From the NCBI GenBank assembly GCA_965232515.1, contig CBDDPY010000002.1, positions 896,001 to 960,000 of the forward strand: DNA of 64,000 bases, in the 5' to 3' direction. The number at the start of each line of letters is the position of its first letter. The first letter of the stretch is position 1. The stretch is from Alphaproteobacteria bacterium. Lineage in GTDB: Bacteria > Pseudomonadota > Alphaproteobacteria > GCA-2731375. Shown piece by piece: positions 1 through 64,000 of the stretch. Below the pieces are notes generated by a model. That model made no database searches and was not told where the DNA came from. It saw only the letters and a program-made list of their open reading frames with translations. The position numbers were made by a program, and so were the translations under genes.

Positions 1-630
1 GACCTGTTGACCGAGGCTCTGACGCATCCCTCGGTCGATACCTCGCGGCAGGCCGGCCGCGACTACGACCGGCTGGAGTTTCTCGGTGACCGCGTCCTGG
101 GGCTAATCGTCTCCAGTCGGCTGTTCGCCCGGTTTCCAGAGGCCGATGCCGGCGATCTTGCGGTCCGGTTCAACGCGCTCGTTCGCAAGGAAACGGTCGC
201 CGACGTGGCCCAGGCCATCGACCTCGGCGACTTTCTTCGCCTGTCGAAAAGCGAAAGCCAGGGCGGCGGCCGCGCCAAGCCGGCGATCCTGGCGAACGCG
301 CTGGAGGCGGTGATCGGCGCGCTGTATCTGGATGGCGGTTTGGCGGCGGCCGAGGCCTTTGTCGACGCGCATTGGTCGGAACGCGTGAACCGGACCTCGC
401 ACGCCATGAAGGACGCCAAGACGCGCCTGCAGGAATGGGCGCAAAAGGACGCCATGCCGCCGCCGACCTATAACATCGTGGCGCAGGACGGACCGGCGCA
501 CGACCCGGTGTTCACGGTCGAGGTCACCGTCGGCGACCGTCCGCCGATGCAGGCCGAGGGCAAGTCGCGTCGCGCCGCAGAGCAGGCCGTGGCGGCCGCC
601 ATGCTGGCGACACTCGATCTCGATGACTGA
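1..630 (+). CDS. rnc: Ribonuclease III (5'-truncated by window edge)
   Basis: ALTHPS and RLEFLGDRVL signature, C-terminal dsRBD (KTRLQEWAQ...GPAHDPVF); frame open from base 1; precedes era. Confidence 0.97.
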   Translation, partial: DLLTEALTHPSVDTSRQAGRDYDRLEFLGDRVLGLIVSSRLFARFPEADAGDLAVRFNALVRKETVADVAQAIDLGDFLRLSKSESQGGGRAKPAILANALEAVIGALYLDGGLAAAEAFVDAHWSERVNRTSHAMKDAKTRLQEWAQKDAMPPPTYNIVAQDGPAHDPVFTVEVTVGDRPPMQAEGKSRRAAEQAVAAAMLATLDLDD

Positions 631-1531
631 GACGGCCGAGCCCACGCGCTGCGGCTTCGTCGCCGTCGTCGGCGCGCCCAACGCCGGTAAGTCGACGCTG
701 ACCAACCAGCTCGTGGGCGCCAAGGTCTCGATCGTAACCCGCAAGGTCCAGACGACCCGGGCCCGCATCACCGCCATCGCCGTCACCGGCGCCGCGCAGA
801 TCGTGTTCGTCGACACGCCCGGCATCTTCGAGCCGAAGCGACGGCTGGAGCGCGCCATGGTCGATGCCGCCTGGAGCGGGATCGGCGATGCCGACATCGT
901 CGTGCTGCTGGTCGATGCGCAGACCGGCCGGACCGACGACACGGACCGGATTATCGCCGGCTTGAAGGCGGCGGGCCGGCAGGCGGTTCTGGCCCTCAAT
1001 AAGGTCGATCTGGTGAAACGGCCGAACCTGCTGGCGCTGGCGGCGGCACTGAACGAGGAAGGCGTCTTTACGGACACCTTCATGATCTCGGCGCTCCAGG
1101 GCGACGGCACGGCGGACCTGTTGGCGCATCTGGCCGCCGCGGTGCCGGCGGGGCCGTGGCTTTATCCCGAGGACCAGCTCTCGGACATCTCCGAACGCCT
1201 GCTGGCCGCCGAGATCACCCGCGAGAAGGTGTTTCTGCAGCTGCATGAAGAACTGCCTTATTCGATCACGGTCGAGACGGAGAACTGGCAGGAGCGGAAG
1301 GACGGCAGCGTCCGTATCGAGCAGGTCATTTACGTTCGCCGGGACACCCAGAAGGGCATCGTCTTGGGCAAGGGCGGCCGGCAGGTCAAACAGATCGGCG
1401 CCGACGCCCGGCAGGAGATGGAGACGGTGTTCGATCGGCGGGTGCACCTGTTCCTGTTCGTCAAGGTGCGCGAGAATTGGGTCGACGATCCCGAGCGCTA
1501 TCGCGAGATGGGGCTGGAGTTCCCGCGCTAA
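623..1531 (+). CDS. era: GTPase Era
   Basis: GAPNAGKS, DTPG, NKVD motifs; KH domain (EELPY, GIVLGKGG). Confidence 0.98.
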   Translation: MTETAEPTRCGFVAVVGAPNAGKSTLTNQLVGAKVSIVTRKVQTTRARITAIAVTGAAQIVFVDTPGIFEPKRRLERAMVDAAWSGIGDADIVVLLVDAQTGRTDDTDRIIAGLKAAGRQAVLALNKVDLVKRPNLLALAAALNEEGVFTDTFMISALQGDGTADLLAHLAAAVPAGPWLYPEDQLSDISERLLAAEITREKVFLQLHEELPYSITVETENWQERKDGSVRIEQVIYVRRDTQKGIVLGKGGRQVKQIGADARQEMETVFDRRVHLFLFVKVRENWVDDPERYREMGLEFPR

Positions 1532-1563
1532 CCACGGGATCGCCTTAGGAAACGGACGTCTGC

Positions 1564-2315
1564 ATGCACTGGAGCGACGACGGCATCGTGCTTTCCGTGC
1601 GCCGCCACGGCGAGACCTCGGCCGTCGTCAGCCTGCTGACCCGACGGCACGGCCGGCATGCCGGCCTCGTGCGCGGCGGGGCCGGACGGCGGCTGCGCGG
1701 CATCCTGCAGCCCGGCAACGAGGTCAGCGCCGAATGGCGCGCGCGGCTGGCCGAGCATCTCGGCACCTTCGCCGTCGAGCCCGGCCGGGCCCGCGTCGCC
1801 GAATTGCTGGACGATCCGGCCCGGTTGGCGGCGCTCGCGGCGGCCTGCGCCGTGACCGAAGCGTCACTGCCGGAACGCGAGCCGCACCCGGCGCTGTTCG
1901 ACGCGCTGAGGATACTGCTGGACTCGCTGGCCGACGGCGAGACCTGGCCCGCCGTCTACGTGCGCTGGGAAATGGGCCTGCTGCAGGAACTGGGCTTCGG
2001 TCTCGATCTCTCGCGCTGCGCCGCCACCGGCGATGTGGACGATCTGGCCTATGTCTCGCCCAAGAGCGGCCGGGCCGTCAGCCGGACCGCCGCCGAGCCA
2101 TACAAGCACCGCCTGCTGCCGCTGCCGGCTTTCCTGCTCGGCGCGCAAACGGGACTGCCGGACCGCAACGATCTGAAAAACGGCCTCGCGCTAACGGGTT
2201 ATTTCCTCGATCGGCACATATTCGCCGGCAGGAATACAACCGCGCCCCCGGCGCGCAATCGACTGGTTGAGAAATTTAAAGTAGCACCCACAACATCTGG
2301 TGATAATGTCCCGGC

Positions 2316-2319
<4 letters not shown>
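1564..2319 (+). CDS. recO: DNA repair protein RecO
   Basis: [12 protein letters not shown]-terminus, [14 protein letters not shown]...[11 protein letters not shown]; rnc-era-recO order. Confidence 0.96.
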
Positions 2320-4541
<2,222 letters not shown>

Positions 4542-4570
4542 CGTCTCCCCCAAGTTTCTTGGGAGAGACC

Positions 4571-6205
4571 ATGGGTAACGACGCGGCCGAGACGGTCTAT
4601 CAGGCATTCCGGCGGACGGCTGAAACGCATCCCGACAACGCCTTTCTGTGCGCGCCGGCGCTGCCCGGCCGCGACTATCATCCCGAAGGCATCGAATACA
4701 GCTATGGCGAGGCCGCCGATGCGGTCGAAGGCCTGAAGTCGACCTACGCCGCCGCCGGCTTCGGCCACGGCCATCGAGTCGCCTTGCTGCTGGAACAGCG
4801 GCCGGAACACTTCTTCCAATACCTGGCGCTGAATGCGCTCGGCGTCAGCATCGTGCCGGTCAATCCCGATTATCGGCACGACGAGATGCTGTACCAGATG
4901 GACCATTCCGAGGCCGATCTCGCCGTCGTACTGGCGAAGCGGCTGGACGACATGCGGGCGGTGGCGGCGGATCGCGACAAGCCGTTGCCGGTGGTCGCGT
5001 TCGAGGACTTTCCCGACACGCTGCCGTCGCCCGGACCGGCGCCACTGGACGGCGCGCCCGGCCTCGCGACCGAAGGCAGCCTGATGTACACCTCCGGCAC
5101 CACCGGCCGGCCCAAGGGCTGCATCCTGACCAATGAGTATTACTTGAATGGCGGCCAGTGGTATTTCGACATGGGCGGGGCCCTGACGATCCGGCACGGC
5201 GCCGACCGGCTGTACAATCCGCTGCCGGCCTTCCACATGAATTGCGGCGCCAACAGCGTCACCATGTGCATCCTGTCGGCCAACTGCCTGATCCTGCCGG
5301 ACCGTTTCCATCCGACGCGCTGGTGGTCCGATCTGGTCGAGACCCGGGCCACCATCATCCACTATCTCGGCGTGATCGCGCCGTTGTTGTTGAACCAGGC
5401 CGAGGCGCCGGAAGAACGCCAGCATCAGGTCCGTTTCGGCCTGGGCGCCGGCATCGAGCCAGAGCTGCACGAGGTCTTCGAGAAGCGCTTCGGCCTGAAG
5501 CTGGTCGAGGTCTGGGGCATGACCGAGACCGGCCGGATCCTGGGCGACAACCAAGAGCCGCGACAGATCCACACCCGCGCATTTGGCCGGCCGCTGCCGG
5601 GCCTGGAAGCCCGGGTCGTGGACGACGACGACAACGACGTACCGGTCGGCACGGAGGGCGAGTTGCTGGTACGTCACACAGCCGACGAACCGCGGCGCGC
5701 CTTCTTCGCCGGCTATCTTAAGAACGAAGAGGCGACGGCCGAGGCCTGGCGTGGCGGCTGGTTTCACACCGGCGACACGGTGCGGCAGTCGGACGACGGC
5801 ATGCTTTACTTCGTCGATCGCAAGAAGAACATCATCCGCCGCTCGGGCGAGAACATCGCCGGCGCCGAAATCGAGGCCTGCCTGCAGGCCCATGACGGCG
5901 TGGCGCAGGTCGCCGTCATCGCCGCCCCGGACGAGATGCGCGACGAGGAGGTGATGGCCTGTATCGTGCCGATGCCCGGCGCCGGTCGTGACGCGGCGGC
6001 CGCTGAAATCCTGTTCGACTGGTGTTTCGAACGGCTTGCCTACTACAAGGCGCCGGGTTGGCTGCTGTTCGTCGACAGCCTGCCGACCACGGGCACCCAG
6101 AAGGTGCAGAAGGCGCAGATCTTCGCTCCCGACGAAGACCCGCGCTCACGCGCCGGCATCCACGATTTCCGCCCGCGCAAGAAACGCCGGCGGCAGGCGA
6201 GCTAA
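4571..6205 (+). CDS. ATP-dependent acyl-CoA ligase (CaiC-like AMP-binding protein)
   Basis: YTSGTTGRPKG, WGMTE, GWFHTGD, TGTQKVQK; ATG 4571 follows GGGAGAG. Confidence 0.9.
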   Translation: MGNDAAETVYQAFRRTAETHPDNAFLCAPALPGRDYHPEGIEYSYGEAADAVEGLKSTYAAAGFGHGHRVALLLEQRPEHFFQYLALNALGVSIVPVNPDYRHDEMLYQMDHSEADLAVVLAKRLDDMRAVAADRDKPLPVVAFEDFPDTLPSPGPAPLDGAPGLATEGSLMYTSGTTGRPKGCILTNEYYLNGGQWYFDMGGALTIRHGADRLYNPLPAFHMNCGANSVTMCILSANCLILPDRFHPTRWWSDLVETRATIIHYLGVIAPLLLNQAEAPEERQHQVRFGLGAGIEPELHEVFEKRFGLKLVEVWGMTETGRILGDNQEPRQIHTRAFGRPLPGLEARVVDDDDNDVPVGTEGELLVRHTADEPRRAFFAGYLKNEEATAEAWRGGWFHTGDTVRQSDDGMLYFVDRKKNIIRRSGENIAGAEIEACLQAHDGVAQVAVIAAPDEMRDEEVMACIVPMPGAGRDAAAAEILFDWCFERLAYYKAPGWLLFVDSLPTTGTQKVQKAQIFAPDEDPRSRAGIHDFRPRKKRRRQAS

Positions 6206-7800
6206 ACGGCGAAGGATCCGAACAGGATCCGCGGCAGCCAGTTTACGATTTCCGGGAAGAAGCCGAGGATCACCAGCGCCAGCACCTGGATGATCACGAA
6301 CGGCGCGGCGCCGCGATAGATGTGCCCCGTCGTTACCGTTTCCGGCGCTACGCCGCGCAAGTAGAACAGCGCGAAGCCGAACGGCGGCGTCAGGAACGAT
6401 GTCTGCAGGTTCATCGCCATCATCACCCCGAGCCAGATCGGATTGATGTCGAACTGCAGCAGGATCGGCGCGACGATCGGCACCACCACGAAGGTGATCT
6501 CGAGGAAGTCGAGGAAGAAGCCGAGGATGAACATGGTGAACATGACCACCAGCATGGCGCCGACGAACCCGCCCGGCAGGCTGGTCAGGAAGGCGTGCAC
6601 CATGTCGTCGCCGCCGAGCGCCCGGAAAATCAGGCTGAACAAGGCCGCGCCGATAACGATGGTGAAGACCATCGCGTTGATCATCATGGTCGCCTGCATG
6701 ATCTCGGACAGAATGCCGAGCCTGTAAAGCCGGACCAGCGAGACCAGAACGCCCCAGGCGAGTCCGATGCTGCAGATACCGGCGGCGACGATGCCGATCA
6801 TGTTGACGGTCGTGATCTCGTTCAGCCCGACCCGGAGATCGAGGGTATTGGTCAGGATCAGCATCACGATCATGGCGCCGGCGGCGACATAGATCGGCGC
6901 GCCGCTCGACTCGGAGACTCGCAGGCCCGCTAGCAGCAGGGCGCCGATGGCGCCGACGCCGGCGGCTTCCGTCGGGGTGGCCACGCCGGCCAGGATCGAG
7001 CCCAGCACGGCGACGATCAGCACCAGCGGCGGCACCAGCGCGTGCAACACCCGGATCAGCATCGACACATCGCCTTGCGACGACGACGCGAGCTGTTCGC
7101 GCGGAATGGCCGGCGCCGCCTCCGGACGGGTCAGCGCCACCATCATGGTGTAGAGCATATAGGCGCCGACGAGCAGCAGGCCAGGCAGCAGCGCGCCCGC
7201 GAACAGGTCACCGACCGACACCGGCTCCGGCGACCAGTTGCCCAGCTCGCGCTGCGCGTCCACATAGGCATTCGAGATCTGGTCGCCCAGCACCACCAGC
7301 ACGATCGACGGCGGGATGATCTGGCCCAGCGTGCCGGACGCGCTGATCACGCCGCAGGCCAGCTTCGGATCGTAGCCGCGGCGCAGCATGGTCGGTAGGC
7401 TGAGCAGGCCCATGGTGACGACGGTGGCGCCGACGATGCCGGTGGAGGCCGCCAGCAACGCGCCGACGACGCAGACCGCGAGGCCGAGACCGCCCTGCAG
7501 CCGGCCGAACAGCATGCCCATGGTGTCGAGCAGCTCTTCAGCGACCTTCGAACGCTCGAGCGTCACGCCCATGAACACGAACAGCGGCACCGCCAGCAGC
7601 ACCGTGTTGGTCATGGCGTTGCCGTAAATCCGCGACGGCATGGCGCCCAGGAAACTGACGTCGAACACGCCGAACAGATAGGCGATCCCGGCGAACAGCA
7701 GCGACGTGCCGGCCAGCGTGAAGGCCACTGGGAAGCCGAGCATCAAGAAGCCGCAGACGGCGACGAACATCAGGATATCGAGCGCTTCCTTGATGAACAT
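6202..7800 (-). CDS. TRAP transporter large permease (DctM)
   Basis: Polytopic; GTLGQIIPPS, ATPTEAAGVGA, QTSFLTPPFGFALFYL. Confidence 0.93.
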   Translation of the reverse strand: MFIKEALDILMFVAVCGFLMLGFPVAFTLAGTSLLFAGIAYLFGVFDVSFLGAMPSRIYGNAMTNTVLLAVPLFVFMGVTLERSKVAEELLDTMGMLFGRLQGGLGLAVCVVGALLAASTGIVGATVVTMGLLSLPTMLRRGYDPKLACGVISASGTLGQIIPPSIVLVVLGDQISNAYVDAQRELGNWSPEPVSVGDLFAGALLPGLLLVGAYMLYTMMVALTRPEAAPAIPREQLASSSQGDVSMLIRVLHALVPPLVLIVAVLGSILAGVATPTEAAGVGAIGALLLAGLRVSESSGAPIYVAAGAMIVMLILTNTLDLRVGLNEITTVNMIGIVAAGICSIGLAWGVLVSLVRLYRLGILSEIMQATMMINAMVFTIVIGAALFSLIFRALGGDDMVHAFLTSLPGGFVGAMLVVMFTMFILGFFLDFLEITFVVVPIVAPILLQFDINPIWLGVMMAMNLQTSFLTPPFGFALFYLRGVAPETVTTGHIYRGAAPFVIIQVLALVILGFFPEIVNWLPRILFGSFAV

Positions 7801-7803
7801 CGC

Positions 7804-8346
7804 CTACAGCCCCTCGTGCTGCTCTTCGGGCATGGGCGCTTCCACGCCGATCAACACCAGGCTCGCGTGGATAGCCATCGAGATGCCTTGCAGGATGAGC
7901 ACGCCGCTGAACAGCAGGATCGAGGTCTTCAACAGGAACACGGCGGGGATGCCGCTGGTTTCCTGCGAGCCCTCCAGATTGGCCCAGGAATCGGCGACAT
8001 AGGGAAACGAGATCCAGAAGATCATGATGCAAACCGGCAGCAGAAACACGCAGACGCCGAACAGATCGGTCATCGCTTTCCGCTTCAACGGGGCTTCGCG
8101 ATAGAAGATATCGACTCGAACGTGACCGTCATGCAGGAGCGTATAGCCGGCGCCCAACAGGAAGTTGAAGCCGTGCATATAGACGATCGACTCCTGCAGG
8201 AAGATCGAGCCGATGCCGAACACGTAGCGCATGACCACGACGATGAACTGGACCAGGACCATCGTCAGTGACAGCCAGGCGACGCCGCGTCCGATAACAT
8301 TGTTGAACTGGTCGATGGCCCTCGCCACCGGCGCAAGAGACTGCAA
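7804..8346 (-). CDS. TRAP transporter small permease (DctQ)
   Basis: 4 TM segments, VVVMRYVF and GHVRVDIFY motifs; directly upstream of DctM. Confidence 0.92.
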   Translation of the reverse strand: MQSLAPVARAIDQFNNVIGRGVAWLSLTMVLVQFIVVVMRYVFGIGSIFLQESIVYMHGFNFLLGAGYTLLHDGHVRVDIFYREAPLKRKAMTDLFGVCVFLLPVCIMIFWISFPYVADSWANLEGSQETSGIPAVFLLKTSILLFSGVLILQGISMAIHASLVLIGVEAPMPEEQHEGL

Positions 8347-8473
8347 TCCGCCACCCCGTCGTCATGCCCGTTCGGACACGTTGATTTTGCGTTGCAGTAT
8401 GGCGGAACGGATCTGGGGAGTATAGGCAAAAGCGCGCGACCGGGGCGCGTCATTTTGACCGGTTAGCTCGGCG

Positions 8474-9199
8474 TCAGCGCTCGATTTCGCGCCAACCGTC
8501 GTGGCCCAGCGCCTCGACCGGCTCGAAGCGGGTTTTGTAAGACATCTTCGAGCTCGCCTCGATCCAATAGCCGAGATAAACGTAAGGCAAATTCAATTCC
8601 CGGGCGTAGGTGATGTGCCAGAGGATGATGAAGGTGCCGGGGCTGTAGGCGGCGTAATCCGGGTCGAAGAAGCTGTAGACCAGCGACAGACCATCGTCGA
8701 GCAGATCGGTCAGGCAGACGCCGTAGAGCGTGCCGTCGGCATCGCGGAATTCGATCACCCGCGACGAGATTGGCGTGTCCTGGATCATGGCGACGTAATC
8801 GTCGAACGTCATCGCCGCCATGCCGCCGTCGGCGTGACGGGATTCCACGTAGCGGCGAAACAGGTCGTAGTGACCGCTGAGCGCCACCGGCGGCACGGTA
8901 TGGCCGCGTATCCGGTCGTTGCGGTTTAAAATCCGACGGAACGAGCGGCTTGGGCGGAAGTCGGCGGCCCTGATCCGGACCGGCACGCAGGCATTGCAGC
9001 CCAGGCAGCTCGGCTTGTAGGCAATCGACTGGCTGCGCCGGAACCCGGCCCGCGACAGGCGGTCGTGCAGCTCCGACGGCGTGCCGCTCGTCGCCAGCTC
9101 GGTGAACACCATCTGTTCCATCCGACCCGGCAGATACGGACACGGCGCCGGCCGCGACAGATAGAAATAGGTTAACGTCTCAGGTTTGAACGGCCGCAC
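8474..9199 (-). CDS. bpt: Aspartate/glutamate leucyltransferase Bpt (arginyltransferase-like, N-degron pathway)
   Basis: PCPYLPG, GFRRS, CxxCxAC, YSFFDPD, YVYLGYWI..S.KM.YK. Confidence 0.92.
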   Translation of the reverse strand: MRPFKPETLTYFYLSRPAPCPYLPGRMEQMVFTELATSGTPSELHDRLSRAGFRRSQSIAYKPSCLGCNACVPVRIRAADFRPSRSFRRILNRNDRIRGHTVPPVALSGHYDLFRRYVESRHADGGMAAMTFDDYVAMIQDTPISSRVIEFRDADGTLYGVCLTDLLDDGLSLVYSFFDPDYAAYSPGTFIILWHITYARELNLPYVYLGYWIEASSKMSYKTRFEPVEALGHDGWREIER

Positions 9200-9220
9200 A
9201 ACCAGTCTGTCCCCTGTCCC

Positions 9221-11020
9221 CTAAAGACCATAATACCATGGTGCGAAGCAGGTGAAGGTTAACCAGACAATAAAAATGAGCGGACCGCCAGCCCGCAAAA
9301 AGTCGCTGAAACGATAGTGACCTGGCGCCATCACCAGCAGGTTGGTCTGGTAACCCATCGGCGTCGCGAACGAGCAATTGGCGGCGAAGACCACGGCATA
9401 GACGAAGGGAAGAGGCGCCACCCCCAGCTCCAGGGCGGTGCCGACGGCAATCGGCGTGAACAGTACCGCGGTGGCGTTATTGCTCATCACGTTGGTCAGC
9501 AGCGCGATCAGCAGGAACATGGCTGACAGCGTGACCGCCGGACCGAAGCCGGAAAAGACCGAGACGATCACATGCGCCAGGAAACCGGCGCCGCCGGTTT
9601 CCTGCAACGCCGCGCCCATGGCCAGAGCCGCGGCGATCAACAGAATGACGCGGCGGTCGGCTGCGCGCGCCGCCTGATGGATATTCAGACAACCGGTCGC
9701 GATCATGGCCGCGGCGCCGGCAAGGCCCGCGATGGCGATGGGCACGATGTCGACGGCGGCGACGGCGATCACGCCAAGGAAGATCAGCAGGGCACGTCGC
9801 GCCAGCGCCGCCGCCGGCACGTCATGCGCCGACCATTCGAGCAGCAGTACGTCCCGGTTGGCGCGGAGCGCCTGCACGGCCTCACGGCGGCCGACCACGA
9901 GCAGAACGTCGCCGGCCTCAAGGCGGATCTCGTCCATGCTGGCACGGATCATCCGCGACCGCCGCTGCACGCCCAGCACGATGCATTCGGTCTGATAGCG
10001 GAAACCGATCTGCTGCAGATTGCGGCCGATCATCCGTGACGCCGGCGCCACCACGACCTCCACCAGAACCTGATCGGTACCGCCCACCCGGTCGCCCTCC
10101 GGCAGAAGATCGGCGGTCTTGGCCAGCGCCTCGGTCAGCGCCTGCCGGGTCGCGGCGATGATCAGGACATCGCCCGGCATCAACGTGACCTCGTCGAACA
10201 ACGGTAAAAAGGCGTGTTCGCCGCGCTGGATCAATCGGACCGTGATGTCGGGCATGTTGGGGATCATGCCGGCGATGATGTTTTGTCCCACCAGGCCGCT
10301 GTCCGGGCGGACGGCGATCCGGGCGATGTACTGCTTGCCGTCGCCGCCGACGATCTCGCGCGCCATCGAGGCCCGATCGGGCAGCAGCCGCGGCGCAATG
10401 AAGAGGACATAAAGCAAACCGACGGCGGCAATGACGGCGCCCGGCACGACGAAATCGAAAAACCCAATGGGCGCATAACCCAGGCCGGTCAGCGCGCCCG
10501 AGACCAGAAGATTGGTGCTGGATCCAATCAAGGTCGTCATGCCGCCCAGGATGGCCGCGAAGCTCAGCGGGATCAGCAATCCGCTGACCGACCGCTGCAC
10601 CCGTTGGGCCAGCGCCACCATGATCGGGATGAAAATAACGACGACGGGCGTGTTGTTCATGATCGCGCTGAGCAGGGCGACGATGACCAACACCACGGCC
10701 GTGGCCATCACGGGGTGCTGCCGCCGCAGCAGCGACAGGCGTCGGATCGCGTTGTCGAGCGCGCCCGTCCGGACCAGCCCCTGGCCGACCACCAGCAGTG
10801 CAATAACCGCGATCAACGCCGGATCGGCGAAACCGGCGAGCAGTTGCCGGCTGTCCAGCGCGCCCTCGACGGGGGCGAAGTGGAACAAGAGCAGCAGCGC
10901 GGCGATCAGGCTGGTCGACGTCAATTCCATGGGGATGCGTTCGACCGCGTAGCTGATCAACGCCGCAACGATCAACCCGAAGGTCGGCCACATCTGCCAA
11001 GCCATATCGAGCACCGGCAT
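9221..11020 (-). CDS. SLC13-family permease with two TrkA-C domains
   Basis: GGMTTLIGSSTNLLV, SNNATA, FATPMGYQTN; soluble central region; alternative GTG start at 11089. Confidence 0.88.
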   Translation of the reverse strand: MPVLDMAWQMWPTFGLIVAALISYAVERIPMELTSTSLIAALLLLFHFAPVEGALDSRQLLAGFADPALIAVIALLVVGQGLVRTGALDNAIRRLSLLRRQHPVMATAVVLVIVALLSAIMNNTPVVVIFIPIMVALAQRVQRSVSGLLIPLSFAAILGGMTTLIGSSTNLLVSGALTGLGYAPIGFFDFVVPGAVIAAVGLLYVLFIAPRLLPDRASMAREIVGGDGKQYIARIAVRPDSGLVGQNIIAGMIPNMPDITVRLIQRGEHAFLPLFDEVTLMPGDVLIIAATRQALTEALAKTADLLPEGDRVGGTDQVLVEVVVAPASRMIGRNLQQIGFRYQTECIVLGVQRRSRMIRASMDEIRLEAGDVLLVVGRREAVQALRANRDVLLLEWSAHDVPAAALARRALLIFLGVIAVAAVDIVPIAIAGLAGAAAMIATGCLNIHQAARAADRRVILLIAAALAMGAALQETGGAGFLAHVIVSVFSGFGPAVTLSAMFLLIALLTNVMSNNATAVLFTPIAVGTALELGVAPLPFVYAVVFAANCSFATPMGYQTNLLVMAPGHYRFSDFLRAGGPLIFIVWLTFTCFAPWYYGL

Positions 11021-11182
11021 CGCCGCGCCTATGCCCGTGCCGTCCAGGGCCGCGTGCGGCCGCGTCGAACAGAGGCCGACACGGTCCACGTCATTCCGGT
11101 ATCATCCCGAAAAACATGGCGGGTTCGCCACGCCGCGCGGACCGGTTTGCTGGAGGAAGCCAACGATGAACTGTGAGCCGGC

Positions 11183-12406
11183 ATGAGCGTCTCGATCGAC
11201 GACATCCGCCGCGCCGCCGAGCAGTTGCACGGCGCGGTCGTTCGTACGCCTTGCACACATTCGCGGAAAATCTCTGCCATCGTCGGCGCCGATATCTTCG
11301 TCAAATACGAAAACCAGCAATTCACGTCCTCATTCAAGGACCGTGGCGCGTGTGTCAAGCTGTTGAGCCTGTCCGAAGCGCAACGCCGTGCCGGGGTGAT
11401 CGCGATGTCGGCCGGCAATCACGCCCAGGGCGTCGCCTATCACGCGCAGCGCCTCGACGTCCCGGCGACGATCGTCATGCCGCGCGGCACGCCGAACGTG
11501 AAGGTCAGCCAGACATTGGCCTTCGGCGCCGAAGTCCGCCTCGAGGGCGAAACCGTGGAAGACGCGGCGCAATTCGCCGAGACGCTGCAGTCCGAACGCG
11601 GATTGACATTCATTCACCCTTATGACGACGACTGGATCATTGCCGGGCAGGGCACGGCGGCACTCGAGATGTTCGAGGACGTGCCCGACATCGACACGTT
11701 GATCGTACCGATCGGCGGCGGCGGATTGATCGCGGGCGCCGCGCTTGTCGCCGAGGCTCGCGATCCGGCAATCGAGGTCTTCGGAGTCGAGTCCGAGCTC
11801 TATCCGTCGATGCGGCAGATGCTGCAAGGCGAACCGGTCGCCTGCGGCGGCCAGACATTGGCCGAAGGCATCGCCGTGAAAGCGCCCGGCAAGCGCACGC
11901 TGGCGATCGCCAAACGGCTGGTGCGCGATGTCCTGCTGGTTTCCGAGGGCGACATCGAACGGGCGATCTGTCTGTTCCTCGAGGCCGAACGCACCGTCGC
12001 CGAAGGCGCGGGCGCGGCGGGTCTCGCCGCGCTCCTCGCCGATCCCGGCCGCTTTGCCGGACGTCGGCTGGGGTTGATCCTCTGCGGCGGCAACATCGAC
12101 GCCCGCATGCTGGCCTCGCTGCTGATGCGCGCGTTGGTGCGGGACGGCCGGATTGCGCGGCTGCGGATCGAAATCAGCGACCGGCCGGGCACGCTCGCCG
12201 CCGTGTCCGGCCTGGTGGCGGAAACGCAGGCCAACATTCTGGACGTGGCCCACCAGCGCTTGTTCCCCGAACTGCCCGCGAAGCTGGCCGACCTCGACAT
12301 GGTGGTCGAGACCCGCGATCAAGCGCATATCGACGAGATCGTGTCGACGCTCGAAAGCGCCGGCTACACGGTTCGTCTGCTGGAGAACTCGCCGACTGGC
12401 GATTAG
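11183..12406 (+). CDS. ilvA: Threonine ammonia-lyase with C-terminal ACT domain
   Basis: SFKDRGA (PLP Lys), SAGNHAQG, PIGGGGLI, GGNID, ACT motif DRPGTLA. Confidence 0.88.
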   Translation: MSVSIDDIRRAAEQLHGAVVRTPCTHSRKISAIVGADIFVKYENQQFTSSFKDRGACVKLLSLSEAQRRAGVIAMSAGNHAQGVAYHAQRLDVPATIVMPRGTPNVKVSQTLAFGAEVRLEGETVEDAAQFAETLQSERGLTFIHPYDDDWIIAGQGTAALEMFEDVPDIDTLIVPIGGGGLIAGAALVAEARDPAIEVFGVESELYPSMRQMLQGEPVACGGQTLAEGIAVKAPGKRTLAIAKRLVRDVLLVSEGDIERAICLFLEAERTVAEGAGAAGLAALLADPGRFAGRRLGLILCGGNIDARMLASLLMRALVRDGRIARLRIEISDRPGTLAAVSGLVAETQANILDVAHQRLFPELPAKLADLDMVVETRDQAHIDEIVSTLESAGYTVRLLENSPTGD

Positions 12407-12894
12407 GCGTCGGTTCCGTCGTCGACCTGGCAGTAACGGCTGCGGAAGTACAGCAGCGGTTCGCCGCCGTCGGAATAATCGGCCCGGACGACCCGGCCGA
12501 TGAAAATCACATGGTCGCCGCCGTCGTGGATCGCCTCTGTGGTGCACTCGAACACCGCGATGGCGTCCGGCAACACCGGGCATCCGGTCTCGCCGGCCTC
12601 ATGCGCGATGCCGTTCCAACGGCTTTCGCCGGGCGTGGCGAACTTCGCGGAAACGGCGACATGCTCCTGGCCCAGGACGTTGACCGCGAACTTGCCGGCC
12701 GACACGTATTCGTCGAAACAGCTTGCGTCCCGGGCCAGGCTGAACAGCACCAACGGTGGATCGAGCGAGACCGAGTTGAACGAGTTGACCGTGACGCCCA
12801 ACCCGTAGCCGTCCGGCCCGACCGTCGAGACGATCGTCACGCCGGTCGCGAACCGTCCCATCGCATCGCGGAAGGCACGTGCGTCCAAACTCAT
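12403..12894 (-). CDS. Flavin reductase family protein
   Basis: FRDAMGRFATGVT, SVSLDPPLVL, GGDHVIFIGRV. Confidence 0.93.
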   Translation of the reverse strand: MSLDARAFRDAMGRFATGVTIVSTVGPDGYGLGVTVNSFNSVSLDPPLVLFSLARDASCFDEYVSAGKFAVNVLGQEHVAVSAKFATPGESRWNGIAHEAGETGCPVLPDAIAVFECTTEAIHDGGDHVIFIGRVVRADYSDGGEPLLYFRSRYCQVDDGTDA

Positions 12895-12913
12895 TTCTGG
12901 AAAATTTTCTCTG

Positions 12914-12990
12914 TTATCAATCCGTTAACCATAATCTGCGATGTACCCCCGGCGGAATTCCAAGTGCTGCATACCTAACCCGATCTTAAC
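12914..12990 (+). promoter_or_regulatory. Two CtrA-like boxes upstream of motA
   Basis: TTAT-N7-TTAACCAT (12914-12932) and CTAA-N7-TTAAC (12975-12990), each one mismatch from TTAA-N7-TTAA, in an AT-rich spacer. Confidence 0.6.
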
Positions 12991-13049
12991 CCATTCACGA
13001 CAGCATTCGAGAGTCGGAAGCGGGGGCTTGCTGGGCGGAATTCTGTCTC

Positions 13050-13907
13050 ATGTTTTTTCTGATCGGGCTGGTTATCGTCATTGGCAGCGTGCTGGGCGGC
13101 TACATGCCGCACGGCGATATTCGCGTGCTGTGGCAGCCGTTCGAGGTGCTGATCATCTGCGGTGCGGCCCTGGGCGGCTTCGTGATCGCCAATCCCAAGG
13201 ACGTGATATTCGGCTCGGGCAAACATCTCGGGCGCCTGATGAAGGGCGCGCCGTTTGGCAAGTCGGATTACGTCGAACTGCTGACCATGCAGTATTCGCT
13301 GTTCAAGCTGGCGAAGAGCAAAGGCGCGCTCGCTCTTGAAACGCATATCGAAAATCCGGCCGAAAGCGCGCTCTTCAATGAATATCCCAGCTTCGCCAAG
13401 CAGAACGAAGCCGTCGAATTTCTCTGCGATACCCTTCGCCTCGTGACCATGGGTACGGAAAACGCCCATGAGCTGTCGGAGATGATGGAAGAGGATATCG
13501 AGGCGCGGAAGCATGAGGCGCATACCATTGCGCATGCGATCGGCACGGTCGGCGAGGGTTTGCCGGCCTTCGGTATTGTCGCCGCCGTGCTCGGCGTGAT
13601 CGTGACCATGGGCAGCATCTCCGAGCCGCCGGAGGTCCTGGGCGCGCTGATCGGCGGCGCGCTGGTCGGCACGTTCCTGGGTGTGCTTCTGTCCTATGGC
13701 GTCGTGGGACCGATCAGCTCGAGCCTCAATCACTACTGCGAAGCCGAGTTTCAGTACTACGAGTGCCTGAAGGCCGGCATCCTGGCGCATGTCTCCGGCT
13801 ATGCGCCCGCGGTCTCGATCGAATTCGCTCGCAAGATGCTGACGGCGCACGAACGGCCGACATTCGCCGAGCTGGAAGAGGCCGTCTCCAACGCGGCGCC
13901 GGTCTAA
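13050..13907 (+). CDS. motA: Flagellar motor stator protein MotA
   Basis: WQPFE, LPAFGIVAAVLG, IGGALVGTFLG, IEFARK. Confidence 0.95.
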   Translation: MFFLIGLVIVIGSVLGGYMPHGDIRVLWQPFEVLIICGAALGGFVIANPKDVIFGSGKHLGRLMKGAPFGKSDYVELLTMQYSLFKLAKSKGALALETHIENPAESALFNEYPSFAKQNEAVEFLCDTLRLVTMGTENAHELSEMMEEDIEARKHEAHTIAHAIGTVGEGLPAFGIVAAVLGVIVTMGSISEPPEVLGALIGGALVGTFLGVLLSYGVVGPISSSLNHYCEAEFQYYECLKAGILAHVSGYAPAVSIEFARKMLTAHERPTFAELEEAVSNAAPV

Positions 13908-13927
13908 CGACGACACGGCGCTGAACC

Positions 13928-14833
13928 ATGTCGGAAGGCCAAAACGAATCGACGATTATCGTCAAGAAGATCATCAAGGGCGGCGGCCATCACGGCGGCG
14001 CCTGGAAGGTCGCCTATGCCGACTTCGTGACCGCGATGATGGCCTTCTTTCTGCTGTTGTGGCTGTTGAACGTGACGACGGACGAGCAGAAGGCCGGCCT
14101 CGCCGACTATTTCGCCCCGACCGTCGCCAGCCAATCCACCAGCGGCTCCGGCGGCCTTCTTGGCGGCACGACCATGTCGCCGGACGGCGCCCGCATCTCG
14201 CGCACCGCCCCGCCGACCATCGTCGTCGAGCTGACGCCGCCGAAACAGCGGAACCCCGGTGACGGCGAAGCCGAATCCGGCACGGGCAGCGAAATCGACG
14301 AAGCCGAGCTGCTGAACCGCATTGCCGAGCGCGAGCGCCAGCAGTTCCGCGAAGCGGAGGAGATGCTGCGGCAGGCAATCCAGGAAGTGCCCGATCTGGC
14401 CGATCTGAAGAAAAACCTGATCGTCGACAACACGCCCGAGGGCATGCGCATCCAGATCGTCGACCAGCACAAGCAGTCCATGTTCTCTAGCGGCAGCGCC
14501 GACATGAACCCCACGACCGAGAAGCTGATGAAGACCATCGCCGACGTGGTGATGCGCCTGCCGAACCGCATCGCCATCTCCGGACACACGGATTCGACGC
14601 CGTTCCGGACCGCCAACGGCTATACCAACTGGGAACTGTCGTCCGATCGCGCAAACGCCAGCCGCCGGGCCCTGATCGACGCCGGCCTACCGCCCGACCG
14701 GATCGCCTCGGTCAGCGGCAAGGCCGATACCGAACCGTTGATCCCCGAAGATCCCAGCCTGCCGAGCAACCGGCGTATCAGCATCGTCATGCTGCGCGAG
14801 GCGCCCGTTCTGCCGCCCGACGCCGGCCGCTAA
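13928..14833 (+). CDS. motB: Flagellar motor stator protein MotB
   Basis: GAWKVAYADFVTAMMAFF (essential Asp), OmpA-like GHTD, NWELSSDRA, NRRI. Confidence 0.95.
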   Translation: MSEGQNESTIIVKKIIKGGGHHGGAWKVAYADFVTAMMAFFLLLWLLNVTTDEQKAGLADYFAPTVASQSTSGSGGLLGGTTMSPDGARISRTAPPTIVVELTPPKQRNPGDGEAESGTGSEIDEAELLNRIAERERQQFREAEEMLRQAIQEVPDLADLKKNLIVDNTPEGMRIQIVDQHKQSMFSSGSADMNPTTEKLMKTIADVVMRLPNRIAISGHTDSTPFRTANGYTNWELSSDRANASRRALIDAGLPPDRIASVSGKADTEPLIPEDPSLPSNRRISIVMLREAPVLPPDAGR

Positions 14834-14926
14834 AACCTTCCATCCGGACAGAAACGAAGAAAATCCGTTTGCGGCCCATCTCCACCGCCCCTAAATCTCC
14901 AGCATATTGAGACGGAGGAGGGGAGA

Positions 14927-15454
14927 TTGAATACGCAGCCCGCACCGGTCCTTCAGACAACCCGATATCACTGGCAGGGCGAGGCGCCGGATCCGGTCGC
15001 CATTCCGGCGCTGTTCGAGGGCACGCGCTGGCGTCGGGTCGTGGCCTACCTGATCGACGTCTTTATCGTCGTGTGTCTGGCCGGCCTGCTCTGGCTGGCC
15101 GGATCGGTTTTCATCGTGCTCACCCTCGGCGCACTGACGCCATTGGTCGTGATCTGCGCGGCTCTGCTGCCCATCGCCTATCACACCTTCTTTATCGGCG
15201 GACCGCGGAACGCCACGCTCGGCATGCAGATGATGGATCTGCGGGTCGTGGCCTGGAACGGCAACCGGCCGAGCTATCTGCAGGCGGCAATCCAGACGGC
15301 GCTGTTCTATCTGACGGTGCCGACCACGAACGGCCTGATCCTGCTGGTTTCGCTGTTCAACGATCGCGGCCGCTGCGTGCACGAGATGCTGTGCGGTACC
15401 TTGACCATCAACGACCTGGTGCTGCCCGAGATCGAGGGCCCGCGCGACCGCTAG
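14927..15454 (+). CDS. RDD family membrane protein
   Basis: RRVVAYLID and ATLGM motifs; TTG start after GGAGGAGG. Confidence 0.85.
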   Translation: MNTQPAPVLQTTRYHWQGEAPDPVAIPALFEGTRWRRVVAYLIDVFIVVCLAGLLWLAGSVFIVLTLGALTPLVVICAALLPIAYHTFFIGGPRNATLGMQMMDLRVVAWNGNRPSYLQAAIQTALFYLTVPTTNGLILLVSLFNDRGRCVHEMLCGTLTINDLVLPEIEGPRDR

Positions 15455-16734
15455 AGCAGATCGCGCAGCCGATACCAGCTCGTCGCCAACACCAGCAGCG
15501 GCCGACGGAGCAGCGCGCCGCCCGGAAACCGCTTGTGCGGAATGCGGGCGAACACGTCGAACCGCTCCGCGGTGCCCGCAACCAGTTCGGCCAGGATCTG
15601 GCCGGCGAGGCAGGTCAGCGTGACGCCCTGACCGGAAAATCCGTGCACGTAGAAGATCCTGTCGGAGAGCCGACCGAAGCGCGGCAGGCGGTTTCGGGTA
15701 ATCGCCACGTGACCGCCCCAGACATGGGCAAGGCTGACATCAGCGAGCTGCGGGAAGGTGGCCAGAATGCGCCGCTGCATGGCGGCGGCGAGGTCGCGCG
15801 GGTCGCGGCCGTGATAGGCGACCCGGCCACCGAACAACAGGCGCCGGTCCTCGGACAGCCGAAAATAGTCCAGCACAATGTTCGTGTCCGACACGCAGAG
15901 ATCGCCGGGCATCAACGCCCCGGCCCGCTCCGCACTCAGCGGTTCGGTTGCGGCGATATAGGTGCCGATCGGCATGATCTCGCCGCGCATGTTCGGCGGC
16001 ATCGGTTCGAGATAGGCATTGCCGCACAGCAGTAAGTGATCGGCCCGGACCGAACCGTCGTCGGTTTGGACCGTGACGGTCTCTCCATCCGTGAAGCACC
16101 GTGCCGCTGTCTGCTCGTAAATCTGCACGCCGGCGTCGGCGGCGGCCCGGGCGAGGCCGAGACAGAGCTTCAAGGGGTTCAGGTGCCCGCTGCCGAGGTC
16201 GCGCAGCCCGCCGACGAAACGCGGGCTGTCGACCAGTTGTCGGACCCCGTCGACATCGACCAGATCGGCCTTGTCGTAGCCCCAGCGCCCGGCGACCAGG
16301 TCCAGCTCCTCGGCTAGCTCGGGCATGTGGCGGGGCTTGGTCGCCGCCAGCAGATAGCCGTCGCGGCGGCCGCAATCGATGCAATGGCGGTCGATCAACG
16401 CCTGCTGCAGACGCATGGCCTTCAGGCTGAAATCCCATAGGCGCCGTGCATCCGCTTCACCCACCAGCTCCAGGACCCGAACCATGCCCGGCGAATAGCC
16501 CAGCAGGGCCTGGCCGCCGTTACGCCCCGATCCGCCCCAGCCAATCCGGTTCGCCTCCAACAGCGCCACCTGATAGCCGCGCTCGGCCAGGTGCAGCGCC
16601 GCCGACAGGCCGGTGAACCCGCCGCCAACGACGCAGACATCGACCCTCCGGTCGCCCGCCAGCGCCGCGAACTGCGGCTGCGGCGACGTGGAAACAGCGT
16701 AGAAGGAGTCGACGTGCTCGGCCCGAGCCGTCAA
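15451..16734 (-). CDS. FAD-dependent amine oxidoreductase (PuuB/OrdL-like, DAO family)
   Basis: GGGFTGLSAA, GSGRNGGQ, HLNPLKL, DYFRLSED, GFSGQG. Confidence 0.88.
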   Translation of the reverse strand: MTARAEHVDSFYAVSTSPQPQFAALAGDRRVDVCVVGGGFTGLSAALHLAERGYQVALLEANRIGWGGSGRNGGQALLGYSPGMVRVLELVGEADARRLWDFSLKAMRLQQALIDRHCIDCGRRDGYLLAATKPRHMPELAEELDLVAGRWGYDKADLVDVDGVRQLVDSPRFVGGLRDLGSGHLNPLKLCLGLARAAADAGVQIYEQTAARCFTDGETVTVQTDDGSVRADHLLLCGNAYLEPMPPNMRGEIMPIGTYIAATEPLSAERAGALMPGDLCVSDTNIVLDYFRLSEDRRLLFGGRVAYHGRDPRDLAAAMQRRILATFPQLADVSLAHVWGGHVAITRNRLPRFGRLSDRIFYVHGFSGQGVTLTCLAGQILAELVAGTAERFDVFARIPHKRFPGGALLRRPLLVLATSWYRLRDLL

Positions 16735-19124
16735 TTGGGCCTCAGGATCAGCGTGCCCATGGCGCCGGGCTCGAAATCGCTGCGACGCGTCGTCATTGGC
16801 AGATATTCGCCGTTGCTCCAGGGCTCGGCGAAGTTCCGGTAGAGCGGCGACAGGATATTGCCGGACTGACCGGTGGAATGCATGAACAGCGAGCGGTCCG
16901 GATCGTCAAGGTCGTAGATCGCTCGCAAGCTGGCCGCGTGCACGTTGGCGAAGGGCGCGGCGGCGTCGTTCAGCCGATGCTGGCCGACATTGACCGTATA
17001 GGTGCCGCCCGGCGTCGGCACCTTGATATCGAACAGCCGTGCCAGATAGCTCACTTGCGAAAACGGCCGGTGCTTGCCATGCGCGTAGTGCGCATCGCCC
17101 CAGCGCCATTTTTCGGGATCGTCGCCGTAATGCTCGGCGATCCAATCCATTGCCAGCTCCAGCGCGCGGACGATCTGTTCGTCACAGGTTTCACGACTGT
17201 CGGTCGGCACTTCGTTGCACCAGATGTCCTGGCCGTTCTCCAGTACGTTGCGTACGAAACGGACCCGCTTGCGCCAGGCGCCTTGGAACAGATCGCCCAG
17301 CTCGTCGGCATAGATCAGGCGGGTCAGTTCGCGGTACCAGGCGCTGAAGATCAACGGCTCGGCGGCGTCGCGCCGCATGACCCCGTCCCAGGCCGAGAGC
17401 CGCGCATGCGCCCGGCGCGCCGTCTCCGTTCGCGGCGCCGGGCGTAGCAGCCGCGGCAACAGTTCCTGCGCCATCAGTGATGTCACGTCGGCCTGCAGTG
17501 CCTTGAAGCTCTCGATCGAATGCCGGTCGCGGGCGACCAGCAACTGCCGAATCCGTCGCACGCGGTAGTCGTCGGCCCACTCGTAGGTCAGGTGATAGGG
17601 ATAGTCATCGCGCACGATCTTGTGGTTCGCCGTGGCGATCATGCCGTCGCGCGGATTGAACCGGCGAGGCAGGTCGTCGAACGGAATGAAGCCGGTCCAG
17701 TCGTAGGTCGCATCCCAGCCGGGCTGCGGCATCATGCCCTTAATGCGGTTCGTCCGTTTGCGGACCGGTACCCGGGCCGGCGCGGCGAAACCGATATTGC
17801 CGTCGATGTCGGCATAGACGATGTTCTGCTGCGGCCCGTGGAAATCGGTCAGCGCATCTTTGAACTCGGCCCAGTTCTGCGCCAGCGCCAGCTTGAGGCC
17901 GCCCTGCGCGGTCATGTCGTCGTCCCGCAAAGCCGTCCAGGCCAGCGACAGCACATGGTCCTCGGGCACGGCAGACGCGGCACGGCGCGACGCGTCGGAG
18001 ATCACCGGGCCGTGCCGCGTCTCGCGCACGTCGATGACGATATCCTCGCCATCCTTGACCTTGATGATTTCCTGCCGCGTCTCGAACGCCCGCGAACCGC
18101 CGGGCGCCATGTATTTGTTCGGGTCGTCCGGGTCGAGCCGTTCGACATAGAGGTCCTGCACGTCGGGATTCGTGTTCGTGAAGCCCCAGGCGATCTTGCG
18201 GTTGCGGCCGAGCACCACCGAGGGCAGGCCCGGGAAAGTGGCGCCGATCAGATCGTTGTCGGGCCAGCTCAAATGCGCGAAATACCAGACCGACGGTACG
18301 GTCAGGCCGAGATGCGGATCGTTCGCCAGCAGTGGCTTGCCGGTGGCCGTGCGGCTGCCGCCGACAACCCAGTTGTTGGAGCCGGCGCCTTCGCCCAGCG
18401 GATGCACGGAATCGTCCCACAACGCGGCCAGGATCGAGTCCGAGATCAGGCCGCCGGAAGCGCGGGCGGCGGCGACGCCCCGCAGGCCCTCGCGGCCATA
18501 GGGCGCGAAGAACTGACTCAGCTGCGTGTCGCTCAACCGGTCCGCCAGGCGATAGCGCAACAGCTCCGATGTCCAGTTGGCGGCGAGATCGAGCGCCATA
18601 ACCTTGGTCCAGGTCAGGCTGTCGGCGACGGTCCAGGGCTCGGGCTCTATGCCGACCAGCAGAAACTCGAGCGGCAGCGGCCCGCTGCGCTGTTCCAGGA
18701 AGGCATTCACGCCCGCCGTATAGGCGTCGAACATCGCTCGAGTCTCGGGCTCGAATTTATCGAACGCGGCGATGGCGTGGCGGCGCAATCCCAGAGTGCG
18801 TAGGAATACATCATGGCCCACGGTCGCGGCGCCGAGCGCCTCCGACAGCCGTCCGGCGCCGATGCGCCGGTTCATCTCCATCTGCCAGAGCCGGTCCTGG
18901 GCGTGCACGAAGCCGAGGCCGAAGGCGGCATCGTCCCTGGTCTCGGCGAAGATATGCGGCACGCCATGACGATCGCGGACGATTTCGATCGGCCGTTCGA
19001 GGTTCGCCAGCTCGATCTCGCCGTCGACATCGGGCAGCGATCCGCGCAGCCAGAAATAGCCACCGGCGACGAGCAACACGATGGCCGCGACCACGCCAAT
19101 CAGTCCGCGCAGGACCCACTTCAT
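16731..19124 (-). CDS. Penicillin acylase family Ntn-hydrolase with N-terminal anchor
   Basis: RDRHGVPHI, AQDRLWQM, autoprocessing site GAG|SNNWVV, LLANDPHL, TGQSG. Confidence 0.93.
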   Translation of the reverse strand: MKWVLRGLIGVVAAIVLLVAGGYFWLRGSLPDVDGEIELANLERPIEIVRDRHGVPHIFAETRDDAAFGLGFVHAQDRLWQMEMNRRIGAGRLSEALGAATVGHDVFLRTLGLRRHAIAAFDKFEPETRAMFDAYTAGVNAFLEQRSGPLPLEFLLVGIEPEPWTVADSLTWTKVMALDLAANWTSELLRYRLADRLSDTQLSQFFAPYGREGLRGVAAARASGGLISDSILAALWDDSVHPLGEGAGSNNWVVGGSRTATGKPLLANDPHLGLTVPSVWYFAHLSWPDNDLIGATFPGLPSVVLGRNRKIAWGFTNTNPDVQDLYVERLDPDDPNKYMAPGGSRAFETRQEIIKVKDGEDIVIDVRETRHGPVISDASRRAASAVPEDHVLSLAWTALRDDDMTAQGGLKLALAQNWAEFKDALTDFHGPQQNIVYADIDGNIGFAAPARVPVRKRTNRIKGMMPQPGWDATYDWTGFIPFDDLPRRFNPRDGMIATANHKIVRDDYPYHLTYEWADDYRVRRIRQLLVARDRHSIESFKALQADVTSLMAQELLPRLLRPAPRTETARRAHARLSAWDGVMRRDAAEPLIFSAWYRELTRLIYADELGDLFQGAWRKRVRFVRNVLENGQDIWCNEVPTDSRETCDEQIVRALELAMDWIAEHYGDDPEKWRWGDAHYAHGKHRPFSQVSYLARLFDIKVPTPGGTYTVNVGQHRLNDAAAPFANVHAASLRAIYDLDDPDRSLFMHSTGQSGNILSPLYRNFAEPWSNGEYLPMTTRRSDFEPGAMGTLILRPN

Positions 19125-19282
19125 TTGCGTTCAATCCCCACTCGAACCGCGCTAACAGACGCGATTCGACCGGTGATGGCAAGGACGGGTTTCGGCTCCG
19201 GGCGTTCCGGTGTAGAACACCTGCACGATCCAGTCGGGCGCCGGCAGCCGCGCCCGTTCCGCAAAATAACGGGAGAGGCATC

Positions 19283-20167
19283 ATGGGTGAGAAGGTCGCG
19301 TTTATCGGGCTCGGCGTGATGGGTTATCCGATGGCCGGCCACCTGGCCGCCAAGGGTCACGACGTCGCGGTCTACAACCGGACCCAAGCCAAGGCCGAGA
19401 AATGGGCCGGCGAGCATGGCGGCCGGGCCGCCGCCACGCCGCGCGAAGCGGCCGAAGGCGCTTCGGTCGTCTTCTCCTGCGTCGGCGCCGACAACGACCT
19501 GCGCGAGGTGGTCTACGGCGACGACGGTATTTTTGCCGGCATGGCCGTTGGCGCCATCTACTGCGACCATACGACGGCGTCAGCCGATGTCGCCCGTGAA
19601 CTCTACGGCGCCGCCAAGGAACGCGGCCTCGGCTGTCTCGACGCGCCGGTCTCGGGCGGTCAGGCGGGCGCCGAGAACGGCGTACTGACGGTCATGGTCG
19701 GCGGCGATCAGGCCGACTACGACAAGGCGGAGCCCGCAATCCAGTGCTTTGCCCGACAGGTCAAGCTACTCGGGCCGGCCGGCGCCGGCCAGCTCACCAA
19801 GATGGTCAACCAGATCTGCATCGCCGGCATTGTCCAGGGCTTTTCGGAAGCCCTGAACTTCGCGGTGCAGGCCGGTCTCAACGGCGAGGAAGTTGTCGAG
19901 GTGATCTCCAAGGGCGCCGCTCAGTCCTGGCAGATGGAAAACCGCTACAAGACCATGCTGGCCGACGAGTACGAGCATGGCTTCGCCGTGCAATGGATGC
20001 GCAAGGACCTCGGCATCTGCATGGCGCAGGCGAAGAAGATGGGAACCTCGCTGCCGCTGACGGCGCTGGTCGACCAGTTCTATGCCGAGGTCGAGGCCAT
20101 GGGCGGCACGCGCTGGGACACCTCGTCCCTGATGGCCCGCATGGTCAAGGCCAACCCGCCGAAATAG
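19283..20167 (+). CDS. NAD(P)-dependent beta-hydroxyacid dehydrogenase
   Basis: FIGLGVMGYPMA, DAPVSGGQAGA, GQLTKMVNQ, KDL. Confidence 0.9.
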   Translation: MGEKVAFIGLGVMGYPMAGHLAAKGHDVAVYNRTQAKAEKWAGEHGGRAAATPREAAEGASVVFSCVGADNDLREVVYGDDGIFAGMAVGAIYCDHTTASADVARELYGAAKERGLGCLDAPVSGGQAGAENGVLTVMVGGDQADYDKAEPAIQCFARQVKLLGPAGAGQLTKMVNQICIAGIVQGFSEALNFAVQAGLNGEEVVEVISKGAAQSWQMENRYKTMLADEYEHGFAVQWMRKDLGICMAQAKKMGTSLPLTALVDQFYAEVEAMGGTRWDTSSLMARMVKANPPK

Positions 20168-20171
20168 CCGG

Positions 20172-21284
<1,113 letters not shown>

Positions 21285-21416
21285 TCATACTATGACCGCG
21301 TTAACGGCCTGACAACGCGGCGTGATGGCGCGGCGCGCGGGCGCGTCGATTGACAGCCGCCGGGGCGTCGCTTATCGCTTGGACCGCAACGCGTTTGAGC
21401 CGACAGGGCCGACTTC

Positions 21417-22556
21417 ATGGATTTCGAACTGAGCGAAGAGCAGCGCGCCTTCCAGGACATGGCGCGGCAATTCGCAAGCGAGCAGATGGCGCCGCACGCC
21501 GAGGAATGGGACGCCAAGTCGATCTTCCCGGTCGACGCCCTGCGCGCGGCCGCCGCCCTCGGCTTCGGCGGCATCTATGTGCGCGACGACGTCGGCGGCT
21601 CCGGTCTCGGACGGCTCGACGCCACCATCATCTTCGAAGAGCTGTCGGCCGGCTGCACTTCCACCGCGGCCTATATCTCGATCCATAACATGGCCGCCTG
21701 GATGATCGACCGCTATGGCAACGACGACCAGCGCCAGAAGTGGCTGCCGGATCTTTGCAGCATGGCGCACTTCGCCAGCTATTGCCTTACGGAGCCGAAT
21801 TCGGGCTCGGACGCGGCCAGCCTGCGCACCAAGGCCGTGCGCGACGGCGACGACTATGTGCTGAATGGCAGCAAGGCCTTCATTTCCGGCGGCTCCACGT
21901 CCGACATCTACGTCTGCATGGTGCGCACCGGCGACGACGGCCCGGGCGGCATCAGCTGCCTCGTCGTCGAGAAGGACACGCCGGGCCTGTCGTTCGGCGC
22001 GCTGGAAAAGAAGATGGGCTGGCACTCGCAGCCGACGGCAATGGTGATCTTCGAGGACTGCCGGGTGCCGGTCGCCAACCGCATCGGCGAAGAGGGCGAC
22101 GGCTTCAAGATCGCCATGCAGGGTCTCGACGGCGGCCGGCTCAATATCGCCGCCTGCTCGCTGGGCGCCGCCCAGGCGAGCCTCGACGAGTCTCGCGAAT
22201 ACATGTCCAACCGTCAGCAGTTCGGCCGCGAGCTGAGCCAGTTCCAGGCCCTGCAGTTCCGCATCGCCGACATGGCGACCGAGCTCGAGGCCGCGCGCCT
22301 GATGCTGCGCCGGGCCGCCGCCAAGGTCGATGCCAAGGCGACGGACGCCACGCTGCACGCCGCCATGGCCAAGCGTTTCGCCACCGACGTCGGCTTCAAC
22401 GTGGTTAACGAGGCGTTACAGCTCCACGGCGGCTACGGCTATCTCAGCGACTACGGCATCGAGCGCCGGCTGCGCGACGTCCGCGTGCACCAGATCCTGG
22501 AAGGCACCAACGAGATCATGCGGGTGATCATCGCCCGCCAGATGCTGTCGTCATGA
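21417..22556 (+). CDS. Isobutyryl-CoA dehydrogenase-like acyl-CoA dehydrogenase
   Basis: [41 protein letters not shown]; valine catabolism operon context. Confidence 0.9.
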
Positions 22557-23602
22557 GCGGCGACGACGACATCCTGTTCGAGCGCCGCGGCCGGATCGCG
22601 CTCGTCACGCTGAACCGACCGAAGGCGTTGAACGCGCTGACGCTGGAGATGTGCCGGGCGCTGGAGGCCGAGCTGAAGGCCTACGCCGACGATCCCGCCG
22701 TCGCCGCGGTGGTGGTGCAGGGCGCCGGCGACCGGGCCTTCTGCGCCGGCGGCGATATTCGCCGGCTCTACGACGAGGGCAAGGCCGGCGGCGGCTATCC
22801 CTTCGACTTCTACCGCGACGAATACCGGCTGAACGCGCTGATCTTCCACTTCCCGAAGCCTTACGTCGCGCTGATGGACGGCATCGTCATGGGCGGCGGC
22901 GTCGGGGTATCCGTGCACGGCTCGCACCGCATGGTGACCGAGCGGGTGATGTTCGCCATGCCCGAGACCGGCATTGGGCTGTTTCCGGACGTCGGCGGCA
23001 GCTACTTCCTGCCCCGCTGCCCCGGCCGTCTCGGACTCTACATGGCCATGACTGGCGCCCGACTGAAGGCGGCTGATGCTGTGCATGCCCGCCTCGGCGA
23101 TGCCTATGTGCCGAGTGACAAGCTTGACGCCCTGATCGATGCCCTGGCCGAGGTCAACCAAGACGATGTCGGACAGGTGCTGGACGGCTTCCGCGAGGAT
23201 CCCGGTCCGGCGCCGATTGGCGAGCGGCAAGCCGACATTGATCGGTTTTTCGCGGCCGACGATGTCGAGGCCATCCTCTCGGCGCTTGACGCAGACGCCG
23301 GCGACTGGGCGGCCGAGGCGGCGGCGACCATTCGGCAGAAATCGCCGACCAGCCTGAGAATTGCCGCCGAGCAGCTCCGTCGCGGCGCTGCGCTCGAGTT
23401 CGACGACTGCATGCGCATGGAGTACCGCATGGCCTGCGGCTGCATCGCCGGTCATGACTTCTACGAGGGCGTTCGCGCCGTGGTCGTCGACAAGGACCAG
23501 GCCCCGAAATGGCGCCCCGACACCCTGGACGGGGTGACCGACGACGACATCCGGGCCTATTTCGAGACACCCGGCCAGGGCGGCGATTTGAGCTTCGAAT
23601 AG
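22553..23602 (+). CDS. 3-hydroxyisobutyryl-CoA hydrolase (crotonase fold)
   Basis: [38 protein letters not shown]. Confidence 0.9.
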
Positions 23603-23659
23603 CGGCCGGACGCTGACCCGCGCCGGCCCGTTTCATCGGTATTCATCGGGAGGAACGAC

Positions 23660-24550
23660 ATGACCAAGATCGGATTCATCGGCGTCGGCAACATGGGCGG
23701 TCCCATGGCCAAGAACCTCGTCAATGCCGGCCATGAGGTGAAGGCCTTCGACCTGTCGCAGGCAGCGCTCGATGCCGCCGTCACGGCCGGCGCGGCCGCG
23801 GCCACGTCGATCGCCGATGCCGCGAGCGGGGTCGAGGTCGTGATCAGCATGCTGCCTGCCGGCCAGCATGTCCGCAGCGTCTATCTGGACGAGGGCGGCA
23901 TCGTCGGGGCGGCGGCCGCCGGCACGCTGTTCATCGATTCCTCGACCATCGACGTCGACAATGCCCGCGCCGTTGCCAAGGCCGCCGGCGAGGCCGGATT
24001 CGAGATGATCGACGCGCCCGTCTCGGGCGGTGTCGGCGGCGCCGAGGCCGGCACGCTCACCTTCATGTGCGGCGGCTCGGAGGATGCGTTCGCCACGGCC
24101 AAGCCGCTGCTGGACGTGATGGGCAAGACCATCGTGCTGGCCGGCCCGTCCGGCAACGGCCAGGTCGCGAAGATCTGCAACAACATGATCCTCGGCGCCT
24201 CGATGATCGCCGTCGCGGAAGCCTTCGTCATGGCCGAGAAGCTCGGCCTCGACCATCAGAAGCTGTTCGACATCAGCTCCACCGCCTCGGGCCAGTGCTG
24301 GGCCATGACCAGCTATTGCCCGGTGCCGGGTCCGGTGCCCGCGTCACCCGCGAACCGGGATTACCAAGCCGGCTTCACGGCCGCGATGATGGCGAAAGAC
24401 CTGCGCCTGGCCCAGGAGGCGGCCCAGAGTGTGCGCGCCGCCACGCCGCTGGGCGCGGCCGCCGCCGCCGTCTACTCGCTTTACGAGAATGCGGGCAACG
24501 GCGATGTCGACTTCAGTGGCGTCATCCGCATGATCCGCGGCGAGAAATGA
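23660..24550 (+). CDS. mmsB: 3-hydroxyisobutyrate dehydrogenase
   Basis: GVGNMGGPMA, DAPVSGG, KICNNM, YCPVPGPVP.SPANRDY. Confidence 0.93.
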   Translation: MTKIGFIGVGNMGGPMAKNLVNAGHEVKAFDLSQAALDAAVTAGAAAATSIADAASGVEVVISMLPAGQHVRSVYLDEGGIVGAAAAGTLFIDSSTIDVDNARAVAKAAGEAGFEMIDAPVSGGVGGAEAGTLTFMCGGSEDAFATAKPLLDVMGKTIVLAGPSGNGQVAKICNNMILGASMIAVAEAFVMAEKLGLDHQKLFDISSTASGQCWAMTSYCPVPGPVPASPANRDYQAGFTAAMMAKDLRLAQEAAQSVRAATPLGAAAAAVYSLYENAGNGDVDFSGVIRMIRGEK

Positions 24551-24604
24551 AGGGTTCTTTAACTACCTGATTGCATACTGGCCGGCCTGAGAGGGAGCTA
24601 GAGA

Positions 24605-25120
24605 ATGCTGGCCAGAGACGTTGCGGACCGACCGGGTTCTGGAGCCGATACCACTTCGGATGCCGACAAGCGGCTCTATCTGGAAGCGCTGTTGCTGATC
24701 GAGCGGCTGCACCGTCGGCTGCTGGACGTGCTCAAGGCCGAGCTGGACAATGTCGGGCGCAACGACATCAACAACGTCCAGGCGCTGATCCTGCACAATA
24801 TCGGCGACGAGGAAGTGACGGTCGGCGAGCTGACCAACCGCGGTTACTATCTCGGCTCGAACGTCTCCTATAACGTCAAGAAGCTGGTCGAGAACGGTTA
24901 TCTCCTGCAGGAACGCTCGCCGCACGACCGCCGCTCGGTCCGGGTCCGGCTGTCGGAGAAGGGCCTGCAGCTGCACGGCCAGGTCAACGCGCTGTTCGAA
25001 CGGCATGTCGCCGCGCTGCGCCAGCAGGACGAGCTCGATATGCGCGAGCTGAGCGGCACCAACACGGCGCTGCGCGGCCTCGAGAGCTTCTGGAGCGCCC
25101 AGGTCCGTTTCGGCGGCTAA
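24605..25120 (+). CDS. ldtR: MarR-family regulator, LdtR-like
   Basis: ERLHRRLLDV...DINNVQAL...GELTNRGYYLGSNVSYNVKKL matches the alphaproteobacterial LdtR family as recalled. Confidence 0.8.
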   Translation: MLARDVADRPGSGADTTSDADKRLYLEALLLIERLHRRLLDVLKAELDNVGRNDINNVQALILHNIGDEEVTVGELTNRGYYLGSNVSYNVKKLVENGYLLQERSPHDRRSVRVRLSEKGLQLHGQVNALFERHVAALRQQDELDMRELSGTNTALRGLESFWSAQVRFGG

Positions 25121-25232
25121 GCCGTCAACTCATCCCTTTGAACGTCCCTGCCGCGGGTGCCTTCACCCGCGCCTTGTCTCGCGCGCGCCAACGCGTTAGA
25201 TCACGCCGTCGCAACGGGCGGAGGCAGGGATC

Positions 25233-26513
25233 ATGGAACCACATCAGGGCTATTTCACGGCGGACCTCGCCAGCATCGATCCGGTGGTCCATGACGCCAT
25301 TACCGAGGAACGCAAACGGCAGCAAAACCAGATCGAGCTGATCGCGTCCGAAAACATCGTCAGCCGCGCGGTCCTGGAAGCCCAGGGCAGCGTGCTCACC
25401 AACAAGACCGTCGAGGGCTATCCCGGCCGGCGCTATCACGGCGGCGCCTCCAACGTCGACGTCATCGAACGGGTCGCCATCGAGCGGGCCTGCGAACTGT
25501 TCGGCTGCCGCTTCGCCAACGTCCAGCCGCATTCCGGGACCCAGGCCAACCAGACCGTGTTCCTGTCGCTGCTGCAGCCGGGGGACACGGTGCTGGCCAT
25601 GGACCTGAAGGCCGGCGGCCACTTGAGCCACGGCGCCGCGCCGAACATGTCCGGCAAATGGTTCGACATCGTGCACTACGGCGTGCGCCGGCAGGACGGT
25701 CTGATCGACATGGACGAGGTGGCGGCGCTGGCCGACAACCACAAGCCGAAGCTGATCATCGCCGGCGGCTCGTCCTATCCGCGCGCCATCGACTTCGCCC
25801 GCTTCCGCCAGATCGCCGACGCCGTCGACGCGACCTTCCTGGTCGATATGGCGCACTTCTCGGGCCTGGTCGCGGGCGGCGTCTATCCGCACCCGTTCCC
25901 ACATGCCCATATCGCCACCACGACCACCTACAAGGCGCTGCGCGGCGCGCGCGGTGGCATCGTCCTGACCAACGACGAGGCAATGGCCAAGGCGATCAAC
26001 TCGGCGCTGTTCCCCGGCATGCAGGGCAGCCCCATGCTGCACCTAATGGCCGGCAAGGCCGTCTGCCTGGGCGAGGCGCTGCGGCCCGAGTTCAAGGACT
26101 ATGCCGGCCGCGTGCTGGCGAACGCGCGGGCACTGGCCGAGGCCTTGGTCGCGGACGGTATCGATGTGGTGACCGGCGGCACCGACACGCCGATCGTGCT
26201 GGTCGACCTGCGGGCCCTCGGCCTGAAGGGCAACACGGCTTCGGAATGGCTGGAGAGCGTCGGCCTGACCTGCAACAAGAACGGCGTGCCGTACGATCCG
26301 GAGAAGCCCGGCGTCACCTCCGGTCTGCGCCTTGGCGCGTCTGCCGGCAGCACCCGCGGCTTCGGCGTGTCTGAGTTCGAGACCGTCGGCCGGCTGATCG
26401 CCCGCATGCTGCACGCCATGGCGGCGGATGGCGACCAGTCCGCCGTCGCCGACGAGGTGCGGGCCGAGGTGCAGGCGCTCTGCGGCCGCTTCCCGATCTA
26501 TCCGGACGTCTGA
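25233..26513 (+). CDS. Divergent serine hydroxymethyltransferase-family enzyme (possible alpha-methylserine hydroxymethyltransferase)
   Basis: SHMT fold motifs ELIASEN, NVQPHSG, GGHLSHG, DMAH, NKN retained; non-canonical [33 protein letters not shown]. Confidence 0.9.
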
Positions 26514-26953
26514 GGCACGCCGGCCGGCATGCGCATCACGACCGTTTGACGTAGCCACAGCGCCGCGGCCAGTCCCCAGGCCGCGTTGAACAGCACGACC
26601 AAGAACGGCGTCGCCGCGCCCAGGCCGAAGCCGAGCAGGCCCGCCGGGGTCTTCAACGGGAACACCAACAGGAGCTGAACGGCCGTCGGGCCGAGGCTGA
26701 GCAGCAGGCCCTGCGCCCACCAGGGCCAGCCGGGCCGCGCGATCAGGAACAGGAAGCCCCACAGCCCGCCCCAGACGATCCTGGGATAGAGCCAATCCGG
26801 CGTCAGCGCCGGCGCAATGGCGACGCCCAATGCCTGTGTCACGCCAAGCGCGCCGAATGCCCAGACCAGCAGACTGTTGGCGACGGCGCCCAGGCAGCCG
26901 GCCGCGAACGCCGCCGACACCCGCGGCGACAGGTTCTGCGATATCGCGTTCAT
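26498..26953 (-). CDS. Hypothetical 4-TM membrane protein
   Basis: Hydrophobic ORF with [13 protein letters not shown]; ATG 26953 preceded by AAGGAGGG. Confidence 0.75.
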
Positions 26954-27065
26954 TAAACGCTTTCCCTCCTTGAGTGATGAACCCAACGGGTTCTTGTCAG
27001 GAGGTACGCGGGACGCTGTCGATCCTTCCGCGCCGGCGCGGCGCCGCACGCAAATGTGAGCGGGC

Positions 27066-27935
27066 TTAGCCGCCGAGGCCCATCTGCGCCAGGATCGCTT
27101 TTACCGCCGGCTTGTCGGGCTCGCCCAGGACGGCGGTCATGGTGAAGTGGTCTTCGCCGGGCATCTCCTGGTAGTCGTGCGCAATGCCGCGCTCGCGGCA
27201 AAGCGCCGAATAGTCGCGCGACTGCTTGATCCATTCCTCGGTCTCGGCAGCGCCGACAAGGATGGTAAGAGGCAGGGCGCGGAGCGGCGGGTTTTTCATC
27301 GGGCTGACCCCATCGATCTGGTCCGGGGTCAGGCGGATCAGGTCGTTCACGGAGATACCAAGCACCGGTTCGGGGTCGTAGACGCCGGTCAGGAGCACGG
27401 CGCCCTTCACCACATCGGCCGGCAGTTCGTCGGCCGTCCAGTCGTGCGCCAGCGCCATGGCGCAGAGATGGCCGCCGGCCGAGTTGCCGGAGATGTAGAT
27501 CCGGTCGGGATCGCCGCCATACTGGCCGATGTTGAGATAAGTCCAGGCGATGGCGCGCACGGCCTCGAGCACGATGTCGCCGACTCTGACGTCGGGGCAA
27601 AGGTCGTAGTTGGCGATCACCACCATGGCGCCGGCCGCGACCAGGGGCTCGGCCATGAAGGTCACGTCGGCCTTGTCCTGCGCCCGCCAGTAGCCGCCAT
27701 GGAAATAGATGTGCACCGGCGCTCGGTCGCGCGCTGCGGGACGGAAGATGTCGAGGGTTTCTTTCGGTCCCGGCCCGTAGCGCACGTCATGGACGCCATT
27801 GAGCCGCGACCGGGCCGCAGCCGACGCGGCGGCGCGCGAGTCGATCTTGGCCTGGTGGTCGGGCACCGCGACCCGCGGATTGTACTGTCGCTCGAACTCG
27901 TCCTGCGAATAGCCTCTCAGATCAACCATCGGCAT
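27066..27935 (-). CDS. Alpha/beta hydrolase, kynurenine formamidase (arylformamidase)-like
   Basis: YNPR, YGPGPKETLDIF, HGGYW oxyanion motif, GNSAG nucleophile, DHF catalytic His. Confidence 0.85.
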   Translation of the reverse strand: MPMVDLRGYSQDEFERQYNPRVAVPDHQAKIDSRAAASAAARSRLNGVHDVRYGPGPKETLDIFRPAARDRAPVHIYFHGGYWRAQDKADVTFMAEPLVAAGAMVVIANYDLCPDVRVGDIVLEAVRAIAWTYLNIGQYGGDPDRIYISGNSAGGHLCAMALAHDWTADELPADVVKGAVLLTGVYDPEPVLGISVNDLIRLTPDQIDGVSPMKNPPLRALPLTILVGAAETEEWIKQSRDYSALCRERGIAHDYQEMPGEDHFTMTAVLGEPDKPAVKAILAQMGLGG

Positions 27936-27973
27936 TTTCCCCCTGCCTGACTCGTCGGCAGCTTAACCGGCAA

Positions 27974-28858
27974 TCACCTTCGCTGCCATGGCAGCTTGGG
28001 CAAGGGCAGGACAGTGGTGAGGCCGACGATGATCAGGCCAAGCGCCAGATATTCGGGCCAGCCGAACTGTTCGCCGACGATAATGGCGCTTGAGGCGAGG
28101 CCGATGACCGGCACCATCAGCACACCCAGCGAGGCGACGCTGATCGGCAGGATATCGACCACCCGAAACCAGGCCCAGACGCCGAACACGACCCCGATGA
28201 CGACATTGTAGGCAAGCGCGAAGGTCGCGATGCCCGACAGCGGCAACCAGCCGCCGCGGTCGATCAGCAGCGCCGCCACGCAGATCGGCAGGCCGCCGAT
28301 CACGGTCTGCCAGCCGACCAGCGCGAGCTGTTTCGTCCTCCAGGGCTTGTACTTGAACACGACCGAGCCAAGCGCCCAGCTCAAGGCCGCGCCGAGCATG
28401 GCCAGAACGCCCATGGGCGGCAGGGCGCGGAAGTCGAGATCCTGACCGACCATGGTGGCGATGCCGCCAAGCCCCAGTGCCAGGCCGAACCAACGCTTGG
28501 CGGACGGCCGTTCGTTCAGGAACCAGATGCCCAGCAGGAAGGCCCAGAGCGGCATGGTGTAGGCGATCAGCACGGCCCGGCCGGACCCCAACAGCGTAAC
28601 GCCGAGCGCCGAAAAGCAGAGCCAGCCGGTGGTGCCGAAGATCGACAGCAGCAGCAGGCGGGTCCAGTCGCTCCGCGGCACGGCCAGCGACTGCCCGGCG
28701 ATCAGCGCGATCAGCAGCAGTGCGACGCCGCCGAGCTCGCCACAAATGGCGCGGAAGGTGAGGATCGGCATCTCGCTGAGCGCGATCTTCATGAAGGGCC
28801 AGAACGAGCCCCAGCCGATCGCCAACGCCGCCAGCAGCGGCAGGCCGCCGCGCGGCAT
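27974..28858 (-). CDS. DMT/EamA family transporter
   Basis: About 10 TM segments in two EamA repeats (WGSFWP, YTMPLW, PVIG). Confidence 0.88.
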   Translation of the reverse strand: MPRGGLPLLAALAIGWGSFWPFMKIALSEMPILTFRAICGELGGVALLLIALIAGQSLAVPRSDWTRLLLLSIFGTTGWLCFSALGVTLLGSGRAVLIAYTMPLWAFLLGIWFLNERPSAKRWFGLALGLGGIATMVGQDLDFRALPPMGVLAMLGAALSWALGSVVFKYKPWRTKQLALVGWQTVIGGLPICVAALLIDRGGWLPLSGIATFALAYNVVIGVVFGVWAWFRVVDILPISVASLGVLMVPVIGLASSAIIVGEQFGWPEYLALGLIIVGLTTVLPLPKLPWQRR

Positions 28859-28895
28859 CCGACCCCCTCTGTTCAGTTATCGGCGCTTGGCGCGG

Positions 28896-30110
28896 TCAGC
28901 CGGTGAAGGCCTGGATGCCCGTTTGCGCCCGTCCCAGAATCAGCGCGTGGATATCGTGCGTACCCTCATAGGTGTTCACCGTTTCGAGGTTAATCACGTG
29001 CCGCATCACGTGATATTCGTCTGAGATCCCGTTGCCGCCGTGCATGTCCCGCGAGACCCGGGCGATATCCAGCGCCTTGCCGCAGGAATTGCGCTTGATC
29101 AGCGAGATCATTTCCGGCGCCGCGCGGTGCTCGTCCATCAGGCGCCCCACGCGCAGGCAGGACTGCAGGCCGATGGAGATCTCGGTCTGCATGTCGGCCA
29201 GCTTCTTCTGCACGAGCTGCGTCGCCGCCAAGGGGCGGCCGAATTGATCGCGATCGAGCGTGTATTGCCGCGCCGCATGCCAGCAGAATTCCGCCGCCCC
29301 CAGCGCGCCCCAGGCTATGCCATAGCGGGCACGGTTCAGGCAGCCAAACGGCCCGCCCAGGCCGCGCGCGTTCGGCAGCTTGTTCTCCTCGGGCACGAAC
29401 ACGTCTTCCAGCACGATCTCGCCGGTGATCGAGGCGCGCAGCGACAGCTTGCCCTCGATCTTCGGCGTCGAGACCCCCTTCATGCCGCGCTCGACGATGA
29501 AGCCGCGGATGACGTCCTCGTCGTCCTTGGCCCAGACCACGGCGACATCCGCGATCGGCGAGTTGGTGATCCACATCTTGGCGCCGTTCAGCACATAGCC
29601 GCCGTCGGCCTTACGGGCACGGGTCTTCATGCCGCCGGGGTCGGAGCCGTGGTCCGGCTCGGTCAGGCCGAAGCAGCCGACCCATTCGCCGCTTGCCAGC
29701 TTGGGCAGGAACTTCTGCCGCTGCGCCTCGCTGCCATACGCATTGATCGGATGCATGACCAGGCTCGACTGCACGCTCATGGCCGAGCGGTAGCCGCTGT
29801 CGACGCGCTCGACCTCGCGCGCGACCAGGCCGTAGGAAACGTAGTTCACGCCGGCGCAGCCATAGCCCTCGATGGTCGAGCCCAGCATGCCGAGCTCGCC
29901 CAGCTCGTTCATGATCTCGCGGTCGAAGCGCTCCTCGCGGGTCGCCATCAGGATCCGCGTCATCAGCTTCTCGGTGCAGTATTCGCGCGCCGTGTCGCGG
30001 ATCAGCTTTTCCTCCTCGGTCAGCTGATCGTCGAGCAGGAAGGCGTCGTCCCATTGGAACGATGCCATGGCGCTGGGCTTGGCGGACGTGGGCGCGGAGG
30101 CTGTGGTCAT
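28896..30110 (-). CDS. gcdH: Glutaryl-CoA dehydrogenase
   Basis: [47 protein letters not shown]. Confidence 0.93.
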
Positions 30111-30164
30111 CTCATCTTCTCCCAAAGGCGGGCGTCTGGCGCCGCCTGTCTTGATTAGCGCGGC

Positions 30165-30563
30165 TCAGTCGTTCGGCACGACGGCCGTCGTCTCGATCTC
30201 GACCTTGGCGCGGTCCTCGACAAGAGCCACGACCTGAACCAGCGCCATGGCGGGGAAATGCCGGCCGATGACGTCGCGGTAGGCGGCGCCGACACCGCGC
30301 AATGCGCCCAGGTATTCCTGCTTGTCGGTCACGTACCAGGTCATGCGCGCGATGTGGGACGGCTCGGCGCCGGCCTCGGCCAGCACCGCGACGGTGTTGG
30401 CCAGGCACTGGCGCACCTGTTCGGCGAAATCGTCGGTCTCGAATTCGCTCGTCGTTGGATTCCAGCCGACCTGGCCGGCGACAAAGACGGTCCGGCCGCT
30501 GGCGGCGACGCCGTTCGAAAAGCCAGGTGTCTTGGACCAGTTTTTGGGGTGCAGAAATTCCAC
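30165..30563 (-). CDS. Rid (YjgF/YER057c/UK114) family protein lacking the catalytic Arg
   Basis: VFVAGQVG and KVEIE motifs; FPAMALVQV where RidA has PAR. Confidence 0.88.
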   Translation of the reverse strand: MEFLHPKNWSKTPGFSNGVAASGRTVFVAGQVGWNPTTSEFETDDFAEQVRQCLANTVAVLAEAGAEPSHIARMTWYVTDKQEYLGALRGVGAAYRDVIGRHFPAMALVQVVALVEDRAKVEIETTAVVPND

Positions 30564-30603
30564 GCGCGCACCATGGGTCTGAAGTATCGAGGGTTCGGCC
30601 GCG

Positions 30604-30631
30604 AGGCCTGAAAATTGTTTTAGGCCTAAAA
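30604..30631. promoter_or_regulatory. Palindromic operator candidate upstream of the Rid-gcdH operon
   Basis: Perfect 14-bp palindrome TTTTAGGCCTAAAA (30618-30631) plus adjacent related copy AGGCCTGAAA (30604-30613). Confidence 0.55.
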
Positions 30632-30793
30632 TGTATGCGGAACAACCGCGCTGTCGGCGAACCCGTGCGACAATTTGTGCGTTGCGTGGTTAAGGATGAT
30701 CGCGAAATGTTAACTGGTTAACCTGACCTTAGCGCGTAGAATTGCAGATATAGTCTTGAGAAGCGTTATGTGCCGACCTGAGGAGGCGGTGAC

Positions 30794-32005
30794 ATGGATT
30801 ACGAAAAGATCTTCGCTGAGCGTATTGCCGCACTGAAAGACGAGGGACGCTATCGCGTCTTCGCCGACCTGTCCCGACGCACGGGCGAGTTCCCGCATGC
30901 GACGCGGCACACGACCCAGGGCGAGCGCGACGTCGTCGTCTGGTGCTCGAACGACTATCTCGGCATGGGTCAGCACCCTGTCGTGCTCGAGGCCATGCAC
31001 GAGGCCGTCGACAAGATGGGCGCCGGTTCGGGCGGCACGCGGAACATCTCCGGCACAACGCACTACCATGTGCTGCTGGAGCAGGAGCTCGCCGATCTGC
31101 ACGGCAAGGAAGCGGCGTTGCTGTTCACGTCGGGCTATATCTCCAATGATGCGACGCTCAGCACGCTCGCCAAGGTCCTGCCGGGCTGCATCATCTTCTC
31201 CGATGAGCTGAACCACGCCTCGATGATCCAGGGCATCCGCAACGGCGGCTGCGCGAAACATATCTTCCGGCATAACGACGTCGCGCATCTGCGCGAGCTG
31301 TTGGCCGCGGCGCCGGCCGACGCGCCCAAGGTCGTGGCCTTCGAATCGGTCTATTCGATGGGCGACGGCGTGGCGCCGATCGCCGAGCTCTGCGACGCGG
31401 CCGAGGAATTCGGCGCCCTGACCTATCTCGACGAGGTTCACGCCGTCGGCATGTACGGCCCGCGCGGCGGCGGCGTCGCCGAGCGCGACGGCGTGATGGA
31501 CCGACTCGATATCATCGAGGGCACGCTGGCCAAAGGCTTCGGCGTGATGGGCGGCTACATCACCGCGTCGGCCAATCTGGTCGATGTCGTCCGTAGCTAT
31601 TCCTCGGGCTTCATCTTCACGACCTCGCTGGCCCCCGCCTTGACGGCCGGCGCGCTCGCGAGCGTGCGCTACCTGAAGAACTCGCCGCTCGAGCGCCAGC
31701 AACAGCAGGAGCGGGCCACCCGCCTGAAGGAACTGTTGGAGGAGGCGGGGCTGCCGGTGATGACGTCGGGCAGCCATGTCGTACCGGTCATCGTTGGCGA
31801 CGCGGTTCTCTGTAAGCAGGTCTCGGACGAACTGCTGGATGAGCACGGCATCTATGTGCAGCCGATCAATTTCCCGACCGTACCGCGGGGCACCGAACGG
31901 CTGCGCTTCACGCCGGGTCCGCTGCATTCCGACGCGCTGATGCACGACCTGGTGGCGGCGCTGAATCAGGTCTGGTCCCGTCTCAACCTGAAGCGGGCCG
32001 CCTAG
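30794..32005 (+). CDS. hemA: 5-aminolevulinate synthase
   Basis: [44 protein letters not shown]; GAGGAGG RBS. Confidence 0.97.
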
Positions 32006-32019
32006 GCCCCAGCGGAACC

Positions 32020-32280
32020 ATGGCCAAATCGGGTCGAGGTCGGCGTCCGCGCGGCAGCGGCGGAGAGTTCCTGCTTGAATTTCGGCGGATCGGCAACGCC
32101 GTAAAGGTCTCCGCCATCGACCCGGCAACCGGGACCGAAGTGTCGATCAGCGGCCCCGCGAACATCGGCGAGACCGAGCTTTCGCGCACGGCCTGCAATA
32201 AGCTGCGCTACGTTCTTCGGAAAAACGCGGAAAATGCCGCCGCGGCCCAAGAGGCCCGGCGGCGCGGCATCAAGATCTGA
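32020..32280 (+). CDS. Small conserved alphaproteobacterial protein (DUF6898-like)
   Basis: EFRRIGNAVKVSAIDPATGTEVSI.GP pattern recalled from proteins encoded near glyA; 14 nt after hemA. Confidence 0.7.
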   Translation: MAKSGRGRRPRGSGGEFLLEFRRIGNAVKVSAIDPATGTEVSISGPANIGETELSRTACNKLRYVLRKNAENAAAAQEARRRGIKI

Positions 32281-32342
32281 ACGCGACGGCAACCGCCGCT
32301 GCAACGGCAGTCGCCGGCGATCCAGGTCAGGGTCCGTTGGAA

Positions 32343-32768
32343 CTAAGCGGCGTTGCGGCGCCGGCCCAGGCCGATCTTCTTGGCGAACTTCGACCGCTGC
32401 GTCGAATAGTTCGGCGCCACCATCGGATAGTCGGGCGGCAGGTTCCATTTCGCCCGATACTCCTCGGGCGTCATGTCGAACTTCGTCCGCAGATAGCGCT
32501 TCAGCATCTTCAGCTTCTTGCCGTCTTCCAAGCAGACGATGTATTCGGGCGTCACCGACTTACGAACCGAAACAGCCGGCTTCGGCGCACTTTCCTTTAT
32601 CTTTTCGTCGGCCGTCTCGATACCGGCCAAGGACTGATGGACCGTCCGAATTAAATCCGGAATGTCAGAGGCAGGCAGGGAGTTAAAACTGACATAAGCC
32701 GATACGATGTCACTGACCATACGCAACATTTCTTTGTTCGAAACGACGGCTTCGTTGTCTACGCTCAT
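32343..32768 (-). CDS. mucR: MucR/Ros family nucleoid-associated regulator
   Basis: DIVSAYVS, PAVSVRKSV, CLEDGKKLKMLKR, YPMVAPNYS...AKKIGLG. Confidence 0.95.
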   Translation of the reverse strand: MSVDNEAVVSNKEMLRMVSDIVSAYVSFNSLPASDIPDLIRTVHQSLAGIETADEKIKESAPKPAVSVRKSVTPEYIVCLEDGKKLKMLKRYLRTKFDMTPEEYRAKWNLPPDYPMVAPNYSTQRSKFAKKIGLGRRRNAA

Positions 32769-33149
32769 GTGGATATTCCATGTAATCGGGAGGCATGTTT
32801 AATTGCCACGTTACTTTTTCTATGTCAATCATTTCTGAAAAATTCGTCGGTTTTACACCTTTGACCAAGTTTACACGCTTGAATCCGTGACCATTTAGTG
32901 GAGAGCAAGACCTGATGGTGACCATCGGTTCGCCGTCCCATCCCACGTGCAGACCGACGAGACGTCGCTGGAGGCCGAATAGCGCGATCTGTAGTACAGC
33001 GCTGGCGCGCAAGTGCGACATCTGGTACTCATTGCAGACTTTCGGGTTCCGCGCCGCGCATGTATATGGTGCCGGCAAACGTCCGAAGGGCCAATGGTTC
33101 CTGCTGGACGACCATTTACAGCCTTGTCGTTCGCCAAAGAGGCCTGCCG

Positions 33150-34463
33150 ATGTCACTTTCCGACGCCGCCCATTCGTCCAATGGTGCTGCGGTTTTCTTT
33201 ACCCAGGAACTTGCCGCGCGCGATCCAGATCTCTTCGCCAGCATCGTCGCGGAACAGCGGCGGCAGCAGAACCAGATCGAGCTGATCGCGTCGGAAAACA
33301 TCGTCAGCCACGCCGTGCTGCAGGCGCAAGGCTCGGTGCTGACCAACAAGTATGCCGAAGGCTATCCCGGCCGTCGCTACTACGGCGGTTGCGAGCATGT
33401 CGACGTTGCCGAACGGCTGGCCATCGAGCGGGCGACCAAACTGTTCGATTGCGCCTACGCCAACGTGCAGCCGCACTCCGGCGCGCAGGCGAATCAGGCC
33501 GTCTACATGGCGCTGCTGAAACCGGGCGACACCACGCTCGGCCTGTCGCTGGCGGCCGGCGGCCACCTGACCCATGGCGCGCCGCCCAATCAGTCGGGTA
33601 AATGGTTTAACGCGGTGCAGTACGGCGTCCGCGAGGACGACCATCTGATCGACTTCGACGAAGTCGAACGGTTGGCGTGGGAGCATAAGCCAAAGCTGAT
33701 CATCGCTGGCGGCTCGGCCTATCCGCGGGTAATCGATTTTGCCCGCTTCCGCGAGATCGCCGACCAGGTCGGCGCTTACCTGCTGGTCGACATGGCGCAT
33801 TTCGCCGGCCTGGTGGCGGGCGGCGCCCATCCGAGCCCCTTGCCGCATGCGCACGTGGTGACGACGACGACACACAAGACCTTGCGCGGACCGCGCGGCG
33901 GCATGGTGCTGTCGAACGACCTCGATCTCGGCAAAAAGATCAACTCGGCCGTCTTTCCCGGCTTGCAGGGCGGTCCGCTGATGCATGTGATCGCCGCAAA
34001 GGCCGTTGCCTTTGGCGAGGCGTTAACGCCTGAGTTCGCCGGCTATGCCCGCGCCGTCGTCGACAACGCGCACGCGCTCGCCGAGGTCTTGCGCGAAAAC
34101 GGCTTCGACATCGTCTCAGGCGGCACAGACACGCATGTCGTGCTGGTCGACCTCCGGCCCAAGGGACTGAAAGGCAACGACGCCGAACAGGCGTTGGAGC
34201 GGGCCGGCATCACCTGCAACAAAAACGGCGTGCCGTTCGATCCGGAAAAACCGACTGTGACTTCGGGCGTCCGCCTCGGTACGCCGGCGGGCACCACGCG
34301 CGGCTTCGGCGTCGCCGAGTTCCGCCAGGTCGGCCAGCTGATCGCCGAAACCCTGGCCGGATTTGCCGCCAACGGCGCCGACAATGCGGCGACCGAAGAC
34401 CGGGTGCGCGGCGAGGTGGAGGCGCTCTGCGCCCGCTTCCCGATCTATCCGGCAGGGGCCTGA
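33150..34463 (+). CDS. glyA: Serine hydroxymethyltransferase (canonical)
   Basis: [43 protein letters not shown]; heads nrdR-rib operon; start chosen at ATG 33150. Confidence 0.97.
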
Positions 34464-34502
34464 GCCGGCATGCCGACCGATCGGTTTTGGGGCTGATCGC
34501 CG

Positions 34503-34970
34503 ATGCGCTGCCCGTTCTGCAGTAACGACGACACGCAGGTAAAGGACTCGCGGCCCACCGAGGACAATTCGGCCATTCGCCGCCGCCGGTTCTGTCCGGC
34601 CTGCGGCTCGCGCTTCACCACCTTCGAGCGCGTGCAGTTGCGCGAACTGACGATCATCAAGCGCAACGGTCAGCGCACGCCGTTCGACCGCGACAAGCTG
34701 ATGCGTTCGATCCTGATCGCCACCCGTAAGCGGCCCGTCGACCCGGAGCGCATCGAACGCATGGTCAACGGCATCCAGAAACGGCTCGAGAGCTCGGGCG
34801 AGAGCGACATCCCCTCCGACGCAGTCGGCTCGATGGTCATGGACGCATTGGCCGGCCTCGATCAGGTCGCCTATGTGCGCTTCGCCTCGGTCTACCGCAA
34901 CTTCCGCGAAGTGAAGGACTTCGAGGATTTCATCGGCCACCTTGGCACCGGCAGCGACAACGACGACTGA
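34503..34970 (+). CDS. nrdR: Transcriptional repressor NrdR
   Basis: MRCPFC...[20 protein letters not shown] cone, [10 protein letters not shown]. Confidence 0.98.
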
Positions 34971-36063
34971 CGCCGACGACCGTCGGTTCATGCGCGCCGC
35001 GCTTGACCTGGCGTCACGCGGCCTCGGCAATGTCTGGCCCAATCCCGCCGTCGGTTGTCTCATCGTCCGCGACGGCCTGCCGGTCGGCCGCGGCTGGACC
35101 CAGCCCGGCGGCCGGCCCCATGCGGAGACCGTGGCGCTGTCGCAGGCGGGCGAGCAAGCCACAGGTGGCACCGCCTATGTCACGCTGGAGCCCTGCGCCC
35201 ATCACGGCCAGACGCCGCCTTGCAGCGACGCGCTGATCGCCGCGCGCATCGCCCGCGCCGTGATCGCGGCCCCCGATCCCGATCCTCGGGTCAATGGCGG
35301 CGGCATCGCGGCGCTGCAGGCGGCCGGCATCGCTGTCACAACCGATCTAATGCGCGCGGAGGCAGAGTTCCTGAATGTGGGCTTCCTGTCGCGGGTGACC
35401 CGTCAGCGCCCGCTGGTGACTCTGAAGCTGGCAACGACGCTCGACGGCCGGATCGCCACACGAACGGGCGCCAGCCAATGGATCACGGGCGAGGGCGCGC
35501 GCCAGCGCGGCCAATTGCTGCGCGCCCAACATGACGCCATTCTGGTTGGCGCCGGCACGCTCAGATCGGATGACCCGGCGCTGACCTGCCGGCTGCCGGG
35601 CCTCGCGGACAATTCGCCGGTCCGCATCGTGCTGGGCGGCCGCGGGGACATGCCGGCCGGGGCGGACCTGTTCAAAACGGCCGGCGACGTCCCGACCTGG
35701 CTTTTGACGCCGCGGGGCAAGGCTGTTCCAGACACGGTGCGTCGGCCGGGCGTCGAGATCATCGAAGCCGATCCAACCGTCGATGGCGGCGTCGATCCCG
35801 CCGCCGCGCTCGCGGCCCTGGCCGGCCGTGGCATCACCCGGTTGCTGATCGAGGGCGGCGCCGCCGTCGCGACGACGTTCCTCGCGGCCGGGCTGGTTGA
35901 CCGTATTGCCTGGTTCCGCGCCGCCAGCCTGTTCGGCGGCGATGGCCTGCCGGCCATCGCCGGGCTCGGCATCGAGACGCTTGCGCAACGGCTGCGCCTG
36001 GAACGCCTGTCGATCGTGCCGGCCGGTGACGACGTACTGGAAACCTACGCCGTTCGGTCGTAA
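34942..36063 (+). CDS. ribD: Riboflavin deaminase/reductase RibD
   Basis: PNPAVGC, HAE, TLEPCAH...[18 protein letters not shown]; alternative start ATG 34990. Confidence 0.96.
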
Positions 36064-36073
36064 TAAGTGGGGC

Positions 36074-36667
36074 ATGTTTACCGGGATCGTCACCGATGTC
36101 GGTCGCGTGCGGGCCGTCGAACCGGATGGCGACACCCGCTTCACGATCGAAACCGCCTATGACACCGCCAGGATCGAGGCCGGCGCCTCGATAGCCTGCG
36201 ATGGCGCCTGCCTGACCGTGGTCGACAAGGGGCCGGGTTGGTTCGCCGTCACCGCGTCGGCCGAGACGCTCGCCTGCACCACGCTTGGCGACTGGCAGGC
36301 GGGCCACGCGGTCAACCTGGAACGGGCCTTGAAGGTCGGCGACGAACTGGGCGGCCATATCGTGTCGGGCCATGTCGACGCGGTCGCAGAAGTGGTCGGC
36401 GCCGAGCCGGAGGGCGACTCCGTCCGCTTCACCTTCGAGGTGCCGGCGCGTCTCGCCCGCTACGTCGCCAGCAAGGGCTCGATCACGTTGAACGGCGTGT
36501 CGCTGACCGTGAACGACGTCGAGAACAGCCGGTTTGGCGTCAACATCATTCCGCATACCCGGGCCGTGACCAACTTCGCCGATGCCAAGGCGGGCACCCG
36601 CATGAACGTCGAGATCGACATCCTGGCGCGCTACGTCGCGCGGCTGGCCGAAGGGGGCCCGGCGTGA
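36074..36667 (+). CDS. ribE: Riboflavin synthase
   Basis: N-terminal MFTGIV, GACLTV, GGHIVSGHVD, NGVSLTV. Confidence 0.96.
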   Translation: MFTGIVTDVGRVRAVEPDGDTRFTIETAYDTARIEAGASIACDGACLTVVDKGPGWFAVTASAETLACTTLGDWQAGHAVNLERALKVGDELGGHIVSGHVDAVAEVVGAEPEGDSVRFTFEVPARLARYVASKGSITLNGVSLTVNDVENSRFGVNIIPHTRAVTNFADAKAGTRMNVEIDILARYVARLAEGGPA

Positions 36668-37779
36668 GTTTCACCGAGTATCTGTCGGACATCGAGGAAA
36701 TCCTCGAGGACGCCCGCAAGGGCAAGATGTTCATCCTGGTCGACGAGGAAGACCGCGAGAACGAGGGCGATCTGGTGATCCCGGCCGAGAAGGCCGACGC
36801 CGAGGCGGTGAACTTCATGGCCCGCTACGGCCGCGGCCTGATCTGCCTGTCGATGGTGCAAGGCATGATCGACCGGCTGGGCCTGGACCTGATGTCGCGA
36901 CGCAACGAGTCGCGGCACGGCACCGCCTTCACGGTATCGATCGAGGCACGCGAGGGCGTGACCACCGGCATCTCCGCCGCCGACCGTGCGCGCACCATCG
37001 AGGTCGCGATCGATCCCAGCGCCGGACCGGCCGACATCGCCACACCCGGCCACATCTTCCCGCTGGTCGCCAAGGAGGGCGGCGTGCTGGTGCGGGCCGG
37101 CCACACCGAGGCCGCCGTCGACATCGCCCGCCTCGCGGGCCTGCAGCCCGCCGGCGTGATCTGTGAGATCATGAACGACGACGGCTCGATGGCGCGCATG
37201 CCCGACCTCGTCAAGTTCGCGCAGTTCCACGGCCTCAAGATCGGCACCATCGCCGACCTGATCCAATATCGGCGACGCACGGAGTCGCTGGTCAAGCGCG
37301 CGGTCGAGGCCGATCTCGACAGCGTCTACGGCGGCCGCTTCCGGATGATCGTCTACGTCAACAAGCTGGCCTATGCCGAGCATGTCGCCCTGATCAAGGG
37401 CGATGTCAGCCGGCCGGGACCCGTGCCCGTGCGCATGCACGCGCTCGATCTGCTGAGCGACGTGCTGGGTGACAAGTCGGGCAAGGCCGGCCTGCTGCAT
37501 TCGGCCATGCGCATGCTGGATGGCGAGGAGCGCGGCGTTGTCGTGCTGATCCGCGAGGCGCTGCCGACCAACGTCTCGGACCGCGTGCGGCGCAAGGTCG
37601 GCGAAGAGGTGCCGAAGCGCATGGAGCTGCGCGACTATGGCGTCGGCGCGCAGATCCTGTCCGACCTCGGCGTCAAGGAAATGGTGCTGCTGACCAACAG
37701 CAACTACGACATCGTCGGCATCGACGGCTACGGCCTGCATGTGGTAGAGACCCGCCGTATCCCGATTGACGAGTATTGA
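36664..37779 (+). CDS. ribB: DHBP synthase fused to a degenerate GTP cyclohydrolase II-like domain (RibBX)
   Basis: DRENEGD, TAFTVSI, TTGISA, GHTEA; C-terminal domain lacks the Zn-binding cysteines; GTG overlaps ribE stop. Confidence 0.93.
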   Translation: MSFTEYLSDIEEILEDARKGKMFILVDEEDRENEGDLVIPAEKADAEAVNFMARYGRGLICLSMVQGMIDRLGLDLMSRRNESRHGTAFTVSIEAREGVTTGISAADRARTIEVAIDPSAGPADIATPGHIFPLVAKEGGVLVRAGHTEAAVDIARLAGLQPAGVICEIMNDDGSMARMPDLVKFAQFHGLKIGTIADLIQYRRRTESLVKRAVEADLDSVYGGRFRMIVYVNKLAYAEHVALIKGDVSRPGPVPVRMHALDLLSDVLGDKSGKAGLLHSAMRMLDGEERGVVVLIREALPTNVSDRVRRKVGEEVPKRMELRDYGVGAQILSDLGVKEMVLLTNSNYDIVGIDGYGLHVVETRRIPIDEY

Positions 37780-38246
37780 GCATGCCCCAGCCCGCGCACG
37801 TGCTGATCGTCGAGGCGCGTTTCTACGACGACATCGCCGACGAACTGGCGCGCGGCGCGATCGCCGAAATTGAATCCCGCGGCGGCACCTATGACCGGAT
37901 CGCCGTACCCGGCGCCTTCGAGATCCCGGCCGCGATCGGCTTCGCCGCCAGGGCCATGGCGGACACCGCCGGGGCCGCGCGCTATGACGCCTTCGTGGCG
38001 CTGGGCTGCGTGATCCGCGGCGAGACGACGCATTACGACTATGTTTGCGGCGAAAGCGCGCGCGGGCTGATGGACTTGTCGTTGCAGCACGCCGTCGCGA
38101 TCGGCTACGGCATCCTGACCTGCGAGAACCGCGAGCAGGCCATGCAACGCGCCCGTGTCGATGCCGGCAACAAAGGCGCCGCTGCCGTCGATGCGGCCTT
38201 GCGTATGGCCGACCTCAAGACCCAGTTCGGCATCGCTGCGCGATGA
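37776..38246 (+). CDS. ribH: 6,7-dimethyl-8-ribityllumazine synthase
   Basis: VPGAFEIP, LGCVIRGETTHYDYV, NKG. Confidence 0.96.
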   Translation: MSMPQPAHVLIVEARFYDDIADELARGAIAEIESRGGTYDRIAVPGAFEIPAAIGFAARAMADTAGAARYDAFVALGCVIRGETTHYDYVCGESARGLMDLSLQHAVAIGYGILTCENREQAMQRARVDAGNKGAAAVDAALRMADLKTQFGIAAR

Positions 38247-38749
38247 CCGGCTCGTCGGGGAGCGCGACCGGCCAGCAGCGCAGCGCGGCGCGTCTCGCCG
38301 CCGTTCAGGCGCTTTACCAGATCGAACTGAACCGCGACGACGCCGAGGGCGTGATCCTGGCATTCCGCACCCACGGCTTTCCGGTCGAGCAGGGCCGCGA
38401 GGCCATGGTCGATCCCGACGTCGATCTATTCGCCGACGTCGTTCGCGGCGCCACGCGGCGGCAGGCGGAAATCGACCGGCTGCTGTCGGAGACGTTGGTC
38501 AAGGGCTGGCCACTGGAACGGCTGGAGAGCGTGTTGCGGGCGATCCTGCGCGCCGGCACCTACGAGCTGCTGATGCGCGGCGACATCCCGCCGAAAGTCA
38601 TCATCAACGAATATATCGAGATCGCGCACGCCTTCTTCTCGGGCGACGAGATCCGCATGACCAACGGCGTGCTGGACAGGGTCGCGCATCATCTGCGGTC
38701 CGGCGATTTTGACGGCGGAAACGATGACAGGCCGGCCGAAGCCGGGTGA
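38243..38749 (+). CDS. nusB: Transcription antitermination factor NusB
   Basis: RSAARLAAVQALYQ, VIINEYIEIA, NGVLD; ATG overlaps ribH stop. Confidence 0.95.
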   Translation: MTGSSGSATGQQRSAARLAAVQALYQIELNRDDAEGVILAFRTHGFPVEQGREAMVDPDVDLFADVVRGATRRQAEIDRLLSETLVKGWPLERLESVLRAILRAGTYELLMRGDIPPKVIINEYIEIAHAFFSGDEIRMTNGVLDRVAHHLRSGDFDGGNDDRPAEAG

Positions 38750-39713
38750 GTTCGAACTGATCGCCAGGCATTTCGCGCCTCTGGCGGCGGGACATGCGCT
38801 TGCCTTTGACCTGACCGACGACGCGGCCCTGCTGCATCCCGACGCAGACCGCGATATCGTGCTGACCGCCGACGCGGTGGTCGCCGGCGTTCATTTCCTG
38901 CCCGACGACGCGCCCGATCTGATCGCCGCCAAGCTGTTGCGGGTCAATCTTTCGGACCTCGCCGCAATGGGCGCCCGTCCGCGCGGCTACCTTCTGACCG
39001 CCGCCTGGTCCAACGAGACCGACGAAGACTGGATCGCCAAATTCGCCCGCGGGCTGGCAGCCGATCAGATCGAGTTCGACATCGCCATGCTGGGCGGCGA
39101 TACCGTGGCAACGCCAGGTCCATTGACGTTCTCACTGACCGCCGTCGGCGACGTCGTGCGCGGCACCGCGCTGCGCCGGAATGGCGCGGAGCTTGGCGAT
39201 CTCATTTTCGTTTCCGGCAGCATTGGGGACGGCGCTCTCGGACTGCGGGTCCTGCGGGGCGAAATCCAGGATCTGGCCGAGGACGCCGCCGCGTTTCTTG
39301 CCGACCGCTATCATCTGCCGCGCCCTCGGCTGGCGCTTGGGCAAGCGTTGACAGGCATCGCCAGCGCCGCCCTGGATGTTTCAGACGGTGTGGTGGCCGA
39401 TCTGGGGCATATCTGCGAGGTCTCGGGCGTGGGCGCCGTCATCCGGTCCGACGACGTGCCTCTGTCGGCTGCCGCGAGGGCCGCTCTCGACGCCGATCCG
39501 GCCCGGCTGGCGACCGTGCTGACCGGCGGCGACGATTACGAGCTGCTGTTCACGGCGCCTCCGGCTCGCCGACCGCAGATCGCCGGGCTGGCCGAGCGGC
39601 TCGGCCTGCCATTGGCCGAGATCGGCGAAATCGTCGGTGGACGTGGCGTGAAGGTCATGGGTCCCGATGGCGCGCCGATGCGCTTCACGACGGGCGGTTA
39701 CACGCACACATAG
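38724..39713 (+). CDS. thiL: Thiamine-monophosphate kinase
   Basis: EFELIARHF, DDAA, VNLSDLAAMG, GGDT, DVSDG, GGDDYEL. Confidence 0.95.
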   Translation: MTGRPKPGEFELIARHFAPLAAGHALAFDLTDDAALLHPDADRDIVLTADAVVAGVHFLPDDAPDLIAAKLLRVNLSDLAAMGARPRGYLLTAAWSNETDEDWIAKFARGLAADQIEFDIAMLGGDTVATPGPLTFSLTAVGDVVRGTALRRNGAELGDLIFVSGSIGDGALGLRVLRGEIQDLAEDAAAFLADRYHLPRPRLALGQALTGIASAALDVSDGVVADLGHICEVSGVGAVIRSDDVPLSAAARAALDADPARLATVLTGGDDYELLFTAPPARRPQIAGLAERLGLPLAEIGEIVGGRGVKVMGPDGAPMRFTTGGYTHT

Positions 39714-39857
39714 TACCGATTTCGATCGATTTCTGCCACGGCGGAGGGGCGGATCGGGCGTTCGTATACCGTCTGGTAAGACCCTTCGGGCATCGTTTGT
39801 GGGCGAGGGGCTGGCGGGCCCACGCCGATCGAACAGCCACAACATAGTCAAAGCCTA

Positions 39858-40322
39858 ATGAACAAAATGGTGATCATAGGTGCCGCCGGCGTGCTGTTGC
39901 TGGGGGGCGGCGGCGCGGGCGCGATGTATGCCATGGGCATGCTGCCGGGCGCTGAGGCGGCCGAGGAAGAGGCCGCGGCCGAGGAAGACGTCGCCGAGGT
40001 TATGGAGGACGGCGTCTACGTCCGGATCGACAACCTTGCAATCCCTGTCATTGTCGGCCGCCGAGTCCGCCATAGCATCCTGTTGAGCATCACGCTGCAA
40101 GTCCCGAACAGCCGGGCCAAGACCGATGTGATGGCCGTATTGCCACGCCTGCGCGACGCCCTGCTGCGCGAGCTGTTTACCCGGCCCGTGCAGGAGGACA
40201 GCACCACCGGCGCCATCGATCTCGACGATCTGAAGCAGCGGTTGCTGTCGACATCGCAAACCATCACCGGAACCGATGACGTCAACGACGTCTTGGTGCT
40301 GAAAGCCGTCCGCATGGGCTGA
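39858..40322 (+). CDS. FliL-family flagellar basal-body-associated protein
   Basis: N-terminal TM with LLLGGGGAG, acidic linker, PRLRDALL, C-terminal beta strand VNDVLV. Confidence 0.7.
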   Translation: MNKMVIIGAAGVLLLGGGGAGAMYAMGMLPGAEAAEEEAAAEEDVAEVMEDGVYVRIDNLAIPVIVGRRVRHSILLSITLQVPNSRAKTDVMAVLPRLRDALLRELFTRPVQEDSTTGAIDLDDLKQRLLSTSQTITGTDDVNDVLVLKAVRMG

Positions 40323-40387
40323 TACCAAACGCCGCAGATCGCTGCCTCGGGTTGCCAGGGTGCGGCCGGCGGCATAGGTTCGCGGTC

Positions 40388-41578
40388 GTGTCCACTTCCG
40401 TACAGCGTCGAAACGTGCTGATCCTGGCCCTGTGCCAGGCGCTTTTTGTTTGCGGCCAGACGACCTTCGTGTTCCTCGGCGGACTTGTCGGTTTTTCGCT
40501 GGCCGCCGATAAGTCGCTGGCGACGCTGCCGATCAGCATCACCATCCTCGGCACCGCCATGATGACCATTCCGGCGGCCTTGTTCATGCGCCGGGTCGGC
40601 CGTCGTCTCGGCTTCATGTCGGGCGCGCTGATCGGCACGGTGGGCGTGCTGATCTGCGCCTGGGCCATCTACACCGCGAACTTTACGCTGTTCTGCACGG
40701 GCGCCCTGCTGGCCGGTTTCTACAACGCTTTTTGCCAGTACTACCGCTTCGCCGCCGCCGACGCGGCCGACGAAGCCTTCAAGAGCAAGGCGATCTCGCT
40801 GGTGCTGGCGGGCGGCGTGATCGCCGGTTTCGTCGGCCCGGCCGTCGCCACGCAAACCCGCGATCTGCTGGCGCCGGTCACCTATCTCGCCAGCTTTGTC
40901 GCCGTCTCCGGCATGAGCCTGCTGGCCATGCTGCTGGTCAGCTTCGTGCAGATCCCGACGCTCAGCCGCGAGGAGCAGCGCGACACCGGGCGGCCGTTGC
41001 CTCAGATCATGGCTCAGCCGGTCTTCGTCGTCGCGGTGCTCTCGGCCATGATCGGCTACGGTGTCATGAGCCTGGTGATGACGGCGACGCCACTGGCCAT
41101 GGTCGCCTGCAACTTCCCCGACGCCGACGCCGGCTACGTGATCCAATGGCACGTGCTGGGCATGTTCGCGCCGTCGTTCTTTACCGGCCACCTGATCGCG
41201 CGATTCGGCCTCTATCAAATCATGCTGACGGGCGCGGCCATGTTGGCCGCCTGCGTCGCCCTGACCTTGAGCGGCATCGAATTCGTCAATTTCTGGCTTG
41301 GCCTGATCCTGCTGGGCCTGGGCTGGAACTTCCTGTTCATCGGCGCCACGACGCTGCTGACCCGCGTCTACACGCCGGCCGAGCGCGCCAAGACCCAGGC
41401 GGCGAACGATTTCCTTGTCTTCGCGGCCACGGCCACCGCTTCGTTCCTGTCCGGCAAGCTGCTGCACGCCTATGGCTGGGCGACCGTGAACTACATGGCC
41501 GTGCCCTTCATCGTCCTGGTCACGATCGTGGTTGTCTGGCTGGCGGTGCGCCACCGCGCCGAACGTCGTCCCGCCTAA
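40388..41578 (+). CDS. MFS transporter
   Basis: 12-TM pattern; RVGRRLG, QYYRFAAAD, WHVLGMFAPSFFTG; start uncertain. Confidence 0.88.
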   Translation: MSTSVQRRNVLILALCQALFVCGQTTFVFLGGLVGFSLAADKSLATLPISITILGTAMMTIPAALFMRRVGRRLGFMSGALIGTVGVLICAWAIYTANFTLFCTGALLAGFYNAFCQYYRFAAADAADEAFKSKAISLVLAGGVIAGFVGPAVATQTRDLLAPVTYLASFVAVSGMSLLAMLLVSFVQIPTLSREEQRDTGRPLPQIMAQPVFVVAVLSAMIGYGVMSLVMTATPLAMVACNFPDADAGYVIQWHVLGMFAPSFFTGHLIARFGLYQIMLTGAAMLAACVALTLSGIEFVNFWLGLILLGLGWNFLFIGATTLLTRVYTPAERAKTQAANDFLVFAATATASFLSGKLLHAYGWATVNYMAVPFIVLVTIVVVWLAVRHRAERRPA

Positions 41579-41754
41579 CGGGATTCGTGCCTTCGGTCGC
41601 CCATCCGAGCCGTTAACGCGCGGTTGCTTTATGACAACAGTTTTGGCATTTTCCGCCCGCAATTTTCGCGCCGGTTAGGGATTCGCCAATCCGACCTGTC
41701 CCAGCCGGCTTCCGCAAAGTATCTCGCCACCAAAAAGCTTAAAAAGGAAGATCC

Positions 41755-43857
<2,103 letters not shown>

Positions 43858-43926
43858 CGACGACGGTTCTTGGCACCGCCGCGCCGATCCTGGCGCGGCG
43901 GCCACCTTGGCCGGGTGGCCGATAAC

Positions 43927-44364
43927 TTATTGGTTGGCGTTCGAGAACCGGCCGAGGTTGCCGAACAGCTGTTCCAGGACCGTCAGTTCCTTGCCGCGGG
44001 TCGGCGTGGTGCGCGATACCAGGTCGATCTCACGGCCGTCTTCCAGCGAGAAGCGTTCCACCGTCGTGACGATGCCGCCCTCGTCGAAAGACACCACGAC
44101 GACATCCTGCTGCACGACCTTTCGGTTCATGAAAGCGATGCGTTCGGTGTTGCGCGAGATGTAGTACCAGTTGCCGTCGTCGAATGTGCCAACGCTGGTC
44201 GGCGAGCCCAGCAACTCGGCCACGGAATCACGGTCGTGCACGCCGGGCCGCAGCTTTTCGATCAACTCGGCGTCCGGCACATAGCCATGCGATTCCTCGA
44301 TCGGCGCGCAGGCCGTCAGCAGGCTGCCCGTCAACAGGATCGCGGCGATTGAGATGCGCTGCAT
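43927..44364 (-). CDS. bamE: Outer membrane assembly lipoprotein BamE
   Basis: Lipobox LTAC, HGYV, LLGSP, WYYIS, EQLFGNLGRF. Confidence 0.92.
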   Translation of the reverse strand: MQRISIAAILLTGSLLTACAPIEESHGYVPDAELIEKLRPGVHDRDSVAELLGSPTSVGTFDDGNWYYISRNTERIAFMNRKVVQQDVVVVSFDEGGIVTTVERFSLEDGREIDLVSRTTPTRGKELTVLEQLFGNLGRFSNANQ

Positions 44365-44499
44365 TGTCGTGCCTCGGGTGACGTATAGAATCTATTGGAC
44401 AAAGCGACATCAAACGCTATCGCGCCCAGGCGTCGTGTCGACGGCGGCGACAATTGCACCACGGCCCGCCGCTGTCAACGCATGGGCCAGAAACGGCAG

Positions 44500-45066
44500 A
44501 TGATGGTTTTTGGCAACTGGTTCAAGCGAAACAAGAATTGGCGTGAAGAAGCGCACGCCCTATATCTGCAGGTGGTCGAGCAGGCGCGGACGCCGGCCTT
44601 CTACACCGACTTCGGCGTGGCGGACACCGTCGATGGCCGTTTCGACATGGTGACGCTGCACATGTTCCTGCTGCAGCACCGATTGAAGCACGAGGCCGCG
44701 CCGGCGGCGGAACTGGCCGAGGCGCTGATGACCGTAATGGCGAGCGACATGGACCGGTCGTTGCGTGAAATGGGCGTCGGCGACTACAGCGTCGGCAAGC
44801 GCCTGAAGCAGATGATGGGCGCGTTCTATGGCCGCGCCGCCGCTTATGAAAACGGCCTTGAAGCGGGCGGTGCCGAGCTGACGATGGCGGTTTCTAGGAA
44901 TGTGTTCCGGGAAGCCGGGCCGGCCAGCGATGCCTGCCGCGGTCTGGCGACCTATATCCGTGAACAGGCCGACCAGCTCGCCAGTCAGCAGGCCGACCGG
45001 CTGCTGGCCGGCGAGGTCCGGTTTACGCCGCCGCCGACCCCAGAGTTAGCGGAGGAAATCCGTTGA
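44500..45066 (+). CDS. Ubiquinol-cytochrome c chaperone (Cbp3 family)
   Basis: QARTPAFY...GVADTVDGRFD, MDRSLREMGVGD, FYGRA; start uncertain (44482/44500). Confidence 0.9.
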   Translation: MMVFGNWFKRNKNWREEAHALYLQVVEQARTPAFYTDFGVADTVDGRFDMVTLHMFLLQHRLKHEAAPAAELAEALMTVMASDMDRSLREMGVGDYSVGKRLKQMMGAFYGRAAAYENGLEAGGAELTMAVSRNVFREAGPASDACRGLATYIREQADQLASQQADRLLAGEVRFTPPPTPELAEEIR

Positions 45067-45154
45067 CCGGACAAGGGCATAGGCCTATTTTGCGCGCCGC
45101 CTGGATCGGGGCGGGACGGTTAACGCCGTTATTCACCGATTGGAGTGACTTGTC

Positions 45155-45700
45155 GTGAGCACAACGCTCGCAACACCCGAGTTCAGCAGAACCGTCTCGA
45201 TTGACGAATTGAGCACCGGAGAGCTGCAGCGGCATCTGTCGGCGAGCCAACAGGAGTTGGCGGCGTTGGCGGAGCGATTCGGCTTGGCCGCCCTGACGGG
45301 GTTGGAGGCGGATATCCGGTTGCGGGCCGAGGAACAGGGCAAAATCCGCGTTAAAGTGACATTCACCGCCGATGTGTTACAGTCCTGTGTCGTGACACTG
45401 GAGCCTGTTTCGGCCCGCTTAAACGAGGAATTCGAAGTGGTCTTCGCGCCCGAGACAGGCGACGACGGGCTCGATCACGACGAAATCGTGATTGACGTTA
45501 CGGAGGCTGATCCCCCCGAACCGCTGATCGGCGACAGCGTCGATGTCGGCGAATTGGTGGCGCAGCACCTGGCGCTGGCGATCGACCCGTATCCCCGCAA
45601 AGCCGGCGTCGACTGGCGCCCGGACGAGACGGCCGATGGTGACGGCCATCGTGAAAGTCCGTTCGCCGTCCTGTCCGGTTTGAAGAAGCAGAAGGTCTGA
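45155..45700 (+). CDS. yceD: YceD/DUF177 family protein
   Basis: QSCVVTLEPV, LALAIDPYPRK, SPFAVL; precedes rpmF. Confidence 0.9.
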   Translation: MSTTLATPEFSRTVSIDELSTGELQRHLSASQQELAALAERFGLAALTGLEADIRLRAEEQGKIRVKVTFTADVLQSCVVTLEPVSARLNEEFEVVFAPETGDDGLDHDEIVIDVTEADPPEPLIGDSVDVGELVAQHLALAIDPYPRKAGVDWRPDETADGDGHRESPFAVLSGLKKQKV

Positions 45701-45764
45701 CAACGCATCGGCGGTTCCGGCCCATGCCGGCCGGCCCAGATGGAATTGGTGAGAGATAGGAATA

Positions 45765-45950
45765 ATGGCTGTACCCAAGAAGAAAGTATCGCGCTCGCGG
45801 CGAAATCAGCGGCGCTCGCACGACGCCCTGAAGTCGAACGCCTACGTCGAGTGCGACAATTGCGGCGAACTGCACCGGCCGCACCACGTCTGCCCGGCTT
45901 GCGGCTATTACAGCGGCAGGGAAGTGGTGGAGCCGCAGGGCGCGGTCTGA
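45765..45950 (+). CDS. rpmF: 50S ribosomal protein L32 (Zn-ribbon type)
   Basis: [13 protein letters not shown]...PHHVCPACG. Confidence 0.97.
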
Positions 45951-45974
45951 CGACGTCGCGCCGGAGCTGCCGGT

Positions 45975-47024
45975 TTGGGTGAACCTGTCACGATAGCGCT
46001 CGACGCCATGGGCGGCGACAACGCGCCGCGCATCGTCGTCCGTGGCGCCGATATCGCGCGTGAACGCCATCCCGATGCGCGTTTCCTGTTCTTTGGTGAC
46101 GAGGGGCAAATCGAGCCGCTGTTGAAGCGCAGCCGGCGTCTGCAGGATGCGGCAGAGATCCACCATACCGACGAGATGGTCGCGGCTGACGACAAGCCCA
46201 GCCAGGCACTGCGCCGCGGCCGGCGCAGCTCCATGCGACTGGCCATCAACGCGGTCGCCGAAGGCGCCGCGGCCGGCGCCGTCTCGGCCGGCAATACCGG
46301 CGCGCTGATGGCCATGTCGAAGGTCGTGCTGAAGACGCTGCCCGGCATCGACCGGCCGGCAATCGCCAGTTTCTTTCCGACCCTGCGCGGCGAAAGCGTC
46401 ATGCTGGACCTGGGCGCCAATGTCGAGTGCGACGCCAACAATCTGGTGCAGTTCGCGGTCATGGGCGCCGCCTTCGCCCGCACCGTGCTGGGCGTGCAGA
46501 CGCCGACCGTCGGCCTACTCAATGTCGGCGAGGAGGACTTGAAGGGCAACGACACGGTCAAGCTTGCGGCCCAGCTGTTACGCGACACATCCCTGCCGCT
46601 GGCCTTCGAGGGCTTTATCGAGGGCGACGACATCGCCGGCGGCGCCACGGACGTGATCGTCACCGACGGCTTTACCGGCAATGTCGCGCTGAAGACCGCG
46701 GAAGGCACGGCCAAGCTCTATTCCTCCTTCCTGCGCAGCGCGTTCCAGAAATCGCTGATGTCGCGCCTGGGCTATCTGCTGGCCAAGGGCGCCATGGCGA
46801 CGCTGCGCGAGCGGGTCGATCCGCGGCACTACAACGGCGGCGTCTTCCTGGGCCTGAACGGCGTCAGCGTGAAGAGCCATGGCGGCACCGACGGGATCGG
46901 CTTCGCCACCGCGATCGGCCTGGCGATCGACATGGCGGCCGATAATCTGACAGGCAGAATTACCCAAGATTTCAAACGCTTCGGGAGTTTTGATGAACCC
47001 CAAGCGCAAGCAGCGGTGTCCTAA
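45975..47024 (+). CDS. plsX: Phosphate acyltransferase PlsX
   Basis: [37 protein letters not shown]. Confidence 0.97.
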
Positions 47025-47025
47025 G

Positions 47026-47997
47026 ATGTTTCGTTCGGTCATAACCGGCTGTGGCGCTTACCTGCCGGCCCATTGCGTCACCAACGACGAGCTGGCCGAA
47101 CGGGTCGATACCAGCGACGAGTGGATTGTCGAACGCACCGGCATCCGCAAACGCCACATCGCCGCGGAAGGCGAACTGACCTCGGATCTGGCCCAGACGG
47201 CGGCCGAACGCGCGCTCGCCAGCGCCGGCATTCCGGCCCAGGACGTCGATCTGATCGTGCTGGCGACATCGACGCCGGACGAGACCTTTCCTGCGACCGC
47301 CACCACCGTCCAGGCCCGGCTCGGCATTGCCGGCGGACCGGCGTTCGATGTCCAGGCGGTGTGCTCGGGCTTCGTCTATGCGCTGGCCGTCGCCGACAAT
47401 TTCGTCCGCGCCGGCCAGTCGAAGACGGCGCTGGTGATCGGCGCCGAGACGTTCAGCCGCATTCTCGATTGGGAAGATCGCACGACCTGCGTGCTGTTCG
47501 GCGATGGCGCCGGCGCCGTGGTTCTGCGGGCCGAGAACGGCGCCGCCACCAACGGTGCCCGCGGCATCCTGTCGACCCATCTGCATGCCGACGGCCGCCA
47601 GCATGACATGCTCTATGTCGACGGCGGCCCGTCCTCGACCCAGACGACGGGCTACCTGCGCATGAAGGGCAGGGAAGTGTTCCGCCATGCGGTCGTCAAT
47701 CTCGCCCAGGTCACCACCGAAGCGCTGGCCCAGAATGGGCTGGAGGCGAACGATGTCGATTGGCTGGTGCCGCACCAGGCGAACCGGCGAATCATCGATC
47801 ACACGGCCCGAAAGCTGGGACTGGCGCCGGAAAAGGTGGTCCTGACTGTCGAGCAGCATGGCAACACATCGGCTGCCTCGGTGCCTCTGGCCCTCGATCA
47901 GGCCATTTCGGATGGTCGAATCAAACAGGGCGATATCGTCCTGATGGAGGCCATGGGCGGTGGATTTACCTGGGGTGCGGCGCTCGCACGCTGGTAA
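47026..47997 (+). CDS. fabH: Beta-ketoacyl-ACP synthase III
   Basis: DTSDEWI..RTGI, catalytic AVCSG, PHQAN, GNTSAAS. Confidence 0.96.
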
Positions 47998-48107
47998 ACC
48001 TGCCCCAAGTTTGCTCCAATTAACTTAAACTCCGCGCCGCATCCCTTTGATATTGACGGACTTCTCCGTCGGCGTTACCGTTCGGCGATTGTTCAAGCGG
48101 AGGTCCC

Positions 48108-48422
48108 ATGACCGGATCGACGGTCACCAGAGCGCAATTGAGTGAGGCGGTCTACCAGGAGGTAGGCCTCTCGAGAAACGAATCGGCACAATTGGTGGAG
48201 ATGGTTCTGAAGGAAATCGCCGACCGTCTGGTCGATGGCGATTCCGTGAAGATCTCCTCGTTCGGCAGCTTCTCCGTGCGTCAGAAGGGCGGGCGGGTCG
48301 GCCGGAACCCCAAGACCGGCGAGGAGGTGCCGATCGCGCCCCGCCGTGTGCTGGTGTTCCGCCCCAGCCACGTGCTGAAGGAAGAAATCAACGGCCGCCT
48401 GTCGCCGCAAGAAAGCGTTTAA
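48108..48422 (+). CDS. ihfA: Integration host factor alpha
   Basis: [21 protein letters not shown]; fabH-ihfA-merR order. Confidence 0.96.
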
Positions 48423-48425
48423 CGC

Positions 48426-48902
48426 ATGGCCAACGCTGGTGAAGGAGAGGACACCGGCCGGCGCCTACGCAAATCGCCGGATGCTTTCCGTACGATCAGC
48501 GAGGTCGCGAGCGAACTGGACGTCCCGCAGCACGTGTTGCGGTTCTGGGAAAGCAAGTTCAGCCAGATCAAGCCGCTGAAGCGGGGCGGCGGCCGCCGGT
48601 ATTACCGGCCCGAGGACGTCGACCTGCTGCGCGGCATCCGGCATCTCCTCTACACCGACGGCTACACCATCAAGGGCGTGCAGAAGCTGCTGCGCGAGAA
48701 GGGCGCCAAGGCGATCGTCGACTCGGGTCGCCAGCTGTCGGCCGATCCCCAGGCGAAACCCGTCGTCGGCGCCGCCCCGCCGCCGGTCGAGACGGGCGCT
48801 GCGCCGGCCGCCGGCCTGAACGATGCCCAGCGCCGCAAGCTCGACGCCGCCATCGACGAACTGACCAGCCTCCAGCAACTGCTCAAGTCCGCGCTGGACT
48901 GA
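48426..48902 (+). CDS. MerR-family transcriptional regulator
   Basis: FRTISEV...HVLRFWE...GGRRYYRP...GYTIKGVQ. Confidence 0.93.
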
Positions 48903-48909
48903 AGGCGCG

Positions 48910-48938
48910 TTGCCGCTGCCGCCGCCGGTCGCTATAGT
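48910..48938 (+). promoter_or_regulatory. Sigma70-type promoter of tRNA-Pro
   Basis: TTGCCG-N17-TATAGT ending 12 nt before the tRNA. Confidence 0.6.
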
Positions 48939-48950
48939 GCGCCGGTTCGA

Positions 48951-49027
48951 CGGAGCGTAGCGCAGCCTGGTAGCGCATCACACTGGGGGTGTGGGGGTCG
49001 CCGGTTCGAATCCGGCCGCTCCGACCA
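48951..49027 (+). tRNA. tRNA-Pro (anticodon GGG)
   Basis: 77-nt cloverleaf: CGGAGCG/CGCTCCG acceptor stem, loop CT-GGG-GG, GGTTCGAATCC T arm, encoded CCA. Confidence 0.97.
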
Positions 49028-49034
49028 ACTGACG

Positions 49035-49070
49035 AACAAGGGGTTAGTCACCGCTGGCTAACCCCTTGTT
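49035..49070. terminator. Bidirectional hairpin after tRNA-Pro
   Basis: AACAAGGGGTTAGTCA-CCGC-TGGCTAACCCCTTGTT, between converging tRNA and kinase genes. Confidence 0.75.
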
Positions 49071-50989
49071 TGTGTCGGTGCGCGGCTTTCGTCAACGACA
49101 ACGCGATGCGCCGGCAGACGCACCGACACGCTCGTGCCAACGCCGATATCGCTCTCGATTTCCAGACTGCCGCCATGCAACTCAGTCAGCGATTTGCTCA
49201 ACGGCAAGCCTAACCCTGTGCCTTCGTACCGTCTGCTGAGCGTCTGATCCAATTGCGAAAACGGCGTCAGTGCACGCACGATATCGTCTTCGGCCATGCC
49301 GATCCCGGTATCGCGAACCCGCATCCGCATGGCGCCATCAACCTCACACTCGGCTTCCAATGTTACCTGCCCGCCGGTTTCGGTGAACTTGATGGCATTG
49401 GCCAGGAGGTTCAGCAGGATCTGGCGCAGGGCGCGCGGGTCGGCCCGAACCCGTGGCAGTTCCGGCGTCATCTCTGACTTCAGGTCGATGCCGGCTCTCT
49501 CGGCCGAAAGGCCGACGATATCGAGGGAATCCTGCACGACGTCAGCCAAGTCGACGATTTCTTCGACCAGCTCGAACTGCCCTGCTTCGATTTTCGACAG
49601 ATCCAAGACGTCGTTGATGATGCCCAGCAGGTGCCTGCCGCTCTTGGCGATGTCGGCCGCATATTCCCGGTACTTCTCCACACTCAGATTGCCGGATCGA
49701 TCGGCTTCGATGATCTCGGCGAATCCGATGACGGCATTCAACGGCGTTCGAAGCTCATGGCTCATATTGGCCAAAAATGCCGACTTCGCCCTGTTTGCCG
49801 CCTCCGCCTGCTGGATCGCCGCCTGCAGGGCCTGCTCGCGCTGCTTCAATTCCGTGACATCGGGCGTCGTGATCAAGATACCGCCGTCATTGGTCCTTTC
49901 CTCGCGCACGAGGAGCCAACGCCCGCTGCGCAAAACTTCGAACGTGCTTGGCGGATTGCGATGTATCGCCATGCGTTCGGACAGCCATTTTTCCTCGCGA
50001 CCGACAGCGTGTGGCACGTCGCCCAGGCGCAGGCTTTCGCGCATATATGCCTCGAATGTTATGCCTGCCTGCAGCAGATCGGCTGCGGCCCCCGACTGCG
50101 CACGATAACGGCCGTTGCAGAACACCAGACGGTCGCTGGCGTCCCAATAGGCGATGCCCTCCGACAATCCTTCCAGCGCATTCAGAAAACGGGTCTGATT
50201 GCGCGACACCGTCTCCTGGGTCTCGATAATCTCGGTAATGTCGCTGCAGGAGCCGCGATAGCCCAGAAACTGTCCATCGGGATCGAAAAACGGTTTCCCG
50301 CTGGCGCTGATATGGCGCAGACGACCGCTCTTGTCCGCCACCACGTGACGAATGTCGCGAAACGGCCGATGGGCGTTCATTGCGTCGAGATGTTGTCGCC
50401 GGTTCGGCGCATCGGCCACTGGTTCCTGAAATTCGAACCACCCTTTGCCGATACGCGTTTCCGGCGCCAGCCCCAGCACGTCTTCGAACCGGCTCGATAC
50501 ATAGGTCAGCTTATGTCCGGCATCCGTTTCCCAGAACCAGTCGGCCGATGCTTCGGCGAAGTCTTGGAACCGCCGGTCCGATATCGCGAGCGCCGCTTCG
50601 GCCCGTTTCTGATCGGTAATATCCAGTAACAGGCCGTCCCAAACGGTGTCGCCGTTGGCCCGTCGGCGCGGGTGAGAATTGCCCAGGATCCAGTGCTCGC
50701 GGCCCTGGACGTCGATGATGCGGAATTCGAGCCGCCAGTGCGTCAGTTTCGCCGCTGACTCGCGCAACGATTCGCGAAACCGCGCGCGGTCATCGCGATG
50801 CAGCGTGTCCAACAACAACTGCGGCCGCGCCATGACCTGTTCGGGTTCGAGTCCATAGATCCGGCGGATCGTCGCACTGATGAAGGGATACTCGATCGTG
50901 CCGTCGGCACGCATGACCCGCTCATAGATGATGCCCGGGCTGTTTGCGGCGATGGCTTCGAGCCGACGCCAGCGAGCGTCGGTGACCAT
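49058..50989 (-). CDS. Cytoplasmic multi-PAS sensor histidine kinase (PleC/DivJ-homologue type)
   Basis: Three PAS-like repeats, H box FLANMSHELRTPLNAVIGF, NAIKFT, DTGIG, GTGLGL; no TM or receiver domain; alternative ATG 51061. Confidence 0.93.
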   Translation of the reverse strand: MVTDARWRRLEAIAANSPGIIYERVMRADGTIEYPFISATIRRIYGLEPEQVMARPQLLLDTLHRDDRARFRESLRESAAKLTHWRLEFRIIDVQGREHWILGNSHPRRRANGDTVWDGLLLDITDQKRAEAALAISDRRFQDFAEASADWFWETDAGHKLTYVSSRFEDVLGLAPETRIGKGWFEFQEPVADAPNRRQHLDAMNAHRPFRDIRHVVADKSGRLRHISASGKPFFDPDGQFLGYRGSCSDITEIIETQETVSRNQTRFLNALEGLSEGIAYWDASDRLVFCNGRYRAQSGAAADLLQAGITFEAYMRESLRLGDVPHAVGREEKWLSERMAIHRNPPSTFEVLRSGRWLLVREERTNDGGILITTPDVTELKQREQALQAAIQQAEAANRAKSAFLANMSHELRTPLNAVIGFAEIIEADRSGNLSVEKYREYAADIAKSGRHLLGIINDVLDLSKIEAGQFELVEEIVDLADVVQDSLDIVGLSAERAGIDLKSEMTPELPRVRADPRALRQILLNLLANAIKFTETGGQVTLEAECEVDGAMRMRVRDTGIGMAEDDIVRALTPFSQLDQTLSRRYEGTGLGLPLSKSLTELHGGSLEIESDIGVGTSVSVRLPAHRVVVDESRAPTQTRG

Positions 50990-51064
50990 ATCGATGTCGG
51001 CAGCCGGCTTCGAGGCCAATGTTATGTTCCCGGCCTGCAATCGTTGGTGCCAGGGTGCCATTTC

Positions 51065-51077
51065 ATGGTTAACGGAT
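51065..51077 (-). promoter_or_regulatory. CtrA-like site upstream of PAS kinase
   Basis: ATCCGTTAACCAT on the minus strand, identical to 12920-12932 upstream of motA. Confidence 0.55.
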
Positions 51078-51504
51078 CACTGATGCAAGCAACGGATGAA
51101 ATGCGGACGTCGATGCATGTACGTTGCCTCTCCGTCTGCGACATATTGAGGCAGTTCCAGCCGGTCGCGGAGTTCGGCGCTTGACCTCTCGCGTCTCACG
51201 GAAGACTTAGATCGTTGTCATCCTTATGACCGGCGCCGGTCGTCTCGTATGTGGACTGGCAACATCGGATCAAGGTCCATTTCAGCGCTGAAGCAATGCA
51301 CGTAAGCAAATGAAATACCTGACTTTTTTGCTGATCGCAGGTTCATTTACGCTAATCGGGGAGGGCTGCCATTTTCCCGGTCTGCGCGGTGACAGGCAAG
51401 GCGTGACCTTCGAGCGGCCTTGGGGCGAGCCCCGTGACGGCGCGGAAAAGGCGACGCCGACGGATAAAACCGGGTCGTCGGCGCCTGCCGATGAGGACTA
51501 GCGT

Positions 51505-52569
51505 ATGACGGTCGGAACGGCCGTTGGCGCCGGGCAGACCGTCGGCGCGAACCGCGCCATGGCGCTCTGGCTGCTGGTCGTGGCCGGACTCGTCTTCCTG
51601 ATGGTGATACTGGGCGGCGCCACGCGGCTGACCCAGTCCGGCCTGTCGATGGTGCATTGGCAGTTCGCCGGCGTGCTGCCGCCCATGGACGAGGCGCAGT
51701 GGATGGCTGAGTTCGAGCGCTACAAGCAGTTCCCCGAATACCAGAAGATCAATCGCGGCATGGCGCTTGCCGAGTTCAAGACGATCTACTGGTTCGAATA
51801 TTCGCATCGCATGCTGGGCCGCCTGATCGGCCTCGCCTTCGCGCTGCCCTTCGCCTGGTTCCTGATCCGGGGCCAGGTCAGCTGGCGCCTTGCGCCGAAG
51901 CTGACGGGCCTTTTCCTGCTTGGTGGAATGCAAGGCCTGGTCGGCTGGTGGATGGTGAAGAGCGGCCTGGTCGACCGGCCGGATGTCAGCCATTACCGCC
52001 TGACCGTGCATCTGGGCCTGGCCTTCGCCATTTTCGGCGCGCTCCTGTGGGTCGCGCTCGATCTCCTGAAGCCGGTTCGGCCCGACACCGCGCTTGCCCG
52101 ATCGCGGCTGAAGGGCTGGGCGATCTTGGTCGTGCTGATGGTCTTCGCGCAATCGCTGCTGGGCGGCTTGGTCGCCGGCCTCAACGCCGGTCTCGTCTAC
52201 AACACCTTTCCGTTGATGGACGGCATGCTGTTTCCGCCCGAGCTGTTCCAGGCCACGCCCTGGTGGCTGAACCTGCTCGAAAACCCGGTCACGCTGCAGT
52301 TCAACCATCGGGTCGGCGCCTTGGCCGTGACGATCGTGATCGTCGTGGTCTGGCTGTGGTCCCGGCGCGGCGGCTTCGGCCGCGGCACGCGGCTCGCCTT
52401 CGACGCGTTGCTGCTGGCGCTCATCGGCCAGGTCGTGCTCGGCGTGCTGACGCTCATTCACATGGTGCCGGTCGTGCTCGGCGTTGCGCATCAGGGCGGC
52501 GCGCTCGTCCTACTGGCCAGCAGCATCGTCGTCGCGCATCGGCTGACCCGTGGTAGAATGCCGGCATGA
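51505..52569 (+). CDS. ctaA: Heme A synthase (COX15/CtaA type 2)
   Basis: GGATRLTQSGLS, WFEYSHR, VSHYRLTVHL, QFNHR, AHQ. Confidence 0.95.
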   Translation: MTVGTAVGAGQTVGANRAMALWLLVVAGLVFLMVILGGATRLTQSGLSMVHWQFAGVLPPMDEAQWMAEFERYKQFPEYQKINRGMALAEFKTIYWFEYSHRMLGRLIGLAFALPFAWFLIRGQVSWRLAPKLTGLFLLGGMQGLVGWWMVKSGLVDRPDVSHYRLTVHLGLAFAIFGALLWVALDLLKPVRPDTALARSRLKGWAILVVLMVFAQSLLGGLVAGLNAGLVYNTFPLMDGMLFPPELFQATPWWLNLLENPVTLQFNHRVGALAVTIVIVVVWLWSRRGGFGRGTRLAFDALLLALIGQVVLGVLTLIHMVPVVLGVAHQGGALVLLASSIVVAHRLTRGRMPA

Positions 52570-52886
52570 GCGAACCGGTCCTGTTGTACGTCACCGCCGC
52601 CAACCGAACGGAGGCCGGCGAGATTTCCCGCGCGCTCGTCGAATCCGGCCTGGTCGCCTGCGCCAACATCATGCAGCCGCACACCGCGGTCTACCGCTGG
52701 GAAGGCGAGGTCAAGTCGGACAAGGAAGTCGCCATCATCATGAAGACCCGGCGGGACCTGGTGATTCACGCCAGCGAGCGCATCAAGGCGATGCATTCCT
52801 ATGACGTCCCCTGCGTCGTCGCGGTGCCGATCGTCGCCGGAAATCCCGACTTCCTGCAATGGATCGACAGCGAGACCGGTGAGTAA
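52566..52886 (+). CDS. cutA: Divalent-cation tolerance protein CutA
   Basis: LVACAN, YRWEG, HSYDVPC, FLQWI. Confidence 0.93.
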   Translation: MSEPVLLYVTAANRTEAGEISRALVESGLVACANIMQPHTAVYRWEGEVKSDKEVAIIMKTRRDLVIHASERIKAMHSYDVPCVVAVPIVAGNPDFLQWIDSETGE

Positions 52887-52972
52887 CGGGACGCTGGCCT
52901 TCGTCTGACGCATAACGGATCGCCCCGCCTGCGGCTATACTGCCGCCGCCTGCCAATCATCGGATCGAGCGT

Positions 52973-54184
52973 ATGAACGGGCTGTCAAACCGCCTCACCC
53001 TCGGCTTCGCCAGTCTGGCGCACACCTATTCGCACATGTTCGTGCTGTTCTACGCGACCGTGGTGCTGGTGCTGGAGCGCGAGTGGGGGCTGCCCTATGC
53101 ACAGCTCTTCGCGCTGTCGATCCCCGGCGCCATCCTGTTCGGGGCCTGCGCGCTGCCAGCGGGCTGGCTCGGCGACAAATGGTCGGCGTCCGGCATGATG
53201 GCCGTGTTCTTCCTCGGCACCGGCGCCGCCTCGATCTACACCGGCCTGACCGACAGCGCGCTCACGCTCGCCGTCGGCTTGTCGCTGATCGGCGTGTTCG
53301 CCTCGATCTATCATCCCGTCGGCATTCCGTGGCTGGTCAAGCATGCCGTCAACCGGGGTCGGGCGCTCGGCATCAATGGCGTGTTCGGCAGCGCCGGCAC
53401 GGCCGCCGCCGCGATCGTCGCCGGCGTGCTCGCCGAAGCCTTCGGCTGGCGCGCCGCCTTCATCGTGCCGGGCGTGATCTGCATCGCCACCGGCATCCTG
53501 TTCGTCATCGGCATCCGCGCCGGCCTGATCGTCGAGGGCGAGCAGGACGCGGCGCCGACACCGGCGCCAACCAGCGGCGACATGAAGCGGGCCTTCGCCA
53601 TGCTGGCCGTGACGGTCACCTGCACGGGCCTGATCTATCAGTCGACGTCCTACGCGCTACCGAAGATCTTCGACGAACGGCTTGCCGATTTCGTCGGCGA
53701 CTCGCTGATCGGCATCGGCGGTCTGGTCACGCTCTGTTATCTGGTGTCCGGCCTGACGCAGCTGATCGGCGGCGAGCTCGCCGATCGTTATTCACAAAAG
53801 GCCGTCTACGCCTGGACCCAGGTGCTGCAGGTGCCGCTTTACATCCTGGCCTTCGGCTTGATCCATCCGGCCCTGGTCGGCGCGGCCGTCGTAATGATCA
53901 GCCTCAACGTCATGGGCCAGCCGGCCGAGAACTCGTTGATGGCCCGCTACACGCCGCTGAAGTGGCGGGGCCGGGCCTTCGGCATCAAGTTTGTGCTGAC
54001 ATTGGGGGTCAGCGCCATCGGCGTCGCCATGATCCCGGTGATCCACGCCGCCGCCGGCAGTCTCGACATCCTGTTCCTGGCCCTGATGGTCTTTGCCGCC
54101 CTTGCGTTCGTCGCCGCGATCATGCTGCCAAGCGCCAAAACGACGCTCGCCAAATCCATCCCCGCACCGGCCGGCGACGACTGA
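52973..54184 (+). CDS. MFS transporter
   Basis: 12-TM pattern; GWLGDKW, FASIYHPVG, GELADRY. Confidence 0.9.
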   Translation: MNGLSNRLTLGFASLAHTYSHMFVLFYATVVLVLEREWGLPYAQLFALSIPGAILFGACALPAGWLGDKWSASGMMAVFFLGTGAASIYTGLTDSALTLAVGLSLIGVFASIYHPVGIPWLVKHAVNRGRALGINGVFGSAGTAAAAIVAGVLAEAFGWRAAFIVPGVICIATGILFVIGIRAGLIVEGEQDAAPTPAPTSGDMKRAFAMLAVTVTCTGLIYQSTSYALPKIFDERLADFVGDSLIGIGGLVTLCYLVSGLTQLIGGELADRYSQKAVYAWTQVLQVPLYILAFGLIHPALVGAAVVMISLNVMGQPAENSLMARYTPLKWRGRAFGIKFVLTLGVSAIGVAMIPVIHAAAGSLDILFLALMVFAALAFVAAIMLPSAKTTLAKSIPAPAGDD

Positions 54185-54365
54185 CCCAAGACATCACGGC
54201 CGGGAATTTGAGAACAAAACGCGACAACACGCGCTTTTCGAGATATTGCCCGGAACAAAACATCAATTTGCGGGCAATTTCGGCGGGGCCAGACCGGCTT
54301 AACGTCTTTCGGGCATAATATCGGTCAACGCCAAGTCCGGACCAACTTCACGAAAGGTGACGGCG

Positions 54366-54584
54366 ATGAGCGAGATTCAGAGCCTGCATGGCACGACCGT
54401 TGCCGAGATTTTCGATTCCGGCCTGCAACGCCTCGACCAGATCGAGGCGGTCGCCATTTCGGTGCTGTGGAAGGACGGCACGGTGACGGCCGGCTGCTCG
54501 AACATGGACCTGTCGCAACTGGCGCTGCTCGTCCTGGCGCTGGACGAGCATCAGCGGCGGCAGTTCTCCTCGGAGGAGGCCTAG
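54366..54584 (+). CDS. Hypothetical 72-aa protein
   Basis: GAAAGGTG RBS before ATG, host-like codons, fills gap between MFS and convergent gene. Confidence 0.7.
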   Translation: MSEIQSLHGTTVAEIFDSGLQRLDQIEAVAISVLWKDGTVTAGCSNMDLSQLALLVLALDEHQRRQFSSEEA

Positions 54585-54588
54585 CCTA

Positions 54589-55137
54589 CTAGACGATCGG
54601 CGCGGAACCGACGCGCGGGTCGACGCGGCCGCCGTCGGCGATGGCCATGGCCAGCAGGATCTCGGTCGGCCGCGGCGCATCGGCGACCATGATCGTCATC
54701 GTATCGAAATGATCGAAGGACCAGGGGTTGTCCTTGTGGCCGAGCGGCAGGTCGATCGGGGTGCCCGCCGCCGACACCTTGCAGTTCGACGGGATCAAGG
54801 CTTCGCCGCCGCCGACCGCGTCGCGCATCGGCTTGCCCAGCATCGGATGGATCAAGGCGCCGCCATGCTCGACATCGCCCGCCGCGCCGACGATGGCGGC
54901 CTTCCCATAGCTGACCGGCGGCCCGTCGAGCAGCGCCACCAGCTTGGGCATCAGCTCGGCCGCGATGTCCCGGCTGATATGGAACATCGGCGACAGGTCG
55001 GCGACGTAACGGCCGGCATAGGGGTTTTCGACGATGGCGATGCCGACGGCGCGGTTGATCGGCGGCGTCGCCTTCTGTCCCGCTTCCGACAGCACGGTTT
55101 CGTGCGTCACGATCAGCTTGCGAATGTCCACGTCCAT
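54589..55137 (-). CDS. Amino acid synthesis family protein (DUF1185)
   Basis: IRK...NPYAGRYV.DL, SYGKAAIVG..G..EHG, DLPLGHK, DAPRP.EI. Confidence 0.85.
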   Translation of the reverse strand: MDVDIRKLIVTHETVLSEAGQKATPPINRAVGIAIVENPYAGRYVADLSPMFHISRDIAAELMPKLVALLDGPPVSYGKAAIVGAAGDVEHGGALIHPMLGKPMRDAVGGGEALIPSNCKVSAAGTPIDLPLGHKDNPWSFDHFDTMTIMVADAPRPTEILLAMAIADGGRVDPRVGSAPIV

Positions 55138-55151
55138 GTCGTTCCCCCGCG

Positions 55152-56306
55152 TCAATCGATGTCCGGCAGACTATAGACCGTCTCGTCGCCGTCTATGCCT
55201 TTCAAGGCATACGTGCCAACGGTATGCATGGACAGACCGCTGGCGGCGGCGAAATCGCTCGATGTCAACAGCGTCTTGCCGAGGCCGCTGCACAGGCCCT
55301 CGATCCGCGTCACCTTGTTCACCGGCGGGCCGATCACGGTGAAGTCGAGCCGGTCCGGCGCGCCGATATTGCCGTAGGCGACCTGACCAAGATGCAGGGC
55401 AATGCCGAAACGAATGCGCGGATCGTCGATATCAGCGACAGCGGCCATGGCGTCGCGCGATGCGGCGACCGCCTGGCCGCAGACCTTGGCCACATCCGCG
55501 CCGTCCGGCAGCGGGAAGATCGCCAGCACGGCATCGCCGATGAACTTCAGCACCTCGCCGCCGTGCGCTTCCAGCGCGCCGCAGACCGCCTCGAAGTAGG
55601 CGTTCAACAATTCGATGACCTCCGTGGGCGGATGCCCTTCGGACAGCACCGTGAAGCTGCGCAGGTCGCAGAACCAGAGCACGGCGTCGATCATCTCAGC
55701 ATCGCCGCGCCGGATCGTGCCCTCCAGGACCTTCGGTCCGGTCGCCGCACCAAGATAGGTCTCGAGCACGGTTCGCGAGATCTGCCGCAACGACTGGATC
55801 TCCAGCAGCGGCGCCAGCGCCGGCACGGCGGCGGACATTGCCGTCACCTGGTCTTCGCCAAACCCCTCGGGCGCCCGCGTGGCGAACGTCATGGCGTTCG
55901 GCCGGCCGTCGCTGAATGCGACCGGCAGCACAAGATAGTCGGTGACGCCCTGGTCCTTGAGCTCCGGCAGGATCGAATAGTCGAGCGCCACGTCCGCATC
56001 GCAAAGCCGCCGGCGGACCATGGCGCCGCCCTCGAAGATTGTCCGGATCGGACTATCGAGATACTGCGCCGTCACATCGATGCCGTAGGGCACCGCGATG
56101 TCGCGCCCGCCCTCCTCGAGCGTCCACTGGCGCGCCGCCACCAGCATCTGCGGATGTAGCGTCTGCACCGAGAGCGTCATACGCACCAACGGGATGCCGT
56201 CATGCCGCAGTCGTTCGGCGAAGGCGTCGATCAGCGCGCCCATCCCGACAATGTGCCGGGCTTCGTCTTGCAGCCAGTCGGCGATGCCGGAAAACGCCGC
56301 CGGCAT
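55152..56306 (-). CDS. Class III adenylate cyclase with GAF-like N-terminal domain
   Basis: CDLRSFT, KFIGD, GNIG...LDFTVIG..VN...R (Lys/Asp pair implies ATP specificity); start at ATG 56306. Confidence 0.9.
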   Translation of the reverse strand: MPAAFSGIADWLQDEARHIVGMGALIDAFAERLRHDGIPLVRMTLSVQTLHPQMLVAARQWTLEEGGRDIAVPYGIDVTAQYLDSPIRTIFEGGAMVRRRLCDADVALDYSILPELKDQGVTDYLVLPVAFSDGRPNAMTFATRAPEGFGEDQVTAMSAAVPALAPLLEIQSLRQISRTVLETYLGAATGPKVLEGTIRRGDAEMIDAVLWFCDLRSFTVLSEGHPPTEVIELLNAYFEAVCGALEAHGGEVLKFIGDAVLAIFPLPDGADVAKVCGQAVAASRDAMAAVADIDDPRIRFGIALHLGQVAYGNIGAPDRLDFTVIGPPVNKVTRIEGLCSGLGKTLLTSSDFAAASGLSMHTVGTYALKGIDGDETVYSLPDID

Positions 56307-56320
56307 CGGGTCCGCGGCCG

Positions 56321-64000: not shown

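Follow-up and report, generated by a model that had tools for sequence, protein, structure and literature searches.

We identified an intact, selectively maintained accessory gene encoding a serine hydroxymethyltransferase (SHMT)-fold enzyme, here called SHMT2, at positions 25233–26513 (+ strand) of the window, the 64,000-nucleotide stretch of DNA analysed in this study. Profile matches, trees and dN/dS identify it as an SHMT paralogue from a clade in which Thr replaces Tyr55 and Tyr replaces His228, the residue before the PLP lysine (the 'Tyr-Lys' clade; residues are numbered by alignment to E. coli GlyA, b2551, unless residues of SHMT2 itself are given). We predict that SHMT2 is a functional hydroxymethyltransferase that uses THF and acts on an alpha-substituted analogue of serine, an assignment that we hold to be about evenly poised between right and wrong.

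An intact and accessory SHMT paralogue

The SHMT2 reading frame is uninterrupted and its translation, of 426 amino acids, is a full-length SHMT. A Shine-Dalgarno-like GGAGG (25220–25224, +) lies 8 nt before the ATG. Against the Pfam SHMT profile PF00464 the protein scores 487.5 bits (cut-off 27), with a match that spans positions 2–399 of 399, and against NCBIfam NF000586 it scores 562.3 bits (cut-off 335; positions 1–404 of 404). It scores under the cut-offs of the glycine hydroxymethyltransferase equivalog NF010094 (428.3 bits; cut-off 735) and of the fluorothreonine transaldolase family TIGR04506 (114.3 bits; cut-off 650). The best solved match in the PDB is 3ECD, a canonical-type enzyme (552 bits). 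A canonical glyA (33150–34463, +; motifs NKYAEG, RYYGGC, TTTTHK and QGGP), used here as the comparator, is found 6.6 kb downstream of SHMT2; its start at 33150 is probable, it is followed by nrdR-like and ribD-like reading frames, and it groups with canonical alphaproteobacterial copies in our trees. The two proteins are 67% identical (280/419). The genome, assembled in four contigs, also carries a third SHMT paralogue.

As a paralogue so close to glyA that has lost three otherwise invariant residues, SHMT2 might be taken for a decaying or non-functional duplicate. Against this, the frame and the ribosome-binding site are intact, and dN/dS relative to a genome of the same genus (G026) is 0.115 over 212 codons, the corresponding value for glyA being 0.077 over 303 codons. 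In addition, 35 of the 40 differences listed in a comparison with ~96%-identical contigs from other runs are at third codon positions, and the same replacement residues recur across hundreds of lineages. The preliminary description had named relaxed dN/dS and a lack of homologues sharing the substitutions as signs of decay; we observed neither. Thus, the conserved substitutions, the genome scan described below, dN/dS and the third-position bias rule out decay, to which we assign next to no probability. Two RNA-Seq libraries of another organism (X4 and X17) contain contigs 95–97% identical to the locus in 26/30 and 11/30 bins of 23660–27049, respectively, a match that does not show transcription, and two polyA libraries (X21 and X24) yielded no reads, an outcome that carries no weight either way. 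Recent horizontal arrival was also considered and left no compositional sign, as the G+C content of SHMT2 (0.67–0.70) is the same as that of its flanks.

The substitutions of SHMT2 are carried by 63 of its 121 top database homologues. A scan of 185,579 species genomes for the pattern NKT[VI]EG / TTTTYK returned 378 matches, 358 of which were confirmed as relatives of SHMT2, in keeping with the earlier proposal of a distinct, conserved subfamily. Eighty of the scanned loci were retrieved; position 55 is Thr or Ser in every one of them, and position 228 is Tyr in 77. Every clade member seen is annotated as 'serine hydroxymethyltransferase'. All 25 carrier genomes tested also hold an SHMT with Y55, Y65 and H228 (fully canonical in 23, divergent at ~30% identity in two), indicating that the SHMT2-type copy is accessory and ruling it out as the sole or housekeeping SHMT among these 25 genomes.

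Active-site residues and phylogenetic placement

Canonical GlyA proteins (E. coli b2551, the product of the window's glyA, and 3ECD) agree with SHMT2 in length, fold and PLP lysine and in the ligands of PLP, folate and carboxylate, but are housekeeping enzymes and differ at seven positions. Compared with E. coli GlyA, SHMT2 has T59 for Y55, H69 for Y65, A72 for C68, S132 for T128, Y233 for H228, S266 for G263 and S370 for P367. The motif changes listed in the preliminary description, including NKYAEG to NKTVEG, a change in RYYGG, a change to QGSP, and RLGTPA to RLGASA, are indeed present in the sequence. The NKTVEG...RYH segment is encoded at 25401–25439 (+), with the codons for T59 at 25407–25409 and for H69 at 25437–25439. 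The codons for Y233, which replaces His228, and for the PLP lysine, K234, are at 25929–25934 (+), and the codon for S266, which gives QGSP, is at 26028–26030 (+). The canonical residues are invariant in the 58 canonical relatives (Y55, Y65, C68, T128, H228 and G263, each 58/58, and likewise P367), and the derived group of 63 sequences has T55 in 62, H65 in 57, A68 in 60, S128 in 63, Y228 in 63 and S263 in 61. As the canonical state is invariant and the derived state fixed or nearly so, the substitutions are not due to chance. Two of the changes from the preliminary description are not clade-specific: at P234A canonical SHMTs are polymorphic (P in 31, A in 25 and G in 2 of 58), and T230A is a variant private to SHMT2 at a position of Ser or Asn.

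SHMT2 retains S35, E57, Y64, L121, G125, H126, L127, H129, S175, D200, H203, T226, K229, R235, N347 and R363. The PLP residues (S97-G98, H126, S175, D200, H203, T226, K229 and R235) are all present, and are invariant in the 94 type-A and 49 type-B members of the clade. Also present are all of the residues that, following the E. coli structure literature, we take to be folate and carboxylate ligands (E57, Y64, L121, G125, L127, N347, R363 and S35), of which E57, Y64, L121, G125, L127 and N347 are invariant or almost so across the 143 clade members. Ligand roles of the folate residues in SHMTs are also stated in PMC10098953. K229, E57 and R363 among these agree with the earlier observation that the PLP lysine, the Glu57 equivalent and the carboxylate-binding Arg are kept. 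Given that all PLP and folate ligands checked are retained, we read SHMT2 as a putative THF-dependent hydroxymethyltransferase.

Two IQ-TREE C20 trees and a FastTree tree recovered the Thr55 clade among alphaproteobacterial glyA sequences, giving the clade SH-aLRT values of 100 and a local support of 100, respectively. Under IQ-TREE C20, sequences with Thr before the PLP lysine form a 'Thr-Lys' clade (support 100) that is sister to the Tyr-Lys clade (85); monophyly of the latter against the former has moderate support (85–93). In the mixture-model trees the SHMT2 protein falls outside the Thr-Lys clade and within its Tyr-Lys sister. FastTree instead joined the Thr-Lys clade to the sub-lineage of SHMT2 (support 96), an arrangement that the mixture-model trees did not reproduce. 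The residue before the PLP lysine is Tyr in 91/94 type-A and 49/49 type-B members, His in 58/58 canonical relatives and Thr in 115/115 methylserine-type sequences. On the strength of residues and trees, we regard the Tyr-Lys clade as a widespread, unstudied sister clade of enzymes for alpha-substituted or D-amino acids.

The Thr-Lys clade includes our stand-ins for MSHMT (EC 2.1.2.7), namely glyA2 from the TRIS plasmid of Pseudomonas hunanensis Teo1 and homologues on Ensifer adhaerens p1, Paracoccus aminophilus pAMI5 and a Ruegeria plasmid; these stand in for the enzymes that Nozaki et al. assayed. MSHMT-type proteins are 54–62% identical to SHMT2 and share its SHMT fold, Thr55, His65, Ala/Gly68, Ser128, Ser263, the Cys at residue 278 of SHMT2 and its PLP and folate ligands. 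Within the Thr-Lys clade T55 is found in 112/115 sequences and H65, T228 and F64 in 115/115 each, and Thr228 and Phe64 are present in all 118 sequences examined (115 Pseudomonas-type plus the three Ensifer, Paracoccus and Ruegeria plasmid homologues). In contrast, SHMT2 has Tyr rather than Thr before the PLP lysine, Tyr64 (Tyr68 of SHMT2) rather than Phe64, and QGSP rather than QGSA/L/I. Kinship with methylserine-type enzymes, together with separation from them by the residue before the lysine, had been anticipated in the preliminary description, as had a phylogeny including GlyA and methylserine-type relatives; both the tree and the residue (Thr in 115/115 and in 3/3 plasmid homologues, Tyr in the SHMT2 clade) agree with it. 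The Thr-Lys genes are found with D-serine dehydratase, FolD and PurU genes on the TRIS plasmid and on Ensifer p1, and with a D-serine ammonia-lyase gene on Paracoccus pAMI5. For glyA2, conversion of 2-hydroxymethylserine to D-serine is proposed in the paper on the TRIS pathway (PMC10848231).

A Thr/His pair in place of Tyr55/Tyr65 is described for the PbzB-type enzymes (PbzB, FmoH, AsmD and XvbB), in which 'TAEG--RYH' takes the place of 'YAEG--RYY' (PMC10098953), and SHMT2 shares this motif (NKTVEG...RYHGG, that is T-x-EG ... RYH). PbzB-type enzymes hydroxymethylate the alpha-carbon of Ser, Gly or D-Ala in a reaction that depends on mTHF and PLP, and are reported to form 2-hydroxymethylserine or alpha-methylserine with mTHF; a T68Y/H78Y variant of PbzB is described as dead, showing that T68 and H78 are needed (PMC10098953; PMC13351049). 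The Y55T substitution is reported to open the SHMT of S. thermophilus to D-Ser and to broaden the range of donors to D-Ser and D-Ala (PMC4761611), in agreement with the earlier statement that Y55T turns SHMT donor specificity towards D-amino acids. PbzB-type genes are located in NRPS clusters, whereas SHMT2 has a core chromosomal context, and no NRPS genes were seen among its annotated neighbours. The apo-PbzB structure 7QWZ is absent from the best 60 of 87 PDB matches to the SHMT2 protein (E<=1e-30) and from the 56 PDB matches to the Teo1 enzyme (E<=1e-90), suggesting that PbzB is more distant than canonical SHMTs. The Thr/His motif common to the PbzB-type enzymes and SHMT2 may thus be convergent.

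SHMT2 could alternatively be a second, condition-specific L-serine/glycine isozyme, its substitutions tuning kinetics or regulation for the same substrate. The retention of all PLP, carboxylate and folate ligands and the identity to glyA would fit such a role, as would the frequent location of SHMT2-type genes within 3–13 kb of glyA (the window, G002, G003, G010, G011, G021 and G033) and the occurrence of some type-B loci beside formate-THF ligase and GcvT-like genes. PbzB is also reported to accept L-serine and glycine, so the Thr/His pair does not exclude Ser/Gly chemistry. However, the kcat of PbzB for L-Ser is given as 4200-fold under that of GlyA, and Tyr55 and Tyr65, which together with His228 are invariant in all 58 canonical relatives, are called crucial for efficient conversion (PMC10098953). 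Moreover, the SHMT2-type gene is never the sole SHMT among the 25 genomes tested, and the hydroxylase-LysR operon conserved in its relatives has no role in Ser/Gly interconversion. We therefore consider an isozyme unlikely.

Gene neighbourhoods and a PhyH-family hydroxylase

A MarR-family (LdtR-like) regulator is encoded 112 nt upstream of SHMT2 (24605–25120, +; Pfam MarR and HTH_27; NF047395 at 206.5 bits, below the cut-off of 250). This regulator gene is a conserved neighbour within the sub-lineage of SHMT2: it also precedes the orthologous SHMT gene in G026 and G033/L009, and is found upstream in L028. Ahead of the regulator is a valine-catabolic run (21417–24550) that ends with 3-hydroxyisobutyrate dehydrogenase (HIBADH; 23660–24550, +; TIGR01692 at 410 bits, cut-off 291.6). 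The order HIBADH-MarR-SHMT2 is also found in G026 and G033, and the valine-gene neighbourhood recurs in the sub-lineage of SHMT2 only. Whereas the MSHMT-type genes adjoin D-serine ammonia-lyase, FolD and PurU genes, none of the reading frames annotated around SHMT2 (14–36 kb of the window) encodes a hydroxylase, a D-amino-acid lyase, FolD or PurU, and the pathway context of SHMT2 is thus borrowed from relatives. Around SHMT2 no Rfam model attained its gathering score; the sole match in the window is a tRNA (48951–49024). A consensus scan of 24400–27200 found no promoter or terminator sites, a result that is uninformative at 67% G+C.

The relatives of SHMT2 pair with a PhyH-family hydroxylase, a linkage absent from the preliminary description. 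In 34 of 81 loci (27/38 type A and 7/43 type B), the SHMT2-type gene has a PhyH-family gene on its own strand no more than 60 bp away, with stop and start codons that overlap or nearly abut. The closest solved structures to the hydroxylase are 7E01/7DZZ (E 3e-54), which we take to be proline trans-4-hydroxylases, followed by the leucine hydroxylase 5NCH (5e-44) and an ectoine hydroxylase (1.5e-38). One nearby ESM Atlas cluster is automatically named 'L-proline 4-hydroxylase'. The genome that carries SHMT2 encodes an orthologous hydroxylase and LysR pair ~5.25 Mb away from it; this hydroxylase gene occupies G000:C2:6173425-6174198 and adjoins two genes of the D-cysteine-desulfhydrase/ACC-deaminase family. 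Type-B members retain Tyr65 and are hydroxylase-linked in only 7 of 43 loci, suggesting that the clade may not be functionally uniform. In the open-access literature searched, we found no description of the Tyr-Lys SHMT clade or of a PhyH-SHMT operon. The earlier suggestion of a new enzyme applies in part: it stands for Tyr before the PLP lysine, which we did not find described in that literature, and not for Thr/His at Tyr55/Tyr65, already published as the hallmark of the PbzB type (PMC10098953).

A hydroxylase partner could also indicate retro-aldol cleavage, in which the PhyH enzyme would place a hydroxyl group on the beta-carbon of a free amino acid and the SHMT-like enzyme would split the C-alpha-C-beta bond to give glycine and an aldehyde, the enlarged pocket accommodating the side chain. 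Trimethyllysine hydroxylase and hydroxy-trimethyllysine aldolase of carnitine synthesis are the model for such a pathway. The tight linkage of the two genes is consistent with it, as are the closest solved relatives of the hydroxylase, which are all side-chain hydroxylases for free amino acids or for ectoine, and the location of SHMT2 after a valine/isobutyryl-CoA catabolic run, which could absorb a branched aldehyde. That neighbourhood is, however, limited to the sub-lineage of SHMT2, the sister clade performs C1 transfer, and a folate-independent aldolase would not need the folate-contact residues that are invariant or almost so in the 143 clade members. The published role of Thr55 is to make room for a substituent at C-alpha, not C-beta (PMC4761611; PMC10098953). 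We view retro-aldol cleavage as quite unlikely.

The SHMT scaffold might also host other PLP chemistry, such as decarboxylation of the aminomalonate type, or racemisation or transamination of D-amino acids. Mutating His228 makes the E. coli enzyme less strict in the reactions that it catalyses, and two D-cysteine-desulfhydrase/ACC-deaminase-family genes adjoin the hydroxylase orthologue in the genome of SHMT2. A precedent is AibC of Rhodococcus wratislaviensis, which is annotated as an SHMT and described as an alpha-aminomethylmalonate decarboxylase devoid of hydroxymethyltransferase activity (PMC7782822). Like SHMT2 in our proposal, AibC is, by description only, an SHMT-family paralogue that follows a methyl hydroxylase in the catabolism of an alpha,alpha-disubstituted amino acid (PMC7782822), but its hydroxylase is a diiron monooxygenase and the partner of the SHMT2 relatives is of the 2-oxoglutarate dioxygenase type. 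The folate ligands are conserved in the SHMT2 clade, the nearest characterised relatives in the trees are hydroxymethyltransferases, and no aminomalonate-forming dehydrogenases are conserved next to the gene. Other PLP chemistry thus seems improbable.

A candidate hydroxylase-SHMT module

Given the active-site residues, phylogeny and gene neighbours, we infer that the substrate of SHMT2 is a D- or alpha-substituted amino acid, and that the enzyme depends on folate and is functionally coupled to the hydroxylase. The favoured reading, hydroxymethyl transfer from an alpha-substituted serine analogue, would begin with an old duplication of an alphaproteobacterial glyA. In the duplicate, Thr would have replaced Tyr55 and, for the most part, His would have replaced Tyr65, giving a larger pocket beside the substrate C-alpha, before the Thr55 lineage split into two branches. 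The Thr-Lys branch would comprise methylserine or 2-hydroxymethylserine hydroxymethyltransferases encoded with D-serine ammonia-lyase, FolD and PurU genes, and the Tyr-Lys branch would include SHMT2. The predicted reaction is R-C(NH2)(COOH)-CH2OH + THF <-> a D-configured amino acid (with R at C-alpha) + 5,10-methylene-THF, and SHMT2 would not be a housekeeping Ser/Gly enzyme.

For most type-A relatives, we presume that the substrate comes from the upstream-adjacent PhyH-family 2-oxoglutarate amino-acid hydroxylase, under a divergently encoded LysR regulator, so that hydroxylase and Tyr-Lys SHMT would form a module that hydroxylates and then removes a C1 unit. We tentatively suggest, as a possibility that we consider doubtful, a two-enzyme catabolic module in which the Fe/2-oxoglutarate enzyme would hydroxylate a methyl group on the alpha-carbon and the Tyr-Lys SHMT would move the resulting hydroxymethyl group to THF, freeing a D-amino acid. 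If true, this would be an oxidative C-demethylation that supplies the C1 pool, and candidate substrates include 2-aminoisobutyrate-like compounds and other alpha-methyl or D-amino-acid-derived compounds. Its spread over ~350 species-level lineages (marine and soil Alphaproteobacteria, Gammaproteobacteria, Nitrospirota and others) would then point to an unnoticed natural pool of alpha-substituted amino acids; we know of no natural compound of this kind that is abundant enough to account for so many lineages.

SHMT homologues able to form or cleave quaternary alpha-carbons are wanted as biocatalysts for alpha-tertiary amino acids, and to our knowledge only a handful have been characterised (MSHMT, FmoH and PbzB). 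SHMT2 represents a large, conserved sister clade set apart by the residue next to its catalytic lysine and, in the relatives of SHMT2, by a dedicated hydroxylase. As the genome of SHMT2 also contains an orthologue of this hydroxylase, not linked to the SHMT gene, the two enzymes are open to study from a single genome. Knowing the substrate of SHMT2 would correct the blanket annotation as 'serine hydroxymethyltransferase' and would reveal the natural amino acids, alpha-substituted or of D-configuration, that are metabolised by these bacteria.

The second SHMT gene and its active site

We identified a second SHMT paralogue, SHMT2, at 25233-26513 (plus strand) of the window, an uninterrupted reading frame of 426 codons with GGAGG 8 nt upstream of its ATG. 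The predicted protein matches PF00464 end to end (487.5 bits) and NF000586 over positions 1-404 of 404 (562 bits). The canonical glyA at 33150-34463 (plus strand; probable start 33150), which has nrdR-like and ribD-like ORFs downstream, is 67% identical to it (280/419). Standard numbering, from an alignment of E. coli glyA with 316 relatives, equates T59 of SHMT2 with Y55 of E. coli, H69 with Y65, A72 with C68, S132 with T128, Y233 with H228, S266 with G263 and S370 with P367. Y233 adjoins the PLP lysine (K234, equivalent to K229), and His228 of E. coli SHMT governs reaction specificity. Every motif difference listed in the preliminary description is present, confirming a second SHMT with a remodelled active site. 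P234A, at a position polymorphic in ordinary SHMTs, and T230A, a local variant, are not diagnostic.

Residues S35, E57, Y64, S97-G98, L121, G125, H126, L127, H129, S175, D200, H203, T226, R235, N347 and R363 (E. coli numbering) are unchanged. With its folate and PLP ligands all retained, SHMT2 would still carry out folate-dependent hydroxymethyl transfer; other PLP chemistry, such as decarboxylation of the AibC type (described in PMC7782822), seems quite improbable.

SHMT2 is intact and under purifying selection. Against a same-genus genome its dN/dS is 0.115 over 212 codons (0.077 over 303 codons for the canonical glyA), and third codon positions account for 35 of the 40 listed differences from ~96%-identical contigs of other public runs. 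Its G+C equals that of its flanks. A decaying duplicate of glyA, the alternative that the preliminary description had allowed for, is not borne out by the dN/dS or by the many homologues sharing the substitutions, and we give it practically no credence. One same-genus copy (G026:C620; locus L153 3283-3397) stops after 637 bp and continues, close to the end of the contig, as an inverted repeat of itself, probably an assembly artefact.

Phylogeny and spread of the Tyr-Lys clade

The proposal of a distinct subfamily was upheld. Among 121 aligned sequences (the 120 best database matches, query included, and the window's own glyA), 63 carry the derived residues and the other 58 are canonical, with eleven columns separating the two groups cleanly. 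A pattern scan for NKT[VI]EG or TTTTYK, with one genome for each of 185,579 species, matched 378 stretches, 358 of them encoding a relative. In the best 80 of these 358, position 55 is Thr or Ser in 80/80 and position 228 is Tyr in 77/80. Two types were distinguished: type A (38 loci, window included) has His65 and QGSP, and type B (43 loci) retains Tyr65, with Asn230, Val234 and QGSV.

In each of three trees, the Thr55 proteins all group in a single clade that branches from within alphaproteobacterial glyA, with SH-aLRT of 100 in both mixture-model trees (50 and 44 rows) and local support of 100 in the FastTree tree (111 rows). In one of the mixture-model trees, methylserine-type enzymes with Thr before the PLP lysine (Thr-Lys clade, support 100) are sister to the Tyr-Lys clade (support 85), which has Tyr there and includes the window's protein. 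In the FastTree tree, the Thr-Lys clade adjoined the sub-lineage of the window, a position not reproduced in the mixture-model trees and not claimed here.

The methylserine-type representative was an SHMT-like gene on the TRIS-degradation plasmid of Pseudomonas hunanensis Teo1, adjoining dsdA, folD and purU. Its authors propose that it turns 2-hydroxymethylserine into D-serine and find it most similar to confirmed methylserine hydroxymethyltransferases (PMC10848231). This gene and 114 relatives carry Thr55, Phe64, His65 and Thr228, as do homologues on Ensifer adhaerens p1, Paracoccus aminophilus pAMI5 and a Ruegeria plasmid, in agreement with the difference from Tyr in SHMT2 given in the preliminary description. 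A D-serine ammonia-lyase gene lies beside the Ensifer and Paracoccus homologues, the former also being next to FolD and PurU. The Thr55 lineage, of which SHMT2 is a member, is monophyletic, and its other branch holds the proposed TRIS-pathway hydroxymethyltransferase; the two sister clades are related yet separate, the assayed alpha-methylserine hydroxymethyltransferases (MSHMTs) being represented by homologues.

In the alignment, Tyr precedes the catalytic lysine in 140/143 clade members. Thr occupies this position in L061 and L067 (Gammaproteobacteria/Arenicellales), inside the Tyr-Lys clade, where it apparently arose independently; L084 has Phe. None of the PDB matches listed for SHMT2 comes from this clade; the best, 3ECD, is canonical, and 7QWZ (apo-PbzB) is absent among them.

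Accessory status and gene neighbourhood

SHMT2 is accessory to a canonical SHMT. All 25 clade-carrying genomes tested have a second SHMT with Tyr55, Tyr65 and His228 (23 fully canonical, 2 divergent at ~30% identity), and in the window and six other genomes the copies share a contig, 3-13 kb from each other. Among the genomes related to the window's at family level, the clade was seen in three of 24 (G026, 94%, partial; G027, 74%; G033, 70%), and the 17 further loci obtained comprise 16 canonical by motif and one unassigned by pattern. SHMT2 might be a condition-specific Ser/Gly isozyme, which we consider unlikely, if worth keeping in mind. The window's genome also encodes a third, divergent paralogue (G000:C2:6860195-6861388; locus L003 1462-2730, minus strand), 46% identical to SHMT2 with canonical motifs (NKYAEG, RYYAG, TTTHK, QGGP) and adjoined by a histidine-kinase-like ORF.

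The order 3-hydroxyisobutyrate dehydrogenase, MarR-type (LdtR-like) regulator, SHMT2 is kept in the window's sub-lineage. Directly upstream of the regulator-SHMT2 pair is a valine-catabolism run (21417-24550, plus strand), with genes for an acyl-CoA dehydrogenase, a 3-hydroxyisobutyryl-CoA hydrolase and the 3-hydroxyisobutyrate dehydrogenase. The interval between SHMT2 and glyA contains a glutaryl-CoA-dehydrogenase-like gene (28896-30125, minus), a glycine-consuming 5-aminolevulinate synthase gene (30794-32005, plus) and a MucR/Ros-like gene (32343-32768, minus). Together with hemB (20172-21251, minus in the window), glutaryl-CoA dehydrogenase recurs beside Tyr-Lys SHMTs in L008, L019, L043 and other loci, which points to an old conserved synteny. 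A 183-aa ORF with hydrophobic stretches (26498-27049, minus) overlaps the SHMT2 3' end by 16 nt as called, on the opposite strand; it has no Pfam or NCBIfam match and no homologue in 80 related loci. Penicillin-acylase-family (16731-19124, minus; weak PvdQ match) and FAD amine-oxidase (15451-16734, minus; weak pipecolate-oxidase match) genes share a 4-nt overlap, suggestive of an operon. Formate-THF ligase, GcvT-like and class-III aminotransferase genes flank some type-B loci; in L059, L065, L066, L068 and L035 (Magnetovibrio-like) the ligase and a divergent GcvT-like aminomethyltransferase are upstream of the SHMT and the aminotransferase downstream.

The hydroxylase partner and the predicted reaction

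A PhyH-family Fe/2-oxoglutarate dioxygenase gene (~262 aa) lies within 60 bp of the SHMT, on the same strand, in 34/81 loci (27/38 type A, 7/43 type B), preceding it in 32 and following it in 2, often with abutting stop and start codons. In nine type-A loci, the window among them, the upstream flank is long enough but no hydroxylase is adjacent. The linked hydroxylases are mutually 57-79% identical; among solved structures the closest to them are 7E01/7DZZ ('phytanoyl-CoA dioxygenase', E 3e-54), followed by leucine hydroxylase 5NCH (E 5e-44) and ectoine hydroxylases (E 1.5e-38 and higher). Several pairs have a divergent LysR gene beside them. The window's genome encodes an orthologue (54-68% identical to the linked hydroxylases) at G000:C2:6173425 (locus L143, G000:C2:6164000-6183500), ~5.25 Mb from SHMT2, with a divergent GcvA/DsdC-type LysR 40-48% identical to the linked ones; the pair adjoins two D-cysteine-desulfhydrase/ACC-deaminase-family (CuyA-like) genes and a TauE-type exporter. 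In L033, a CuyA-like gene (57% identical) lies ~6 kb upstream of the LysR-PhyH-SHMT unit. The order RidA-PhyH-SHMT-DUF4743/NUDIX-MATE is kept in L014, L021, L025, L031, L040, L041 and L056, from genomes labelled Acidiferrobacterales, Gammaproteobacteria and Nitrospira; the close kinship of their SHMTs across phylum labels suggests whole-cassette transfer or mis-binned contigs.

We propose that Thr55, with His65, makes room in the pocket for a second C-alpha substituent. SHMT2 would then act on a serine analogue substituted at the alpha carbon and release an amino acid of D configuration; in relatives, the neighbouring hydroxylase would provide this substrate by hydroxylating a methyl group. 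This THF-dependent route as a whole is our preferred reading, held at about even odds. Compounds of the 2-aminoisobutyrate type fit the chemistry, but appear too scarce to account for the spread of the clade. SHMT2 could instead be a beta-hydroxy-amino-acid aldolase acting after the hydroxylase, which appears rather unlikely.

Shi et al. (PMC10098953) define PbzB-type SHMT homologues (PbzB, FmoH, AsmD, XvbB) by TAEG--RYH in place of YAEG--RYY, and report that PbzB uses methylene-THF to form 2-hydroxymethylserine from L-Ser, D-Ser or Gly and that its kcat for L-Ser is 4200-fold below that of GlyA; Thr68 and His78 were modelled as pocket-enlarging, and the T68Y/H78Y variant lacked activity. A 2026 review restates these findings and adds that FmoH depends on tetrahydrofolate and yields D-alanine from alpha-methyl-L-serine in vitro (PMC13351049). 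Y55T in the S. thermophilus SHMT widened the donor range to D-serine, according to a threonine aldolase review (PMC4761611), and the MSHMT reaction is given in another (PMC7918591). The Thr/His signature is therefore already known, as is its significance. The preliminary interpretation is supported in part, its suggestion of a new enzyme holding only to a degree: on present evidence SHMT2 is not categorically new. In the open-access literature searched we found nothing relevant on a Tyr-Lys clade or PhyH-SHMT operon, and no description of Tyr before the catalytic lysine or of the PhyH neighbourhood. SHMT2 is best viewed, from its sequence, as a Thr/His-type, methylserine-like SHMT homologue of a large uncharacterised Tyr-Lys clade, whose members elsewhere have a conserved hydroxylase partner, and merits biochemical follow-up.
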